Positions 1 to 42,849 are shown, numbered from the stretch's first letter. The stretch: 42,849 bases of DNA from Thermodesulfovibrionia bacterium (GCA_038918635.1 JBCKZY010000005.1:1-42849), one strand, 5' to 3'. Numbers and translations are program-made. Notes: generated from the sequence alone by a model not told the origin.

Positions 1-161
1 TTTATTCATACTGTCATCATTATATCAGCTTGGTGTTGGGGAGACAAGATTACTGTTTGCAACCTTCAATTTTTACAGGTTTTAGGATAGAAGATAACAT
101 GATGAAAGCAATACTTCATTTATTAATTTGTGTAACTTAGACAATAAAACAAAAGATGATA

Positions 162-246
162 TGGTGCCGAAGGCGGGACTCGAACCCGCATAGGTTGCCC
201 CACACGGCCCTCAACCGTGCGTGTCTACCAGTTCCACCACTTCGGC
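162..246 (-). tRNA. tRNA-Leu (anticodon GAG)
   Basis: Reverse complement GCCGAAGTGGTGGAACTGGTAGACACGCACGGTTGAGGGCCGTGTGGGGCAACCTATGCGGGTTCGAGTCCCGCCTTCGGCACCA: acceptor stem, anticodon stem CACGG/CCGTG around TT-GAG-GG, long variable arm, GTTCGA T-loop, encoded CCA. Confidence 0.96.
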
Positions 247-316
247 AAAATATTATATTATCAAGAACCTTCCATCGTAAAAGAGATCAGCAAGAAAAGA
301 CAGAATGCTTCAGAAG

Positions 317-643
317 TCAATTAAGCAGCGTCTGAACATAATTCAAGTAACCTTTAGAGGGGTTTAATAATTGAATCCCCATTCCGCTCTTTACCACTTC
401 GACAATACCCGGTACAGGATTAAAGGTCCTGACCACATTCCCTTCAAGCGAAATGTCTGCGGCGTTCGGCAGTTTGATCTTTATATGAAGCATAATACCC
501 GCATCCAATCCCCTCCGGGTACTTATGAAGAGCCCGGTTTCAGAAATGTTACTCGTTATGGCCGTCCTCTCTTCAGCGGCATGAAATTTGATTTCCAGCC
601 TCTTTACCACTCTGGTAAGTCTTCTTCTCTCTGAAAAAATCAT
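317..643 (-). CDS. PilZ-domain protein
   Basis: 108 aa; ERRRLTR (RxxxR) and NISETG (D/NxSxxG) c-di-GMP-binding motifs; C-terminal GMGIQL strand. Confidence 0.8.
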   Translation of the reverse strand: MIFSERRRLTRVVKRLEIKFHAAEERTAITSNISETGLFISTRRGLDAGIMLHIKIKLPNAADISLEGNVVRTFNPVPGIVEVVKSGMGIQLLNPSKGYLNYVQTLLN

Positions 644-700
644 AATAAAATATAAAGAAACGAAGTTAATTAGTCAAGGGAAAAGCCCCTGTCAATTATT

Positions 701-2134
701 TTACCACAAAGATGCCCTTACGAAATTCAGCAGGGGCTCCGGGTAAACACCAATAATTAATACCAAAACTGCTGTAACAGCGAGACTTATGCCAAGAGGC
801 TTTGACATGCTTAAAACAACCTCAGTTTCAGGCTCATTCATATACATAAACTTGACGACCCGCAAATAAAAGAAGGCTGAAACAGCGCTGAATATAACGG
901 CTATGATAACGAGATACAGATAACCGGCATAAATGGCCTCCATAAAGACATAGAATTTGCCGATAAACCCCGCAGTTGGAGGGATTCCGGTCAGAGAAAA
1001 CATAAAGACAAGCATCAATGCGGCGGCTGCCGGGTGTTGCTTGGCAAGCCCCGCGTAGTCCTCAAGGTTCTCACCGGAGAAACCTTTTCTCTTGAGCGCG
1101 ATCACTACAGCAAATGCTCCCATATTCATGAAAGTATATATCATGAGATAGTTCATGGTACTTGTCAGTCCTTCAGGAGTGCCTACAATAATGCCTATAA
1201 GCGCATATCCGGCATGGGCAATTGAGCTGTAGGCAAGCATCCTTTTAATATTAGTCTGTGAAAGTGCTATTATGCTTCCAACTGCTATCGTCAGGACTGA
1301 AAGCGGCATTAAGATTGAAGACCACTGAACCTGCAGACCTCCGAATGCTTCAAAAAATACCCTTCCCATAACCGCGAATCCTGCGGCCTTTGGGCCCACT
1401 GACAAGAAAGCGGTAACAGACGTGGGAGCCCCCTCATAAACGTCAGGCGCCCACATATGAAAGGGGGCAAGAGCGACCTTGAATCCAAAAGCAACGATAA
1501 AGAATATGAGGGCAAGCATGGTTATGGGGCTGTTGATTAAGTTCAAACTATGGAGTTTCGATGCAATCTCCACCAGGTTTGTCGAACCGGTAAGACCATA
1601 GACAAGTGAAATCCCGTAAAGAAGGAACGCTGATGAGAAAGCGCCGAGGAAAAAATATTTTACGGCTGCTTCATTCGAACGGACCTGCCTCCTGAGCATA
1701 CCGACCAGGACATATGTTGACAAGGCCATCAGTTCAAGTCCCAGATAAAGGACGATAAGGTCCGTTGCCCCTGCCATTAACATCATTCCGGTTGTCGCGA
1801 AAAAGAGGAGCGCATAGTATTCTCCAAGCGAAGCATCTTCAATAACCATATATTTAAGTGATATTAATATAGTAAAGAAGAGATTTATATAAAAGATCAT
1901 CTTGAAGAAATTTGAGTAGCCGTCAAAGATAAACATCCCCTGCAGGGTACTGCCCGACATGCCCATGGCGGAAAGCCGATAATTAACAAATACCGAGGCG
2001 ATGAGACCGACAATACCTGCAAAAGCAACAATGTCCTTCCTCCTTACCATAAGGTCAAGCAGAAGTAAAAATAACGCGGTAAGCGCAAGCATCAGTTCCG
2101 GCGCAATCAGCCTTATGTTAAGTGCATTAAACAC
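701..2134 (-). CDS. nuoN: NADH-quinone oxidoreductase subunit N
   Basis: 477 aa membrane protein; EAAVKYF, FKVALAPFHMWAPDVYEGAP, KRMLAYSSIAHAGY; last gene of nuo operon. Confidence 0.96.
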   Translation of the reverse strand: MFNALNIRLIAPELMLALTALFLLLLDLMVRRKDIVAFAGIVGLIASVFVNYRLSAMGMSGSTLQGMFIFDGYSNFFKMIFYINLFFTILISLKYMVIEDASLGEYYALLFFATTGMMLMAGATDLIVLYLGLELMALSTYVLVGMLRRQVRSNEAAVKYFFLGAFSSAFLLYGISLVYGLTGSTNLVEIASKLHSLNLINSPITMLALIFFIVAFGFKVALAPFHMWAPDVYEGAPTSVTAFLSVGPKAAGFAVMGRVFFEAFGGLQVQWSSILMPLSVLTIAVGSIIALSQTNIKRMLAYSSIAHAGYALIGIIVGTPEGLTSTMNYLMIYTFMNMGAFAVVIALKRKGFSGENLEDYAGLAKQHPAAAALMLVFMFSLTGIPPTAGFIGKFYVFMEAIYAGYLYLVIIAVIFSAVSAFFYLRVVKFMYMNEPETEVVLSMSKPLGISLAVTAVLVLIIGVYPEPLLNFVRASLW

Positions 2135-3669
2135 TATAAGCTCCCTCCAAACATCCCTGAAATGTATTCTGTAAGCATATTCTCTGCGTTAGTACCGGTA
2201 CCGGCCTTTTCGATAAGATGGTCAACAGATACATGCATGAAGCTCAGAAACGTCTCAGGATAAAAACCTATCCAGAAGACAAGAATAACCAATGGCAGCA
2301 GCAGCAGGAACTCCCTCGGATTAAGGTCAGGGACAGTCCGGTCCGTATCATTCTTTTCAAAGAAGACTTTTTGATAAAGCCAGAGCATATACCCGGCACC
2401 AAGAATTATACCTGTAGCCGAAAGCACACCGAATACCTTTGATGAGCTGAAAGCCCCAAGGATTATCAGAAACTCTCCAATGAACCCGTTAGTCCCGGGC
2501 AGACCTATTGACGCGAAAGTAAATATAATGAAGAACCCTGCGAACCACGGCACAAATGAAGCAAATCCCCCGTAGTCCGAGATCATCCTGCTATGCGTTC
2601 TTTCATATATAATTCCAATCATCAGGAAGAGAGCCCCTGTAATAATACCGTGATTCAGCATCTGCAGTATACCACCCTCAACACCCTGTGTATTCAGCGC
2701 GAAGATACCGAGAGTAACAAAACCCATATGACTTACGCTTGAGTACGCGATAAGGCGCTTAATGTCCTTCTGGGCAAAGCAGATAAGAGCGCCATATATA
2801 ATAGCAATAACCGACAGCACCATTATGGGAAAGACAAATATCCCGGCAGCATCAGGAAACATCGGTATGGAAAAGCGCAGGAAACCGTATGCGCCCATCT
2901 TTATCAATACACCGGCAAGTATAACGCTTCCCGCTGTAGGGGCCTCTGTATGGGCATCAGGAAGCCATGTATGGAATGGAAACATCGGCACCTTTACCGC
3001 AAACGCGGCAAAAAAGGCCATGAACAGCCATAACTGAAGCTTTAATGGATATTGAATATTACTCAGAGCTATTATATCGAGGGTCTCATTTCCGCTGAAA
3101 TACAGTACAACTATGCCGACAAGCATGAGCACACTTCCAACGAACGTGTAAAGGAAGAATTTTATGGCAGCATATACCCTCCTGCTCCCGCCCCATACCC
3201 CGATCAGGATAAACATAGGTACAAGCATAGCTTCCCAGAAGACGTAAAAGAGGAAAAAATCAAGAGAAACAAAGACGCCCAGCATGGCAGTCTCCATTAC
3301 AAGAATAGCAACATGAAACTCCTTTACCTTCGTCTCAACTGACTTCCATGAGACAAGAACAGCCAATATACTCAAAAGGAGAGTCAGGAAAATAAATAAT
3401 ATACTTATACCGTCTATCCCGATAAAATAATTAATTCCCCATGACGGAATCCATTCATACCGCTCCTGGAATTGCATATGGTAGGTAGTCTTGTCAAAGG
3501 CGCTGTAAATCGGGAAGGAGAGTATTAATGCCCCAATGGTTACAAGAAGCGATGTCCATCTGATAGCGCCTCTGCCCTTTAAAAATATAAGTAACAAAGC
3601 CCCTAAAAGTGGAGTGAAAACTATCAAACTCAGTATCGGATAGTTAAGCTGATTTAATGTATTTTCCAT
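2134..3669 (-). CDS. nuoM: NADH-quinone oxidoreductase subunit M
   Basis: 511 aa; FYVFWEAMLVP, VKVPMFPFHTWLPDAHTEAPTAGS, KRLIAYSSVSHMG. Confidence 0.96.
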   Translation of the reverse strand: MENTLNQLNYPILSLIVFTPLLGALLLIFLKGRGAIRWTSLLVTIGALILSFPIYSAFDKTTYHMQFQERYEWIPSWGINYFIGIDGISILFIFLTLLLSILAVLVSWKSVETKVKEFHVAILVMETAMLGVFVSLDFFLFYVFWEAMLVPMFILIGVWGGSRRVYAAIKFFLYTFVGSVLMLVGIVVLYFSGNETLDIIALSNIQYPLKLQLWLFMAFFAAFAVKVPMFPFHTWLPDAHTEAPTAGSVILAGVLIKMGAYGFLRFSIPMFPDAAGIFVFPIMVLSVIAIIYGALICFAQKDIKRLIAYSSVSHMGFVTLGIFALNTQGVEGGILQMLNHGIITGALFLMIGIIYERTHSRMISDYGGFASFVPWFAGFFIIFTFASIGLPGTNGFIGEFLIILGAFSSSKVFGVLSATGIILGAGYMLWLYQKVFFEKNDTDRTVPDLNPREFLLLLPLVILVFWIGFYPETFLSFMHVSVDHLIEKAGTGTNAENMLTEYISGMFGGSL

Positions 3670-3681
3670 TATTATCTTTTA

Positions 3682-3826
3682 GCCACTGATTTACGCGGAT
3701 TCTCACTGATTATTTTCTCTCGCAAAGCTCGCAAAGAAAAACTTATATTTTATGTTTTAGTGCCTCTTTTAAAAGTCTTAATTTGTTAATCTTTTTTATC
3801 CGTGTCAATCCGCGAAGATCCGTGGC
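3682..3826. repeat. Imperfect inverted repeat with ~9-10 nt periodic arms in the nuoL-nuoM spacer
   Basis: Left arm gccactgatttacgcggattctcactgat (3682-3710) versus right arm atccgtgtcaatccgcgaagatccgtggc (3798-3826), whose reverse complement is gccacggatcttcgcggattgacacggat. Confidence 0.7.
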
Positions 3827-3833
3827 AATTATT

Positions 3834-5753
3834 TTACCAGAAGATCACCATACCGATTATTATCAATGCTCCAAACACCATAAAAAGGCCGTATGTAGAG
3901 CTGACTCCTGTCTGAATCTTCCTGAACCTCTGGCTGAAAGAACCGATAAGGGTCGGCACACCGTTTACAATACCTTCTATTATTAGCCCGTCGAAAAGTC
4001 CTGAAACAATCTTATCTGAAAACTTAAGTGCAGGATTAATAATTGTTTTACTGTATAGCTCATCAATATAGTACTTATTTAAAAGAAGCTTATAAACCGG
4101 CTGGAACGCTGTAGCTAATTTCTGAGGCAGATCTTTCTTTTTCATATACATTATGTATGCAATAATCAATCCTGCAACAGCCACAAAGACAGATATCCCC
4201 ATCACAAAATACTCCTCTGCGTGAGTGCCGTGCCCCTGTGCATGCCCCAGCACTGGCGCAAGAAATTCTCCTATCACGTCTCCGTGCTCCATAAAAAGAG
4301 GCGGGATACCTACATAACCGGCAAACACAGCACCAAACGCAAGACACCATAAAGGGACAGTAATAACCGGCGGAGACTCATGAAGATGTTTCTCCTGCTC
4401 AGGCGTGCCGCGGAATTTACCATGGAATGTCATGTATATGAGTCTCCATGAATAGAATGCTGTTAAGAGAGCCGCGACAGTGCCAAGGAACCAAAGGAAT
4501 TTACCGAGGTCACCATGCTGAAAAGCCCTCCACAGGATCTCGTCCTTACTGAAAAAACCTGAAAGAAAAGGAATACCCGTTATGCTCAGAGTAGCTATAA
4601 TAAACACCTTGTACGTTGTAGGCATATATTTCTTAAGACCCCCCATATTCCTCATGTCCTGCTCATCATGAAGGGCATGGATAACGCTTCCCGACGCAAG
4701 AAAGAGAAGGGCCTTAAAATAAGCGTGTGTGTAGAGATGGAAGATGCCGGCGCTGAAAGCGCCTACCCCGAGCGCAAGGAACATATAACCGAGCTGGCTG
4801 ACCGTGGAGTACGCGATCACCCGTTTGATATCATTCTGCACAAGCGCAATGGTGGCGGCAAATATTGCCGTTACTCCTCCCACTACGGCAACTGTATTCA
4901 TTGCAACTTCTGACATACTAAAAAGAGGGTTGCAGCGGGCAACCATAAATACACCGGCAGTAACCATCGTAGCGGCATGTATCAACGCGGAGACAGGGGT
5001 CGGACCCTCCATGGCGTCAGGGAGCCATACGTGGAGTGGGATCTGAGCTGATTTACCTACGGCACCGCTGAATAGCAGAAGGCAAATAAGTGTAATAGTG
5101 TCAACATTGTATCCAAAGATGTTTATTGACTGTCCAATTATGCTCCCTGCTTCCCCAAAGACCTGATGGTACTCAAGATTTCCGAATGTCAGGAATATAA
5201 GTATTATTCCCAGACCAAACCCGAAGTCCCCGAACCGGTTCACTATGAACGCCTTCTTGCCGGCATCTGCCGCCGATCTCTTGTGGAACCAGAAACCGAT
5301 CAGGAAATATGAGCAGAGACCTACCGCCTCCCACCCGAAGTAGAGAAGCAGAAAGTTGTTTGCCATTACAAGCACAAGCATTGAGAAAACAAACAGGCTT
5401 AAATATGCAAAGAAACGGTAATAACCTCCGTCACCCTTCATATAGCCGATAGAATAAATAAATATGAGTGAACTTATGGAAGTGACAACTATAAGCATCA
5501 CAGCAGAAAGAGGGTCGATGAGAAAACCGATGGACACACTGAAATCACCTGACACTATCCAGTTATAGATATTATGATTAATAACATCTCCTGCCTTAAC
5601 ATCCAGAAACGCGGATACCGCCAGCACAAAAGAGCCTAAAACCGCTGGGACTGACACCCAGTGGGCTTTATCTCTTATGTACTTACGACCGAATAATATG
5701 TTTATGATAAACGCAATTAACGGAAGTAATGGGATTAATGTATATTTCAGCAT
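3834..5753 (-). CDS. nuoL: NADH-quinone oxidoreductase subunit L
   Basis: 639 aa; GWEAVGLCSYFLIGFW, GKSAQIPLHVWLPDAMEGPTPVSALIHAATMV. Confidence 0.97.
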   Translation of the reverse strand: MLKYTLIPLLPLIAFIINILFGRKYIRDKAHWVSVPAVLGSFVLAVSAFLDVKAGDVINHNIYNWIVSGDFSVSIGFLIDPLSAVMLIVVTSISSLIFIYSIGYMKGDGGYYRFFAYLSLFVFSMLVLVMANNFLLLYFGWEAVGLCSYFLIGFWFHKRSAADAGKKAFIVNRFGDFGFGLGIILIFLTFGNLEYHQVFGEAGSIIGQSINIFGYNVDTITLICLLLFSGAVGKSAQIPLHVWLPDAMEGPTPVSALIHAATMVTAGVFMVARCNPLFSMSEVAMNTVAVVGGVTAIFAATIALVQNDIKRVIAYSTVSQLGYMFLALGVGAFSAGIFHLYTHAYFKALLFLASGSVIHALHDEQDMRNMGGLKKYMPTTYKVFIIATLSITGIPFLSGFFSKDEILWRAFQHGDLGKFLWFLGTVAALLTAFYSWRLIYMTFHGKFRGTPEQEKHLHESPPVITVPLWCLAFGAVFAGYVGIPPLFMEHGDVIGEFLAPVLGHAQGHGTHAEEYFVMGISVFVAVAGLIIAYIMYMKKKDLPQKLATAFQPVYKLLLNKYYIDELYSKTIINPALKFSDKIVSGLFDGLIIEGIVNGVPTLIGSFSQRFRKIQTGVSSTYGLFMVFGALIIIGMVIFW

Positions 5754-5792
5754 AATGTTTGATTCATTCGTAAAAAAGTTGATACGAATGAA

Positions 5793-6077
5793 AAGGGTTC
5801 AAGGGTTCGAGGAGTTAAGGATTCAGGTGAAAAGAACAAAACGTTTACAAAATGTTTGCAAATAAACACTTGAACCCTCAAATCCCGGTATCCTTGTACC
5901 CAATTTAGCATTTGATTTAATTACAGGTTTTATATTGATTTTAAGATCATCAACTATAACACTAAAGAAAATAACAATTTCTTAATCCATGTAAGATAGT
6001 TATTAAATGTAAAGTTGTTTCTGTTTATCCCTAATATTTTCACTAGAACCCCAGAACCCTGGAATCCTTGAACCCTG
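5793..6077. repeat. 8-nt periodic (AAGGGTTC / GAACCCTT-type) inverted arms in the nuoK-nuoL spacer
   Basis: aagggttc aagggttc gaggagtt aaggattc at 5793-5824; complementary arms cacttgaaccctcaaatccc... (~5867-5901) and cactagaaccccagaaccctggaatccttgaaccctg (6042-6077). Confidence 0.7.
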
Positions 6078-6082
6078 TCTTC

Positions 6083-6385
6083 TTACCCTTTCATAAAGCT
6101 GATCTCATCAGCCATTATTGTAGGCTTGTTCTTATAAAAAGCGATCAGTATCGCCAGTCCTATAGCGGCCTCGGCTGCCGCGACAGCGATCACAAGAAAG
6201 ACGAGTATCTGCCCTGTCATTGATTGAAGATAATGACTGAATGCCGCGAGGCTTATGTTAACTGAATTAAGCATCAGCTCTATCGAGAGAAAGACGATAA
6301 TAAGATTACGTCTCGTGACAAAGCCTAAAACACCTATGCTAAATACCACGGCACTGAGCATTATATACCAGCTTAACGGAACCAC
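6083..6385 (-). CDS. nuoK: NADH-quinone oxidoreductase subunit K
   Basis: 100 aa; RRNLIIVFLSIELMLNSVN, AVAAAEAAIGLAI. Confidence 0.96.
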   Translation of the reverse strand: MVPLSWYIMLSAVVFSIGVLGFVTRRNLIIVFLSIELMLNSVNISLAAFSHYLQSMTGQILVFLVIAVAAAEAAIGLAILIAFYKNKPTIMADEISFMKG

Positions 6386-6451
6386 AAAAACCCTCCTTCT
6401 AAAAAACTTCCTCCCCCTCCCACCAGGGGAGGGGAAAAGTTGAGTTATATT

Positions 6452-6967
6452 TTATTCAGCTCTCTTCTTCACCAGAACTACAGCGCCGATAATAGCCACC
6501 AGCAATATCAGCGAAGCTATCTCAAACGGCAAAAGATACTGGCCATATAAGACCTTCCCCACAGTCATCATATTACCCTGAGACTTTATAAACTCTATAC
6601 TATATTGACCGGGACCAGGAAAGACCTGAAAATCCCTTAGTATGGCGATAAAAAATACCATAAAAGCGGCAAAAGCCAGCAATCCCGCGGGCCAGGTCCA
6701 GTTGAACCTTCTCTCTGACTCTTCCTTCCTGATATCAAGCAGCATAATCACTATAAGAAACAGTACAAGGACAGCCCCTGCATAAACTATGATCTGTACA
6801 GCCGCAAGAAAGTCCGCGTTCAGGAATAGGTATAGCACCGCTACATGAATAAACAGGACGAGCATCCAGAGAACTCCATGTACAGGGTTCCTCCTTGTCA
6901 CAACAAGAAGAGATAATCCTGTTATAGTGATGGCAAAATACGCGAAAAATATTTGAGGTAATGTCAT
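6452..6967 (-). CDS. nuoJ: NADH-quinone oxidoreductase subunit J
   Basis: 171 aa; FLAAVQIIVYAGAVLVLFL, YLLPFEIASLILLVAIIGAV. Confidence 0.95.
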   Translation of the reverse strand: MTLPQIFFAYFAITITGLSLLVVTRRNPVHGVLWMLVLFIHVAVLYLFLNADFLAAVQIIVYAGAVLVLFLIVIMLLDIRKEESERRFNWTWPAGLLAFAAFMVFFIAILRDFQVFPGPGQYSIEFIKSQGNMMTVGKVLYGQYLLPFEIASLILLVAIIGAVVLVKKRAE

Positions 6968-7509
6968 GTCACTTCTCCGGATTCGTTAACAGCCTTAACA
7001 GCCGGGGCAAAATCTGAAGATTTTGGGCCCCAGAATTCCTGAAAATATTTAGCCCCTTCAGTCCCCGCCATAAATTTATCCCAGTTGCCAAGGAGCTTCT
7101 CCTTTGTGTAGTAAAACTCGCTCCTGCTGTACCCTGCGTATGCGAAATGAGGGGTAAGCACAACAGCCCCGTACGGGCACGCCTCAACACAGAACGCGCA
7201 GAATAAGCATCTCAGGGTATCTATTTCATATCTGTCAACGACCTTTCTATGCTCCTCGTCTTCGCTTGTATAGATATATATGCATTTTGAAGGACACATA
7301 GCAGCGCAGAGTCCACAGCCTACACACTTTGCCTCTCCTGTATTCTCATCTCTTGTAAGTGCATGCAGTCCACGCGCACCGGGAACAGGCACTACCTTCT
7401 CCTCAGGGTACTGTCTGGTAACAGCTGGTGACAGGTAATGTTTCAGGGTCAGTGCCAGTCCCTTTATGATTTCCAGAAACAATACTTTCTTTAAAAAATT
7501 GGTTATCAT
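6964..7509 (-). CDS. nuoI: NADH-quinone oxidoreductase subunit I
   Basis: Two 4Fe-4S motifs CVGCGLCAAMCP and CLFCAFCVEACP; TRQYPEE. Confidence 0.96.
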   Translation of the reverse strand: MITNFLKKVLFLEIIKGLALTLKHYLSPAVTRQYPEEKVVPVPGARGLHALTRDENTGEAKCVGCGLCAAMCPSKCIYIYTSEDEEHRKVVDRYEIDTLRCLFCAFCVEACPYGAVVLTPHFAYAGYSRSEFYYTKEKLLGNWDKFMAGTEGAKYFQEFWGPKSSDFAPAVKAVNESGEVT

Positions 7510-8468
7510 AATATCCTGATTATTGCCGTTAGAACTATATTAGCAAGTGCCAACGGGATAAAGAGCTTCCATCCAAGGGCCATCAGCTGATCGTACCTGT
7601 ATCTGGGAACAGTGGCCCTTAACCAGAAGTAAAAGAATATGAAGGCATAAACCTTAACAAGAAACCATGCCCAACCCGGAACATAAGATAAAACCCAGAA
7701 GTCAGGACCATGCCATCCTCCAAGGAAACATACGGTAGCAAGCGATGACATCAAAAACATACCCGCGTATTCAGCCATAAAGAAGAGACCGTATCGCATA
7801 CCGCTGTATTCGGTTGCATAACCTGCTACAAGCTCAGATTCCGCCTCAGCCATATCAAAAGGCGTCCGGTTTGTCTCGGCAATGGCAGCTACCATAAAAA
7901 CAAAGAAGCCGATTATCTGCGGGATGATAAAGGGTCGTCCGGCCTGAGCATCAACAATATCCACAAGGTTCGCGCTCCCGGCCATCATCAAAACACCAAC
8001 CAGGCTAAGACCCAGCGCAATCTCATAGCTGATAACCTGAGCGGCTGACCTCATACCTCCGAGAAATGAATACTTTGAATTTGAAGCCCATCCGGCTATA
8101 ACAATACTGTAAACACCTACAGAAGACAGGGCCAGTATATACAGTATGCCTATATTAATATTCGCGATAACAAAACCGTCCCAAAAAGGGATGACCGCGA
8201 AAGACGCCAGCGCCGCGACAACCCCTATTACCGGCGCTATAAAGAACAACGGCTTATCAGCGGCAGAAGGGATAATATCCTCCTTGAAGAAAAGCTTTAT
8301 TCCGTCGGCAATCGGCTGCAGAAGTCCGTGCCATCCAACCCTCATAGGACCGAGTCTCGACTGCATGTGCCCTATTGTCTTCCGTTCCGCATAAACAACA
8401 TAAGCTACATGAAGCAGAATAACAGAGATAAGGATAATTACTTTTACAATTAACCAGACTATTTCCAT
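7506..8468 (-). CDS. nuoH: NADH-quinone oxidoreductase subunit H
   Basis: ERK..QSRLGP, GLLQPIADGIKLFFKE, AETNRTPFDMAEAESELVAG, PRYRYDQLM. Confidence 0.97.
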   Translation of the reverse strand: MEIVWLIVKVIILISVILLHVAYVVYAERKTIGHMQSRLGPMRVGWHGLLQPIADGIKLFFKEDIIPSAADKPLFFIAPVIGVVAALASFAVIPFWDGFVIANINIGILYILALSSVGVYSIVIAGWASNSKYSFLGGMRSAAQVISYEIALGLSLVGVLMMAGSANLVDIVDAQAGRPFIIPQIIGFFVFMVAAIAETNRTPFDMAEAESELVAGYATEYSGMRYGLFFMAEYAGMFLMSSLATVCFLGGWHGPDFWVLSYVPGWAWFLVKVYAFIFFYFWLRATVPRYRYDQLMALGWKLFIPLALANIVLTAIIRIL

Positions 8469-8525
8469 ATTACCAAATATCCTATAGTTACAACTGACAA
8501 TTCCTTCATATCTTCTATAACCCTC

Positions 8526-11114
8526 TTATACCTGACCTTCGAACTCATAAGTCATTTTTCTGATGCTAACCTTGCATCCTTCGATCCCGGGGGCCTTTGT
8601 TATATGGTCAAGATTATAACACAATAACTGACAAACACCCTTCCCCTTATAATTATTGCTCATCAGGAGAATATTCCCTTTTAGAGTCTTATCGATACAT
8701 ATCTTCATATCAAGACTTCCTCTATCTGTGGAGACTGATACCATATCTCCATCTGAAATATTCAGCCTCCCGGCATGGCTGGGACCAATTTTAATCATCG
8801 GTTCCGGAGAGATCTTCAGCAGGGCCGATGAGCTGTTAGAGAGAGAGCCGGAGTGAAAGAGAGGCCTTTCAATTGCCAGATACAGATCATCACCAAAGTC
8901 ATTACTATCCCGTGTTAAAGGGGGCAGTTCCTTCAGCTCTCCTCTCAATGGTTCTCCATAATATGGCCATAGATTCTCTTTTTCAGCAATTTCACTATAA
9001 GTCAGGTTACGGTAAAGGGGTGATACACGAGCCAGTTCTTCCATAATTCCTTCAGCATCCGTATAATCCATCTCATACCCCATCTTTGATGAAATATCTG
9101 ATATTATCTTCCAGTCATCTTTGCCGTATGAAACATTAACAACCTTTCTGAGAAGCTGGATCCTTCGTTCGAGGTTAGTATAGGTTCCGGTCTTCTCAGA
9201 CCATCCCCTTGCAGGCAAGACAACGTCGGCAAGCTCAGCGGTCTCTGACAGGAAGATATCCTGAACAACAAGCAGATCAAGCGAGCCAAGTGATTTCCTG
9301 ACATATTGACTGTCCGGAAGATTATACACCGGGTTATCGCCCATTACATATATTGCCCTTATCTCTTTATTCCCGGCAGCCTCAATTATCTCCATAAGAG
9401 TCCGCCCTTCCAATTCAGGGACAGGCCCACCCCAGGCGTTCTCGTACCTTCTTCTGAAGTCAGGGATACTAAGCAGCCTCCCACCGGGAAGCATATCAGG
9501 CACACATCCTGAATCAATAAGTCCCTGCTCATTTGGCCTTTCCGAAAGCAGATAAAGCCTGGCTTCCAGAAGATATGTAAGGCCGGCAAGAGCAAAAAGC
9601 GACCGGTGTCCGTCTGAACGCTGAACAAGATCCATACCTAATACTATAGATATAGATGAGCTGTTCAAAAGAATTTCCCTTAATTCGTTATACCCATTGA
9701 TATCAATCTTCCCTGATATCCCCTCAGACAGTTCGCTTATAGATCTGTCCATAATATTATTTTCTGAGCGTTTGCCCTTTACACCATATATATCTATCAA
9801 TAATGCCTCTATCAACTCTGCTTCCCTGAAATCAGGAGGCGATATTACGATCTCACTGAACCTGTCAAGCCCGGGAGCATGTCCGATAACCACAACATGT
9901 GCCCCTTTACCAGCGGCCGCCCTTATTGAAATTCCCAAAACGGGATTCACTGCGGTTGGGTCACCACCCAACACAAGAATTGTCTCAGAGTTCTTTAAAC
10001 CGCTGATAATATTCGCAGATATCCCCTGTCCAAGGAGATTTTCGAAATATTTCTGTGCCGCAGCATAACCGGTCCTTGATATGGAATCGATATTATTGGA
10101 ACCGCACACCATTCGCAAAAACTTCTGAAATATATAATTTTCTTCATTCGTACACCTTGATGAAGCGATGCCGGCTATAGCGTCCCCGCCTCTTTCATCT
10201 TTTATTTCCTTTAATCTCAATGCAACAAAATCCAGTGCCTCATCCCATGTACTCTCAACCAGATTCCCGTTCTTTCTTATAAGAGGCTTTTTAATCCTCC
10301 TGGCACTTGTCGTAAAATCAAAACCAAACATCCCTTTTGAACAGAGCAATCCGTTATTAAGACCTAATCCTGCCTCAGGTGCTACCCGGACAATCGCCTC
10401 ATCCCTTACCTGAGTTACAAAGGAACATCCAACACCGCAATAAGCACATACTGTCTTTGTCCTGCTATCCATCTGCCAGGGCCTGTAATTGTGCATATAC
10501 TGTCTACTCAATATAGAGCCGACCGGACAAGCTGTAAGGCAGTTGCCGCAGTACTCACAGTCAAATGATTTAGAAGAGAAAGGCTCAACTACCGTTCTTC
10601 CTCCCCTGTTGATCATCCCAATAGCCGAGGCACCCTGAACTTCATCACACATCCTTACACATCTTGAGCATACAATGCACCTCTCCATATTTCTTGCCAA
10701 AACCGGGTCCTCATGACTCTCCGGAACCTTCCTCTTTTCTTCCATAAATCTGCCGGAAGGAGGTCCGTACTGCATAACCGCGTCCTGTAGTTCACACTCG
10801 CCCGCCTTGTCACAATAGGCGCAATCAAGTGGGTGATTAATAAGCAGGAACTCCAGCATCGATCTTCGGACCCGGGAAATCTCCTCGGATTCAGTCTTTA
10901 CAATCATGCCGTCAGCAGCATTAATTGAACATGAGTTAACAAGCTTAGGCATCCTTTCAACATCAACAACACACAGCCTGCACCCTCCAAAAGGCTTAAG
11001 CAATTCATGATTGCATAAAGTCGGGATCTTTATTCCAGCACTTCCAGCAGCTTCAAGAATCGACACAGGCTCTTCAAGCCTGACCTCTTCACTATTAATG
11101 GTCAGTGTTATCAT
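8526..11114 (-). CDS. nuoG: NADH-quinone oxidoreductase subunit G (long, molybdopterin-oxidoreductase-fold form)
   Basis: 862 aa between nuoF and nuoH; 2Fe-2S motif (LC..GGCRLC..C), HPLDCAYCDKAGECELQD, CIVCSRCVRMC, CEYCGNCLTACP, CAYCGVGC; C-terminal FDH-like domain. Confidence 0.88.
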   Translation of the reverse strand: MITLTINSEEVRLEEPVSILEAAGSAGIKIPTLCNHELLKPFGGCRLCVVDVERMPKLVNSCSINAADGMIVKTESEEISRVRRSMLEFLLINHPLDCAYCDKAGECELQDAVMQYGPPSGRFMEEKRKVPESHEDPVLARNMERCIVCSRCVRMCDEVQGASAIGMINRGGRTVVEPFSSKSFDCEYCGNCLTACPVGSILSRQYMHNYRPWQMDSRTKTVCAYCGVGCSFVTQVRDEAIVRVAPEAGLGLNNGLLCSKGMFGFDFTTSARRIKKPLIRKNGNLVESTWDEALDFVALRLKEIKDERGGDAIAGIASSRCTNEENYIFQKFLRMVCGSNNIDSISRTGYAAAQKYFENLLGQGISANIISGLKNSETILVLGGDPTAVNPVLGISIRAAAGKGAHVVVIGHAPGLDRFSEIVISPPDFREAELIEALLIDIYGVKGKRSENNIMDRSISELSEGISGKIDINGYNELREILLNSSSISIVLGMDLVQRSDGHRSLFALAGLTYLLEARLYLLSERPNEQGLIDSGCVPDMLPGGRLLSIPDFRRRYENAWGGPVPELEGRTLMEIIEAAGNKEIRAIYVMGDNPVYNLPDSQYVRKSLGSLDLLVVQDIFLSETAELADVVLPARGWSEKTGTYTNLERRIQLLRKVVNVSYGKDDWKIISDISSKMGYEMDYTDAEGIMEELARVSPLYRNLTYSEIAEKENLWPYYGEPLRGELKELPPLTRDSNDFGDDLYLAIERPLFHSGSLSNSSSALLKISPEPMIKIGPSHAGRLNISDGDMVSVSTDRGSLDMKICIDKTLKGNILLMSNNYKGKGVCQLLCYNLDHITKAPGIEGCKVSIRKMTYEFEGQV

Positions 11115-11240
11115 AATTAATCAGTTGTTTCTACAAGTGTAAGAGCAATTCACCACTACCGTTTATCCAACTTTGTACCCATTCTTAGATTTGCTATTAC
11201 AAATCTTTGGGTAGCAATACAAAGCAGCGGGAACATCCAG

Positions 11241-12503
11241 CTAACTTTCAAATTTACAGTTTTCTTCTTCAATGTGCTCTTCAAACTCATCTCTGAAATG
11301 TCTTAACATTCCAAGGAGAGCGCCTGCCGCACCGTCTCCCAGAGCACAGAATGACTTGCCTGAAATATTCATTGATATTTCGGAAAGCAGGTTCATGTCC
11401 TCTTTTCTACCATTACCCTGTTCAATTCTCTCAAGAATCTTCCTGAGCCACACTGTGCCTTCCCTGCATGGAGTACATTTTCCGCATGACTCATGCTCAA
11501 AGAATTTCATTATCCTGAGTGCCACCTTAACCATACATACAGAATCATCCATGGCAATAACCGCCGCAGAACCGAGCATACTGCCTGCTTTTGAGAGAGA
11601 GGTGTAGTCCATTATACAGTCTATCTTATCACCCGGAAGTACAGGAGCCGAGACACCTCCCGGAATTACTGCCTTTAAATATCTGCCGTTACTGGTGCCG
11701 CCTGCATAGTCATATATAATCTCCCTGAGGGTCACTCCCATGTCAAGCTCATATAAACCCGGCTTCCTGACACAGCCACTGACAGAATATAATTTTGGCC
11801 CCGGGCTCTCAGGATTTCCTATTTCAGAATACACCTTTCCCCCTACCCTCATGATATGCGGTATATTAGCCAGGGTCTCGACATTATTAACGATTGTCGG
11901 CATGCCCCAGGCCCCTACATTAACCGGAAATGGAGGCTTGCTTCTCGGTTGCCCTCTCTTGCCCTCAATAGAATCAAGAAGCGCCGTCTCTTCACCACAT
12001 ATATAAGCACCAGCTCCAACGTATAGAGAAATGTGGAACTTAATATTACTCTTAAGAATGTCGTCCCCGAGAAAATTATTTTCATAAGCCTCTTTTATCG
12101 CTTTTTCAAGAATCTCTTTTGCATTATAGTACTCCCCCCTGAGATATATATAACCATACTCGGCCTTCAGGGCATATGCGGATAATATCATACCTTCTAT
12201 AAGAAGGTGCGGGTTCTTCTCGATTAATACCTTATCCTTAAATGTACCCGGCTCAGCTTCATCCGCGTTACAGATAAGATATTTAGGAAATTTGGGATCA
12301 GCAGACGCAAAACTCCACTTCATGGCTGTGGGGAAACCCGCTCCTCCCCTCCCCTTCAGACCCGACATCTTCACCTCATCAATAATATCGGCTGGTTTAA
12401 GATCAAAGGCCCTTGAAATGTTTTCATATCCGCCGGTTTTCAGATAATCTTCCATATAAACGGGGGAAGGGTTATTGATATTTTTCAGTAAAATTCTTTC
12501 CAT
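11241..12503 (-). CDS. nuoF: NADH-quinone oxidoreductase subunit F
   Basis: GRGGAGFPT, NADEAEPGTFKD, GAGAYICGEETALL, ESCGKCTPCREG. Confidence 0.96.
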   Translation of the reverse strand: MERILLKNINNPSPVYMEDYLKTGGYENISRAFDLKPADIIDEVKMSGLKGRGGAGFPTAMKWSFASADPKFPKYLICNADEAEPGTFKDKVLIEKNPHLLIEGMILSAYALKAEYGYIYLRGEYYNAKEILEKAIKEAYENNFLGDDILKSNIKFHISLYVGAGAYICGEETALLDSIEGKRGQPRSKPPFPVNVGAWGMPTIVNNVETLANIPHIMRVGGKVYSEIGNPESPGPKLYSVSGCVRKPGLYELDMGVTLREIIYDYAGGTSNGRYLKAVIPGGVSAPVLPGDKIDCIMDYTSLSKAGSMLGSAAVIAMDDSVCMVKVALRIMKFFEHESCGKCTPCREGTVWLRKILERIEQGNGRKEDMNLLSEISMNISGKSFCALGDGAAGALLGMLRHFRDEFEEHIEEENCKFES

Positions 12504-12514
12504 TGTAATAACTT

Positions 12515-12664
12515 GATGGCGTCGTAAAAAGTCCGATCTACTGCGTTGCAGCGAATTTTGAAATCCTCGACATACTATATGTATAGTCTCAGCTTTAAAA
12601 ATACACTGCGCCTTGTATATCGATATTTTTACTTAGCCATCCCATGACTTTTTACGAGTGCATC
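12515..12664. mobile_element. 150-bp MITE-like element (GATG...CATC ends), copy 1, in the nuoE-nuoF spacer
   Basis: Terminal inverted repeat gatggcgtcgtaaaaagtc / gactttttacgagtgcatc; near-identical second copy at 15546-15695; flanks ATAACTT / ATAACAT. Confidence 0.75.
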
Positions 12665-12783
12665 ATAACATGAATGACTCAGGAATCAGGGGATCAAATC
12701 GTTAGAGTGGAAGCAATATGTTAGTTCGATCCAATCTATGAGTCGCAGACGGGTCTTGACTAAGCTGCATCAACCCTAAACCA

Positions 12784-13248
12784 TTATCTGTATTTTCCAA
12801 GGATCACATCTATATTCTGCTCCGTCAGTTCATCATAAGAATCTTCATTCACCAACATTGACGGGGCGCCGTCACAGGCCCCGATACACTCAACGATTAG
12901 CAGAGAAAATCTCCCGTCAGCTGTTGTCCCGCCCGGTTCCAGTCCATATTTACTTCCAAGGAAATCCTTCAGTTTTTCCGATCCGAGTATCATACAGGAG
13001 ACGTTAGTACAGAGCTGTATTAGATGCCTTCCTGTCGGCTTATTCTTAAACAGTGAATAAAATGACGCAGTTGCCCTGACGGTTGCCTCAGGCAGATTCA
13101 AATTATCAGCAACAAGTCTCAATGCTTCATTGCTTAACCAGCCGTATTCTCTCTGCGCAATATAGAGAGATGGGATTAGCGCGCTTTTACGATCAGGATA
13201 TTTGTCCCTGATCTCTTCAATCTCTTTTAAGATGCCATCATTAAACAT
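12784..13248 (-). CDS. nuoE: NADH-quinone oxidoreductase subunit E
   Basis: 154 aa thioredoxin-like 2Fe-2S protein; CTNVSC and ECIGACDGAP. Confidence 0.95.
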   Translation of the reverse strand: MFNDGILKEIEEIRDKYPDRKSALIPSLYIAQREYGWLSNEALRLVADNLNLPEATVRATASFYSLFKNKPTGRHLIQLCTNVSCMILGSEKLKDFLGSKYGLEPGGTTADGRFSLLIVECIGACDGAPSMLVNEDSYDELTEQNIDVILGKYR

Positions 13249-13254
13249 AATCAG

Positions 13255-13380
13255 GTTATTGAGTTACTGAGTTATTGAGTTATTGATTGTTGTCTGTTAC
13301 TCGTTACCAGTCACCAGTTACAGGTTATTAGTTGTTGTCTGTTGTTACCCATCACCAATAACCTATGACCTATAACCTAT
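13255..13380. repeat. Short-period (7-8 nt) tandem and inverted repeats in the nuoD-nuoE spacer
   Basis: gttattga gttactga gttattga gttattga; gttactc gttacca gtcacca gttacag; ataacct atgacct ataacct. Confidence 0.65.
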
Positions 13381-13386
13381 TATTTG

Positions 13387-14616
13387 TTATCTATCACATT
13401 CCCCTAATACAATATCTATTGACCCAATATTCGCGATAACATCGGCAACAAGTCCACCTTCACAGAGTTTTGGTAAAGCAGAAACATGAACAAAAGACGG
13501 GGGTCTTATCCTGAGACGATACGGTTTACCGGTCCCGTCACTGACGATATAGAATCCAAGTTCACCTTTAGGTGCCTCGGTTGCAACATATATTTCCCCT
13601 TCAGGTGCGGTCTCAGGTCCCTTTGTAACAAGAACAAAATGATGGATCAGCTGTTCCATATTATCCAGCACCCTGTCCTTTGGTGGAAGTACGAATTTGG
13701 GCATATCCGCCATAACAGGGCCTGATGGGATACTTTCTATACATTGCCTGACAATTGAATTTGATTGAAGGAACTCATCCATTCTTACCCTGTACCGGTC
13801 ATACACATCTCCATTAACACCTGTGGGCACTTCCCATTTGACCTTATCATAGACCCCGTATGGCATAGACTTCCTCACATCGTAAGGCACACCGGAACCT
13901 CTCAGGGTCGGACCGCTCAGGCCCATATTAACTGCCTCTTCAGCTGAAATTATACCAACTCCCTTTGTACGTTTAAGCCATATACGGTTCTTGTTAATAA
14001 GCGTCTCATACTGCTCAACCCTCATGGGAAATTCTTCGGTGAACTGATACAGATCATCCAGCCATTTTGAATCAACATCCCTCTTTACCCCTCCGATTCT
14101 TGGATAACTGACAGTCAACCTTGCCCCGGAGAGTCTTTCATACAGATTCTGAATCTTTTCTCTCTCCCTGAAGCAGTACAGGAAGACTGTCATCGCTCCG
14201 ATATCAAGCGCGTGAGTTGCAAGCCATAGCAGGTGACTCACAATACGTGTCAACTCTGCAAGAATGGTCCTTATATATTCAGCCCTTTCAGGTATTTTGA
14301 TGTTAAATAGCCTCTCAACGGCTATGCAGTATCCGATATTATTTGACATCGCCGCAATATAATCGAGGCGGTCGGTATGAGGTATTATCTGGAGGTAACT
14401 AAGTTGTTCAACATGCTTTTCTACGCCTCTGTGCAGATAGCCTATAACCGGCGTACATTTAACAACAGTCTCACCGTCGAGGTCAAGCACAAGTCTCATA
14501 ACACCATGTGTAGCAGGGTGCTGCGGACCCATGTTAAGGGTAAGCTCTTTGGTCACCAAGTCAGTCTTATTTCCGGGCTTGATGTCCGGGATATGATTAT
14601 TATTTCCCATATGCAA
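13387..14616 (-). CDS. nuoD: NADH-quinone oxidoreductase subunit D
   Basis: [34 protein letters not shown]-terminal DIVLGECDR. Confidence 0.97.
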
Positions 14617-14686
14617 ATTCCAAAATCAGATTCCTGTTCATAAAATAAAACTATAAATTATTAAAATAAATGCACTCATAAAAAGT

Positions 14687-14882
14687 CGTCATACCCGCTA
14701 AACCTGTCCTCGACTCCGATCGGGGAGCGGGTATCCAGGAAACATGTCACTTCTTAAAAAGACTGGATTCCCGTTCCCTGCTTACTACCTGCTGGAACAA
14801 GCCCTGAACCGTATGGTACAGGGCAAGCTTCACGGGCCTGTCCCGCCTGTCCCGATTATTCGGGGATGTATCGGGGAATGAC
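14687..14882. repeat. CGTC-type palindromic (REP-like) repeat, composite copy, in the nuoC-nuoD spacer
   Basis: cgtcatacccg...cgggtatccag ... ctggattcccg ... ggggaatgac architecture shared with 21330-21396, 23872-23982, 25993-27675 and 40850-41012. Confidence 0.8.
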
Positions 14883-14981
14883 AAAAACTGCTTTTCAGGA
14901 TTTATACGAATTTGCCAAATATGATATCTGTGTTTTCATGTTTTTATTATCAATTTATAACGTGCTGAAATCCGGTAATAA

Positions 14982-15512
14982 TTAACCAACCTTCCACTCT
15001 TTATCATGTAAATGCAGTTCTTTAGCTTCTTCATACCCCTTATACTCCCAGCCTTCAGGCCCTTTCAGGGGATAATCCTTCCTCAGAGGGAAGCCCTCCC
15101 AGTCTTCCGGCAGCAATATCCGTCTAAGGTCAGGATGACCACGAAAAACGATACCAAACATATCATAAGTCTCTCTCTCATGACAGTTTGCACCGCTCCA
15201 GACCGTCACAACACTCTCAATTAACGGGTCCGACTCCGGTATCAGGGCTTTAACCCGTATCCTGTGTTGATGTTTAAGGGAGAAGAGATTGTAAACAACT
15301 TCAAACCTGAACTCCCTGTCTTTATAGTCAACACCGCACAAATCAGACAAAAAGTTCATCTCGATAGAAGAATCCTTATAAAGGTAAAGACAGATATCAA
15401 GTATTTTGTCACGCTTAACTGTCACTGAAACCTGATCCCTGAAATTCGATATCTCCTGAACTTCCCCGGGATATTTTTCCTTTATCTTCTCAGCAATCTC
15501 AAGTGGTTCCAT
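14982..15512 (-). CDS. nuoC: NADH-quinone oxidoreductase subunit C
   Basis: DLCGVDY, FEVVYNL, ERETYDMFGIVFRGHPDLRRIL, FPLRKDYP. Confidence 0.96.
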   Translation of the reverse strand: MEPLEIAEKIKEKYPGEVQEISNFRDQVSVTVKRDKILDICLYLYKDSSIEMNFLSDLCGVDYKDREFRFEVVYNLFSLKHQHRIRVKALIPESDPLIESVVTVWSGANCHERETYDMFGIVFRGHPDLRRILLPEDWEGFPLRKDYPLKGPEGWEYKGYEEAKELHLHDKEWKVG

Positions 15513-15545
15513 TACTTCTCCATTATGAGTCTATATATTAATCTT

Positions 15546-15695
15546 GATGGCGTCGTAAAAAGTCCGATCTACTGCGTAGCAGCGCATTTTGAAATCCTCG
15601 ACATACTACATGTATTGTCTCGGCTTTAAAAATACTCTGCGCCTTGTATATCGAAATTTTTGCTTAGCCATCCCATGACTTATTACGAGTACATC
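15546..15695. mobile_element. 150-bp MITE-like element (GATG...CATC ends), copy 2, in the nuoB-nuoC spacer
   Basis: Same length and near-identical sequence to 12515-12664; perfect 6-bp direct repeat AATCTT on both sides (15540-15545 and 15696-15701). Confidence 0.8.
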
Positions 15696-15737
15696 AATCT
15701 TTGCACATAACAGACAACTTATCACAGATCAGGTTTA

Positions 15738-16259
15738 TTACCTCCAGCGGCTCCATCTGAAATGCTCATTCTGGATCTTTTCCTGAAGCTTTATTATTCC
15801 GTCCATAAGCGCTTCAGGCCTTGGAGGACAGCCCGGGACATAAACATCAACAGGCAAAAAAGTATCACATCCCTGGACAACAGCGTAAGTATTATAAATA
15901 TTTCCGGAACACGCGCAGCTTCCCATTGCGATAACATACCTGGGTTCCGGCATCTGATCATAAACCCTTCTGATCACAGGCGCCATCTTTTTTGTGACGG
16001 TACCGGATATAATAAGCACATCGGACTGCCTTGGTGAAGCCCTGAAAATAACGCCGAAACGGTCAAGGTCATAATGGCTTGCTCCGGAGGTCATCATCTC
16101 AATAGCACAGCATGCGAGACCAAAGGCCATCGGCCATAAAGATGACTTCCTGGCCCAATTTATAACGTACTTGTCTAATGTGGTAATAAGGGCGTTTGTG
16201 CCGGGTATAACCTTTATCCCCTCATCAACCTCTATTAAATTTGTATCGTCTGTTTTCAT
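15738..16259 (-). CDS. nuoB: NADH-quinone oxidoreductase subunit B
   Basis: [35 protein letters not shown]. Confidence 0.97.
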
Positions 16260-16299
16260 TATTCTTATATGGCGTCAGATTCTATTGATAACTGTTTTC

Positions 16300-16671
16300 T
16301 TATTCCCAGTCAAGCGCACCCTTCTCCCATGCATATATATAACCCACAAGAAGGATAAATATGAATATCATCATCTCAACAAAACCATAAAGTCCGAGTT
16401 TGTCATACGCGACAGCCCATGGATATAGAAAGACCGCCTCAACATCGAAGACAACAAAAAGCATTGCAACAATATAAAATTTAACGGAGAACCTGTACCT
16501 TGGTTCGCCCACAGGTTCTATGCCTGACTCGTATGGTTGAAGCTTTTCTGAATAGAGCCGGCGGGGTCTGAGAATACTCCCGATTATCAGTGGAGAAAGT
16601 CCAACCAGCGCCACGATAAGAGATATTATCAGTACAGGCCAGTAGTCAACAGGTATATATGATCCAGGCAT
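16300..16671 (-). CDS. nuoA: NADH-quinone oxidoreductase subunit A
   Basis: PYESG, FYIVAMLFVVFDVEAVFLYPWA, KGALDWE; likely start is the ATG at 16671 (MPGS...) rather than the upstream TTG at 16713. Confidence 0.95.
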   Translation of the reverse strand: MPGSYIPVDYWPVLIISLIVALVGLSPLIIGSILRPRRLYSEKLQPYESGIEPVGEPRYRFSVKFYIVAMLFVVFDVEAVFLYPWAVAYDKLGLYGFVEMMIFIFILLVGYIYAWEKGALDWE

Positions 16672-16835
16672 AACATTAGGATTATACAAAAAAAGTACAA
16701 AACTGACAATCAATATCTGAACGGCTGTTAAGATTTATTAACAAAACAGCTGATCTGTTTCAACCAAATTCTTAAATACGGGCATATACCAGTCTGCTGC
16801 TTTAAAAAATTAATAAACATATTTATAATCATAGC

Positions 16836-18434
16836 ATGATAAAAAACCTCTTTCGTGTTAAAGAATCCATCACTGCAAAATTAATTATTGCGATAGGTCT
16901 ACTGATTATTTCAGGAAGCATGATTTTCTGGTACGCGATTCTGGAAAAGCAGGATAATTATCTTACGTCAATAGCGATAAAGAACGGCTTTTCATTTATT
17001 GAGTACATCAAAAAAAGTAACCGCTATAATATGCTCCACTTTCTCAGAGACGAAATACAGGAAACTCTTCAGGACATCAGCATAGCGGAAGGCGTTGAGG
17101 GAGTAAGAATATTTGACCATACCGGCAGGATATATTATTCCACTTTTCAGGAGGAAATCACCAAAGCTATTGACAGGACATCAATAGCATGCAGAGGATG
17201 TCACACGGATATTGAAGAATCGTCCGAATTACTTACGGATCCAATAAAGTGGAACATATACAGGAAGAAGGAGGGTTTCACGACATTAAAACTTGTTGAA
17301 CCCATATACAATGAACCTGCATGTTACACCTCTGCATGTCATGTCCATAATAAAGAGCAAAATATCCTGGGATTCGTTGAAGCAGATTTATCTCTTGCTC
17401 TCCTTGACGAAGCAAAGTTAAAACAGAAGCAGGCACTGACTGCTTACGTAATAATTTTTATCCTCGCAATTTCATTATCAATAATGATAATACTCTATAA
17501 GATTGTCTCAAAACCTGTAGGCGAACTCGTCAAAGGCATGGAGAGGGTATCCAAAGGAGATCTGGATCATTCTGTTTCAATAAAAAGCTCAGATGAGATC
17601 GGAAAACTTTCAGAAGCCTTTAACTCCATGACTATAGATATCAAGGCGTCAAGGCATAAGATAGAGGAATGGACCAAGACCCTTGAAGAGGAGGTCGCCA
17701 AAAAAACAGAGGAGATAAAAAAGACCCATGACGCGCTTGTTCAGACAGAGAAGCTTGCTTCTCTCGGAAGAATGGCTGCAGGCGTCGCACATGAGATCAA
17801 CAACCCCCTGACAGGTATTGTGACTTTTTCATATCTTCTTCTAAAGAAGTTTCCACCTGAAAGTACCGAGGCAGGAGACATTCAGATTATTATTGATCAG
17901 GCTGAGAGATGCGCAAAGATAATAAAGAATCTTCTTGCATTCGCTCGTGCCTCTTCCACAGAAAAGAGCGAGATCAATATTAACGATGTTGTTAAAAAAG
18001 CAATATTTATGGTTAAAAACCAGGAAAAATTCCATAACATCATCTTTGACCTGAATTTAGGTGATCTATCATTAAAATCTATCGGGGAAGAACATAAATT
18101 TCAGCAGATTTTTCTAAACATGCTAATAAACGCTGCGGATGCCATGAACGAAAAAGGCTCCATAACCGTATCAACACGCAAGACATCCGTTGAGGAAAAG
18201 AATTATGTTGAAGTTGAATTCACTGACACAGGATCAGGAATAAACGAGAAAGATATGCCCAAACTCTTTGAACCATTCTTTACTACAAAGCCGATCGGTC
18301 AGGGGACAGGCCTCGGTCTGTCCATCACTCATGGGATAGTTTCACAGTTCGGGGGACATATTAATGTAAAAACCAAAGTCGGCAAAGGCACTAGCTTCTT
18401 TATCCTTCTTCCTTTATTAAATTCTGAAAAATGA
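16836..18434 (+). CDS. Membrane sensor histidine kinase (periplasmic domain with heme-c-type motifs, HAMP, HisKA, HATPase)
   Basis: Two TM helices around a periplasmic domain containing CRGCH and CYTSACH; HAMP (SDEIGKLSEAFNSM); H-box AHEINNPL; N/G1/F/G2 boxes (NAADAM, DTGSG, FEPFFTTK, GTGLGL). Confidence 0.93.
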   Translation: MIKNLFRVKESITAKLIIAIGLLIISGSMIFWYAILEKQDNYLTSIAIKNGFSFIEYIKKSNRYNMLHFLRDEIQETLQDISIAEGVEGVRIFDHTGRIYYSTFQEEITKAIDRTSIACRGCHTDIEESSELLTDPIKWNIYRKKEGFTTLKLVEPIYNEPACYTSACHVHNKEQNILGFVEADLSLALLDEAKLKQKQALTAYVIIFILAISLSIMIILYKIVSKPVGELVKGMERVSKGDLDHSVSIKSSDEIGKLSEAFNSMTIDIKASRHKIEEWTKTLEEEVAKKTEEIKKTHDALVQTEKLASLGRMAAGVAHEINNPLTGIVTFSYLLLKKFPPESTEAGDIQIIIDQAERCAKIIKNLLAFARASSTEKSEININDVVKKAIFMVKNQEKFHNIIFDLNLGDLSLKSIGEEHKFQQIFLNMLINAADAMNEKGSITVSTRKTSVEEKNYVEVEFTDTGSGINEKDMPKLFEPFFTTKPIGQGTGLGLSITHGIVSQFGGHINVKTKVGKGTSFFILLPLLNSEK

Positions 18435-18784
18435 CAAAGCTACTTACAATAGATGATGAATTAATAATCAGGATGAGTTGTGAAAGGACTTTATCCTCAG
18501 AGGGATATGAAGTAAAATCGGCCTCAAGCGGAAAAGAAGGTATCAGGATACTCGAGAGAGAACGCTTTAATCTCGTACTGCTCGACCTTAAGATGCCTGA
18601 TGTAGACGGTATTGAAGTTCTGAAACTGATCAGGAATAAATGGCCAGATACTAAAGTTATCATTATTACAGGCTACTGCACCGATCAAACAGTCGAAGAG
18701 ACGATGAAACACGGCGCTCATAACTTTCTGGAAAAGCCCTTCACTCCTGACAGGCTGCTTTCCGTAATAAATGAGACTCTATAG
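18431..18784 (+). CDS. Single-domain response regulator (CheY-like receiver)
   Basis: 117 aa; IDDE, LLDLKMPDVDG, IITG, LEKPF; ATGA overlap with the kinase. Confidence 0.93.
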   Translation: MTKLLTIDDELIIRMSCERTLSSEGYEVKSASSGKEGIRILERERFNLVLLDLKMPDVDGIEVLKLIRNKWPDTKVIIITGYCTDQTVEETMKHGAHNFLEKPFTPDRLLSVINETL

Positions 18785-18814
18785 CTGTAACCATACTTAT
18801 GACAAACCCTTAAT

Positions 18815-18849
18815 AAATTCTGAAATGCAGTTTTTTGTCATTCCCCGAT
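18815..18849. repeat. Truncated remnant of the CGTC-type repeat right end
   Basis: aaattctgaaatgcagttttttgtcattccccgat is close to the reverse complement of atcggggaatgacaaaaactgcttttcaggattt at ~14870-14904. Confidence 0.55.
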
Positions 18850-18983
18850 CATCATATAATAAAGACGGGTAAGAAGTAATAGACAGAAGAAAAAAGGTAT
18901 TACACAGAAATCAAAACATTATAATCGTCTTAAATAATCGGTGTAATCAGGTTTAATTACTATTAAACCAAGGGGGTAGTTTT

Positions 18984-20429
18984 ATGAGTATTGAAGGACT
19001 TCACCGGATTGATGCAGCAAGACTCGAAATACCCCGGGGATTCAGACCCGGCATGAGAACAAACGGTATTATCTATATCGACAGCACACTTGAAAAAGAC
19101 CTCGATATAAAATCAGTAAATCAGGTTGCAAATGTAGCAACCCTTCCGGGAATCGTCGGTTCATCTCTTGCGATGCCTGATATCCATATGGGATACGGGT
19201 TCGCAATCGGAGGTGTTGCCGCTTTCGATATTAAGGAAGGTATTATTTCACCCGGAGGCGTCGGATACGACATCAACTGAGGTGTCCGACTTCTGAGGAG
19301 CAGCCTCAGTAAAGAAGAGGCTGTCCCCAGAATAAGAGACCTCGTGGAGGTCATGTTCAGCAAAATACCGACAGGAGTCGGTTCAAAAGGCGCCCTAAGG
19401 CTCTCAAAAAAAGATCTCAGGGATATTATTCTTAAAGGTGCAATCTGGTCTGTTGATAACGGTTTCGGCATCAATGAAGACCTGGAACATACAGAGTCAC
19501 GTGGATGTATTGAAGGCGCTGACCCCGGCCTTGTAAGTCAAAAGGCCTACGAACGCGGGAAGAATCAGCAGGGGACCCTGGGTTCTGGAAACCATTTCGC
19601 TGAGATACAGTATGTTGATGAGATCTACGATGAGAATGCTGCAAAGGATCTAGGGCTCTTTCAGGACCAGATTACTGTGATGATTCACACCGGCTCACGC
19701 GGTTTCGGACATCAGGTCTGTACAGATTTCATTGAAATAATGCAGAAAGCTGCCAATAAATATAAGATAGAACTTCCTGACAGGGAACTGGCCTGTGCTC
19801 CTATTAGTTCCCCTGAGGCATCTGATTATATGGGTGCAATGAGGGCGGCGGCTAATTATGCTTGGGCAAACAGGCAGTGTATAACTCATCTTGTGATCGA
19901 ATCCTTTTCAAAAGTCTTTAACGCGGGGCCTAAAAGCCTGGGGATGAGCCTGCTATATGATGTAGCCCATAACATAGCCAAAGTTGAGGAGCACGCAATA
20001 AATAACACTGCCAGAAAACTGATAGTCCACCGTAAAGGTGCGACAAGGGCATTCCCTCCCGGCCATCCGGAACTCCCTGATGACTACAAACATCTGGGCC
20101 AGCCGGTTATTATTCCGGGAGACATGGGAAGAGCATCCTATATTCTCCTTGGAACTGAAAAAGGCATGAGAGAATCTTATGGTTCAACCTGTCACGGTGC
20201 CGGAAGACTAATGTCAAGACACAAGGCCATAAAGGCAGCAAGGGGCAGGTCCATCTCAAGAGAGATGGAGGAGAGAGGTATCATTGTAAGGGCAACGGGA
20301 AGAAACACCATTGCTGAAGAGATGCCTGAGGCTTACAAAGACATTACAAATGTAGTTAACGCTGTTCATAATGCAGGGCTGTCCAGAAAAGTCGCTAAGC
20401 TCAGACCACTTGGTGTTATAAAGGGATAA
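18984..20429 (+). CDS. rtcB: RtcB family RNA ligase, 481 aa, with in-frame TGA (codon 99, 19278-19280) at the catalytic Cys; predicted selenoprotein
   Basis: ORFs 18984-19280 and 19344-20429 are in the same frame and separated only by one TGA: [14 protein letters not shown]...GGVGYDIN[TGA]GVRLLRSSL; downstream motifs [38 protein letters not shown] and EEMPEAYKD are intact. Confidence 0.9.
19290..19314 (+). promoter_or_regulatory. Candidate bacterial SECIS hairpin
   Basis: CTGAGG-AGCAG-CCTCAG (19293-19309), extendable by CTT/AAG; the apical loop starts 18 nt after the UGA and has G at position 2. Confidence 0.65.
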
Positions 20430-20434
20430 ACATT

Positions 20435-21247
20435 TTGAACCGGAAAATACTCAGAATCGGAAGAATTCCATATGCCAACCTCTTCCCAATCTTTTATTAT
20501 CTTGATAAAGAATGCGATAACTCAGCATACAGATTTATTAAAGGCGCACCTTCAAAACTTAACAGGATGCTTAATGATGGACACCTGGATATAAGCATAT
20601 CATCATCCATAGAGTATCTGAAGAATAAGGATAGATACCTTATACTTCCATCCTTCTCAATAAGCTCTTACGGCGCAATTGAGAGCATATTTATCTTCTC
20701 AAGCGTTCCTCTTGAAAAGCTTGGAAGTAAAACTGTCGCCATCTCTTCGGAATCAGACACTTCAGCAGCACTTCTCAGGATTATCCTCAAAGAGTTCCTG
20801 GGTATTACATGCAGATTTAAAACCGTCAGGAACAGAACCATAAAAAGCGCACTATCAAAATATCCCGCATTGCTTCTTATTGGCGATTCAGCCATGAAGG
20901 AAGCAAAAAAAGCAGTTACGGGCAATAATTCTAAATCTCCTTATATATACGATCTTGCTGAACTGTGGCATAAATACACAGGACTGCCGTTCGTATTTGC
21001 ACTCTGGATAGTAAGGAACGAAACCATCACTGAGAAGGGGGAACTTCTCAAGAGGCTGTCATCAGACCTCATGAGAGCAAGCAGATTTACTACCAAAAGA
21101 CTCCGTCACATTGCAAAGGAATCTCCACAGAAAGAATGGCTCAGCGAAGAAGAACTGGTTAACTACTGGAAGAAAATATCATACAACCTGACCGAAAAAC
21201 ATATGGAAGGGCTTAGACTCTTTGAGAAGTATTCAAAAAACTTATAA
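20435..21247 (+). CDS. mqnA: Chorismate dehydratase (futalosine menaquinone pathway)
   Basis: IGRIPYANLFP, SSIEY, SESDTS, LLIGDSA, YDLAELW, TGLPFVFALW match the MqnA/MqnD family, MqnA type. Confidence 0.85.
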   Translation: MNRKILRIGRIPYANLFPIFYYLDKECDNSAYRFIKGAPSKLNRMLNDGHLDISISSSIEYLKNKDRYLILPSFSISSYGAIESIFIFSSVPLEKLGSKTVAISSESDTSAALLRIILKEFLGITCRFKTVRNRTIKSALSKYPALLLIGDSAMKEAKKAVTGNNSKSPYIYDLAELWHKYTGLPFVFALWIVRNETITEKGELLKRLSSDLMRASRFTTKRLRHIAKESPQKEWLSEEELVNYWKKISYNLTEKHMEGLRLFEKYSKNL

Positions 21248-21329
21248 CACAAATTGAGTGATTCTTGACAAATAATTTACTGCTACGCATCCCCGACGAA
21301 TCAGGACCAGGAATAATAAACACGAATGA

Positions 21330-21396
21330 CGTCATACCCGTGAAAACGGGTATCCAGAATAAAGGAACTGGATTCCCGATCGAGGTCGGGAATGAC
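21330..21396. repeat. CGTC-type palindromic (REP-like) repeat, minimal dimer
   Basis: cgtcatacccgtgaaaacgggtatccag-aataaaggaa-ctggattcccgatcgaggtcgggaatgac. Confidence 0.82.
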
Positions 21397-21530
21397 AGAT
21401 AAAGGAGTAGATACTTGACCCCGAAGCAGCGCTTTGATAAATTATTTTTTTAAATAATAGTTGAGGCTTATGTGAAGCGGTTGAAAGAAGATACATTAAT
21501 AGTGGCTTTATCCGGTGGACTATAAAACCT

Positions 21531-22343
21531 TTAAAACGAATAATTGAGATTAACCACACCTGTAAATATCTCTATTCTGCTCTGAGGGAAGACAGCCCAT
21601 ACTGAGTTGCTGTGTTTTATTACGCTCTCATCAAGTTCAAGTAATGTATAGCTTACACCTACATAAAAGCTTGTTTTTTCAGTAATTTTTCTCACAATAC
21701 CTACTCCCATATCCAGGCAGCTGCCGTTAGTATCAAAGGTATTTTGAGGTAAGGAACTGAACTTTACTTCACCAGATAGATAATATGCATAAGCGATCCT
21801 GCCATCCAACGCCCAATTACCCAGTGTATAACCAAACCCCGCGCCCGCGCCGGCCCTCCAGAGACTTATATCTTCTTTATTGACTCCCTCAGCAGGGTAT
21901 TTCTGTTGGAGAAATTGATCTCTCTTTATGTGAACTCCATCCCAACCACCTGCCACATAAAGCCTGTAATAATAATCTCTGCCGCTATTTTTATAACCAA
22001 ACCTAAAGTCATAGAACTGGGAGAATATCCTCATATCATTAGACTGAATCTGAATACCGTGATCCTTAGTGGTCTCATTATCTTTCAGACCTAACGCCCA
22101 ATCGGTTGTAACCCCGGCATAGAAATTAATCGGCTCTGAAAAAGAATATTCACCGGATACTCCGAAGAGGATTACGTCTTGAGAGGATTCTGATTTAATG
22201 TCACTTCCCATGAAAGAAGTATGATGCTCATATTTAATTACACCGTAACCACTATGAATCCCTACGCCTGCGCCCCCGGCTTCAGCAATACCGGCAGAGA
22301 CGATTATTAATATAAAGACTAATAATTTAACAAAGCTATTCAT
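21531..22343 (-). CDS. Putative outer-membrane beta-barrel protein
   Basis: Signal peptide (..GIAEA), alternating amphipathic G/Y-rich strands, C-terminal VNLNYSF with terminal Phe. Confidence 0.7.
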   Translation of the reverse strand: MNSFVKLLVFILIIVSAGIAEAGGAGVGIHSGYGVIKYEHHTSFMGSDIKSESSQDVILFGVSGEYSFSEPINFYAGVTTDWALGLKDNETTKDHGIQIQSNDMRIFSQFYDFRFGYKNSGRDYYYRLYVAGGWDGVHIKRDQFLQQKYPAEGVNKEDISLWRAGAGAGFGYTLGNWALDGRIAYAYYLSGEVKFSSLPQNTFDTNGSCLDMGVGIVRKITEKTSFYVGVSYTLLELDESVIKHSNSVWAVFPQSRIEIFTGVVNLNYSF

Positions 22344-22359
22344 TTTGTTTATTGATATA

Positions 22360-23433
22360 TTATTGCGCTGCAGTAAGTGCCTTATTCATAATTTTACCTT
22401 TGTATGTATTCAAGGCACTTCTCAATGATGAGTTCCTGCTTACCGCTTCTTCAATCCCATCATCTGCAAGTATCTCAATATATTTCAGAGTCCTTCCAGT
22501 CAGCGCCAGTGTTGAGGTTCTGGGATATGCGCCCGGCATATTGGCAACAGAATAATGAATAACTCCATCAACAGTATATACAGGATTGCTGTGAGTTGTA
22601 GGTTTCGTGGTTTCTGAACATCCCCCCTGATCTACTGAGATATCTACAATTACTGAACCCTTCTTCATTCTCAATACAAGATCCCTGGAAATAAGTTTCG
22701 GCGTCTTTGCTCCGGCAACCAGTACCGCACAGATAACCACGTCTGCCTTTACTGCCTCTGAGTCAATATTCTCCCTTGTTGCGGTAAGTGTCTTCACTTT
22801 ACCCTTGTACATTTTCTCTATTAGCCTGAGTTTTTCAACTCCTCTATTTATAACGGTTATGGCAGCACCCATTCCATATGCTATCTCAAGTGCGTTCATG
22901 CCGGCAGAACCTGCCCCAAGGATGAGGACTCTCGCGGAAGGAACTCCCTCAACTCCTGTAAATAGCACACCCGCTCCCGAATATACTTTCTGTAGAAAAT
23001 AGGCGGCAACGACCGGGGCCATTTTCCCTGCTATCTCGCTCATGGGCTTAAGAAGCGGCAAAGAGCCATCTTCCTCAAGTGTCTCATACGCCAGTGCGGT
23101 TATATTCCTTTTAAGCAGGAAATCGGTAAGTTCAGGGGCGAGGGCAAGGTGAAGAAAAGTAAACAGAGGCTGCCCTTCCTTAAAAAGTCCATATTCAGAG
23201 GCAAGAGGCTCCTTGACCTTTACAATCATATCAGAATCATTGAAGAGACGGTTCCTGTCTGCAATCAGCGCCCCCTCATTTCTGTAGTCCTCATCCGTAA
23301 AACCGCTCCCCTCGCCAGCTGACACCTCAACAATAATATTATGGCCTTTTCTACAAAGGGCCTTGACCCCTGAGGGTGTTATCCCTACCCTGTATTCATG
23401 CTCCTTTATCTCTTTCAGCACACCTATTATCAT
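22360..23433 (-). CDS. ald: Alanine dehydrogenase
   Basis: MIIGVLKEIKEHEYRVGITP, KVKEP, FLHLA, LPLLKPMSEIAG, DISVDQGGC, VANMPGAYPRTST. Confidence 0.93.
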   Translation of the reverse strand: MIIGVLKEIKEHEYRVGITPSGVKALCRKGHNIIVEVSAGEGSGFTDEDYRNEGALIADRNRLFNDSDMIVKVKEPLASEYGLFKEGQPLFTFLHLALAPELTDFLLKRNITALAYETLEEDGSLPLLKPMSEIAGKMAPVVAAYFLQKVYSGAGVLFTGVEGVPSARVLILGAGSAGMNALEIAYGMGAAITVINRGVEKLRLIEKMYKGKVKTLTATRENIDSEAVKADVVICAVLVAGAKTPKLISRDLVLRMKKGSVIVDISVDQGGCSETTKPTTHSNPVYTVDGVIHYSVANMPGAYPRTSTLALTGRTLKYIEILADDGIEEAVSRNSSLRSALNTYKGKIMNKALTAAQ

Positions 23434-23451
23434 ATAAATCAAACCATAAAC

Positions 23452-23787
23452 TTAATCAAATTCAGGGAATATCCTGACACTGACTGATTTACCGTCTTCC
23501 AGTCCGCAGACCGCCGATAATATTCCCCCCTCAATATAAGACAGATCAAACCTGCCAAATCCATCTTTTACAAGACTCTGGGCATCGGCAGGACATCCGC
23601 CCTCACAACCGGCTACACCTCTTATCATTCTCGGTATCAACTTATCAACTTCAATTCCTACCATATCAACACCGAGTTTCCTGCCAAAATCAATAATACT
23701 CTTTGAATCTCCGGAAGTCTTGAAACCGTAGGGATCGCTAACGTTAAGGTTTAAAGAGTCCTCTCCTATAGTGACATCAATTTCCAT
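23452..23787 (-). CDS. Hypothetical protein (111 aa, GCEGGCPADA motif)
   Basis: Strong RBS (AGGAGG) upstream; co-oriented and tightly spaced with ald; no family recognised. Confidence 0.7.
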   Translation of the reverse strand: MEIDVTIGEDSLNLNVSDPYGFKTSGDSKSIIDFGRKLGVDMVGIEVDKLIPRMIRGVAGCEGGCPADAQSLVKDGFGRFDLSYIEGGILSAVCGLEDGKSVSVRIFPEFD

Positions 23788-23871
23788 CTAATACCTCCTT
23801 TTAAAACAAATTAATCACTGAGCACTCAGAGAAAATAATTCACTACCCCACAACAGAGCTGCGAGGTATCA

Positions 23872-23982
23872 CGTCATACCCGTCCCGTATTTAATACGGG
23901 ATAAATTCCAACGGGTATCCAGAGAGCAACCGTCTGGATTCCCGATCGGAGTCGGGCCTGTCCCGATTTATCGGGGAATGAC
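23872..23982. repeat. CGTC-type palindromic repeat nested in two further repeat layers (23813-24068)
   Basis: cgtcatacccg...cgggtatccag...ctggattcccgatcggagtcggg...ggggaatgac. Confidence 0.8.
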
Positions 23983-24115
23983 AGAATAAGGAATATTTCT
24001 CAAACCCGATGCAGAGCATCGAGGAATTCATTTTATAAAACAATTTTCTCTGTGCCCTCTGTGGTGAAATTCTTTTCAGTAATTTCATGCTTTGTCCTAA
24101 ATCAAAATAACCTGC

Positions 24116-24709
24116 TTAACCATTTTCTAATAAATATTTCTGTAATTTGTTTAATGCAATAGCCCTGTGACTTATTGAATTCTTCTCATCATTGCTCATC
24201 TCGGCAAAAGTCATTTCATATCCATCGGGATAAAAGACCGGGTCATATCCAAAACCCTTCGAGCCTTTTTTTTCAGTCCCGATACTGCCGTTTACAAGCC
24301 CGGTAAATGTCTTTACCCCATTCGTAGAAGCAACAGCTATACAACATACAAATCTTGCCTTTCTCTTCTCATAAGGGACACTCTTCATATCTTCGAGTAT
24401 TTTTAGGGTATTTGCCTCAGTATTCGCGGGTTCCCCGGCATACCTGGCAGAAAATATTCCGGGGGCTCCATTAAGCGCTTTCACTTCCAGCCCCGAGTCA
24501 TCAGCTATTGAGGTCTTTCCCGTATAATTAAAAAAATATTCTGCCTTCTTAACAGCGTTTGCCTCAAAGGTTTCTCCATCCTCCTCAACATCCTTAGACG
24601 CAGGGAAGTCATCGGGAGTGTAAATACGGAAGTCACTTCCCATGACATTAAGTATCTTCCTTATCTCATCCACCTTATTCCTGTTTCTTGTTGCAAGGAT
24701 AATATCCAT
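24116..24709 (-). CDS. rdgB: XTP/dITP diphosphatase (non-canonical purine NTP pyrophosphatase)
   Basis: LATRNRNK, ADDSGLEV, PGIFSARYAG, GFGYDPVF, KNSISHR. Confidence 0.95.
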   Translation of the reverse strand: MDIILATRNRNKVDEIRKILNVMGSDFRIYTPDDFPASKDVEEDGETFEANAVKKAEYFFNYTGKTSIADDSGLEVKALNGAPGIFSARYAGEPANTEANTLKILEDMKSVPYEKRKARFVCCIAVASTNGVKTFTGLVNGSIGTEKKGSKGFGYDPVFYPDGYEMTFAEMSNDEKNSISHRAIALNKLQKYLLENG

Positions 24710-24943
24710 AATATTATTTATTCACTTGATAGCTGGAACTGCAGGTGATTATTTTAACATTGATCTTATGAAAAAGAAAATAAATGCAGCTAACAGTTGC
24801 AGTTTTGTGCCTTTGTCCCTTTGCTCTATGCGCTATGCTCTTTGCTACTTTGTCTCTTGTTTCTTTGTCCTTTTGATCCTTCTGTTTTGTCATCTGTGAA
24901 CCCGCCTTTGGCGAGGCTAGTGGCCGTGAACAGTGAACCGTCT

Positions 24944-25942
24944 TTATCCCTTTGTCCCTTTCTTTTTCTGTGCAGAGACCCTTACCGCAAGTTTAACCGC
25001 CTCGATCATACTTGACGGGTTTGCCTTATTCTTCCACGCAATATCAAACCCTGTTCCATGGTCAGGAGAAGTCCTGATTACAGGCAGCCCTACTGTCATA
25101 TTAACACCAATATCGAATGCAAGCATCTTAAAAGGGATGAGCCCCTGATCGTGATACATACAGACTACTATATCAAAAATGCCGATATATGCCTTATGAA
25201 ATACGACATCAGGCGGATATGGCCCGGAGATATTAAGCCCCATGCCGGCAGCTTTATTAATCGCTGGTATTATAACCCCTTCTTCCTCTTCTCCCAGGAG
25301 TCCTGATTCTCCTGAATGGGGGTTTAGACCGGCAACAGCAATACTCCCAGATTGTATGCCGATCATATCCAACCCTTTTCCCGCAAGCTTAAAAGTCCGC
25401 AGAAGAAGTTCTTCGGTAATCATCAAAGGGACTTTACTCAAGGGAACATGAATGGTGCTCAGAATAACCCTTAACCTCTCACTCACGAACATCATAGAAA
25501 ACTCCTCAGTCCCGGTCAACTGGGCTAAAAGCTCTGTATGCCCACGCCATAAAAAACCTGCCATTCCTAAAGACTCCTTTGAAACAGGGGCTGTTACAAT
25601 TGCCTCTGCCTCTCCGCCTAAAGCCAGTTCCACCGCCTTCTCCACATAGCTCACAACAGCCCTGCCAGCCTCTGCTGATGAAGTACATCTTTTGTAAGAT
25701 ATTTGCGGTCCGATATCAATGACTTCAATCTTTCCGTCAGAGGGGCTTGATTCTGCCATCAATTTGATAGGAACTACCTCAACAGACAGCCCTGAAAGTT
25801 TCAAGGCATCCCGGATAATATCCGCTCTTCCGATAACAATTGGGTTACATACCCCGCTTAACGATTCAGAACAGAGCGCCTTTACTGTAACTTCCGGCCC
25901 TATTCCACCCGGATCTCCCATTGTAATAACAATATTTTCCAT
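24944..25942 (-). CDS. pdxA: 4-hydroxythreonine-4-phosphate dehydrogenase
   Basis: ITMGDPGGIGPE, GHTE, GLNPHSGE, MYHDQGLIP, RTSPDHGTGFDIA. Confidence 0.95.
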   Translation of the reverse strand: MENIVITMGDPGGIGPEVTVKALCSESLSGVCNPIVIGRADIIRDALKLSGLSVEVVPIKLMAESSPSDGKIEVIDIGPQISYKRCTSSAEAGRAVVSYVEKAVELALGGEAEAIVTAPVSKESLGMAGFLWRGHTELLAQLTGTEEFSMMFVSERLRVILSTIHVPLSKVPLMITEELLLRTFKLAGKGLDMIGIQSGSIAVAGLNPHSGESGLLGEEEEGVIIPAINKAAGMGLNISGPYPPDVVFHKAYIGIFDIVVCMYHDQGLIPFKMLAFDIGVNMTVGLPVIRTSPDHGTGFDIAWKNKANPSSMIEAVKLAVRVSAQKKKGTKG

Positions 25943-25992
25943 TATCAATCCTTTACATAATAGTTGAAGAACTCTTTTTTTCCAATAATATT

Positions 25993-26061
25993 GTCATACC
26001 CGCTAAAACTGTCCTCGACTCCGATCGGGGAGCGGATATCCAATAACATTACGAAAAGACT
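25993..26061. repeat. Left half of a CGTC-type repeat interrupted by the IS110 element
   Basis: gtcatacccgctaaaactgtcctcgactccgatcggggagcggatatcca...aaaagact matches 14688-14764. Confidence 0.8.
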
Positions 26062-26162
26062 AGACATAATGGCTGACAGGAAGCAAAAAGACTTGCCCCT
26101 TGCAACGTGGGTTATACTCAGATAGGAATCCAAATACAGAGCCAAAACCAAGGAGGCAAGTC

Positions 26163-27275
26163 ATGAAAGATTATATCACAGTAGTAGGACTTGACGTACA
26201 CAAAGATTCAATAGAGGTTGTCTTAGCCGATACATTTGGTAATCGGGAGATTCGGCACTATGGCAAGATTGGTGGAGACATGGTATCGTTGGACAAGGCA
26301 GTGAGGAAGCTAGTAAGTAAGGGGAGCAGATTAGAGTTTGTTTATGAGGCAGGGCCGTGTGGTTATGAGATATATCGTCATCTTACAAAACAGGGGTATC
26401 AATGTGCAGTGGTAGCGCCTTCGATGATTCCCAGAAGAAGCGGTAACCGGATAAAGAATGATAGTCGTGACGCTGAGGCGCTGGCCAGGCTGTACCGTGC
26501 CGGAGAGTTGACGACAGTTTATGTTCCTCAGGAGGAAGATGAAGCGATGCGGGATCTGATACGAGGCAGGCAGGATGGGGTAAAAGGGTTGCGTACAGTC
26601 AGACAACAGCTTGGAGCCTTTCTGCTTCGTCATGGTATTCGCTATGGAGGCAAAACAACCTGGGGCCCTTCTCATACGCGCTGGCTGGCGGATGTCAGCA
26701 TGGCGCATCCTGCGCAACAGATTACGTTACAGGAATACATTCATGCTGTAAGGGAGCGCACTGACCGTATAGAGCGGATGACCGGAGAGATATTAAAGTT
26801 TCTGTCTCAGTGGCGGATGGCCCCGTTAGTTGAGGCATTGCAGGCTCTTAGGGGGGTAGCTCCTATAGTTGCCGTTACGGTGGCGGCGGAGATCGGTGAC
26901 ATGAGAAGGTTTGGAAATCCCAGGCAATTGATGGCATATTTGGGTTTAGTCCCTTCAGAGCATTCCAGCGGAAGCACGGTCAGCCGGGGCGGTATTACAA
27001 AAACCGGCAACACTCATGCCAGACGAGTACTTGTTGAGGCAGCCCAAACGTATAGTTACTCTGCAAGAGTGAGCAGACCGTTATTGAAACGGCAGGAAGG
27101 ATTAGCCCAACCGATCCGCGATATTGCATGGAAAGCGCAGGTGAGACTGTGTGGCCGGTTCCGACGTCTTATGGGCAGAGGTAAATCCAGAAACACAGTG
27201 GTAGCAGCTACTGCCCGTGAACTTGCCGGTTTTATGTGGGCTATTGCACAGCAAGTAAAGATACCAACCGTATAA
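26163..27275 (+). CDS. IS110 family transposase/recombinase
   Basis: VGLDVHK, YEAGPCGY, KNDSRDA (DEDD RuvC-like), YLGLVPSEHSSG (catalytic Ser region), ITKTGN; AGGAGG RBS before the ATG at 26163. Confidence 0.95.
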   Translation: MKDYITVVGLDVHKDSIEVVLADTFGNREIRHYGKIGGDMVSLDKAVRKLVSKGSRLEFVYEAGPCGYEIYRHLTKQGYQCAVVAPSMIPRRSGNRIKNDSRDAEALARLYRAGELTTVYVPQEEDEAMRDLIRGRQDGVKGLRTVRQQLGAFLLRHGIRYGGKTTWGPSHTRWLADVSMAHPAQQITLQEYIHAVRERTDRIERMTGEILKFLSQWRMAPLVEALQALRGVAPIVAVTVAAEIGDMRRFGNPRQLMAYLGLVPSEHSSGSTVSRGGITKTGNTHARRVLVEAAQTYSYSARVSRPLLKRQEGLAQPIRDIAWKAQVRLCGRFRRLMGRGKSRNTVVAATARELAGFMWAIAQQVKIPTV

Positions 27276-27332
27276 TATAACCGGGCAGATACATTAAGAG
27301 GAGGCCATCACAACAAAGACACACGACAAAAT

Positions 27333-27526
27333 ATCCAGAGCATAGTCGGGGACGCGACCACGTTTTGGGAGAACCCTCGTGGAATCCAAGGAATAGGCAA
27401 CCGCCTGATTTCCGCCACTAGAGCGAGGCAGCTCCATTACGAAACCAAGTCATGCGGTCTGAATCCGCGTATATCAGATTGATCAAACGTCGATGTATAG
27501 GTCCCGTCCCTGTTTATACTTTGGAT
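27333..27526 (+). ncRNA. Predicted bridge RNA / seekRNA of the IS110 element
   Basis: Closing stems atccagagcata/tatactttggat, gggacg/cgtccc, gacc/ggtc and acgttt/aaacgt enclose one hairpin with an internal loop bearing GGAATCCA and ACTAGA and a second hairpin flanked by ATATCAGA; these match the target and donor sequences. Folded by eye. Confidence 0.7.
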
Positions 27527-27599
27527 TACAGTCAGCTTTATAACCCATATGAAAAGGGCAAGGAAGATCTATTGCTTGTTGACATTTGTCAGCCATATC

Positions 27600-27675
27600 G
27601 GATTCCCCGAATAAGTCGGGACAGGCCCGCCCAGAGGACCCGCTTCGCCGAATCGAGGCGAGTCACGGGAATGAC
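27600..27675. repeat. Right half of the IS-interrupted CGTC-type repeat
   Basis: ggattcccc...cgggacaggccc...cacgggaatgac. Confidence 0.75.
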
Positions 27676-27711
27676 AGACATTCTTGAGCGCATCATGCTG
27701 CACATTAATAC

Positions 27712-28398
27712 TCACACAGACCCAGAAGAGCCGCATTCAATATTTGGAAGAATTTTTAATAGTTCTCCAAAGCCATTGATCATGAAGTCAGCGTCTTTCA
27801 GTGTTTCTCTGGAACGGAATCCATAAGTGACAGCGATTGATCTCAGTCCTGCGGCTCTACCTGCCTCAATATCGAAATTGCTGTCGCCTATGATTACAGC
27901 TTCATCACCGGAGACAGCGAAACGGTCAAGGATCTCCAGTACCGGGACTGGAGAGGGTTTTTTTTCGGACAGGCTGTCACTTCCAAAGACCGCGTCAAGT
28001 GAATCGAGGATACCTAAACCTGCAAGAATCTTTATTGAGTACTCTTCTCTCTTGTTTGAAAGGACGGTTTTTCTATAATGTCCGAGTTTTAACAGGGTTT
28101 CCTTTACCCCGGGGTAGGCAACTGTCTTATCAAGAAGGTGGGCTGAATAATAATCGAGAAATCTTTTAACGGCATTTTCAAACCGATTGCTCTCTGAATG
28201 ACCGGCTTTAGCAGGGTCGTCTGAAACTGTTAAGGACCTGATGAGACTTGTGATACCGGAGCCTACCATGGCCTTTATCTCTTCAACCGAGTAGGGCTTT
28301 TTATCGAAAGGCTCTAGAGCGAAGTTAATAGAGTCGGTGATATCACGGCTGGTGTCAGCAAGAGTGCCGTCAAGGTCAAATATCAAAAGCTTTAACAT
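27712..28398 (-). CDS. HAD-superfamily hydrolase, phosphoglycolate phosphatase-like
   Basis: FDLDGTLADT, LSNK, KKPSP, IGDSNFDIEAG. Confidence 0.88.
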   Translation of the reverse strand: MLKLLIFDLDGTLADTSRDITDSINFALEPFDKKPYSVEEIKAMVGSGITSLIRSLTVSDDPAKAGHSESNRFENAVKRFLDYYSAHLLDKTVAYPGVKETLLKLGHYRKTVLSNKREEYSIKILAGLGILDSLDAVFGSDSLSEKKPSPVPVLEILDRFAVSGDEAVIIGDSNFDIEAGRAAGLRSIAVTYGFRSRETLKDADFMINGFGELLKILPNIECGSSGSV

Positions 28399-28419
28399 TT
28401 TGAATGGAGAACGGAGAGG

Positions 28420-28830
28420 TTACTTGATCTGGTGTTTCTCTGCTATCTGTACCCTTGATACCGAACGCTCAATGGCTGCGGTTGTCCTTGCTTCATCAAA
28501 TTTTTCAGCCTGACTGACCCTCTCTTCAGCACGTTTTTTGGCTTCTATGGCTCGTTCAAGATCGATATCATCGGACCTCTCAGCGCTGTCGGCAAGAATC
28601 AGGACCTTGTCAGGACCAACCTCGGCATAGCCCCAGTTGACAAAAAAGTATCCTTTTTCATTGCCTTTCCTGTAGGTCAGCATCCCTATCTTCAGTGTTG
28701 TAAAGAAAGGTATGTGGTCCGGTAAAATACCGAACTCTCCTTCGGTGCCCTGGGCGATGACCTCGTCTACCTGATCGCTGAAGGCCAGACCGAAGGGTGT
28801 TACAATTTCCAGATTGAGTTTATTCTCCAT
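28420..28830 (-). CDS. atpC: ATP synthase F1 epsilon subunit
   Basis: LEIVTP, GEFGILPDH, ILADSAE; follows atpD. Confidence 0.95.
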   Translation of the reverse strand: MENKLNLEIVTPFGLAFSDQVDEVIAQGTEGEFGILPDHIPFFTTLKIGMLTYRKGNEKGYFFVNWGYAEVGPDKVLILADSAERSDDIDLERAIEAKKRAEERVSQAEKFDEARTTAAIERSVSRVQIAEKHQIK

Positions 28831-28881
28831 TTATATAAACCTCTTGCCTTTATCGGCTTATTACGCATGTGGCTGAATATT

Positions 28882-30406
<1,525 letters not shown>

Positions 30407-31276
30407 TTATTTAAGCGCCTCAACACCGCCGACTATATCCATGAGCTCTGCGGTTATGCTTGCCTGTCTGGCCTTGTTGTATTTCAGAGTCAAAGCCCCG
30501 ATCATCTCGTTGGCATTCTGCGTGGCGTTCTCCATGGACGTCATTCTTGCAGCCTCTTCGGACGCCGATGATTCAATTATGGCCCTGAAAATCTGCACCT
30601 CTATATTTTTGGGTAAAAGCTGATTATAAACCTCTTCCCGGGAGGGCTCGTAAAGATAGGCCGTTGACGGCTCTGAACTCTCCTCCGGTTCTGCGTCAGA
30701 TGCATAGGGGAGCAGGCGGGACATAGTGACTTCCTGCGCCATTACGGTTATGAATTTGTTATATAGCAGAAAGACCTCATCGATATTCTCTCCAAGGTAA
30801 CTGTCTATAACATTATTTGCGATCTCCTGAGAGCCCGCAAAAGAGACCTTACCTGACAGCCCTGTCCATGACTTACGGATATTCACATCACGCCTCTTAT
30901 AGTAGTCCAGGGCTTTCTTGCCGATAAGACTTAAACTGACGTCAAGGCCCTCTGACTTCCTCTCTTTAATGAAGGCGTTGGCTTTCTTAATGATATTGGA
31001 ATTAAATGCTCCGCATAAGCCCCTGTCGCTGGTCATAATTAAGATATCGACAGTCTTTCTGGCCCTGGGTTTAAGCAGGGGGTGTTCTGCAATACCCGAG
31101 CCCGCCGACAGGCTGCCAAGGACGCTCTTCATCTTATCAGCATAAGGCCGCATCTCCAGCATTCTTGACTGAGCCTTTCTCAGTTTAGAGGCAGCCACCA
31201 TCTTCATGGCGCTTGTGATCTGCTTTGTGTTTTTTACGGCTTCAATTCTTCTTTTAATCTCTCTCAGAGTGGCCAT
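30407..31276 (-). CDS. atpG: ATP synthase F1 gamma subunit
   Basis: ITSAMKMVAASKL, SDRGLCGAFN, YNKARQASITAEL. Confidence 0.98.
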   Translation of the reverse strand: MATLREIKRRIEAVKNTKQITSAMKMVAASKLRKAQSRMLEMRPYADKMKSVLGSLSAGSGIAEHPLLKPRARKTVDILIMTSDRGLCGAFNSNIIKKANAFIKERKSEGLDVSLSLIGKKALDYYKRRDVNIRKSWTGLSGKVSFAGSQEIANNVIDSYLGENIDEVFLLYNKFITVMAQEVTMSRLLPYASDAEPEESSEPSTAYLYEPSREEVYNQLLPKNIEVQIFRAIIESSASEEAARMTSMENATQNANEMIGALTLKYNKARQASITAELMDIVGGVEALK

Positions 31277-31301
31277 ATCTTTAACAGGCTTCTAAAAATC
31301 T

Positions 31302-32819
31302 CTATGCCTGAAACTCCTTTTTATAGGCTTCCATAGCTGCGTTCAGCTTCTCTTTCAGGGAGTCGTCAATCGCTTTCTTCTCCCTTATCTCTGCCCTTAA
31401 TTCATCATGTCTGTCCTTCATGAACCTGAGAAGGCCCTCCTCAAACTTCTTGACGGACTCAACAGGGATTTCGTCCATATGTCCCTGGGTTCCGGCAAAG
31501 AGGCCTATAATCTGGTCTTCAACAGGCAAAGGCACGAACTGTCCCTGCTTCAGCAGTTCTACCAATCTCTTGCCCCTTTCTATCTGCGCGAGGGTCGCCT
31601 TGTCAAGATCAGAGCCGAACTGCGCGAACGCGGCGAGTTCCCTGAACTGGGCAAGGTCGAGTCTCAGTGTTCCGGCAACCTGCTTCATGGCCTTTGTCTG
31701 CGCGGCCCCTCCAACACGGCTGACCGAGAGACCGACATTGACGGCCGGTCTGACGCCAGCATAGAAGAGTTCCGGTTCAAGGTAAATCTGCCCGTCAGTG
31801 ATTGAGATGACGTTTGTAGGGATATAGCCGGAGACGTCACCAGCCTGTGTTTCAATTATAGGAAGCGCGGTAAGGGATCCTCCGCCCAGGGCGTCGGACA
31901 GCTTTGCGGACCTTTCGAGGAGTCTTGAGTGGAGGTAAAATACATCACCGGGGAATGCCTCACGGCCCGGAGGTCGTCTGAGAAGGAGCGAGAGCTGCCT
32001 GTAAGCGGTAGCCTGTTTGCTCAGGTCATCATATATAATAAGAGCGTGTTTTCCGTTGTCCCTGAAGTACTCGCCCATGGCGCATCCCGTATAAGGGGCG
32101 ATGTACTGAAGAGGCGCCGGTTCACTTGCTGAAGCCGAAACGACGATGGTATGGTCCATCGCTCCCTCCTCTTCGAGTTTCCTGACGGTCCTGACTACAT
32201 TGGATCTTTTCTGACCGATAGCAACATATATACATATGACACCGCTTCCCTTCTGGTTGATGATGGCGTCAAGCGCGATGGCGGTCTTTCCGGTCTGCCT
32301 GTCCCCGATAATCAGCTCTCTCTGCCCTCTCCCGATAGGAATCATCGCATCCACAGACTTGAGGCCGGTCTGCATAGGCTCACCAACAGGCTGTCTGTCA
32401 ATAATGCCGGGGGCAACAACATCGACGATCCTCTTCTCTGTTGAATCAATCGGACCCTTGCCGTCTATCGGCTGTCCTATCGCGTTGACTGTCCTGCCTA
32501 CCAGGGCGTCACCGACAGGGACGTCCATGATCCTGCCGGTACGTTTGACAAGGTCACCTTCCTTGATAAGGGTATCTTCGCCAAAGAGAACGACTCCGAC
32601 AGAGTCTTCTTCGAGGTTCAGCGCCATTCCGAATACATTATTTGGAAACTCAAGAAGCTCTGAGGCCATCGCCTTGTCAAGACCGTAAACCTTGGCGATA
32701 CCGTCACCGACTTTGACTACAGTGCCTACCTCGCTTACATCAACACGTTTTTCAAAATCTGATATCTGTTTCTTTATTAATTCACTTATCTCTTCTGCCT
32801 TAAGTTCTGCTATATCCAT
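31302..32819 (-). CDS. atpA: ATP synthase F1 alpha subunit
   Basis: [36 protein letters not shown]. Confidence 0.98.
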
Positions 32820-32862
32820 AAAGTCACCCCCAAAGATTCTATTCTATTTATCTTTTTAAACC

Positions 32863-33402
32863 TTACTGACGAGTTAATTCAGCCCTCAAGAGCTGAAGCT
32901 GGCCTTTCAGACTGCTGTCGTAAACAGTGCTTCCCACCTTCACGATAAAACCGCCTATCAATGAAGGGTCCAGTCTGCTTTCAATCTGAACTTCCCTCTC
33001 CGTGAGGGAAGTTAATGCCGATTTAAGCCTGCTGATATATTTTTCATCAAGGGCCACAGGAGCTGTCACCTCTGCAGTAACCTTCCTGGCTTTTTCTTCG
33101 TAAAGTATTATTAAGGACTTGATTGTATCTTTTAAACCAGCGAGATACCCCTGAGATATTATTAATTTTAAGAATTTTTTTGTATCTCCTGAAGCCTTCA
33201 TATATATAAGAATCTCATCAAGAGACCGCTTCTTTTCGTCTTCTGAAAATATCTGGCTGATAAAGAATAGCCTGATCTTTCTGTCCGCTTCTATAAGATT
33301 TGAGAAAGACGTTAACTCCTCAATAACCGACGGCACCTGGGAAATTTCGACTGTATTTATAAGAGCCCTGCTGACTTTTCTGGCTATCTGGGTTTTATTC
33401 AC
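32863..33402 (-). CDS. atpH: ATP synthase F1 delta subunit
   Basis: DPSLIGGFIVKVGSTVYDSSLKGQL; position in the operon. Confidence 0.93.
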   Translation of the reverse strand: MNKTQIARKVSRALINTVEISQVPSVIEELTSFSNLIEADRKIRLFFISQIFSEDEKKRSLDEILIYMKASGDTKKFLKLIISQGYLAGLKDTIKSLIILYEEKARKVTAEVTAPVALDEKYISRLKSALTSLTEREVQIESRLDPSLIGGFIVKVGSTVYDSSLKGQLQLLRAELTRQ

Positions 33403-33995
33403 CTGTTTACCTCGAGTTTACCTATATACTCGTCAATGAGTTTTGCCTGTTCATTATTATCAAGTTTCTCTTTAATCTGTTTTTCAGCCATCTCAAGCGC
33501 CATAAGAGCGGCTTCCGACTTTAATGACTTTTTTGCCTTCTCAAGTTCGAACTCAATGTTGGCCTTTGCCTGCTTGATCATCTTCTTCTTCAGGCTTTCA
33601 CCCTGGGCTATGAGTTCTTCCTTCTCCCGCTCCCCTGACTTTCTGGAAGATTCAAGTATCTCATTCACCTCTTTATCCGCTTCTTTCAATCTCTGCTGGA
33701 CTTCCTTAAGAGATTTATTGGCAAGCTCCCTGGCTTCGGATGCCTCCTTTAAGGACTTTTCTATAAGAGCTGTACGGTTTTTGAAGAATTCCCTGACAGG
33801 TTTGCGCGTGAAATGGACAAGAACAAAGGCGAGAATTAAGAAATTGACGACAGGCCATAACCAGCCTATAGTACCTTGCTCACCGCCGCCGCCCATAGCA
33901 AATGCGCTGCCGGAGAGCATCAGGAATACCGCTGCGCTCAGGAACAGCATCAACGGGGCATCTGCCCTCAGTATTCTGAGATGTAAATATTTCAT
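33399..33995 (-). CDS. atpF: ATP synthase F0 subunit b
   Basis: VVNFLILAFVL TM segment followed by a charged coiled coil; N-terminal signal-like extension. Confidence 0.88.
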   Translation of the reverse strand: MKYLHLRILRADAPLMLFLSAAVFLMLSGSAFAMGGGGEQGTIGWLWPVVNFLILAFVLVHFTRKPVREFFKNRTALIEKSLKEASEARELANKSLKEVQQRLKEADKEVNEILESSRKSGEREKEELIAQGESLKKKMIKQAKANIEFELEKAKKSLKSEAALMALEMAEKQIKEKLDNNEQAKLIDEYIGKLEVNR

Positions 33996-34414
33996 ACGCC
34001 AACCATCTTTTCAACTATCTTTTTTGAGAACGCCTCAACATTCCCTCTTAACGACTCCCTTGCCTTCTCTGCCGCTGCCTTAAGTTTCTCAAGTGCTTCC
34101 TGTGACATCTTTTCGGTCTCCTTGCCCGCGGAGTCGAGATCATTTCTCTGGGCTTCAAGACCTTTGCTTCTTAATTCTTCATACACCACTTTTGCCTGAT
34201 CTCTTGTCTGAGCGAGTTTTGCATCCAGTTCTTTAAGGAGGTTGTCCTTGTCTTTATCCATGGCTTTGGCCTTATCGAGATAGCCGTTAATCCTGTCATC
34301 CCTCTCTTTCAGCTGGTTCAGAACAGGCCTGAAGAGGATTATGTTCAGGACAAACAGTAAAGCCAAGAAACTAGCCATTTGTACAGAAAGCCATAACAAA
34401 CTAATATCTAACAT
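33992..34414 (-). CDS. ATP synthase F0 subunit b'
   Basis: Q..SFLALLFVLNIILFRPV..LKER followed by a coiled coil; first gene of the atp cluster. Confidence 0.85.
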   Translation of the reverse strand: MLDISLLWLSVQMASFLALLFVLNIILFRPVLNQLKERDDRINGYLDKAKAMDKDKDNLLKELDAKLAQTRDQAKVVYEELRSKGLEAQRNDLDSAGKETEKMSQEALEKLKAAAEKARESLRGNVEAFSKKIVEKMVGV

Positions 34415-34635
34415 AAGGACTCCTAAATATTAATTATTTAATAAGAAATCTTAAACAGATCGGGAAACATGAAGCATAAAAATAGCAGGGTAGCAGTTTT
34501 TTGTCAACAGGGTAATAAAAATATTTATGAAACTTATATGCTGAGGGACCTTAAGAAATGGTGGGGGTACAGGTCTGTGGAAGTATCCGAAACCCTTTGA
34601 CTTTTTAGCGGTATTATTATAAACTTCATTAGATT

Positions 34636-35292
34636 ATGCATGGTGATACTGTTTTTACATTGATAATGAGGGCTGGTCCTGTTGTGAAATTCGTCCTTAT
34701 TGTGCTTCTCTTTTTTTCCGTGTTTTCATGGGCGATTATCTATAATAAATTCAGGCTGCTTTCAAATGTTGAGAAGGAGTCAGAGGAGTTCCAGAGGAAC
34801 TTCCAGAGCAGCAGAGACCTTGATACCCTTTATCACTCCACAAGAAGACTCAGGCTAAGCCCTCTGGCAAACCTATTCAGGGCTGTCCATGCCTCTGAAG
34901 AAACGGATATCGATAATATAAAGAGGACACTAAAGAGAGTAGAGGCGACAGAAGCCGCCAAGCTTGAAAGGTATCTTACCTTTCTGGCCACGACAGGGTC
35001 TACTACTCCTTTTATTGGTCTCTTCGGAACAGTGTGGGGGATTATGAATTCTTTCATAGGTATCGGCAGAATAGGTTCTGCCTCACTCGCTGTTGTTGCC
35101 CCGGGGATAGCCGAGGCACTCATAGCTACCGCCGCCGGACTTGTAGCTGCCATCCCTGCAGTTGTCGCGTACAACTACTATATAAGCAGGACCCGCAGAG
35201 ATATTATAGTTATGGAAGATTTTTCCCAGGAACTTGTAGATCATTTTATGAGGAAGCATGCACAGGAGAAGACAGGCACTATCAGAGATTAA
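34636..35292 (+). CDS. tolQ: Tol-Pal system protein TolQ (MotA/TolQ/ExbB family)
   Basis: FLATTGSTTPFIGLFGTVWGIM, VAPGIAEALIATAAGL. Confidence 0.93.
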   Translation: MHGDTVFTLIMRAGPVVKFVLIVLLFFSVFSWAIIYNKFRLLSNVEKESEEFQRNFQSSRDLDTLYHSTRRLRLSPLANLFRAVHASEETDIDNIKRTLKRVEATEAAKLERYLTFLATTGSTTPFIGLFGTVWGIMNSFIGIGRIGSASLAVVAPGIAEALIATAAGLVAAIPAVVAYNYYISRTRRDIIVMEDFSQELVDHFMRKHAQEKTGTIRD

Positions 35293-35647
35293 TGTTACCC
35301 CGTTTGTGGATGTTATGCTCGTACTGCTGATCATCTTTATGGTCACCGCGCCTCTGCTTCAGCAGGGAGTGGATGTTGACCTGCCAAAGGCTTCAGGTCA
35401 GACGCTCTCCCCGGCTGAGAGAGTTATAATAACCATTAAAAAAGGCGGGAAGATATATCTGGACAAGTCTGCCGTTACTCTGGATACGCTCAGGACCGGG
35501 TTGTCCGGCAAGCCCGGAGAAGAGGTCTTTCTTAAGGCTGACAAGGATGTCCCCTATGGTATCGTGGTTGCTGTTATGGGAGAGTTACGGGAGATCGGCA
35601 TTGAGAAACTGGGGATGATCACGGAGCCAAAAGCACGGTTTAAATGA
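35258..35647 (+). CDS. tolR: Tol-Pal system protein TolR
   Basis: SEINVTPFVDVMLVLLIIFMVTAP, LKADKDVPYG. Confidence 0.93.
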   Translation: MHRRRQALSEINVTPFVDVMLVLLIIFMVTAPLLQQGVDVDLPKASGQTLSPAERVIITIKKGGKIYLDKSAVTLDTLRTGLSGKPGEEVFLKADKDVPYGIVVAVMGELREIGIEKLGMITEPKARFK

Positions 35648-36378
35648 GACGTTCCCCAGGCATCGGGCATGAGCCGAGTCTTAAAAGGCTTGCAATAACC
35701 TCTTTTATACTCCATGTATTCCTGATTTCTGTATTAATAATACCATTCAGGACAGAGGAGAGAGAGTTCAGGTCTTACAGCGTAAATCTGGTTGAGCCGG
35801 TAAAAACGCAAAAAGAGGAGGGTGCTTCAGCAGGAAAGGCCAGGAAGAGGGTGCCTGCAAAGAAAAAGACTGTTGTAAAGAAGAAACTTCCCGAAAAAAG
35901 TTCTCTGCCGGCAGAAAAGGTGGTAAAGAAGGAGCCGCTTCCTGATAAAGAGAGCTCATCAGATTCAGAAGAGAAGATCGAAAAGGAGATCGAGAGACTT
36001 CGCGCGATAAAGGCGATTTCAAATAATAAGGCAGAGAAGGAGAAGACAAGTGAGATCGAGGTTATAAGAAGGAGGTTGTCCGATCAGTCCGGGTCCACGG
36101 GCAGGGGAAAGAGCATCGCCTCTGACTCTTATTATGCCCTTATAAAGTCGAAAATAGAGAGTGAATGGATACATCCTGGTTTTGATACAAAAGGACTTGA
36201 GGTCATTATATCAATAAATATAGGCAGCGATGGGAAGATTCTTTTACGTACGGTTGAGAAGACTTCAGGCAATATGTTTTTTGACAGTTCAGCCGTCAAA
36301 GCTATTTCAAAGGCCAGCCCCCTGCCTCCTCCTCCTCCTCATGTGGAGAAGGAGATAACAATGAGGTTCCATCTGTGA
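35644..36378 (+). CDS. tolA: TolA/TonB-like energy transducer
   Basis: TM helix with SxxxH (SFILH), K/E-rich linker, C-terminal SGN..FDSSA..AI..ASPLPPPP domain; lies between tolR and tolB. Confidence 0.8.
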   Translation: MRRSPGIGHEPSLKRLAITSFILHVFLISVLIIPFRTEEREFRSYSVNLVEPVKTQKEEGASAGKARKRVPAKKKTVVKKKLPEKSSLPAEKVVKKEPLPDKESSSDSEEKIEKEIERLRAIKAISNNKAEKEKTSEIEVIRRRLSDQSGSTGRGKSIASDSYYALIKSKIESEWIHPGFDTKGLEVIISINIGSDGKILLRTVEKTSGNMFFDSSAVKAISKASPLPPPPPHVEKEITMRFHL

Positions 36379-37622
36379 AAAAGAGGTGTAAGATTAATAG
36401 CCTAACGGCAAGAATTATTTTAATTGTCCTGTCAATTGTAACCTGTCACCTGGCATTCGCAGCTGCGTCTAATGCCAAAATCTATATTGACATAACATCG
36501 CCCGGAATAAGGAAACTCCCTATATCTATAACCTCTTCCGGGATTCCTGAGGCAAAGACCGTTGAAAGTATTGTCAAGAACGACCTCTTCTTCTCCGGGA
36601 TATTTTCAGAAGTGTCCCCTGACCTTCCGGGTGCGGAGATCAGGGTCAATATCGAATTGACGGAATCTGACGGATTGAAGGCTGCACTGGTTGTTTATGA
36701 TCTGATTGAGAACAGGGCTGTCCTGAAGAAGAGCTACGAGTCGTCGAAAAGTGTCATCCGCGGGCTGTCTCACAGTGTCTCTAATGACATCTTCAGGGTG
36801 GTGACCGGAAGGGAAGGCGTCTTCAGGACAAGGATAGCATATATCAAGGAGATACCCGGAAAGAAGGAACTTCACCTTATGGACTGGGACGGGTATAACT
36901 CCAGACGTATTATTTCAAACAGGCTTACCTCGAGCCACAACTGGTCTCATGACGGCAGGTTTATCGTTTACTCTTCCATATGGGGAAAGGAGTGGGTGAT
37001 TAATATTCTGGATCTCATAAAATATGAAAAGAGGCTGTTATTCTCATCTGAAGGACTGAACCTTGTCGGGAACATAACAGAGGATAATCGCGTGGTGTTT
37101 TCATCATCAAAGGATGGAAATCCTGAGATATACACCATAAATACTGATGGAAAGGGATACAGGAAAATGACAAGATCTTATGGCATCGATGTTTCGCCCG
37201 TATTCTCACCGGACGGGTCAGAGATCGCGTTTGTTTCTGATAAGGGAGGAACCCCCCAGATATATATCATGAACTCGGAAGGGAGGGAGAAGAGAAGAAT
37301 CACATTTGAGGGTAATTACAATACTTCGCCTTCATGGTCTTCTGACGGGAAACGGATCGCTTTTGTCGGAAGAAGGTATGGAAAAAATCAGATATTCGTG
37401 ATAGAATCTGATGGAACGAATATGAGACAGCTCACGGAGAGCGGCAATAATGAGGAGCCGACCTTTTCTCCTGACGGAATGTTTATCGCGTTTGACTCGG
37501 ACAGGGACGGAGAAAGGGGGATTTACGTAATGCGTGTCAACGGCGAAGCACAGAGAAGAATAACTCCGGGAGGAGTGAGCGTAAGGACGCCTAGATGGTC
37601 ACCGTACAAGAAAGTTTCGTAA
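36375..37622 (+). CDS. tolB: Tol-Pal beta-propeller protein TolB
   Basis: Signal peptide; repeated SP(V/S)(F/W)SPDG..IAF PD40 units. Confidence 0.92.
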   Translation: MKKRCKINSLTARIILIVLSIVTCHLAFAAASNAKIYIDITSPGIRKLPISITSSGIPEAKTVESIVKNDLFFSGIFSEVSPDLPGAEIRVNIELTESDGLKAALVVYDLIENRAVLKKSYESSKSVIRGLSHSVSNDIFRVVTGREGVFRTRIAYIKEIPGKKELHLMDWDGYNSRRIISNRLTSSHNWSHDGRFIVYSSIWGKEWVINILDLIKYEKRLLFSSEGLNLVGNITEDNRVVFSSSKDGNPEIYTINTDGKGYRKMTRSYGIDVSPVFSPDGSEIAFVSDKGGTPQIYIMNSEGREKRRITFEGNYNTSPSWSSDGKRIAFVGRRYGKNQIFVIESDGTNMRQLTESGNNEEPTFSPDGMFIAFDSDRDGERGIYVMRVNGEAQRRITPGGVSVRTPRWSPYKKVS

Positions 37623-37671
37623 TGTTGCCGGGATAACCGGCAACTCAACATATAACAACGGAGGAGGGGCT

Positions 37672-38202
37672 ATGAAAAAAGTATTCATCATTATGATGCT
37701 GGTACTTGCTGTTGGCTGTTCAAAAAAATATGTATCACCGACCCACGATACAACGGATACAGGTGACAGAACCGACTTTGCCAAGAAAGAGGTTGTAGAA
37801 GAACAGATCTATATGGGTGATGAGGAGGGGGAAATTTCTTCAGAGGATGAAGCGTTAAATGAAGGAATGGCCATTGCGCAGGATGCGCTCTTTGATTATG
37901 ACAAGTACGATATAAGGCCCGATGCCAGACCGACCCTTGATTCGGTTGCTTCATGGATGAACAAAAATAAAGGGTTCAATCTCACGATAGAGGGCCATTG
38001 TGATGAGAGAGGCACAAATGAATATAACCTTGCGCTGGGAGAGAAGAGGGCAAAGTCTGCCATGGATTATCTCGTATCGCTTGGTGTCTCCTCTTCAAGG
38101 ATGGGTATGATCACCTACGGTGAGGAAAATCCTGTCTGTGTTGAGAAGAATGAAGATTGCTGGCAGAAAAACAGAAGGGCCCATTTCGTTATTTTAAAAT
38201 AA
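37672..38202 (+). CDS. pal: Peptidoglycan-associated lipoprotein Pal
   Basis: Lipobox LAVGC; FDYDK, IEGHCDERGTNEYNLALGEKRA, NRRAHF. Confidence 0.96.
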   Translation: MKKVFIIMMLVLAVGCSKKYVSPTHDTTDTGDRTDFAKKEVVEEQIYMGDEEGEISSEDEALNEGMAIAQDALFDYDKYDIRPDARPTLDSVASWMNKNKGFNLTIEGHCDERGTNEYNLALGEKRAKSAMDYLVSLGVSSSRMGMITYGEENPVCVEKNEDCWQKNRRAHFVILK

Positions 38203-38297
38203 AAACAATATTTAATCACACAGTCACAAGGCGGGGAATGTGAATGGATAATATTTTTTCTTTATCCTGTACCAGGACCTGATTAATAAAGGCTATT

Positions 38298-39176
38298 ATG
38301 TATTCAGAAAAGGCAAAAGATGTTTTTTTTAGTTCGCGTTTGGTATTCAGTATCCTGTGTTCTGTAATCTTTCTAACCTCATGTGTAACATCAGATGAGG
38401 TAGGCAGGGTGCAATGGGAACTCAATGAGGTAAAGAAGAAAACCGACTCCATAGAGGCACGTCTTACAAGTGGAGAGGGGCAAGGTATTGAGGAGTCCCA
38501 GAAGGCCACGGCAAGGGCGGTCTCGGACCTCTTTATCAGGACACAGGAGCTTTCAAAAGAAGTCCAGAGGATTACCGGTCTGCTTGAAGAGGGACAGTAC
38601 CACTCTGAAAAGAGGCTGGAGGAAGCTGAAACTGTCAAAGAACTCCTCTCCTCCGATGTTGAGGAGCTTAAGGCATCTGTTGAGGATCTGAAGGACAGGC
38701 TGGTTAAACTGGAAGGTTCTCCTACGGGACAGAAGGAGAAGAAAGAGGATACTGTAGAAGAGGTCAAGCATAAGGAGAAGGAGCTTGAGAGTTCTGAAAT
38801 AAAAGATGTTTATATGGCCGCGTATGAATCCTACAAAGCCGGAAGTTTAAGCGAGGCAAGGGAGAAATTTGAATCCTTTATCAGGGATTATCCTGAGAAT
38901 GAATATACCGACAATACCCGTTTCTGGATTGCCGAGAGTTATTACAGGGAGAACAGCTTTGAGGACGCCATTCTTGCCTACGAAGACCTCTTCAGGAAGA
39001 ACCCTGATAGCGACAAGATTCCCGGGGCGATGCTTAAACAGGGCCTGGCTTTTTTTTCCCTTAAGGACAATGATACCGGCCGCCTGATACTGGAGAAGCT
39101 GTTAGAGAAGTACCCTGATTCCGATCAGTCCGGGGCCGCTAAAAAGAAGCTGGAAGAATCAAATTCTGGAGAATAA
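38298..39176 (+). CDS. cpoB: Cell division coordinator CpoB/YbgF (coiled coil plus TPR)
   Basis: Lipobox-like LTSC, coiled coil, TPR motifs (FWIAESYY, AMLKQG, YPDS); follows pal. Confidence 0.85.
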   Translation: MYSEKAKDVFFSSRLVFSILCSVIFLTSCVTSDEVGRVQWELNEVKKKTDSIEARLTSGEGQGIEESQKATARAVSDLFIRTQELSKEVQRITGLLEEGQYHSEKRLEEAETVKELLSSDVEELKASVEDLKDRLVKLEGSPTGQKEKKEDTVEEVKHKEKELESSEIKDVYMAAYESYKAGSLSEAREKFESFIRDYPENEYTDNTRFWIAESYYRENSFEDAILAYEDLFRKNPDSDKIPGAMLKQGLAFFSLKDNDTGRLILEKLLEKYPDSDQSGAAKKKLEESNSGE

Positions 39177-39178
39177 AA

Positions 39179-39201
39179 TTAAGCTGAAACTGTCAGCTTA
39201 A
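39179..39201. terminator. Hairpin directly after cpoB, possible terminator
   Basis: ttaagctga-aactg-tcagcttaa; no clear U-tract on the + strand. Confidence 0.35.
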
Positions 39202-39348
39202 GAAAACGTAAATATTAATTGTGATAGCTACAAAAGTCTTTCAAAAGGTGTAAGCACTTTTCTTGATTTCTTCACCTTGTTAATAAAGGGTCCGCCCCCA
39301 CCGCTTTGCTTCGCAAACCGAAGCAGTGGGGGTGATCTTTAATCTGTT

Positions 39349-39385
39349 CACTCGAATCCTTGAACCCTTGAACCCTTGAATCCTT
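39349..39385. repeat. 8-nt tandem repeat (GAACCCTT type)
   Basis: cactc gaatcctt gaaccctt gaaccctt gaatcctt; same unit as at 5793-6077 and 40775-41191. Confidence 0.7.
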
Positions 39386-39402
39386 TTAGTATATAAGTAA
39401 CT

Positions 39403-40683
39403 ATGCTATTCCATGTTTCCATCAGATATCCTGCGATAAAATCTCTATATCTTTTCGTAATCCTGCTTATAATTATTCCTTCTTTTTCCTTTGCCGCTGA
39501 TTTCAGAGTAGGAGGTTTTTTTGATACAGGCAAAAGGACTCAGGCTGAGGATTATGAGGAGGAAGATGATGACAGTGAATATACCTACCGGAAATATAAC
39601 CTCAGTTTTGAACACCGTCTGTCCGCAAGGGTAAATTATAAAGTCGCTTCGAATTATTATGACAAGGACTACATCCAGAGCGACTCCAATGATAATCTTT
39701 CAAGGATATCAACGGTGAATGGATCATATTATATAAGGAAGGAGAATGAAGAGAAACTGAAGCTTGATATCGGGTTCAGGCATAAGGAGAAGAGGTACAA
39801 TGAATCTTCTGACAGCGAGTACGACCAGAATGTCCTGACCCCAAAGGTTACATACAGTGTGAAAGATATTTATTCGGTATATTTGAGCACAGGCATTAAC
39901 AGTTATGACTATGTAAGCAATAAAGGGAAAGACGAGATTAAGCTTTTCTCTAAACTTGGCGGCAAAATATATCTGCTTGCTAAAAGACTTGTCCTTAGCT
40001 CTTCGTTCAGGTTTGAGTCATCAAATCGTAAAAAAGAGGACAGGCGTGAGCATAAGAATGTGCTTATGCTAGGAGCATATTATATTCCTGATGTCTCATA
40101 CATATATAAAATAACATTAAGGGTAAAGGCAGGGCAGGGTGATACAAAAGACGACGATGACAGGGACGATGATTTAGACTACAGGTTCGGCCGGTTTTTC
40201 ATAAAGACAGAACACAAGGTCAATCCATTATTAAAGGCAGGACTTGTATACGAGTTCTTCAGAAAGGATTATTTAACATCTGATCTTGACCACAGAGGGT
40301 TCTATATAAAGAATACCTGGAGGCAAAGCATTATTGCCGATAAAGATAGGGAACTTTATATTATTGCGGCGGCGGTACATAAAGATGTTAATTATCCGAT
40401 TAAACCCCAAAGGGATTACAGAAAAGATACACTGGAGGTGAAAGGTGTTATCATGAAGAGGAGAGACTGGAAGACCTCCCTGTCTTTAAGAGGGGATTTT
40501 TACGACTACAGTGATTCGACCGGGGATAAGAACAGGTATTACGCAAGGCTTTTGCTTAAAAGATACTTTTTTGATAAAAGGCTGGATCTGTCTCTTAACC
40601 TTAAATATAAATATACGGACAACAGGCACTCGAATAATACAGAAGAAGAATCGGGCCGCCTGGCTTTCGCGTACAGGTTTTAG
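39403..40683 (+). CDS. Putative outer-membrane beta-barrel protein of unknown function
   Basis: Signal peptide ending SFSFA; Y/K/D-rich amphipathic strands; C-terminal LAFAYRF. Confidence 0.65.
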   Translation: MLFHVSIRYPAIKSLYLFVILLIIIPSFSFAADFRVGGFFDTGKRTQAEDYEEEDDDSEYTYRKYNLSFEHRLSARVNYKVASNYYDKDYIQSDSNDNLSRISTVNGSYYIRKENEEKLKLDIGFRHKEKRYNESSDSEYDQNVLTPKVTYSVKDIYSVYLSTGINSYDYVSNKGKDEIKLFSKLGGKIYLLAKRLVLSSSFRFESSNRKKEDRREHKNVLMLGAYYIPDVSYIYKITLRVKAGQGDTKDDDDRDDDLDYRFGRFFIKTEHKVNPLLKAGLVYEFFRKDYLTSDLDHRGFYIKNTWRQSIIADKDRELYIIAAAVHKDVNYPIKPQRDYRKDTLEVKGVIMKRRDWKTSLSLRGDFYDYSDSTGDKNRYYARLLLKRYFFDKRLDLSLNLKYKYTDNRHSNNTEEESGRLAFAYRF

Positions 40684-40849
40684 AACGGATCGGGATTTGA
40701 TCTTTAGTATTTGAAGATCATCTCGAAAATATTTGTTTAAATCCCGAGGATTCTCGGTACGAGTCGATTCCGACAAGGGGTCAAGGATTCGAGGATTCTA
40801 GTAAAAAAATACATAAAATCAATAAGAAGCAAAACACTATAATCCTTCT

Positions 40850-41012
40850 GTCATTCCCGCTTGTCGGGAATCGTTTTTTCAAACAAGATATTATGCAAGA
40901 AAAGATAAGACTTCCAAATAAACAATCCAAAAACAAGGGATTAATACGATGGTATTGCAGGAACGATTCCGGACAAGCAAGCCGGTTTATCCCGACGGAG
41001 TCGGGGAATGAC
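40850..41012. repeat. CGTC-type palindromic repeat variant nested in 8-nt periodic arms (40775-41191)
   Basis: gtcattcccgcttgtcgggaatcgtt ... aacgattccggacaagc ... ggggaatgac. Confidence 0.72.
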
Positions 41013-41199
41013 TGATTCCGGAGATCTGAACTATTTTAGGTATTAGCAATTATGGAAATACAGAAAAATATAGCACAGGTGAAAACGGTGCCCATGGCAT
41101 GTTGACATCTTTGGTAAAAAAACACTTAAACCCTTGAATCCCAGAATCTCGATGCGAGTCTTCGCTGATAGTCGCTTCGACCTTGAACCCTATTTGTTT

Positions 41200-41925
41200 T
41201 TATATCCTGCTGATTATCTCCAGAACAGCGTTTTGGCAGTTTTCAGAGGCGAGAGGCAGCTTCCATCTCCTTTTGTCCCTCATTCCAACAACGTTGCTTA
41301 TACCTCGTATCTCAAGCAAGGGTATCCCGTACATGGTGCATACATGAGCAATTGCCGCACCTTCCATGTTTTCGCAGATCGCGTTAAATCTTTTCTTAAG
41401 TTCATTGGCCCTTTTCGGAGTTCCTGTTGACGCGGATACAGTAACGAAATTACCAGATTTAACTTGAGTTACAGGTGATGAGTTAAGCGTAATGTTTAAA
41501 GATTTTTTTGCGAGATATTTGTCCAGCGGGAATTCGTTGAAGTATTTCTTTTTTCCAGCCTGTAACATGGGAATGCCTGTCTCCTTTATGCTTTTCCAGC
41601 CCCCCGGGGTGATAACGCCTGCGTCTCCGTAAATCTCCTTTATCGCTATCGCAATATCTCCGGGCTCAAGCCCTGAAAATGGATAAGCACCGCCGACACC
41701 CATATTAATTAATTCACTGATATTATATTTTTCAATAATCGCTGTGGCTGAATGCGCGGCGTTGACTTTGCCGATGCCGGTATTTAATATCAGGACACCA
41801 AGACTTCCTATCTTACCCTTATGAAGGGTTTTGCCGGCGATATAACTCCTGCTGACGTTTTTCAGGCGGGAGATTATAATTTCTGATTCAATCTGTACTG
41901 ATGATAATATCGCAATATATTTCAT
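41200..41925 (-). CDS. mqnB: Futalosine hydrolase
   Basis: PNP/MTAN fold: TGIGKVNAA, NMGVGGAY, EIYGD, CENMEGAAIAHVC, EIRGISN.VG.RD..RW (MqnB-type tail); mqnA is in the same window. Confidence 0.85.
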   Translation of the reverse strand: MKYIAILSSVQIESEIIISRLKNVSRSYIAGKTLHKGKIGSLGVLILNTGIGKVNAAHSATAIIEKYNISELINMGVGGAYPFSGLEPGDIAIAIKEIYGDAGVITPGGWKSIKETGIPMLQAGKKKYFNEFPLDKYLAKKSLNITLNSSPVTQVKSGNFVTVSASTGTPKRANELKKRFNAICENMEGAAIAHVCTMYGIPLLEIRGISNVVGMRDKRRWKLPLASENCQNAVLEIISRI

Positions 41926-42087
41926 GAACGTAATGTATTATAGTATGAGGCAAATAAAAAGTCGTCAAATCTGTTAACTGTTTACATTGTTTCTGTAGTA
42001 TGAAATACAGGAATCCAGAACATTAACATTGCGTAATAAATAAAAAATACCGGATTTCAACCGGTCTTTATCCCCTACCCGCCAGAA

Positions 42088-42819
42088 ATGATGAATATTA
42101 TATTGGGCAGATGGACTCGTGATGAACTGGGTAAGATGCTGTTTGAGGCCTCTAATATTCGTGATATAGGGCTTAGGATTGGGTTTAACTCTGGGTGTCT
42201 TCTTGATACCCCCTACGGGGAATCCACTTTGATCGGTGATATGGATAATGAAGAAGAGTTTGTAGTAAACCTCGAAAAGGTAGACTGCCTTACATTGATT
42301 GAATATGTCGAGGCTATGCGTCGGTCATCCACATTCAGGGAGTTTCTGGATAATCTGAAACGTATCAGGTACAGAGAGGGGAACGTATCTTTTAATAATA
42401 GAAATCACTTCTTCACGGACTGGCTGGTGAATAATGCTGATTATATTGAGGACATTACAAGGGAAACAGGCGGTGACCGTACAATAATATTAAATAAGAG
42501 GCTGAATGAGAAGGAGGACGGTACATTTTTTATTCGGGGGATTAAACCTTTTCAGAGAGAGATCGGGTATGTGCCTTCTTCTGCCATTGATGAGACTTTA
42601 ATCGATCGAGTGAAGTCAGGTGATTACGCGGGTGTGTATTCAGAAGAAGCCGGGCTGGATGTTTCCCATGTGGGGATAATCATCAAAGATGGAGATGCAG
42701 TGAAATTCAGACATGCCTCATCACTGCAGAAGTATAGAAAGGTCATTGATCAGGACTTTAAAGAATACTTTTCTGATAAATCGGGAATGGTTCTGTTTAG
42801 AGCAAAGGCCTTTGCTTAA
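42088..42819 (+). CDS. DUF1460 family N-acetylmuramoyl-L-alanine amidase-like protein (NlpC/P60 fold)
   Basis: TPY..TL, VDCLTLIEYVEA (catalytic Cys), RNHFFTDW, GLDVSHVG, HASS. Confidence 0.8.
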   Translation: MMNIILGRWTRDELGKMLFEASNIRDIGLRIGFNSGCLLDTPYGESTLIGDMDNEEEFVVNLEKVDCLTLIEYVEAMRRSSTFREFLDNLKRIRYREGNVSFNNRNHFFTDWLVNNADYIEDITRETGGDRTIILNKRLNEKEDGTFFIRGIKPFQREIGYVPSSAIDETLIDRVKSGDYAGVYSEEAGLDVSHVGIIIKDGDAVKFRHASSLQKYRKVIDQDFKEYFSDKSGMVLFRAKAFA

Positions 42820-42849
42820 TTGATCTTCCCTGTGGTCTTGCTACAGGGA

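Follow-up and report, generated by a model that had tools for sequence, protein, structure and literature searches.

A Predicted Guide RNA in the 3′ End of an IS1111-Group Insertion Sequence Directed at a Host Palindromic Repeat

Introduction

Among the closest described systems are the bridge RNA of IS621 and the seekRNA of ISPa11. For IS621, the bridge RNA passages of Durrant et al. (2024, PMC11208160; structures 8WT6 and others) describe one RNA that holds a pair of target guides and a pair of donor guides, each guide pairing with one DNA strand and including the core dinucleotide CT. The left end, upstream of the gene, encodes this RNA, in which the donor loop takes the form of a simple internal loop. 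For ISPa11, the seekRNA passages of Siddiquee et al. (2024, PMC11187229) place the RNA downstream of the transposase gene, with a top-strand match 5′ of the bottom-strand match, the two overlapping at the insertion point within a repetitive extragenic palindrome. The same passages report a circle intermediate carrying a junction promoter and co-purification of the RNA with its transposase, and describe target matches only. In a figure legend, the paper of Durrant et al. treats the ISCARN28/ISSfr2-like subgroup of ISfinder's IS110 family as IS1111 group and has ISCARN28 as one of three examples with predicted guides. A full-text search, together with PMC11187229, PMC11208160 and their supplements, brought up no paper on the RNA of the ISCARN28/ISSfr2-like subgroup beyond one figure legend, and no experimental work on that subgroup was found in the same literature.

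Here we describe an insertion sequence in a window of 42,849 nucleotides, the whole stretch of DNA that was analysed (GCA_038918635.1 JBCKZY010000005.1:1-42849), from a Thermodesulfovibrionia bacterium belonging to an environmental, uncultured lineage. It is very probably an intact IS1111-group element of the ISCARN28/ISSfr2 subgroup whose 3′ end encodes a guide RNA of ~190 nt. Like ISPa11, it has its RNA downstream of the transposase gene, the same order and overlap of top- and bottom-strand matches, and a repetitive extragenic palindrome as target. The ISPa11 transposase is only ~30% identical, over a partial alignment; whereas its RNA is known from co-purification and its junction promoter from a circle intermediate, the element here is known from sequence alone and its junction promoter is computed from the joined ends. 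On the other hand, both donor strands are assigned here in addition to the target strands. With IS621 the element shares the single RNA with target and donor guide pairs, guides that each pair with one strand and include a core dinucleotide, and a DEDD recombinase with an SG motif. It differs from IS621 in that its RNA lies in the right end with the reverse guide order, its donor guides flank a multi-loop hairpin, its core reads AG rather than CT and its protein is only ~23% identical. An earlier note had proposed a natural RNA-programmed recombinase, a reading that the covariation of guides supports; as the class was described in 2024, we regard the element as a further member of it and not as a new system.

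Results and Discussion

Boundaries and Ends of the Element

The element is a 1538-bp insertion sequence of the IS1111 type (plus strand) that interrupts a host palindromic repeat at ACT|GGATTCC. Its features are as follows.

26062..27599, plus strand: the whole insertion sequence, delimited by uninterrupted ACTGGATTCC repeats (n=60), a second copy on contig C85 and relatives sharing the AGACATA...CATATC ends
26059..26061, plus strand: left target flank ACT, the end of the AT-rich spacer of the host repeat; matches ACT of the 3′ loop strand of the RNA
26062..26068, plus strand: 7-nt left extension AGACATA, the first two bases, AG, being the core-like dinucleotide
26069..26078, plus strand: left subterminal inverted repeat ATGGCTGACA, 10 bp, 7 nt in from the left end
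26163..27275, plus strand: transposase/recombinase of 370 aa, an open full-length frame with a DEDD RuvC-like domain and a Tnp domain
27587..27596, plus strand: right subterminal inverted repeat TGTCAGCCAT, 10 bp, followed by the 3-nt extension ATC at 27597-99
27600..27606, plus strand: right target flank GGATTCC, the foot of the second palindrome of the host repeat
27579..27584, plus strand: TTGACA, −35 half of the circle-junction promoter (computed junction)
26065..26070, plus strand: CATAAT, −10 half of this promoter, which is formed only when the ends join in a circle (computed junction)

The junctions read ACT|AGACATA on the left and CATATC|GGATTCC on the right, and the insertion is orientation- and site-specific without a target duplication. 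The boundaries follow from the uninterrupted repeats together with the second copy, which is 5′-only (C85:434-664, minus strand; L002) and sits in a different instance of the repeat with an identical ACT|AGACATA junction. This left-end copy is 98% identical, stops abruptly at the equivalent of 26279 and continues into unrelated sequence, which reflects either a deletion or an assembly join.

The non-coding ends are unequal, with 324 nt downstream of the transposase gene (3′) versus 101 nt upstream (5′), and the longer end is downstream as expected for the IS1111 group. A 3-nt right extension is a trait of the IS1111 family, and the same layout of 7 nt and 3 nt recurs in the 26 relatives whose ends were found. 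The 10-bp repeats fall in the 7–17 bp range of IS1111-group subterminal repeats. The 7-bp left extension is given as a trait of IS1111 members in PMC11187229, and the ends, repeats and putative promoter as a whole fit IS1111-type elements as portrayed there and in the IS1111 passages of PMC11208160. Traits of IS110 proper were not found: the 101-nt left end has no match to the covariance model R1 described below, and the subterminal repeats measure 10 bp, not 2–3 bp.

The computed circle junction is spanned by TTGACA-18 nt-CATAAT, a spacing and sequence that by eye are kept in relatives. On the plus strand within the element, no internal sigma-70-like promoter for the RNA was detected, only a weak, hybrid promoter-like ATAACA-16-CATAAT at 26043-26070, composed of host flank and left end. 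This hybrid site could give low expression of the integrated copy.

Transposase and Relatives

The transposase matches PF01548 (4.6e-17) and PF02371 (1.8e-23) and scores 265.8 bits against NCBIfam NF033542, "IS110 family RNA-guided transposase", at a cut-off of 140. Its motifs are GLDVHK at residue 9, YEAGPCG at 61, NDSRDA at 99 and GLVPSEHSSG at 261-270, the last being an instance of the C-terminal GL-P----S(t)G motif that the IS1111 passages of PMC11187229 name as an IS1111 trait. Among PDB sequences it has weak matches to the recombinases of ISCro4 (6.3e-9) and IS621 (3.5e-6).

A blastp search against 195 ISfinder transposases, parsed from source data of PMC11187229 that hold 345 names, gave the best identities with ISSfr2 (55%), ISPye17 (53%), ISCARN28 (53%), ISVisp2 (49%), ISSph13 (48%), ISSso6 (47%) and ISEc45 (46%), while IS1533 (31%) and IS4321, ISEc11, IS1111A and IS621 (23–26%) are distant. 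A FastTree phylogeny of 194 ISfinder proteins and the transposase places the latter in one clade with these seven best matches (SH-like support 97), with IS1533 and ISSsu15 as sister to the clade (support 100). With midpoint rooting only, a 96-supported split puts the transposase together with IS1111A, ISEc11, ISPa11, IS4321 and IS1533, and IS110, IS621 and ISEc21 opposite. The subgroup is nevertheless deep, at 24–31% identity to IS1111A, ISEc11, ISPa11, IS4321 and IS1533. Besides its transposase identity of 46–55% to the ISCARN28/ISSfr2/ISPye17/ISSso6/ISEc45 subgroup, the element shares the subgroup's end layout, in which 7 nt precede a subterminal repeat starting with ATG and AG follows the right end. 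Unlike subgroup members, it has a host from the GTDB phylum shared with Nitrospirota, a palindrome of its own host as target and a GG target core.

A scan of species-representative genomes uncovered an 87%-identical copy (L031) in an uncultured-bacterium assembly and 67%-identical copies (L032-36) in a Nitrospirota assembly. Homologs at E ≤ 1e-40 occur in 28 of 401 genomes of the host phylum, this genome included, at 31–74% identity. In plasmids, tblastn returned 823 records at E ≤ 1e-20, the best being 57.5% identical and some annotated as ISSfr2, ISSso6 or ISEc45 family; 17 of the 823 were taken for comparison.

The left flanks of four of the Nitrospirota copies (L032-L035) are identical over at least 200 nt, and in three of the four the right flank is common as well, so the element there lies inside a larger multi-copy element and the insertions are not independent. 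These four carry ~170 extra nt between stop codon and RNA, and L032 diverges within its 3′ end, where no right end was found.

Conserved Structure of the Predicted RNA

Downstream of the transposase gene, the 3′ end holds the following features.

27334..27525, plus strand: predicted structured seekRNA/bridge RNA, in which a long stem P1 (27334-64 with 27486-27525) closes a multi-branch junction
27375..27428, plus strand: target-binding arm, with stem CCTCG/CGAGG (27375-79 with 27424-28), internal loop and inner hairpin 27390-27413
27452..27470, plus strand: hairpin H, ATGCGG/CCGCGT (27452-57/27465-70), which parts the two donor strands in the multi-loop; helix 7 of the model, 100% of cells paired

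The minimum-energy fold of 27276-27599 is a multi-stem structure closed at ~27333-27526 (−93.9 kcal/mol, z=−3.48, 1 of 100 shuffles as good), and RNAalifold on 15 relatives of at least 65% identity gave 53 pairs, ten of them with changes on both sides. The covariance model R1 built from such ends comprises 197 positions and 46 pairs, two small invariant hairpins being omitted. Full-length matches in transposase sense were obtained in 29 of 34 sources, the exceptions in that search being the truncated L052, the 31–33% identical L063-L065 and the left-end fragment L002; L063-L065 and L052 are excluded from all counts. In a further search, 21 of 24 sources (8 earlier ones and 16 plasmid relatives) matched, and the plasmid relatives L072, L074 and L084 gave no match at E ≤ 1e-5. 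R1 further matches loci that carry an ISSfr2 (91.9 bits), ISSso6 (57.8) or ISEc45 (34.7) family annotation. The 68%-complete assembly of this genome contains one R1 copy only.

Across 26 sequences, 94.4% of cells are standard pairs versus 77.2% after shuffling and 35–48% with the partners slid, and 33 of the 46 pairs show compensatory change on both sides, with 0 of 500 shuffles reaching any of five measures, in an alignment that was fitted to R1 and thus leans towards structure. The difference from the shuffles is large all the same, and compensatory changes are seen in all 21 pairs of the closing stem. Antisense matches score 22–37 bits versus 194–229 bits in sense and G-U pairs are frequent, which assigns the structure to the transposase-sense strand. 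The closed multi-stem fold proposed earlier is thus borne out by fold energy and compensatory changes, and the comparison of homologous non-coding ends suggested at the time did yield a conserved structure. The strings reported in the earlier note were confirmed base for base, CCTCGT (27375-80) and GCGAGG (27423-28) forming five Watson–Crick pairs and one G-U pair.

Two helices were rejected. A CGACG/CGTCG stem closing a donor "internal loop" gave way to ACGTT (27360-64)/AACGT (27486-90), pair 34/160, which covariation favours, and an ATCA/TGAT hairpin drawn by RNAalifold over ATATCAGA was dropped, its pairing by eye being lost in L055, L059 and L060.

The Host Repeat

The target motif ACTGGATTCC is present in 60 copies in the assembly (1.93 Mb, 68% complete), where 3.7 are expected. 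Empty sites read ACTGGATTCC, and nearly all copies belong to a composite palindromic repeat, in which GTCATACCCG..CGGGTATCCAG is followed by an AT-rich spacer of 9–23 nt and then by ACTGGATTCCCG..CGGGAATGAC. At the present locus this repeat is split as ...AAAAGACT | AGACATAATGGCTGACA ... TGTCAGCCATATC | GGATTCCCCG... and the element accounts for one interrupted repeat, while CTGGATTCC occurs 124 times in the 1.93 Mb, giving more than 100 potential landing pads.

The repeat is modular, with instances at 14761, 21366 and 27600-27680 and genome-wide, its stems often carrying nested inserts such as CCTGTCCCGCCTGTCCCGATT; the family looks REP/BIME-like or MITE-like. The sole ACTAGATTCC in the genome, on contig C57 at ~1459 (plus strand), is a repeat unit with AG for the usual GG. 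It could be a natural variant or the footprint of a copy that excised with the donor core.

Predicted Target Guides

The internal loop of the target-binding arm offers two strands.

27381..27388, plus strand: 5′ loop strand GGAATCCA, complementary to the right side of the target
27417..27422, plus strand: 3′ loop strand ACTAGA, the sense of left flank ACT plus element start AGA, which pairs with the bottom strand

Together, these predicted loop strands show complementarity to both strands of host-repeat DNA flanking ACT|GGATTCC. The frame CCTCG...CGAGG is constant across the alignment and both loop strands vary. The Nitrospirota copies, for example, have loop strands CCGCACTAT and GCTTTTAGA and the flanks ...CATTTT | IS | AGTGCGTAGC. 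With one representative for each of 19 distinct 5′ strands (guide classes), the 5′ strand matches its own right flank at 79 of 95 positions (five per class), compared with 30.7±4.8 for shuffled flanks (maximum 54; 0 of 100000), and the 3′ strand matches four left-flank positions in 52 of 72 cases, compared with 27.1±3.5 (maximum 44; 0 of 100000), for 18 classes with L050 and its 2-nt gap at the left junction omitted; the shuffles ignore relatedness, so significance is overstated, the guide classes nonetheless being all different. Pairing with the last base of the left flank, at 15 of 19 matches, is not significant (5776 of 100000 shuffles as high), and some right flanks fit poorly, with 2/5 in L041 and 3/5 in several others.

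Weak if taken alone, the matches of 6–8 nt at this element exceed chance because the loop strands covary with the flanks in relatives. The proposal that the 5′ strand is aimed at the repeat target has thereby gained the covariation across 19 guide classes that had been asked of it. ACTAGA matches the left junction and covaries with the left flank; as the 3′ strand always ends in AGA, the start of the element, it spells the left junction and not the empty target. Against the empty target this strand is mismatched, its A facing the C that partners the first G of GG. GGAATCCA lies 5′ of ACTAGA and their targets overlap at T|GGA, the same order, top-strand match 5′ of bottom-strand match, that the seekRNA passages of Siddiquee et al. 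(2024, PMC11187229) give for IS1111 elements.

GGAATCCA is also present at 26125-26132, within the 101-nt left end, a recurrence that the earlier note had listed as a caveat. It would be the starting point for a different reading, with the guide in the left end as in IS110/IS621-type elements and the 3′ structure being something else. We consider this extremely improbable. The C85 copy, whose right flank is absent, and L031, which has the same right flank, read GGAGTCCA at this place, and relatives with other targets read GGTATCCA; the left-end motif does not track the target and is therefore a coincidence and not a guide, which settles the caveat. Moreover, a two-loop RNA would not fit in so short a left end, and it is the right end that contains both the covariance-supported RNA and every covarying guide.

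Three relatives of 50% identity (L056-L058), from other genomes belonging to the same class, insert in the loop of a different palindrome, GATTCCGGACA|AGCCGGAATGAC. Their 5′ guide, offset by one base, shows complementarity over 10 nt.

Predicted Donor Guides

Both donor strands flank hairpin H in the multi-loop, and the IS1111 passages of Durrant et al. (PMC11208160) remark on donor nucleotides in a multi-loop for many orthologues.

27471..27477, plus strand: left-donor guide ATATCAG, the last five bases of the element, ATATC, plus core AG; four right-end classes matched
27447..27451, plus strand: candidate right-donor guide AAGTC

These strands, adjacent to the predicted hairpin, show complementarity to both strands of the joined ends ...CATATC|AGACATA.... 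Within the host phylum, ATATC-AG in the RNA and ...CATATC/AG at the ends are both invariant, which is consistent with a guide but provides no test; the test comes from proteobacterial relatives. The five RNA bases before AG equal the last five bases of the element as ATATC at 27 loci, ATGAG at 7, ATCGG at one (L081) and ATAAG at one (L078, ISEc45 family). Two further loci with ATGAG right ends have ATCAG in the RNA, a 4/5 match, and L037 reads ATATC-CG.

For the other donor strand, positions were counted back from the second base before hairpin H, so that RNA positions 1–7 face positions 1–7 of the element's top strand. Over 22 distinct RNA/end combinations, RNA positions 3–7 pair with positions 3–7 of their own element in 78 of 110 cases, compared with 61.4±3.4 after shuffling (maximum 74; 0 of 100000), or in 73 versus 54.1 with Watson–Crick pairs only (1 of 100000), figures that are overstated in that the shuffles ignore relatedness; L082, with no ends found, is excluded from the donor counts. 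Examples of the pairing are AUCGUC/GATGAT, UGGUC/GACCA, UGGG/CCCA, CCAU/ATGG and UUGUC/GACAA. In the present element this guide is short: G49, T50 and C51 of AAGTC would pair with G, A and C of the left end (26063-65) and A47 with T 26067, that is GTC (27449-51) plus A27447, 4/7 positions. The second donor guide that had been missed earlier is most likely this AAGTC, just 5′ of the ATGCGG hairpin.

The earlier proposal that ATATCAGA (27471-78) equals the circle junction holds for its first seven bases, ATATCAG, which track four right-end types, and not for the eighth base, A, which fails to follow the third base of the element in L057, L059, L060 and L062. The hairpin-loop GTCTGA (27458-63) was also rejected as second donor guide, being lost in L031 and L033 despite the same ends.

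With guides for target and donor in hand, the 3′ structure may be weighed as a regulatory or stabilising 3′ UTR acting in termination, as antisense or in translational control, with the protein picking the repeat and the matches arising by chance. Indeed, the individual matches at this element are short, a protein could recognise a structured repeat such as the target, and Rfam families gave no match, a cmscan of 25900-27750 at E ≤ 10 returning only a chance snoRNA match inside the coding region. Yet the loop strands vary in step with the flanks among lineages at unrelated sites, at least some of which by eye do not look like repeats, the donor strands vary with the element's ends, and a terminator-like site is absent from the plus strand within the element, which makes a mere 3′ UTR very improbable.

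As a guide RNA, the structure provides a natural example of a putative RNA-guided recombinase for which all four guide strands are assigned, each backed by covariation. Taken together, the ~40 relatives represent reprogramming as it occurs in nature, across many targets and four types of donor end, and could inform how IS1111-type tools are designed.

Expression and Mobility

Parts of the element were found in 20 public runs, and six DNA runs hold at least half of the sampled words, with two reaching 95%. Contigs from four RNA libraries, 85–99% alike, cover the transposase and RNA regions, a likeness showing that they come from relatives; one 155-nt RNA-library contig spans 27358-27509 with two differences. 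The RNA-library contigs end variously (27457-27509) and are therefore silent on the ends of the RNA. As a sign of expression they are only a hint, as DNA may be present in the libraries. A skip joint 26168>27419, with a 24-letter side, was discarded as belonging to other relatives.

These data also bear on whether the element, though of the right kind, is a dead or dormant relic in this genome, an immobile copy with inherited complementarity. The assembly holds just one full copy and the truncated left-end copy on C85, and neither a circle junction nor an empty allele of the exact site was seen. Against this, the transposase frame is open and full-length with its DEDD and SG motifs, both ends, both subterminal repeats and the four guide strands are intact with an exact fit to the flanks, six public DNA runs contain half or more of the sampled words, and repeats collapse in assemblies such as this 68%-complete one. 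A relic is thus an unlikely reading.

Proposed Mechanism

By analogy with the family (Durrant 2024; Siddiquee 2024), the element would excise as a circle whose joined ends form the TTGACA-18-CATAAT promoter, which would drive the transposase and then the downstream RNA. The RNA would bind the DEDD recombinase and hold circle junction and repeat copy together, and the recombinase would exchange strands at the core-like dinucleotide (donor AG) in one orientation and without duplication.

Core Dinucleotide and Strand Exchange

In the phylum set, the right flank starts with AG, like the element itself, in 16 of 19 guide classes. This is a core-like dinucleotide that resembles CT in IS621 in its role, and it is included in every guide. 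In the lineage of the element here, L031 and L039, the target has GG, and the 5′ strand has CC where it is CT elsewhere, while the 3′ strand keeps AG. All five left junctions carry donor AG, (A)CT|AGA (the element here, C85, L031, L039 and RNA-library contig X17), and all three right junctions of this lineage carry target GG, ATC|GGATTCC. L037 and L070 appear analogous with AA, as judged only by their right junctions and guides. In all these cases the 5′ target strand agrees with the target core, and the 3′ strand retains donor AG, except in L037, where it is also AA.

Donor AG at the left and target GG at the right imply that, on donor and target alike, the inherited crossover is located 5′ of the core. 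The core may thus differ between donor and target, and the pattern would fit exchange of one strand 5′ of the core followed by replication, a suggestion we make tentatively and regard as possible rather than probable. A 2025 preprint (10.1101/2025.10.25.684509) has put forward such a top-strand insertion or copy-out route for an IS110 element. Two-strand exchange through a Holliday junction across a matched core would not predict the AG/GG pattern. The difference between GG and AG cores provides an inexpensive way into the mechanism of strand exchange and, if the suggestion is true, natural insertions of this lineage would be a ready record of which strand transfers.

Core usage in the subgroup looks loose. 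In the alphaproteobacterial L070, L071, L073 and L076, the 5′ target strand retains TT at the core, complementing AA, and the right flanks begin with AA, AG or AG+AA. Two junctions deviate from the guides: the left junction of L050 lacks two bases, reading ..AAC|GACATA where the guide predicts ..ACT|AGACATA, and at the right junction of L076 an additional AG separates the right end from the sequence predicted by the guide. Both are possibly scars of imprecise events at the core.
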